Positions 1-64,000 of a stretch of 64,000 bases of DNA are shown one piece after another. The number at the start of each line of letters is the position of its first letter. The first letter of the stretch is position 1. Position numbers and translations under genes: made by a program. Source of the DNA: Asterias rubens (taxonomy: Eukaryota); the NCBI RefSeq assembly GCF_902459465.1, contig NC_047064.1:22010001-22074000 (forward strand), read 5' to 3'. The notes beneath the pieces are model-generated. The model ran no database searches, was not told the DNA's origin, and worked only from the letters and a program-made list of their open reading frames with translations.

Positions 1-760
1 GAGAATTACTCCATAAAAAGAACAACCAAAATGAAGGGTTAATATCCATTAACTATAGAATGTCTTCAGTTGGGAAATCCTCCAGTTAAGAATCTACCCA
101 ACTAAGAATCATTCCAATTGAGGATTCCCCACATTGATTGTAAGTCCTCAATACTTTACGAAATTCTATAATGTGAGCAATAATTGTCCATATTCATGTT
201 ACCCCAGCGGTGTCTATTTTTTTCCTATGAAGAGTTTAATATACCCAATTCAGAACCTGTCTATTTACAATATTTTCAATAACCATTAAGTCCAGGCTTT
301 CAGTCTTCAAATGACTTAATAAAGTGAGAGAAAAGTCAAAACCAAAAGATTAATACAGAAACTTCACAGCGCCCTCTGTTGAAATGATTCCAGGGTTAAT
401 TTAGTTAACTGTTCAAGGGTTTTGAAGCCTTTAGTAGATCAAGTTTTTGGTCATGAGAAGAATGCTTATTAACTGTGAATGAAGATTTATGCAATTTCAT
501 ACAATTTACCTGTGAAAGTGTCAGCTTCAAAGCCACCAATCAAAGAGCAAAAAAGAGCGAAATTTCTGTACGTTTTGTGCATATTATACTAAAAATGTTC
601 CTTTTTCTGAGACGAAAATTTATTTCGTGAAATTGTTTTACTAATGTTTAAAAAACTACAGCATTTCAGCGAGTGATATTTAAAGGGAATCCTTCTACTA
701 TCATTATCTTCAAACCGTGTAAGTTTAATGTAAATCTGTAAGCATTGTGTTTTGTGTCCT

Positions 761-1150
761 ACAAACACTGGACACTGTTGGTAATTGTCAAACACTAGTA
801 TTCACAGTTTGTGCATAACGATTATGCATAAAATAACAAACCTGTGGGAATTTGAGCTCAATCGGTCGTCGAAGTTGGAGATATTAACGGGAAAAAATAC
901 CATTGTCGTACCATGGTCGTACGAAGTTGTGTGCTTTCAGATGCTTGATTTCGAGACCTTGAATTCTAAATCTGAGGTCTCGAAATCAAATTCCTGGAAA
1001 CTACTTCTTTTTCGAAAACTACGTTACTTCAGAGGGAGCCGTTTCTCACAATGTTTCATACTATCAACCTCTCCCTTTTACTCGTTACCAAGTAAGGTTT
1101 TATGATAATAGTTATTTTGAGTAATTACCAAAAGTGTCCACTGTCTTTAA
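761..1150 (+). mobile_element. MITE family A (~380 bp, TTAA-flanked, Kolobok-like non-autonomous)
   Basis: TIRs (ttaa)agacactggacactattggtaatt / aattaccaatagtgtccactgcct(ttaa); left TIR partly degraded; a reversed fragment also sits at ~1311-1410. Confidence 0.8.
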
Positions 1151-1908
1151 ATGCGCACAGGAACAATCAATATAACCCAATGTGCAGTGATTGATAACGC
1201 TGCGGCCAAAATCTAGATTGTTTGTTTCTAGAGACCTTGGTTCCCGTTGGCAATGAGCTCTGATCGTCAAAGATAAAAATATTATTCTTGAGCTATTCTT
1301 TCGTAACCATTGGACACTACTCAAAACAATACTGTTACCTCATAAACTTACTTGGTAACGAGCAACGGAATTGATAGTATAATACATTGTGAGAAACGGC
1401 TCCCTCTGAGTTTAGGTTTTGATAAACTGGTAATGTCTCATTAAAATTGGTTAGACATCCCCGTATAGAAAGCACAGCTTAAAATAGGTACGTGTTTTTA
1501 TATCAATCAAAGATATGCGTTTTTATCTAGCGTTTCAAGGCTGCTGATGAAGAGAAAAAACAATGGGTCTGACCAATTTATTAATGTTATCAAAATCCCA
1601 AGATATTTTATTCGAAATAAGGGCCAGTGTCTTAAGACATGTAATACGCATACGTAAAACAACCCCAAAAACATTGTGTTAGCAAACTCAAAAACAACTA
1701 CAAGAAATTATAGATTGTCTGAAATCAATTTAATCAAATAAAATGTCTGTTTACTCAGTGGATTTTGTAATCGTAGATGCCTGATTAGGAAATTTAAATC
1801 AATGTCACAATAAATGCACATGTTCCGAGTCTTATGACTACTGGCATTGTTCAGTCTTGGACGAGAGCTAGTTTTATGATTGACGGTACATCAGTTCAAC
1901 ATTTCGCG

Positions 1909-11319
<9,411 letters not shown>

Positions 11320-11685
11320 GTTCTTGACTAGTATTCAACTGAAACTGTCAGAATTGTATATTTGTTGAAAAATAAACAGAGGTGAAACAACACGAAGGTT
11401 GGAAATATTGAGATCAACAGCCCGAGCTAAGTTAACTAAGAAGTCATAATTCTACACCAACGATCTATTCATACACCCCAATATATATCCCAGGATCTCA
11501 AAAAGTCGGATGGCACTTCAAAGGCTCCGTACTTACTTTTAAGTAAAACTGTTTGTGTACATTGTTCCGGTCCGTAACATATTCCTCCTATTAAGGAATG
11601 TTGTTACCGTTTGTACTTAAAATGTGTGCACCAGGCTTTATGCAAATTAGCCATCATGACTGGAGACTTTCTTGATTACGTTGGT

Positions 11686-12053
11686 TTAAAGACACTGGAC
11701 ACTACTAGTCTTCTCACTTGGTGTAACTCAACATATGCATAAAATAACCAACCTGTGAAAGTTTTAGCTCAATTGGTGGCCGAAGTTGCGAGATAATAAT
11801 TGAAAAAGAAAAACACCTTGTCACGCGAAGTTGTGTGCGTTTAGATGGTTGATTTCGAGACCTCAAATTCTAAATCTGAGGTCTCGAAATTAAATGCGTG
11901 GAAAATTACTTCTTTCTCTAAAACTACATTACTTCAGAGGGAGCCGTTTCTCACATCGTTTATACCATAAACCTCTCCCCATTACTGTTACCAAGAAAGG
12001 TTTTATGCTAATAATTATTTTGAGTAATTACCAATAGTGTCCACTGCCTTTAA
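11686..12053 (+). mobile_element. MITE family A copy
   Basis: ttaaagacactggacac ... gtgtccactgcctttaa. Confidence 0.85.
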
Positions 12054-12209
12054 ATGGACGATCGCGGTTTAGTTGCACAAGTCTCTGATTTCGTCACAAG
12101 CAATTTTTGTTTTATGTGGAGGAGTTTTTCAAATAAAATTCCAAATAATTGAAAGAATAACACCTTGTACAAATATTAAACGTATAACAGTGTAGACATT
12201 TTGTTTGTC

Positions 12210-12538
12210 TTAAAGCCATTATACACTTTCGGAACAGACACAAAATAAAAGTTCACAGATTTACAAATAACTTACAGGGTTTACAGAAGGTAATGGCGAA
12301 AGACTTCTATTGAAATATTATTCCATGAAATGCTTTACTTTTCGAGAAAAAAATTTCAATTCTCGTAATCGAGAACTACGGATTTATTTTAAACACATGT
12401 CATGACACGGCGAAACGTGCGGAAACAAGGGTGGGTTTTCCCTGTTATTTTCTTTCTTTTTATTTTTATATCAGTTGTGATACACGAAGTGTGGGCCTTT
12501 GGACAATACTGTTTACAGAAAGTGTCCAATGGCTGTAA
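12210..12538. mobile_element. Related TTAA-type MITE with a different internal sequence
   Basis: TIRs ttaaagccattatacactttc / gaaagtgtccaatggctgtaa. Confidence 0.65.
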
Positions 12539-12599
12539 CAAAATTGTCCAAATAAATGTATAGGCCTACCTGGTCATCAAAACCAACATCAAGTTTTCT

Positions 12600-12755
12600 T
12601 TTCGGTAGGATTTGAAACTTTGCATAGTGTGGGAGCAAGCCTGCCGTAGCACAATGTTATTGTGTTAATCTCTTTTGAGTAGTGTTTGGTTTTTAGAAGA
12701 ACCTGTGGCTGACAACTCAACGTTTCGATCAGTATGTTATGATAGTCTTCATGAT
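12600..12755 (-). mobile_element. Short Penelope-like-derived repeat with a decayed hammerhead core
   Basis: - strand atgaagac tatcat aacata ctgatc gaaa cgttgag ... ctcaaaagagatt ... cacactatgcaaagtttcaaa; related to 20925-21145. Confidence 0.45.
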
Positions 12756-13554
12756 GGGGATGCTCGACTATGTTGGTGAATGCTGATTGGTACCATTGAA
12801 GATTGAAGATTGGAATTTATTTTCCCCGTTTCAAACCCAGCAGATACTGTCACGAACAACGAACAAGGCTAAAAAATTACCAGTTCTTCGAATAATATGT
12901 GAGCTTCTCACAATATGCGTTTTCTTGTAGAGAAGAATACTTGTAACTATAGGCCTACTGTACAGTTATGGGATTCAATAAAACTTAGTTTATTATCAGT
13001 TATGAAATTATCAGTGGAATTTACTGTAGGAAATATAAGTATAAACAAAAACATGTCGCAAATTTGGTGCACAAACATAAGTTATGGCTAAGTCTATCTA
13101 ATTGAACTTTGAATCTAATTGAACTTTGAAGGTTAAAGTAAAAATTACAAAGCAATTTATTTTTCAAACCCTGTCCTACCTAGCTAGACAAATGAACTCC
13201 GCCACACTGACACCCGTCTTGTTGGTATTATACAACACACAATTCTGCCGTGCCCAGGATAGCCCGGGTAGTCTGAGTAGAACCTTGTGAACAAAAGGTG
13301 TTCATCAATTGAAACTCTCAGGCCAGTCTGCAAAACATCTAACCCTTTCATTGAAGGATCACTTTCCTTTGTAAGAATTTCTCTTTGCTCTTTTGTAGTT
13401 ATATTTACTTTGCCAGCACGTGTTACGTAAGCGTTTCTGAGTAGAGCCTATAGTGTGCCCACAAGTATTAGCAATCACCAGTAGTCGTCTAACTGGGGAC
13501 ACGACAAGGTCTCCTCCTAGATTTCTGGCAGGCCTACTCCAAAACTTTAGTATC

Positions 13555-16500
13555 ATGTTCGGTAAATCTTTGACAACTGTCTTGCTGGGGTTCTTGGTGG
13601 GCTTCGTAGCCTCCCAGCAAGCGCAGGTCATGGTGGAGCAAGGTGCTCTCTTTGGTGAGACCAAGACATTCATGGAAAATGAGTTCATCAACGTCACCAA
13701 GAACATCAACGTCTTCAGGGGTGTGCCTTTTGCCGAGCCACCCGTTGGACCTCTGCGATTCGCGGCCCCGATGATGAAGGCTGGTTGGGGTGAGGGCGTT
13801 TGGAACGCTACCTACTTCAGAGATTCTTGCATTCAGTACAATACTGATACAAGATTTGATCTTCCTACTAGTGAGGACTGTCTGTATCTCAACATCTACG
13901 CACCAATGCCAGCACCAGTACGTATACCCTCTTTTGAGGTGTCAGTTAGGACACTTCGCAACCTGATCACTTCGTACCTTTTTATAAGACACTTCGTACC
14001 TTCTTACAAAGCACGTCATACCTCGTACTAAATCCGGATTTCTGCATTGTTTATGATTATTTTGTGCTTTGTGATCAGATGATTATATTCCTCAATAATT
14101 TAATGTTCGTTAAGATAAAAATTATTAATACATAATGAATTATAATTTTTATTTGAATATGTGAATGTCATTTTTCTTAATGTGAAATTAATATTTTGTA
14201 TAAGTTAATTACCGCCAAGACAACATTCTACCGCGGTCCTACTACTTGCCGTCAACTCGCCGACTTGCCGTCAACTCGCCGTCAACTCATTTTCGTGCCG
14301 TCAACTCATTAAATTTACATGAAAAATTTATAAATGGGACACGGAAGTGTTAAGTCTGTTAAGTAAAATGTATGAAGCTTTAGTGAAATTTGCGGGAAAA
14401 TCTAAAGTTAATACCGAAATCACTCTGTCTTTATAATCTCTGTACTTTGTAATAATTTGAAATGCCTGTGTTGTTCCATGGCATGGTTGTTTTCAATACA
14501 CAGTCTTAACTTTATTTACAGACAAAGGTATAACGCAATCTTGACTGAGAAACAATGTTGATCGAATACGACTTGTACAAAGACTAACCATTAACATAAA
14601 GTACAACGTCATCAAACCAACTGTAATCTATTCATATTTTTCAGACAGAGGGCCTCCCTGTTATGGTGTGGTTCCATGGCGGTGGCTTCACATCAGGCAG
14701 TGCCAATCTGGCAATTTTTAACGGCATGCCATTGGCTGCTGTGGGTGACGTCATTATCGTCACGGTCAACTCTCGTCTCGGCCTGTTTGGATACATGACT
14801 ACAGGTAAAGTCTTTTAGGTATCTTTCAATTATTTCCCGTAAAATCCATCACATGACGTCATGTGACGTTTAAAGACATTGGACACTATTGGTAACTGTC
14901 AACGACCAGTCTTCTCAGCCAATGCGTTAAAAAACAAACCATGTGAAAATTTGAGCTTTATTGGTCATCGAAGTTGGGAGATAATCTTGAAAGAAAAAAC
15001 ACCCTTTCCACACGCAGTTGTGCGCTTTCAGATGCTTGATTTCGAGACCTCAAATTCTAAATCTGAGGTCTCGATGAAAATTACTTCTTCCTAGAAAACT
15101 ATGTCACTTCAGAGGGAGCCATTTCTCACATTGTTTTATACTACCAACCTCATTACCAAGTAAGGTTTTCTGCTAATAATTATTTTGAGTAATTACCAAA
15201 AGTGTCCAATGCCTTTAACAGGTACAAAATAAAACTAACCACACGGCGTCATCGCGAGTACCACAGCTGCGGTAAGAGTGAAATTTTTAAAACTAATCAG
15301 ACTATAGACATTGAACACAGCAATTCCATTTTTTGTGAATACATAAAAAAACGCACCTCTCGCTCAATTTTTTTCTCTAGGCTTCTGTAATCGTTAGAGC
15401 TATAGTTTGTGCTAAGTAGGCGTGGCTTAGAGTGGAACTAGGCCACGCTTATGAACAGACATATTTGTTGTCCATGTTTTTATAAATAATAAATTGTATA
15501 TGTTATTATTTCAGATGACGAGGTAGTACCTGGTAACAATGGTGCCAAAGATCAGGTTATGGCTTTGAAATGGGTCCAGGAAAACATCGCAGGTATGCAT
15601 CTTGATTCATTTTATGATTATTTATGAAGAGTTTCTTTTAGTATATTTGTCCAAACAAATGATTTGCGGTTATCGAACAAGCAGAAAAATGGATTCCAAT
15701 CCGAAAGCTTCCTGATTGAACAGTTTCAACCAGAACCAAGTCTGCGGAGGTTTAAATCCTTCTGAAAATTGTGAATATCCCATTATCAAGATATCTTATT
15801 TCCATTGCCGCAATCAAAATAAGCCAGATTGATTCTTTTCAGAATGTTTTTCTTTTTTTCCTGCTTATAATACACTTAGTTACCTGTTCATGTTTGTTGT
15901 GTTGTCATTACAGCCTTCGAGAAAGATTCTGCTTGCTAGTTTCAGAGGGCAGGACCTCTTATTTTTGTATTTATATCATAGGTTTGTTTAGTTGTTTGCA
16001 ACAGCTAATTCTATTTTCTTATTGTGTCCTTTATGTGACAGCTTTCGGAGGTGACAGTAACCGGGTTACCATCTTTGGTCAAGGAACTGGAGCAGAAGGA
16101 GTTAATTTGATGATGCTCTCTGAGATGGCTACAGGGCTATTCAGTCAAGCTATTATGCAGGTGGGGAAAATGACGTCATTCAAATTATCCAATTAGTTGT
16201 CATTACAGACTAACTAACTTGCATGTCTCATGCATTATTCATTTCCGAGTCAAAAACAAAAAACATCTGCAAAGTGGTTGATTTTAGTATATTATGTATA
16301 CAAAGTTACAGTTCCTTATTGACTTAACAATTTCTTCAACTCCCTTAAATCTATATTACAATCTTTTGAACTAAATTTAACATTGATTTTACAAAAACAA
16401 TGTTGAAATAACAAGCATAATCAAACAAAATAACCCTAAATAAATAAATAAAAAAGCCTGGTACGGATTGAACAAATCAGTCATCGCAAGACCATGAAAA

Positions 16501-19500
16501 AGATAGCGCCAGTGTTAAAATTTGATTTGGATTATTTTGAATATGGGTTACTTTTATTTGATTGTGGCATGTCGTCGCTAAGCGGTTAATAGCACACCCA
16601 ACCTCCGGTGATTCAGCAGAGTGTCTGGGGTTCCAGTCCCGGTCATGACACTCGTGTCCTTGAGCGAGATACTGTATCAGATTTGGGTTGTCCTTGGAAT
16701 GGGACATAGAACCATAAACCGTATGGAGCTTACCACTTGGTAGTGCGCCTAAAAGAACCCACAACAGTTATCATGAAAGAGTAGGGGGCTAATCCCTTTG
16801 TTTCTGGTGCCTAAAGCAAGCACCCTTTCTTGCAGATTTCCTTAGAATTGTGAGCTACATGAGGCATCTTATCATTTATTTATGTCTTTACTTATTTTTC
16901 ATAGAGCGGGGCTGCTTTCTGGCCCTGGGACACTCAACTTCTCAAGCCCATCCTTCGAGGGGAAGCCTTTAGAGTTGGACAAGCACTTGGTTGCATGAGC
17001 ACAGAGAGCTCCTCTCTTGTTTCTTGTCTGCGCGAGGTCGAAGCCACTCAATTGTTAGCCAAAGCCGTGGAGGTAAGCAAAGCTTGTAAGATTAAAGAAT
17101 GTATGGATTATCATATTATTTCCATAAATCATGCCCACCATTTTCGTTCAACGCTTCGAGGTATTGCTTTATAAATCTGTTGTTATAAAGTATTATTTTC
17201 TTCCTTTTTTCGCAACCAAAAACCACTATTCTAGCTGCAAGTTCGATCAATATACGTTGATGACGGTGAATTCCTGGAAGCCAAGCCAGCCGAGCTGTAC
17301 GCCGCGGGGAAGTTCAACCCCGCCAAGGTTATCATGGGTACAAACGCTGACGATGGCTCGATTATACTCCTGAGCGAACCCATCATAGCTGAAAATTACT
17401 TCCTCTCTGAAACTCTCCCGTTCATCAATAGAGAAGACCTTGAGAATGGTCTTAGAACACAGCTTATAGAATACACTGGTAAGTCCTTCACTACAGACAA
17501 AGTGTGTAACTTTTGGCGACTTTAGAACTCTAGGTTGCAGCGTGCATAACGAGTAAATTTCCATTGACCTTTTTCACAAATACCCATTGCGCAAGCGTTA
17601 ACTGCCGAATGAGGAGCATGCATACAGGAATGCGTTTTGGCGGTCTTAACAAATGACTGTTTCGGTCACTGGCCAGTGGATAACCGATGGCAAGTTCGAC
17701 CGAAACAGTTATTGGTTACGACCGCAAAACGCAGCCCTGGTCTAGCAAGGAATGCCACCTGAGGGATAGCTAGACCAGCGCCATGACCCTTGCAATTATG
17801 AATTCACTATACAGACATGGCACCAGTCTGTGCTTTCTTCTAGCCTCGATTTGGTTGCAATGTTTTTAATTTGGGAAATATCAAGATGGCCAAACCACGG
17901 TAAAGGTCTATAGTCTGACGTATTAAATTCAATTTACCAAATAATTACCAATAATTACACAAACTTTTTAATTTTACCTTTGTACACTTACTGTCCCATC
18001 TTTTCATATAGCCAAACAGGACGGTAAAGTTGGCAGCAAATTGTGGATTATTCTCATTATATTTATTATACCATTTTATTTTTTATTTTTTTGAAAAGAA
18101 ATCCCGAAAGTCACTCTTATCCAACCATAACGTAGCATTTTATTTGATCTTGTTTTCAGGAGTGTCCAATCCGGAGCATTTGATAAACGCAATCGAAGCC
18201 ATGTATCTGGACTGGTCCCAAGCCGACAACGCAACCGCTGGTTTCGCCAGATCAGCAATGAATTTCGACACAGACTTCTTATTCGCCTGCCCGACCAACA
18301 AAGTGGCTCGCACCTACGCTGAAGCTGGTAATGATGTGTTTTTGTATGAGATGTCACACAAGCCAAGCGTCTCGATCTACGACAACATGGGCTACGGACC
18401 GGGTTGGTTGGGTGCCTCATACGCCGAGGAAATCATGTACATGTTCGGTGTACCTTTCGGCCCCGCTAGAACCCATTTTACGGAACTCCAACATGAGGAG
18501 AAGGAATTTTCCGTCAAAATGATGGAGTTCTGGACCAACTTTGCCAAGAATGGGTAAGTTAGAAGGTGAAAGGTGAAAGTGCTGTAGTTACAACATCAGT
18601 TTTTCATAAACCTCCACTAGGAGTGTCAAGTTGGATGGCGTGTTGGTAAAGACAGGGGTATAAACCATCGAGCAAACCCAACTGCCTTGTGCGAGCACAC
18701 GCTAAACAATGCCCATTGTTAACATGACCAAACAATCCAGCCTCGTTTTCACTGATTGCAGAAAAACAAGATGATAAAATGTCAACCATTCCGGTTTCAT
18801 CTTGTTTTGTTTCTGTCTGTACAAAATATCTGGAATTCAGACCTTACTGCCGTGCGATATAGAATAAATCAATTAGAGAATGTATAGCGAAACTGACAGT
18901 TAAACATTAGTGGGTAACTGGCCGTTTTCATGCATTTGTTAAGTGATAGTTATTGATGTCCGACATTGTGCATTCATCCACAGAAACCCCGGTGTAAAGA
19001 TGTCTGGCTTCCCACCTGTGTCAAGTGATGACTACTGGCCGAAGCTGACCATCCCAGGGTTGATGTACAAGGACCTCAACTTGGTCTTGACTGTGGATCG
19101 TGCCCTGAAGGCTAGAGAGTGCAACTTCATGAACAATTACTTGGTGCAGCTCCAGACAATGTTTGGTAAGGAGTGTTATTGGATACTTTTATTAACACTA
19201 CAGTAGATTTACCACGTACAATCAACGCCCAAAATGGCGCGTAATCTCTGAGCTAAGTGAACAATGGTAATTTACATAAGTCGGTTGCCACCTAGTGTTC
19301 AAAGGTATTACATTGACACAGTTCACACTTATCGTCTCAACAAATCTTTTGCATATGCAGTTGTGTCCGCCCCCGTGCAAAACCGCCCTTGTAGTAAATT
19401 AAAACACGTTTGCCTTTTTGTTTACAAGCTAACTAAGTGCATTTCATGAATGACATGGGAAATGTTCGGCCGTTGGGTATTCGCTGCAATCGTAAAATAC

Positions 19501-20129
19501 GTGAATATTCATGCTGCATTACGTAGGTTCAGTGCATGCACGCTCGCTTACGCGCGCACATACATGTACAGTCATGTACATGTCCACTGGACGGTTTTTG
19601 CATAGCCCCGGACACGATTGCATATGCAAAAGTGTCCGGAGCGGACAGTATTGCATGGCGGACACAATTGCATCTGACACCGGCGCCTCGAATAACGTTG
19701 TCGAATAATAGGGAGACTGACAGTGCAGGGTTGGATAGCTTTGTTGGCATATTTAATTTCGGAGGGAACGGGTTCAAATCTAGTTGTAAAAAAATTGTCT
19801 TTGTGTCAATTTACTCAGTCAGTTTCCCTCGTGTGTTTTTTTTTTGCTATGACCATACGTAAAATATCCTAATCTTTTTCCCACAAATTGTTGGGTTGAA
19901 TAGGTCCGGGTGGGATATTGACTGGGATCCCGACCTACCCACTCGGGATCCCGACCTTTCCCGAACTCTTGACTCCTCTTCAACGTCATTTACAATACTG
20001 TTTTTGTTTGTAGGTGCCTTGCCTGAAGTTGAGCGTGAATGGAAGCAGTCATACAGCACCTGGAAGTACGAAGATCTGGCTGACTGGAAGAATGAGTTCA
20101 ATCAGTATAAAGCGATCAGAGGCATGTAG
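13555..20129 (+). CDS. Esterase gene 2: secreted cholinesterase-like pseudoenzyme (catalytic triad lost) with WAT tail, ~607 aa, 9 coding exons
   Basis: Exons 13555-13917, 14645-14804, 15515-15592, 16042-16160, 16905-17072, 17235-17478, 18160-18553, 18984-19165, 20014-20129; GT-AG, 1824 nt, no stops or frameshifts. [21 protein letters not shown] present; GESAG>GQGTG, NADEG>NADDG, GATH>GASY. Confidence 0.9.
14870..15218 (+). mobile_element. MITE family A copy
   Basis: ttaaagacattggacactattgg ... aaaagtgtccaatgcctttaa. Confidence 0.85.
16566..16800 (+). mobile_element. Decayed tRNA-derived SINE; similar heads at ~53927-54056 and ~61485-61600
   Basis: A box gctaagcggttaatagcac, B-box-like ggttccagtccc, gtgtccttgagcgagatac. 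Confidence 0.65.
17565..17909 (+). mobile_element. MITE family C-related copy with a nested family H MITE at ~17628-17736
   Basis: gaccttttcacaaatac...gaatgagg.gcatgc [gaatgcgttttggcggtc...gaccgcaaaacgcagcc] tggtctag...aaaggtct. Confidence 0.65.
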
Positions 20130-20924
20130 ATCCTCGTTCCTCACGGGGACCGAAACACTGACCGGTCGATCATTGTGAGCCTTTTTGTTGGAGCATTAAC
20201 CCGTTTAGCATTTTGAATTTAAACTTTAACTTTAACTTAAACTTGGAATAATAACTTGAAAGATAACATGTTCTCCTCGAGTAGTAAAGTTACTGTGTAT
20301 ATCGACAGACCTAAAACAAATTGCGATTGGAAACACAAAAAACCCTCAACAATTCTGCTTGTGAATACATGGTGCCAGACTGAAGAAGATTTGTCCGTCC
20401 AAGGGTAGCAAATTTTCTAATAATAACCTTTATAAAGTGCGCCACCAGTAGTTTCCGAATTGACTGCTCTGTCATGCGCGGTGAACTGCCTTGAACTTGA
20501 AATGGTTTGAGCAAGGTGTTATACCTGATGACAAGTTTATATTTTTTTTACAATAAAATGTAAATCCACACTGTTTAATCATTTTTTTTAAATCAAACTA
20601 TTAGCTAGAACTTTTTAGGATTTTATCCGCCTTCAAACGCTGACTTTACTTTGTAACAGTATTTTGTAGAAGTTAAACGAAACCAATGTGTTATCTTCAG
20701 AAGAGGGCTGTGACTTGCTTGGATGTCCCGTATACTGCAATTCTTATAACTTCTTCTTATAAACTTTTTGTATATTATCAAGTTTGATAGAAAATGCAAT
20801 AAATAAACATAACCCCGAAGTGTTGAGTATTACTTTCAGTTGAGTATTTTTAATGGGAAAGGTGGGTGCTCTAATGCTTGATTGGTGATGTTCGACTATA
20901 TAACTTAAAATATAAATAATATCA

Positions 20925-21145
20925 AAAGTGCGGGTACAACCATGGGTTAATCTCTTTTGTTTCGACGTTTCTCATAAGACCAGCAGAGTACATGTATACT
21001 GTTTGAAACGTCGAGACCAAACCGGCTCTTTTAAAAGACAAGACTCGTACAGAAGCGATTTATGGTTGTATCTGCAAGTTTATTAGTTCTTTACAGTTTC
21101 TTTTTATTTATCCACACCATGCAAAGCTTCAAACAATACTTTGTT
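20925..21145 (+). mobile_element. Short Penelope-like-derived repeat with inverted arms and a decayed hammerhead core
   Basis: tttcgacgtttc ... agaccag..gagta..tatactg..gaaacgtcgagacc ... ccacaccatgcaaagcttcaaa; the inverted arm gcgggtacaaccatg...ctcttttg precedes it. Confidence 0.45.
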
Positions 21146-21559
21146 TTAACAGATGTGACAACATTCAATATACTACAAACTTTCAATTAAAACAAAATCC
21201 ATAAAATTTTGCTTCGTTTCCAACAAATTCAACACTATTTCTGAATAAGCGCAAACATTGGTACAAACTATAGTTTCTTTTTCTGAAGTTGCACCATAAG
21301 GGTTTAGCATCAGGAGCCCAGATTTCAATTCGCAGTTTAATTTGTCTAGATTGAAGACGTTCATTTTGCTAACGAGGTTGCGATAAAGCAACACGATTAC
21401 TGGAGAAAAGATATAGTATCGGACAACATTCGGGTCAAACTCACTGACTGTTTTGAGCAAGATGTATAGACACAGTCCCTCCGCAACAGTAAAATAAAAA
21501 CAAGACTAGTTCTCAAGAACAAAGAAGATATAATCACAAACGTTTACATCGTGTCGCTA

Positions 21560-22250
21560 ACCAAAATGTGCATACAACTTTACTCCCATTGGTTCATTGC
21601 CAACAATATTGTCCCTCAAATAGAAACTTTGATTGGCTACACTTTTTCAGTTTTTATCTGGATCCTTTCCTTAATCCCTTTCCCCTCTTTTGTTTCTATA
21701 AAATGGATATGTATTTGTTTGTACTTGTTTATGTCTCTGAAGAAGGTCCGGTTTGGATCGAAAGCCAAGGCCATCTACCCTATAAGAATACACAAGATAG
21801 AAAGCGTTGTATAACAAATTATTAGAACAGAAATTGTTGTTCTAAACGTCGCTTTCAGAATAACTGATTTGATTAATGCCAATCAATTTTTATTCGAAGC
21901 TCAATGTGTTGCATGGTGTACCACTCTCCCATTGTGTCTTCATTATGGTCTGGGACTCCTAGGCATTCTTCAGAGCATTTCTGGGTTGGAGGGGTATTCA
22001 CAGTGTGAGAAGTGCGTGTGTAGGACATAGGAACTTGTTTAATACCGGTATGGGGTTCGAGGGTTCCCCCAACGTACACATAACACACTGTTTTTCCCTT
22101 TGTACAGAAGTACTCCCTAAAATTCTCTTAAAATTCCTTAGATACCAAGCAAACAATACAGACACAATACGAGGAGCACAATGCCCCACTATATAACTAC
22201 GGGTTCGGTATGCGTTTAGTGACTTTGACACCAAGTTTATGTACAATTTG
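21560..22250. mobile_element. Degenerate Penelope-like element remnant: GIY-YIG-like fragment (- strand) and an inverted pLTR-like segment with a minimal hammerhead motif (+ strand)
   Basis: - strand 21870-22110 reads FC.K...C.VYVG.T......IK...S.TR....NTP, then frameshifted RES....TL.....GIN; + strand 21737-21763 CTGAAGA-A-GGTCC ggttt GGATC-GAAA. Confidence 0.55.
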
Positions 22251-22527
22251 GAGTCATGGGTTGATTGAAATAGCCAACTAGAAGGAAAAATAACAAACTA
22301 CTTCACTTGTGAATTTACTATTCTTACGTTACGTATTTATTGACCTTCGTTCTTTTGTTACCATGGATAACAAAAATACACTGTTGTTTGTGTATCCCGA
22401 GTGACTAATTCAAACAGTAAAGTTCAATTATTATGAATGTATACTTTCTGGCAACGGTGTTGAGCGGTTTTAAGTTGTTCTTGTTTACTTGGGAAGGACC
22501 GCATTATACCGCCGATGAAGAGCAGCG

Positions 22528-29296
<6,769 letters not shown>

Positions 29297-30061
29297 TTGA
29301 CCATAATCAATTAATTTGGCAATAGCTTGATTCAATACTCTTTTACTATTATTTAGATTTCTCTTCAGTATAATATTTTTTTCTTAAAGTTTTTGTTTGC
29401 CGTTCCCAGGAACTTGGCGATGGGCTCCGTGGACCTCCTTTCCCCACCAAGTGTCTCGTTCAATCCGGCCTGAGCGCTGTTATGACCGAGATAACATACC
29501 CGTCGAAGGTCCCAGGGTCCCCAGGTTCCCCATGGCATGGGTGTCGTCCAGTCAGCGCAGTCATTCAAGAAGAGTAGTCAGTCAATAAAGCAATGACTTT
29601 CTGTTGAAGATAGAACGTCATCATCTAAATAATTACGCCACTGTTTGGGATCTCCTGTGTTACGTATTTTATTGGATTTCTTTCAGTTGTTTTTTTTAGT
29701 ATAATGTAGATAGTTTGGAATTGGTTACTGCTTAAATAGTTTGTCACGAAGTGTAAATGCCGCAAACAAAATTGTCTTCAAACCAGAAAACATATTTTGG
29801 TAAAGTACTTTTTTTGAGACTCTTATTTTCGTCTGCGATGTTATAATGTCTGCTTAGTCTTTATTTTATTTTATGTCAAGATGTAGAAAAAGAGAAATTA
29901 TAACAAATGTTATCTATGAGCTATCTATCCTTTTACTGGGGTCTTCCTTAGGGTGTTAGTCAGAAAACCCGCCATCATGTAAAAGCCATTCAACATGTAT
30001 ACTGTAGTATAAAAAGAGATCACCACTTGACGAAACGGCGGCAGAAACGGTTCAACGTTAT

Positions 30062-30133
30062 GGCTAGATGACTCAGTTGGTATAAAGCGTCGCTACGTTA
30101 ATACGGATGTCGCAGGTGGAAGTCCAGCTCTAG
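30062..30133 (+). mobile_element. Decayed tRNA-like SINE head (not a functional tRNA)
   Basis: ggctagatgactcagttggta...ggtggaagtccagctctag; A-box-like start, broken T-arm. Confidence 0.45.
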
Positions 30134-30259
30134 GCAATTTCTCTTCTTCTTTTTATTGTATCCTAAATTATCTAAAATTTACCCCAGTCACTTTCTCTTG
30201 TGGTTTATTATTATGTAATAAACATAAATTACGTAACAACTCATAATTTATTCAGAACC

Positions 30260-30728
30260 TTAAAGACAGTGGACACTATTGGTAATTGTCAAAGACCAGT
30301 CTTCTCACTTGGTGTATCTAAACATATGCATAAAATAACAAACACCTGCAAATTTGAGCTCAATCGGTATCGAAATCAAGCATCTGAAAGCACACAACTT
30401 CGTGTGACAAGGGTGTTTTTTATTTTATTCATATCTCGCAACTTCGACGACCGATTGAGCTCAAATTGAGATATGAATGAAATAAAAAACACCCTTGTCA
30501 CACGAAGTTGTGTGCTTTCAGATGCTTGATTTCGTTACCTCAAATTCTAAACTTGAGGTCTCGAAATCAAATTTGTTGAAAATTACTTTTTTTTTTTCGA
30601 AAACTACGTCACTTCAGAGGGAGCCGTTTCTCACAATGTTTTATACTATCAACCATTACTCGTTACCAAGTAAGGTTTTATGCTAATAATTATTTTGAGT
30701 AATTACCAATAGTGTCCACTGCCTTTAA
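30260..30728 (+). mobile_element. MITE family A copy with an internal inverted duplication
   Basis: Both TIRs and TTAA present; 30370-30467 is an inverted copy of the element's own interior. Confidence 0.85.
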
Positions 30729-31137
30729 GGAGCTGTCTCTTTGCGCATCTGTGTGGAAAGAAGCTGCTCTAAATAAATACACCACTTTGACCCAACACGG
30801 TGTATAATACAACACAATTCCTCCTCATATGCATAACTCAATAAGATTATCTTCAAGTTGCCTCATCGCCTTGAGGATTTGTATTGAGTGTCGTCTAAAA
30901 TGTATTTGTATTTAATGTCCCATTATGAAACGGGCGACTTTGGTATGCCTACTCAGGCCCACAAGGGTTAGTATTAACAACATGTTGGTCCGAGACGCAA
31001 ACCAATGGCAGCAAAGAACCAAGCGGTCGAACTGTTTGTCTTGCATACACAGAAGGTTCAGACGAGGCTGATGGTAGCTCATTCTTGAAGAAAGGATCAT
31101 TTGATCAGGAGAGTTCACACAAGTAACATAATCAACC

Positions 31138-41827
<10,690 letters not shown>

Positions 41828-43020
41828 ACCAGGTGGACAGGTCCAGGGATGCACGAACTATATGATTGCCACAAAAACTACTTGTGTGTGATATAGTTAG
41901 TCAGTTAGTCAGTTAGTGTTAATGAAAATAAAGAAACTTTGACTGAAATTGGCCGGAAAACTCTATACTAACGTGAACAAGAAGGCATTCGCAAATAATC
42001 TTAAACACAAGGAAATCAAATAATTTTAGGTTCTAAGTATTTTTCGCATGACATTACCTTGGTCTCGATGTTTAAAACTAAAACACGAATTCCGAGTACG
42101 TTTATTTTATTTGGGTTTAAATCGGATTGTGCGTCAGTTGACCCAGTTTCAGGTCAGTTACAAACCGTTTCCGTGTCATGATGACCACGAAACGGGTCAG
42201 GCCCCCTGCAGGACCGGAGTCAAGTATCAATTCCTTCATGTGAATTTAGAGTTTGAATTTACTTCTTATGTTGTTCAAGATGTAACGAACCCCATCAACA
42301 TCGCAAGATATTGATATTAGTATCGAGTGATTGTATTGAATTTTTATTATGAAATTTATTTTTTTAAATTTTTATTTTAAAAGCTCTTTTTACAGTAATT
42401 AGTTTTAGAAATATCTAGAGTTTGTGTGCAAATTACACTATATGCGAATAAATAATGTCAAATGTATTGTAGTTTAAAAAGTTTTAACAATTCATTGTAG
42501 AGTAAAAAGTTGTAATAAAAGATGATTGTGTGACTGTTATGTGATTGTGTTCGCAGATTATGGAAGTCATTTTGTAGGACTACTGTTCAATTTTCTCATA
42601 CCGAACCCAAAATTGAGTACAACAAATTCAGTTTGAACAAAATCTAGGTCAAAATGGAGCAAAATCAAAACTCCCAAACCTTGTACCATTATATTTGCTC
42701 AGTAATATTCAGAGAAGGCACAATTCAAATAATCAATTACCCATAGTGTTAAAATAGGGGAAAGCAATTTCTTTAAAAATACTACTTTAAGAAGTTTGCT
42801 TAATAACTTGTCTGAAGGGATCAGTGCAAAGCACCAATCGCCTGCAAAAACTTCACCACACAAGTTAAATGCCAACTTGTTTATGTCCTGACCCTTAAGG
42901 CATTATGCTTGGGGTAATAACACGAGACAATTTCCCCGGCCCAATGTGTCTTTTTGTATTGATGTGTTGAGTCTGATTACAAATCAATAAAAGTATGTGG
43001 AATATGTTGAACCTACAAAA

Positions 43021-43125
43021 GGAGTCTTCTGGAGTCTTCTGGAGTCTTCTGGAGTCTTCTGGAGTCTTCTGGAGTCTTCTGTAGTCTTCTGGAGTCTTCT
43101 GGAGTCTTCTGGAGTCTTCTGGAGT
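43021..43125 (+). repeat. Tandem 10-mer (GGAGTCTTCT) x ~10.5
   Basis: Ten copies (one GTAG variant) plus a partial copy. Confidence 0.95.
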
Positions 43126-44418
43126 TTTTAACGTGCCATGTACAAGACAGCATAAACTGGGTGAAATTTGCTTTAAGATTTTGTGTTGTGCTTTTTAATA
43201 ATAAAACTGCATAAACATTCTTAGAATAACTGGTTTTTCAGAAAGGTTAGAACACTCAGTACACTAAATATGAAAATTGCTGAAATATCCAAACACATTA
43301 TTTTTTATTGCTATCATTATTATTATTAATATATTTTTATTTTTTATTCTACCAACATTCAAACCAGAAGCAAGAATACAAACATTGCCACTACACTTCA
43401 TTTTCTATGGAGCTCTGAAAGTACCATCTGACTCATTGAGATCCCGAGATATTTTTCAGCAAGTTACGACTTAGCCCTAAATATATATTTCGACAACCTG
43501 ACGGCAGGATGTCGGCTTCCAGAGAAAATTTATATCGGGAAGTTGACATCTTAACTAAGGTGTCATTCCGAGACTACGTTCATGACGCCCATTCTGCAGT
43601 AAATTATCTCAGGGTCTCAACTGTTCGATGGCACTGCCAGAGCTCCGTATTTTTTTCAAAAAAAGGAAACGATCCGGACCCAATTTGGCTCTCCTTACCG
43701 TAGGCAAAAAATCGGCGTTTGCGAAAGTAGGGAATTATGTGCTTACTGCTAGCGTATTTCATGGCTTAGCACGGTATTTTGTCCCGTGTGCGTGCGTAAT
43801 CCACTGTCGTTATGCATTCTTCGCTTACAAAGCTAGCGCAGAAACTCGGCACTTGCACGTAAGCAGCGAATGGTGAGCGTAAGCGCAGAATTCGGCGGTA
43901 AGCAGAGCCGTGTTGTTGGGCCCAGATCAGCCTAAAGCAAACATTCTTCGATACAGCTCGGTCAATAAACATGGTATTCCACTATTGCCCTAAAACTAAT
44001 TAATGAAAATGTGTGCATGCACTGAGAAGAGGCTGCGCTTAGACCCGTGAGTACCAACCGTTCGAACAAGCGGTTCGGAATGCTAAATTCATTGTGAACT
44101 TTTCGAGTCCAATGGATTGTGTTCCAACCAAAATGGAGGTCGGTGACGTCAGCCTTGCCATGGATTGGATGCGGTGTTGAGATAAAAGGTAAGTGTTCAT
44201 CATGATGACACGTTAATACAAGAGATACAAAAGTCACCACTTTGCTAACATGCTATATGGCTTCTAATTGGACTTATATATCACATGTAATCATTTGAGT
44301 AAGACTCCCTAGGCTACAGGCAAAAAGAAGGGAGCTCATTGGCCCATCCTGTGCGCCGCACATACAAGGATGGACGTTCTCCATTGTTGCGTGACCGTTT
44401 TACCTCTAAGACGTCGGT

Positions 44419-44544
44419 GTGTTGAATTCAATGGTCTATTGCTATTTGTAGTGTTGAATTCAATGGTCTATTGCTATTTGTAGTGTTGAATTCAATGGTC
44501 TATTGCTATTTGTAGTGTTGAATTCAATGGTCTATTGCTATTTA
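44419..44544 (+). repeat. 32-bp minisatellite x ~4 (gtgttgaattcaatggtctattgctatttgta)
   Basis: Copies start at 44419, 44451, 44483, 44515; no spacers. Confidence 0.95.
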
Positions 44545-44738
44545 TACGAATGAACTATGAATGTTTGGATTTACAACTGCAGTCAAATACAAGCTGAAGC
44601 AATACTTATATTAAAAAAATAGTGAAAATATACAGTTACAATAATTGTCTTGATTTGGTGCACTGACAAAACATAATCATGTGCAATCACCAATAGAAAA
44701 GCTAACACTACATGTCACTTGTCTTGCCTTTGATTATT

Positions 44739-45479
44739 TTACAGTTCAAAGAAGGAGCAGCCCTCCATGTTCTTGAAATCAGTGACGTCAGCCTCCAGGC
44801 GGGATGCGTTGTTAAGCTGACATATCTTACCCTGCTTCCAGAGATTGAAGGAGTGGCATCTAGGCTCCGCCCAGCACGCCTGACCACACCCAATGACTCC
44901 CTTGGCTGTCAGGTTCTTGATGTCATGGTTGAGCAGACACTGGGATGTGAAGCGACCGTCATCGTCAGCTGCCAGGCAGTGTATGGGATGAGGGACGCGC
45001 ATCTCACAAGCGGCAAAATTGATATCCGAACAAAGGCGATCTACCCATTCACCATTTTGTTCTTGTCGCATTATGATGCAGTGCTCGTCTTAATCATCAT
45101 AATTGTTGTTATTCCAATTAGTGTAGTAAGAATCGACTTTCTTACCAGGACAGGACAGTTGTGAAGGATTGGTCAATTTTTTTTTGCACCCAATCCAAAG
45201 AAAAAAATCGGGGTCCATGAGACCCTTTTGTGTTCTCGATGCAGTCACTTCTCGCCAAATAAAATCTTGTTCTTTTTTAGATTCAGGCATAGCCATGGCG
45301 CTTCCAGGACGATCACACACCCTGAAGGCATCAGTCCAATTCATCTTCCGAGGTAGCAATATGTAACAGGAGTCTTGCCAAGTCAACCAGCCGGGAGGAC
45401 ACATGGCTTGAAGCCCCACAAAGAAAACGGCGAAAAGTAGCAAGAATGATTTCTTAATACAAGCTGTAAATACCAACAT
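44739..45479 (-). pseudogene. Intronless C-type lectin + PAN/apple gene, copy A, with one in-frame nonsense codon
   Basis: Track ORFs 45090-45479 and 44739-45071 share one frame; TAA at 45090-45092 aligns with AAA (Lys) in copy B. CPPGWLTWQDSCY, WIGC, NGEW..C...FAACE, then PAN-type C..AC....C.SFN...CQLN. Confidence 0.8.
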
Positions 45480-45650
45480 ACTGATATTATAAATTGTAGG
45501 TAATTTTCAAGTGGACAGTAAAATATGACAAATCAAAAGTCAGAAGCTCTCGTTTCTCAATTTAGTCTTTGAATGTAGCCAAGTTCAGCCTGATGAGCTA
45601 GTGCCGTCGTCACAATTTTGAAGATTGTGTGCCGAGTTGATCGCTTGTGA

Positions 45651-45657
45651 TTTTATA
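45651..45657 (-). promoter_or_regulatory. Candidate TATA box of lectin copy A (matching site at 48574-48580 in copy B)
   Basis: TATAAAA on the - strand ~170 bp upstream of each ATG, conserved in both duplicated flanks. Confidence 0.35.
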
Positions 45658-47657
45658 CAATGCATGCACCCGCAGTACGTCCGTTATAACAAAACAATAT
45701 AACAAAGGCCTAATTTTCCTTCTGACGCTAGGATGAGCAATTTGTTACCTACATCTCGTAATCCATAAAAAGACGTGGAATAAAATTACCTCATAATATA
45801 CTCTCCATTATTTACTCTTGGTTGCTAAGTTGCCAATTAGGGCCTACCTTTATCGCCATGGTGGTGTAAATTTATAATTCAGTTCGCAACTCATGGCTAA
45901 AACTGCTAAAAATAGAGCTAAAATTCAGACAAATTAATTGTAAGCAATAGGAAATGTTGCAGTGACAGTGCCGTCGTGCCTAAAGATGGAAGCTGGTTTG
46001 CAATTGTTGATACAGAAAGAAGGCAACATCTACTCTGAGACAACCTCGTTAAAATTGGTCCCCATTGTTTGAAAACAGAGTACTAGATTAAAATGATTCG
46101 GAAAATATTTGTTTCAGTCTGAAAGCACTGCTCAGGAAGTTGAAATAAGTATATTTATCTTTCCAATGTCGAAGGTCGGTAGCTAGCCCTGTCTTTACTA
46201 CAGATATTTTCATTGTGCCATAGTGTGTATACGACATGGTTTTTCTCCTATCAGAATGTTTGGACATGAAACCAGACTTTTTCACATCCAAACGCTCTTG
46301 CTTTGCTGACAATAGAACAGAAATCTTTAGTCTGCATACTGCATCTGTTTGGAACTCCTCGCCTGGTTCATTGTCCCTCAATCTTACAACAAAGACAGTT
46401 TAAGAAAGGAATATCGATGGCTGATACAAACATGCAAAGACAAATATGGTTTATTGTTTTGTCAGAAACCACATGTGCAAATCATCACTAATAACCGGGC
46501 TAACTAATGTAGATAACAGATGTCTTGACATGCCTTAACAGTATGAGATCATTATGAATTACGTACATCAGTAATTAACCGAAAAACCAGTAACTTTTAT
46601 TATAACAATAATTTAACTGTTAACATTCTTCATGATTGTCTACGTGACGGTTATGAAGACACCCCACAGAGTTTACTTATTTTTCCTTTAAATGTACTAT
46701 TTTCTTTCATTTGTAAACGTATTATTTACCTTACCTTTTATCCTTCCGCCAACTCAGTTCGTTTTAGAAACGTTTATTTATGCAAATCAACCTGTTAACA
46801 CTTGCGCCCTCGTATGCTTCACGTTCACATTTCACTCACTTTCAAATTATATTCAAGAGAGAACACACAACATAACGGACTCTGTTCTCTCCTATTTTCC
46901 AGAATAAATAATTGTGAACGGCAAAGCTATTCTCCTCAGTATCCCTTCTTATCGACTCTAACAACATCCTGGTCACATCTACATTAATACAACTAATATA
47001 ATAGTATCATTAATTCTAATTCAAACACAATGAAATTAAAGATGGAACCGATAACTTCTTGACAATGGATAACATTTATTTTGAACAAGAGATCAGTGAG
47101 ATTACTACAAAGGCTGAAATATCACGTGTAATGGTAGACCCATGACGTCACACACTAAAACAGCGCCCTCATAGAGGCAAAAAGAGACAGGTGCGTAAAG
47201 ACTAGACTGGTCCCTTGTCTTTCCGCAAGGATAAAGACAGGTACTTGTAGTTGATTTTCAGAACCAGTGATTTAAGTTGAAACAATGATTTCATTGGGTA
47301 AACGTGCGTTGACGTAAGCTTTACCCTGTTTGATTGGTCCGGGGTGATGTGGGTGCAGTTGACAAAACATCACCACGGTGTCGGACCAATGAAAACACAG
47401 ATATGGGACGCTTTGTACTGACTACACTGATATTAGTATGTTTAAAAATCAAATTTAATGTCAATTATTTACGCAGGTATTTGCAATTAAACTGTCTTTC
47501 GCCTCACTCAGATGGAACACGCAATTTCACTAAATGCCTTTGTTTTAGTGATGACCTACCAATTATTTTGAAGGAAAAAAACGAATGTTAAAAGAAAGAA
47601 TCTACTTTGAATTCTACTGAAAACTTGGTCATGCCCCTTTATACGTGGATGCTCATT

Positions 47658-48404
47658 TTAGAGTTCAACAGAGGAGCAGCCATCTATGTTCTTGAAATCA
47701 GTGACGTCCGCCTCCAGGCGGGATGCGTTGTTAAGCTGACATATCTTACCCTGCTTCCAGAGATTGAAGGAGTGGCATCGAGGCTCCGCCCAGCACGCCT
47801 GACCACACCCAATGACTCCCTTGGCTGTCAGGTTCTTGATGTCATGGTTGAGCAGACACTGGTATGTGAAGCGACCGTCATCGTCAGCTGCCAGGCAGTG
47901 TATGGGATGAGGGACGCGCATCTCACAAGCAGCAAAATGGGTAATGGAACAGTCTTGATCTGCCCATTTACCATTGTATATTTGTTGCATTCTGATGCAG
48001 TCCTCGTCTTTAGCATCGTAATAGCCTCTATACCAATTAGTGTAGTCAGAATCAACATTCTTACCAGGACATGATAGCTGTGAAGGATTGGTCTTTTCTT
48101 TTTTGCACCCAATCCAAATAACAATAAAGTCATTGGCATCCACGAGACTCTGATGTACACTCGATGTAGACATTTCTCGCCAAATAAAATCTTGTTCTGT
48201 TTGAGACTCAGGCATAGCAATGGCACTTCCAGGACGATCACAAGCCCTGAATGCATCAGTCCAATTCATCTTCTGAGGCAGTAAGATGTAACGGGAGTCT
48301 TGCAAAGTCACACAGCCGGGAGGACACATGGCTCGATTCCCAACAAAGAAAACGGCGAAAAATAGCAAGAATGATTTCTTTATACAAGCTGTAAATACCA
48401 ACAT
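47658..48404 (-). CDS. Intronless secreted C-type lectin domain + PAN/apple domain protein, copy B, 248 aa
   Basis: Single ORF: hydrophobic leader (SFLLFFAVFFVG), CTLD (MNWTDAFRAC, WIGC, C..M...NGKWAD.DC...FAACE), then PAN (CGQACWAEPRCHSFNL...CQLN). Confidence 0.88.
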   Translation of the reverse strand: MLVFTACIKKSFLLFFAVFFVGNRAMCPPGCVTLQDSRYILLPQKMNWTDAFRACDRPGSAIAMPESQTEQDFIWREMSTSSVHQSLVDANDFIVIWIGCKKEKTNPSQLSCPGKNVDSDYTNWYRGYYDAKDEDCIRMQQIYNGKWADQDCSITHFAACEMRVPHPIHCLAADDDGRFTYQCLLNHDIKNLTAKGVIGCGQACWAEPRCHSFNLWKQGKICQLNNASRLEADVTDFKNIDGCSSVEL

Positions 48405-49019
48405 ACTGGTATTTTAAATTGTATTCACTTTTCTAGTGTAAAGCAAAATGTGTTAAATTAAAAGTCAGAAGCTCTTTTTTCAATTCAGTCTTTGAATGTA
48501 GCCAAGTTCAGCCTGATACACTAGTGCGTTCAACACAATTTTGAAGATTGTGTGCCGTGTTGATCGCTATTGATTTTATACACTGCATGCATCCGCAGTT
48601 ATGTCCGTTATAACAAGGCCCCTAATGTTCTTAAGATGCTGGGATGATCAATGTTAACCTCAATCACGTTATCCACAAAGACGTGGATTAAAATGACCTT
48701 ATATTATACTACCCATACCCTTGGTTGCTATGTTTCCATCGACATGGCCGTGTGATTTTATAATTCAGGTCGCAAGTCATGGCTAAAAATTGTTACTAAT
48801 AGAGAAAATTCAGAACAAATGTAAGCATATTATAATATAAAATATGTTGCAATGACAGTGACGTCGTGCCGAAAGATGAAAGCTGGTGCTGCAAAAATCG
48901 ATCCTTCATTTTTTTTATGAAGGAATATAAAGGCAACATCTATGCCGCGACAACCTCGTTCAAATTGGTGCCTGTTGTTTGATAACAACGTACTGGTTTA
49001 ACATGATTGGACAACTATT

Positions 49020-49370
49020 TTTTGTTTCAGTCTGGCAGCACTGCTCAGAAAGTTTAAATTAGCATATTTGTCTTTCTAATGTCACATGTCTGCAGCCAGC
49101 CTCTGTCTTTACTACATATATTTTCATGGTAAAATGTGCCATGGTGTGTCCGACCTGGTTCCTCCTATCAGGATGTTGAGCATGAAACCAGACTTTCTGA
49201 TTCTTCTCATCCATTCACTCTCCCTTTCCTGAGATGTAGAACAAAGCGCCATACAAACAGCTTTATTTCACGTACTGCATATTATCTTTGGAACCCCCTG
49301 CCTGGTACATGTTTCCCTCGATCCTATTATCTAGACTTTTAGTGTTTTAAGAGGAATGATGATGGCAGGA
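49020..49370 (+). mobile_element. Old degenerate CR1/L2-group LINE 3' fragment upstream of lectin B (paralogous relic ~46130-46410 upstream of lectin A)
   Basis: Broken translations ..AASLCLYYIYFHG.. and HPFTL..RT....SFISRTA..LWNPLP...FP..Y resemble non-LTR RT C-termini; both copies decayed. Confidence 0.55.
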
Positions 49371-49536
49371 GTTGAGATAAAAGCAGTATAAACATGCAAA
49401 GATAAGTCAACTCGTTCTATTGGCAGAAACCACACGTAAACATTTCCTTTGAAATCCGTGCTAATTAATATATGAAGATAACCAAGTTCCTGACAAGCCT
49501 TGACATTTTAAATTCCGTACATCATGAATGAGCTAA

Positions 49537-49664
49537 GGCCGTGTCCGAAATGGCGACTTCGGCTACAGCTACGGCTAGATCGCGCGCGTCTGCTATCCTT
49601 CAACACTGGTAGACGCGCTGATCTAGACGTAGCTGTAGCCGAAGTCGTCGTTTCGGACACGGCC
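49537..49664. mobile_element. Small PIF/Harbinger-type MITE with TAA target duplication
   Basis: taa|ggccgtgtccgaaa...tttcggacacggcc|taa; near-palindromic; related decayed copy at ~4700-4820. Confidence 0.8.
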
Positions 49665-50319
49665 TAATACAAATACTTTTTATTAACAATTTGTTATTTT
49701 ATTAACAATTTGCATGATAGTGCGCTTGTTCTTTGTTATGTGCCATCGAAGCAAAAATGCAGTAAATGTGAACGCACAATCTGCTGATCAGCGCACAAAC
49801 TGCGAGCGTCATGTGCGTCATGATTAAATGGCGCGTTTACTTTTTTTTAATACGGCAATCAAGTCGAAGTTACGGTGTTTGTAGCGCGGACGTACGCGAG
49901 TGGACAGTTGCGTACGGATACGCACACGCTGAATGTAAAATAATCGCGGCAATGTGTGTTCTCTTAAAATTCCGAATTCACGCAACACACCAAACATGTC
50001 TGCGCTCAGGGTGGCTTCAAAACGCAGAGCAAGTTAGCGCTCTAGTCAATATATATAGCTCTATGCGCAGCATCCATCCAGTTCAAGCTGTTTTCAAATA
50101 ATGGTGCTGTGTTGATTTCTATGTCAAGGAATATTACAAAGCACAAAGGGCGGCATTGTCTGCTTTATTCCCAATTCGTTGCTAGGTGAAGTATTGGTTA
50201 AGGCTTGGCCCACAGAATTTCTTGGCCTTTCCTTTGTTTGCGTAAAAACACTGTTCTAATGTTTAGACTGTTACCCTTCACACGACGCAAACAGTTGGTT
50301 TGCCATCTAAAAGAGAAGG

Positions 50320-50510
50320 GGTTCGCCCCGGTGTTCGTGGCTGTGGCTGCTTAATGCGCCTTGTAAACCCGTATAGGGTGCCAACTAATTGGGTTTCAGA
50401 ATTCATCACTGCAATAACCTTTCTGAACGTTTGTATATTATACTCAGCGCCTTGAGTACTTTGTTTGGTAGATACGTGTGCTATATAAGACTTCGATATT
50501 ATTATATTAT
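50320..50510 (+). mobile_element. 3' half of a second SINE type
   Basis: aagagaaggggttcgccccggtgttc... cagcgccttgag...gtgctatataagac then (tat)n tail. Confidence 0.6.
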
Positions 50511-50716
50511 TAAAGGTTAGTTATAAAAACTGCCCTTTGCGCCAGTGATTTTGTGGAGTGCTAAGCTCTAGCTTTTACACGCGTCTGTCGCGCTCTTTAT
50601 TTCGGGAGTCAATTCCAGATGTTTGAAGCGGTTTAAAAAAACTGCGTTGCGTAAAGTGTGCATCAATCTATTAACCCACTGAGTATGCCATTATATCCTA
50701 GTAAAGGATAAATGCG

Positions 50717-51068
50717 TAATATTTATAATATTTGAGTTTATATAGCGCTTTTTCACTCCCGAATGGGTGTCTCAAAGCGCTTCAAATTATTACCCCTGGT
50801 CACTGGGCCTTAATTCACTCCTTAAACCATCTCAGCTCCCTGGGGAGTATACAGCCTCGTGCAACAAATGCGCTACTCGGCTAAATCAATCACAAGAACC
50901 ATCTCTGCCCTCACAGGTCCCCATTTACCCCTGGGTCGAGAGAAGCAAAAATGGTTAAGTGTCTTGCTCAGGGACACAAGTGTCACGACCGGGATTCGAA
51001 CCCACACACTGCTGAACAGAATCAGCAGAGCTTGAATTCGGTGCTCTTAACCGCTCGGCCACGACACC
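50717..51068 (-). mobile_element. Full-length tRNA-derived SINE with an L2-like 3' tail
   Basis: - strand: gtcgtggccgagcggttaagagcacc (A box) ... ggttcgaatccc (B box), gtgtccctgagcaagacacttaacc, central domain, tail aagcgctttgagacac...aagcgctatataaa. Confidence 0.85.
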
Positions 51069-51206
51069 CCTCTTTTTACAGGTTTGTTTAAAGGGCGGTT
51101 GCTTTAATAACATTATAATTATGTCCATGTTATGGCGTCATCCTCTTTTTACAGGTTTGTTTAAAGGGCGGTTGCTTTAATAACATTATAATTATGTCCA
51201 TGTTAT
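51069..51206 (+). repeat. ~65-bp direct duplication next to the SINE head
   Basis: cctctttttacaggtttgtttaaagggcggttgctttaataacattataattatgtccatgttat occurs twice. Confidence 0.9.
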
Positions 51207-51553
51207 CTTCATAAGTCTATAACTGCAGGACTTTGCGCACTAACATTTACATTGAAGTAAGATTGTTGCTTTGAGAGGCGTTATGAACGTTTGTAACATG
51301 ACTCATCTTTGTGTGATGTCCTGCTCACTGTACTGCGTCAAAGCCAGTCAGTCAACAAGGAAAATATTACCAAGGGCTTAATTATGCAAGCGGTTAGTTT
51401 CAATGGGTGCAATGGATTTGAAGGAAACAGTAAAATCAAAGTGCAAATTTACTACACTATCTGTGGTGCGGCTGTAATCAATTTTAAACTAGTGCCGTTT
51501 TTAAGCAATGGCCAATGATTAACCAATGGCCAATAAGTAACCATTGGCCATTA

Positions 51554-51710
51554 GTGGGGATCCTTGCCATTAAGTGCTTTGTGGACAATGAGCATCAGCT
51601 TGAAGATGATTCGTTGAGAGATAGGGAGCCATTGTAGTTGTTTCAGAATGGGGGTGATGAAACACGATTTCTTAGACAGAGTCACAATGCGGGCAAGATT
51701 TGAGAGTCAA
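51554..51710 (-). mobile_element. Short L2-type LINE fragment
   Basis: - strand reads ARIVTLSKKSCFITPILKQLQWLPISQRIIFKLMLIVHKALNGKDP, homologous to the L2 ORF at 25166-26086. Confidence 0.75.
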
Positions 51711-52250
51711 ATAAAAGAAGACAGTGTAAAAGGTGTAGCTGAGGTTGTTGACTTCCAACTTAAGGTATTTTATTGTCATTAATAATTGTCCTGTTTGCCG
51801 AGCGATGGACACTATGTCAAGGGGTGTAGGGGGACCCCTGGGGTCAAATTAAGTAGAGAATAAAAGTTCAAGAGTCATTAATTTTAAGTATTTTTGAATA
51901 GCAATTTGCACTGTATACTACGGGATTGATAACCTTATTCGGCCATGGTTCTGCACACACACCTTGCGTCAGCAATTATGTAACCTTTCAAAGCCCAAAA
52001 ATATGTGGATAAGTCTGCTGTGTACTTTGTATTCACATGTAAATTAAATATCGATGGCCCGACCCCTTCCTGCGCACTCCTACGGATGTATGCTTTACTG
52101 GCTGACTGCACTGCAACGTTTTGGTGTGTAAACCTTGGCGGCTTATGTTGTAAAAAGGTTAAGCCAGTTTTGTAAGGAAACTATCACTGATCATACTATC
52201 ACCGACTAGCACTGAATCTGGCCCAGTTTGCAACCCTCAATATACTCAAT

Positions 52251-57888
<5,638 letters not shown>

Positions 57889-59111
57889 TTGCAGAAAAAC
57901 CTTGCGTGTTGACGTAAATCACGTTCTAAATATAGACCACCCTCTTGGACGTCAATAGGACGCCTATTTTGAACTTCATGATCATTTTACTTTCTGTCAA
58001 AAATAACGGGATTAGTTATAGGAGCCCAACCAACAATTGTTACAATATTTACAAATTGTTTTAATTTCTATCTTTAAGAGAGCAAACCTCTACTGAGTCA
58101 CATTTCACCCAATCCGGGTCCCAATGCCTTGACCAGTTTATGGTCAAAATTACACAGAATTTTTGTAATAATTGACCCCAAACTTACGCCGAATCCTAGT
58201 CAAATCTCATAATGAGCAGTTCCCATTTCTCACCCGGTGGGTGTTAAGGCAGTATAAGTAGGTTTAAAACAATCACTTATCACTCATACTTTCTAGAAAC
58301 AAATCACCACAAGTTGTGTCCTTTACTCATTATCAATCTTCCAATTTATATACCATTAAAGAAAATATAGTTAATAGAGAAGTACACTGTACATGTAAAG
58401 CATCGACTACTTTGGATTATTTCTTAAATATTTTAATAATTTACTGTTTTATTTCTGGCAAAAAAAGAAACCTTTAGCAAAACTTTTACCTTCACTTTTG
58501 TGCTATTTTTTAAATCTGTTTATAAACATTTGAACTTTAAATATGAACAATTTAGTTTTGATATTTTGTCCGTACAGTGAAAACAATGTTCATTGTTTTA
58601 TTTGTTGTGTGGTATTTAGCACTGTATAGTAATCAGTACTTGCCCGAGTTCTGTGAAAAATTAAAATGATTATGCATTTATAACTAAAATATCGAACAAA
58701 TATTGGGAATACTGGTAATTGACAATCAACAAAGGTGTTCAGTGCCTTTAAAGTGATCTAAATGGCGCAGCATCAATTCCAATCTGTTTAGTCAAGTACT
58801 GGTGCTATATTGACGTCTATTGTCAAGGAATAATTACAAAGCACCAAGGTCAGAATTGTCTGCTTTATTCCCAATTGGTTAAGCTGTAGCTTGGCCCACA
58901 CAATCAAATTAAAATTTCACAATAAATTGTCTTGGTCTTTCTTATGTTTGTGTAAAAACCCTCATGTTTTTGTTTAAGTTGTTGATGAGTTCGTACATGT
59001 TCATGAATTATGGGCAAACAAAAATATAGTCTTGTTCGTTATTCATTATTCAGAGCAATTATAAATCTAAAACATTTCGTGCTGAACCGAGAGGGTATGT
59101 TTTTCAACTAT

Positions 59112-59247
59112 GAATGCGTTTTGGCGACCCCAACCAGAAACATTGGTCATCGGTTGAGCGTTTTCGCGTGTTCGGTTGAGCGCGGTGACGACGCTGTTCA
59201 GACCAACCGGTAACCAACTTGTGGGTTGGGGGCGCTAAAACGCACTC
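59112..59247. mobile_element. MITE family H-related copy
   Basis: TIRs gaatgcgttttggcgaccccaacc / ggttgggggcgctaaaacgcactc. Confidence 0.7.
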
Positions 59248-59935
59248 TATATAAAGACTTTTGTGAATGCAAAGACACACGATAATTTCGCAACAACAAT
59301 TTTTGGAACATTTTACCGCGCTTCTAGTTCTACAATGCAGCTTATTAGTTTTACCTGTGATCTATAACTGGTGAAAAGGTCGCTTTAAAGAAGCCAAAAA
59401 AGTGGTCTACGAGGTCGTTTAGCTGGATAGTGTTTATACATGTATACAGCGTGCCACACATGGGGACAAAGGACAAACAGTGCCGAATGTTTCCTACCTT
59501 CGCACCTTTAGGGATTGCTTTTGAAAAAACATTTCAGGGTTGCTAAGCTACACAGAAATACAATAAAGAACTAAAGCACTTGCCAACTGCGTTAGCCACA
59601 TACACACATTTGTAGTGTATCAGCAACCCGCGTACTCTCATTACGTAATCTGTTAAAGCCAAAAATATGTGGATTAAGTTCGTCGTGTACTTTGTATTCT
59701 CATGTAAATCAGATATTGAGTACCCGACCCCACTCTGTGCACTCTTTTGTATGGTTTACAATGGATGTAGAATTAGGTTCTACTGGCTGACTGCACTGCT
59801 AAGTTTTCATGTGTAAACCTTGGTGGCTATTATAAGCAAAAGGTAGAGCCAGTTTTGTAAGGAAACGGTCACTGATCGTACTATCACCGACTAGCACTGA
59901 ATCTGGCCCAGTTTGCAACCCTCAATATACTCAAT

Positions 59936-64000
<4,065 letters not shown>

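Follow-up and report, generated by a model that had tools for sequence, protein, structure and literature searches.

Gene 2 and its transcripts

The window analysed here is a 64,000-nt stretch of Asterias rubens DNA, in which gene 2 lies in a cluster with genes 1 and 3-6 (Table 1). On the whole, the first-pass annotation of gene 2 as a clean nine-exon gene with an open 607-aa frame is borne out: every intron is GT-AG, the CDS of 1824 nt encodes 607 aa plus the stop codon, the encoded protein does not differ from RefSeq XP_033625047.1 (P0152, 'cholinesterase 1-like', Asterias rubens), and the exon set is reproduced by an exact-match splice mapper. The exon lengths are 363/160/78/119/168/244/394/182/116 in gene 2 and 378/160/78/119/177/241/394/182/119 in gene 3, so that of the intron positions earlier said to match genes 3-6, it is for gene 3 that the claim stands, with a common nine-exon layout and near-equal exon lengths. 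No tRNA match was obtained for a SINE-looking stretch within intron 4 of gene 2.

Table 1. Positions of gene 2, its exons and its aligned triad codons in the window
Feature	Position	Strand	Residues	Remarks
Gene 2	13555-20129	+	1-607 plus stop	
Exon 1	13555-13917	+	1-121	start codon, then signal-peptide-like hydrophobic N-terminus (aa 1-20); Cys92/Cys109, first disulfide pair, bracketing a short omega loop without Trp; 87 bits to Pfam COesterase by itself
Exon 2	14645-14804	+	122-174	oxyanion-hole motif HGGGF present; NSRL where the family has NYRL (Tyr164 to Ser)
Exon 3	15515-15592	+	175-200	
Exon 4	16042-16160	+	201-240	nucleophile elbow GQGTG vs GESAG; Ala216 to Thr and Ser220 to Gly in addition to Gly215
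Gly215 codon	16083-16085	+	215	GGA, in GQGTG of exon 4
Exon 5	16905-17072	+	241-296	second disulfide pair Cys270/Cys281
Exon 6	17235-17478	+	297-377	acid position NADDG; present in spliced contig L001
Asp336 codon	17352-17354	+	336	GAT, in NADDG of exon 6
Exon 7	18160-18553	+	378-508	GASY; Cys421; present in spliced contigs L001 and L004
Tyr465 codon	18420-18422	+	465	TAC, in GASY of exon 7
Exon 8	18984-19165	+	509-569	Cys555; Met558 in place of the family's conserved Trp
Exon 9	20014-20129	+	570-607 plus stop	T-peptide/WAT-like amphipathic tail
3' untranslated region	20130-20729 (at least to 20729)	+		L001 collinear and 100% identical over 20013-20729

The transcripts of gene 2 are represented by two intronless environmental contigs, L001 and L004, which were found by BLAST in two JGI samples. 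L001 matches gene 2 at 100% identity. For L004 the identity is 100% over exons 8-9 and the 3' untranslated region and 99.7% over exon 7, where it has one single-base gap. In both contigs the junctions coincide with the exon boundaries of the model, allowing for the one or two bases by which BLAST ends are ambiguous. In addition, the RNA runs X1-X5 contain 0.20-0.24 of the words of positions 14600-20150, a stretch of which the exons make up about 0.26; exon 4, with the Gly215 codon, lies outside both contigs, and its RNA support consists of these word shares. The spliced expression that had been proposed as a check is thus found, and the gene 2 mRNA is shown to be spliced. Overall, gene 2 RNA occurs in many marine plankton metatranscriptomes; when genes 2 and 3 are compared, 15 RNA runs contain gene 2 and two contain gene 3, with no overlap between them.

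Fold, catalytic positions and C-terminal tail

Gene 2 belongs to the type-B carboxylesterase/cholinesterase fold. Pfam PF00135 (COesterase) is matched with 430.2 bits (cut-off 27), with residues 22-557 corresponding to profile positions 2-514 of 515. The AF2 model has a pLDDT of 91.1 and a pTM of 0.88, and its best PDB matches in Foldseek are AChE, BChE and CES2, with a TM of about 0.88 normalised to the target. The signal peptide, disulfide cysteines and HGGGF motif described in the first reading are all recovered: the start is hydrophobic and signal-peptide-like, HGGGF is in place, and Cys occurs exactly six times (92, 109, 270, 281, 421 and 555), at conserved columns and at the three canonical disulfide positions. 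Three N-x-S/T sites are also present. When 57 relatives are compared, 104 columns show conservation of at least 85%, and gene 2 keeps 97 of these; the seven departures are Y164S, S215G, A216T, S220G, E336D, H465Y and W558M, five of which are contained in the triad motifs.

At the aligned triad positions gene 2 has Gly215, Asp336 and Tyr465, where window genes 1 and 3-6 have Ser, Glu and His. These columns are S/E/H in nearly all relatives of a 64-sequence alignment, and the catalytic His of Anopheles AChE aligns with Tyr465. All five of the other genes carry GESAG, D-E and H, with the triad status of genes 1, 4 and 5 taken from tblastn segments, and their E-S-A codons are all GAG AGT GCT; the codons of gene 2 are CAA GGA ACT, which amounts to five base changes across three codons. 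The replacements GESAG>GQGTG, NADEG>NADDG and GATH/GSSH>GASY are therefore located where they had been reported, in exons 4, 6 and 7 and at catalytic columns. They had also been called three targeted losses, and this has to be narrowed. The losses of Ser and His are disabling, but the change of Glu to Asp does not inactivate by itself, since Asp at the acid position, like Gln before the nucleophile, is found in relatives whose Ser and His are retained. The Ser-Glu/Asp-His triad of an active serine esterase is missing from gene 2, and because nucleophile and general base are both lost, gene 2 is predicted to be unable to hydrolyse esters.

In gene 2 the omega loop enclosed by the first two Cys is shorter by about 10 residues and lacks the choline-binding Trp, which is also absent from all cluster genes and from the echinoderm relatives examined. 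In the tree, vertebrate and nematode cholinesterases form a separate starred clade and the clade of gene 2 is made up of echinoderm sequences only, so that neither the omega-loop Trp nor the clade placement is that of a true cholinesterase (AChE/BChE). As the Trp is lacking family-wide, the neighbours of gene 2 are to be regarded as triad-intact esterases and not as proven cholinesterases. The 'active paralogues' of the first-pass annotation thus hold as far as the triad is concerned, which is intact in genes 1 and 3-6, but their activity is putative and they lie outside the AChE/BChE clade.

The C-terminal tail scores 26.4 bits against Pfam PF08674 (AChE_tetra) with exon 9 alone and 20.0 bits in the full protein, the curated cut-off being 25. 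It has the pattern W-x6-W-x7-W, with a helix predicted by AF2 at 574-605, and from sequence comparison it is assigned as a homologue of the T peptide (WAT). A separate last exon with this pattern is found in each of genes 2, 3, 4 and 5, which are the sole four plus-strand matches in the window, and the tail of gene 2 is identical between A. rubens and A. amurensis. In all starfish members, gene 2 included, the Trp residues are spaced 7 then 8, vs the 7+7 of the WAT/T peptide (PF08674) found in the tails of vertebrates, sea urchin and sea cucumber. The terminal Cys, which makes the inter-subunit disulfide in vertebrate tails, is present in urchin, crinoid and vertebrate tails and absent from those of starfish; gene 2 has no Cys beyond residue 555. 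The protein ends hydrophilic, 38 residues past the domain, with no transmembrane anchor. The phrase 'keeps its tetramerisation tail' should thus be read as describing the sequence of gene 2, not its function: the T-peptide-homologous stretch is there, but the Trp spacing is altered and the terminal Cys is missing.

Origin of gene 2 and purifying selection on it

In the careful tree, gene 2 falls in an Asterias-only clade (support 100/99) as sister to gene 4 (support 96/91), and its stem branch is the longest of the clade (0.68 vs 0.34 for the sister). Because gene 2 is nested in this clade and has a twofold branch, the loss is lineage-local, in agreement with the earlier suggestion of an independent, lineage-local pseudoenzyme; gene 2 is a tandem duplicate born within the Asterias lineage. 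Orthology to neuroligin or another old non-catalytic family is not indicated, gene 2 being nested among triad-intact Asterias esterases in trees built without any neuroligin sequence; among the PDB matches for exon 7, neuroligin is weaker than AChE. A search with the full protein for orthologues beyond Asterias gave nothing closer than 53%, among annotated proteins in which other forcipulatids are barely represented. A search with the C-terminal 313 aa, with 579 candidates, returned the query's own cluster only, which is weak evidence of absence outside Asterias. In the literature, nothing on gene 2 was found under the accession, Asterias cholinesterase, WAT in echinoderms or pseudoenzyme carboxylesterases.

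The orthologue in A. amurensis has the same nine exons and the same three triad replacements; 27 nt and 14 aa set it apart from gene 2. As the three replacements are common to both Asterias species, the loss is older than their split. Over this short span (dS of about 0.03, 27 substitutions), the dN/dS that had been proposed as a check is 0.30 (NG86) or 0.36 (YN00), with 0.66 from the ML method of Biopython, and that of triad-intact gene 3 is 0.43-0.61. As a neutral yardstick we used 7.3 kb of aligned introns, intron 6 included, in which 3.0% of positions are substituted and indel events number 0.77 per 100 bp. On this basis about 55 substitutions, about 41 amino acid changes and about 14 indels would be expected in the gene 2 CDS under neutrality, vs 27, 14 and 0 observed; in 2000 simulations the number of amino acid changes never fell to 14 or below, and a binomial test of nonsynonymous vs synonymous changes gave P = 0.002. 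Neither frame disruption nor neutral evolution, the marks of an unprocessed pseudogene, is seen, with the frame open in two species. This shows that purifying selection has acted on gene 2 since the split of A. rubens and A. amurensis at the latest, and the earlier argument from undamaged frame to selection is upheld.

Nucleophile-less copies are also found in another starfish. In Patiria miniata, P0162 has a GVGSG elbow with Glu and His kept, and P0174/P0175 have Ser replaced by Ala and His by Asn. A shared ancient Ser loss of gene 2 and P0162 is rejected, because the AU test on the focused careful data set gives p = 0.0006 and a tandem sibling of P0162, 83% identical over that exon, is still GESAG; in the broad quick tree a gene 2 + P0162 clade is not rejected (AU p = 0.21). 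This group was named after the first tree had been viewed, and gene conversion in tandem arrays may mislead the tree. The Patiria losses and that of gene 2 thus belong to one starfish family but are independent events, and the nucleophile has been lost at least three times, in gene 2, in P0162 and in P0174/P0175. Such repeated loss suggests that non-catalytic use of the fold is easily reached and has been repeatedly favoured.

Possible roles of gene 2 and its relation to known proteins

Since gene 2 is spliced, expressed and kept by selection, we regard it as a working non-enzyme copy and not as a decaying pseudogene. With a probability of roughly 60%, it is a secreted, soluble protein of the cholinesterase/carboxylesterase fold which does not hydrolyse esters and has been selected for a non-catalytic job. 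In a phase of about twofold faster protein change the catalytic residues and their near neighbours were replaced, with 97 of the 104 conserved positions retained. The resulting protein would bind and not cleave: the retained pocket may hold a small ester-like ligand, or the surface may engage a protein partner, and oligomerisation would probably proceed through the C-terminal amphipathic helix. Its action would probably be mainly planktonic, in embryo or larva, and largely independent of gene 3; this planktonic-stage role is probable from the place where the RNA was found, as distinct from staged samples.

It is conceivable, though rather unlikely, that gene 2 is a dead regulatory subunit, which co-assembles with the products of triad-intact genes 3-5 through the tail and/or the four-helix dimer interface and would dilute, localise or stabilise their activity. 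Such assembly would fit the W-x6-W-x7-W last exon common to genes 2, 3, 4 and 5, the helix predicted in a tail that both Asterias species share unchanged, and the vertebrate WAT domain, which forms a tetramer around a proline-rich peptide (PMC5943944, PMC8518539). However, one residue more separates the second from the third Trp in the starfish tail, which is also missing the vertebrate-type terminal Cys, and a proline-rich partner is not known in starfish. Of the two putative roles suggested in the first-pass annotation, ligand sink and dead subunit, it is the second, with its mixed oligomers, that is further weakened, because the 15 gene 2 and two gene 3 RNA runs are disjoint. We are more doubtful still of a reading in which the tails of genes 2-5 make mix-and-match oligomers, where gene 2 would either set stoichiometry, location or stability with the active esterases, or dock hetero-oligomers to a putative proline-rich anchor. 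If true, a cholinesterase-type quaternary system would have been reused beyond cholinergic signalling, with a pseudoenzyme regulator built in.

The hydroxyl at nucleophile+1 in two independent Ser-less copies (GQGTG of gene 2 and GVGSG of Patiria P0162), together with the oxyanion-hole glycines, could be read as an enzyme with a non-canonical active site, in which Thr216 or another residue substitutes and the product has a changed chemistry or is a very slow hydrolase. We consider this improbable, as gene 2 has Tyr in place of the general base His, and Thr216 as a nucleophile would have Gln at -2 of the small-x-Nu-x-small elbow pattern. Even less credit can be given to a transcribed unprocessed pseudogene, that is, a recently dead gene with persisting transcription and a frame not yet broken. 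The longest stem branch of the clade and the three replaced hallmark residues would agree with it, but the replacements predate the species split, since which the indels (0 vs about 14) and amino acid changes (14 vs about 41) have stayed far below expectation, dN/dS is about 0.3 and no higher than in the intact neighbour, and the 97 conserved columns with all six Cys are retained. An error of assembly or annotation at the triad codons, for which no supporting point was found, has a negligible chance, as the same residues stand in the independent assembly of the second species, and Asp336 and Tyr465 also in the two environmental RNA-derived contigs.

Returning to the reading as a selected binding protein, non-catalytic proteins of the cholinesterase fold are already well known, and those described are ancient families with settled roles. 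They include neuroligins, gliotactin, neurotactin, glutactin and the thyroglobulin ChEL domain (reviewed in PMC5943944), none being described there with a T peptide. The likeness to neuroligin-type proteins is a cholinesterase-fold domain without functional triad, used for binding or assembly. However, these are old, widely conserved and mostly membrane-anchored or part of a larger protein, whereas gene 2 is young, lineage-restricted and soluble, is nested in triad-intact esterases of its own genome, and has a WAT-like tail. Here the dead copy adjoins its triad-intact siblings, it is so young that the loss can be followed to a handful of codons, and the oligomerisation-type tail of the family has been kept. 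Gene 2 may therefore serve as a compact natural experiment on the way from esterase to binding protein, and as a handle on what a T-peptide-like tail does in enzymes that are not cholinesterases. The RefSeq label 'cholinesterase 1-like' should accordingly not be taken as evidence of enzyme activity.

Compared with vertebrate AChE (T isoform) and BChE, gene 2 has 31-33% identity and shares, besides the fold, the three disulfides, the oxyanion-hole glycines and a WAT/T-related C-terminal peptide with a WKNEF-type end that comes from a separate last exon. It differs in the lost triad Ser and His, the short omega loop without Trp, the position outside the AChE/BChE clade, and the 7+8 tail without C-terminal Cys. 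The echinoderm 'cholinesterase 1-like' esterases are closer, with 46-53% identity in starfish (genes 3-6 and the Patiria and Acanthaster paralogues) and about 41% for sea urchin cholinesterase 1. They have the signal-peptide-like start and the tail in common with gene 2, with the nine-exon layout as in gene 3, but carry S/E/H in place of G/D/Y, and the stem of gene 2 is about twice as long. The Patiria copies P0174 and P0175 have, instead of the tail, a hydrophobic C-terminus that resembles a membrane anchor.

Gene array and catalytic residues

In the window of Asterias rubens (common starfish), six cholinesterase-like genes follow one another as a tandem array on the forward strand. Splicing of gene 2 through nine GT-AG exons, a set reproduced by an exact-match splice mapper, yields an open frame of 607 codons, and the product is 100% identical to XP_033625047.1, named 'cholinesterase 1-like [Asterias rubens]'. 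The splice model and the RefSeq identity bear out the nine clean exons and 607-residue frame of the first-pass annotation, and the intron layout it reported as shared with the paralogues is found in gene 3, which has the same nine exons.

Features of the esterase array (positions within the window)
Feature	Position	Strand	Basis or remark
Gene 1	about 3636/3642-9819	+	tblastn segments
Gene 2	13555-20129	+	full nine-exon model
Gene 2 omega loop	13828-13881	+	between first two Cys; same loop in genes 3, 5, 6
Gene 3	22528-29296	+	nine-exon model
Gene 4	about 31138-41821	+	tblastn segments
Gene 5	about 52251-57885	+	tblastn segments
Gene 6	from about 59963, end cut by window edge	+
W-x6-W-x7-W tail, gene 2 end	20040-20087	+
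W-x6-W-x7-W tail, gene 3 end	29204-29251	+
W-x6-W-x7-W tail, gene 4 end	41738-41785	+
W-x6-W-x7-W tail, gene 5 end	57799-57846	+

When gene 2 is aligned with 57-63 relatives, its Gly215, Asp336 and Tyr465 fall in the columns of the nucleophile, acid and base, where almost every relative has Ser, Glu and His; the catalytic His of Anopheles AChE aligns with Tyr465. All three motif changes first read from the sequence are thus confirmed, at the exons named for them. GESAG, D-E and His are present in all five neighbours (genes 1, 3, 4, 5 and 6), which share the E-S-A codons GAG AGT GCT, while gene 2 has CAA GGA ACT, that is, five base changes across three adjacent codons. Among 104 columns at least 85% conserved in 57 relatives, gene 2 deviates at seven (Y164S, S215G, A216T, S220G, E336D, H465Y and W558M), five of them triad residues or their nucleophile-elbow neighbours, and its closest triad-intact paralogues deviate at one to five. 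Judged from these alignments, gene 2 has lost its catalytic positions and retained the fold-defining ones. Since Asp as the acid residue, or Gln or Gly ahead of the nucleophile, is also seen in relatives keeping Ser and His (proteins P0161, P0169, P0004 and P0014 among them), the three losses are of unequal weight: no replacement other than those of Ser and His is clearly disabling, and the earlier reading of three targeted losses does not extend to the change from Glu to Asp.

The neighbours had been taken for active paralogues, and their triads are indeed intact. Throughout the echinoderm family, cluster genes included, the omega loop is however short and lacks the Trp with which true cholinesterases bind choline (in genes 2, 3, 5 and 6 it falls about 10 residues short of the AChE/BChE loop), so 'triad-intact esterases' is a better name for the paralogues. 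The family is probably not one of true cholinesterases, despite the RefSeq names.

As to the remaining gene models, gene 1 is far more divergent, with 30-56% identity to gene 2 in tblastn segments, and the window yielded for it neither a tail exon like the cholinesterase tetramerisation tail (T peptide, or WAT) nor an N-terminal exon. The RefSeq protein of gene 4 (P0166, 492 aa) begins with a Met shortly before exon 2 (33097), and this model looks N-terminally truncated, since a good first exon that opens like a signal peptide is present upstream at 31138-31512. No esterase-like segment was seen in the approximately 10 kb between genes 4 and 5 (41822-52250).

Selection and origin

In A. amurensis the orthologue (XP_071789196.1, locus L002) shares all nine exons and carries each of the three replacements, showing that the loss is older than the split of the two species. 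Over the 1824 bases of the gene 2 coding sequence the two species show 27 differences, with 14 at the residue level. Three of four dN/dS estimates fall at 0.30 (NG86), 0.30 (LWL85) and 0.36 (YN00), with 0.66 from Biopython ML; by the same methods triad-intact gene 3 gives 0.43-0.61. As a neutral yardstick, the well-aligned introns of genes 2 and 3 (7.3 kb) diverge between the two species by 3.0% in substitutions and by 0.77 indel events per 100 bp. Such rates predict about 55 substitutions, 41 altered residues and 14 indels for the gene 2 coding sequence, which has no indels at all; among 2000 simulations only 7.5% remained stop-free and every one exceeded 14 residue changes. The nonsynonymous share is 14 of 27, against 78% expected from site counts (binomial test, P = 0.002). 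Although this comparison covers a short time with few changes, it shows gene 2 to be under purifying selection, in line with the selection that had been proposed, and rules out that the gene has been decaying neutrally since before the two species parted.

In a 64-sequence tree, an echinoderm clade of the esterase family stands apart from vertebrate and nematode AChE/BChE. A focused tree of 32 sequences with careful search recovers an Asterias-only clade (ultrafast bootstrap 100, SH-aLRT 99), in accordance with the suggested independent, lineage-local origin, and places gene 4 as sister of gene 2 (96/91), with stems of 0.34 and 0.68 changes per column respectively. Protein searches found no gene 2 orthologue outside Asterias, annotated proteins of other forcipulatid starfish being scarce. 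A second Ser-less protein, P0162 of Patiria miniata, has GVGSG, keeps Glu and His, and has its oxyanion motif degraded to HSGS. It suggested a possible single old Ser loss shared with gene 2. A clade of the two proteins is not rejected in a broad quick tree (AU p = 0.21) but is rejected in the focused data set (p = 0.0006), and a sibling in the Patiria array, 83% identical to P0162 over the elbow exon, has its GESAG intact; the two losses are therefore independent. A third case is P0174 and P0175, also from Patiria, with Ser replaced by Ala and His by Asn, and with a hydrophobic transmembrane-like segment and then a basic stretch in place of the WAT-like tail. By sequence, this is a neuroligin-like architecture arisen inside the starfish esterase family; P0171 of the same species has this tail type and keeps Ser and His. 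The Patiria tandem array, which includes P0162, lies at L003:1-8557 (JADOBP010000028.1), and RefSeq merges several of its copies into one 2562-aa model.

Retained fold and tail

The signal peptide, disulfide cysteines and HGGGF noted in the first pass are all recovered in gene 2: a hydrophobic, signal-peptide-like N-terminus, six Cys and no more, placed as in the three canonical disulfides, and the motif itself, together with three N-x-S/T sites. The full-length protein scores 430 bits against Pfam COesterase. An AlphaFold2 model from an alignment of 59 sequences reaches pLDDT 91.1 and pTM 0.88, and among PDB structures it matches AChE, BChE and CES2 best (target-normalised TM about 0.88).

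Exon 9 scores 26.4 bits alone and 20.0 bits in the full protein against Pfam AChE_tetra (cut-off 25). T-peptide-like tails are family-wide across echinoderms: those of sea urchins and sea cucumbers are vertebrate-like, with Trp spacing 7+7 and a Cys near the C-terminus, and crinoid (Anneissia) tails likewise keep the Cys. Every tail-bearing starfish member seen has spacing 7+8, the third Trp lying one residue further from the second, and no Cys; the corresponding W-x6-W-x7-W pattern has exactly four matches on the forward strand of the window. The gene 2 tail is identical in both Asterias species. Its homology to the T peptide is well supported by sequence and a helix is predicted, so the claim of a kept tetramerisation tail holds to this extent; two sequence hallmarks of vertebrate-type tetramerisation, in which the T peptide tetramerises around a proline-rich peptide (PMC5943944, PMC8518539), are absent.

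Known Ser-less proteins of this fold include neuroligins, gliotactin, neurotactin, glutactin and the thyroglobulin ChEL domain (PMC5943944). Unlike these, gene 2 is soluble, young and lineage-restricted, embedded among intact siblings, and bears a T-peptide-like tail. We found no paper on it, and its RefSeq name is just 'cholinesterase 1-like'.

Expression and possible role

Spliced expression of gene 2 is seen in intronless contigs from two environmental JGI samples and in the word shares of RNA runs. Contig L001 (1543 nt, sample 3300032517), 100% identical to the window, joins exons 6, 7, 8 and 9 at the predicted junctions, within a 1-2-base BLAST-end ambiguity, and carries 3' UTR at least as far as 20729. 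Contig L004 (sample 3300032520) joins exons 7, 8 and 9, with 100% identity over exons 8-9 and the 3' UTR and 99.7% over exon 7, where there is one single-base gap; exon 4 lies outside both. Of the words sampled from 14600-20150, a stretch that is about 0.26 exonic, five RNA runs in the run index contain 0.20-0.24 and DNA-type runs 0.40-0.66. Marine or seawater metatranscriptomes account for 13 of the 15 gene 2 RNA runs, and this source points to expression in a planktonic stage.

On the whole, gene 2 is shown to encode a secreted-type soluble product of cholinesterase fold, spliced and kept by selection, with nucleophile and base gone. The protein may act through binding, either of a ligand in the retained pocket or of a partner at its surface, and would probably be oligomeric via its tail. 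A role as an inactive partner that forms mixed oligomers with the neighbours' products is possible, but is weakened by the RNA runs, compared for genes 2 and 3 only: triad-intact gene 3 has only two (shares 0.09-0.12), neither among the 15 of gene 2. The transcript of the dead gene appears more widely detected in plankton samples than that of intact gene 3.
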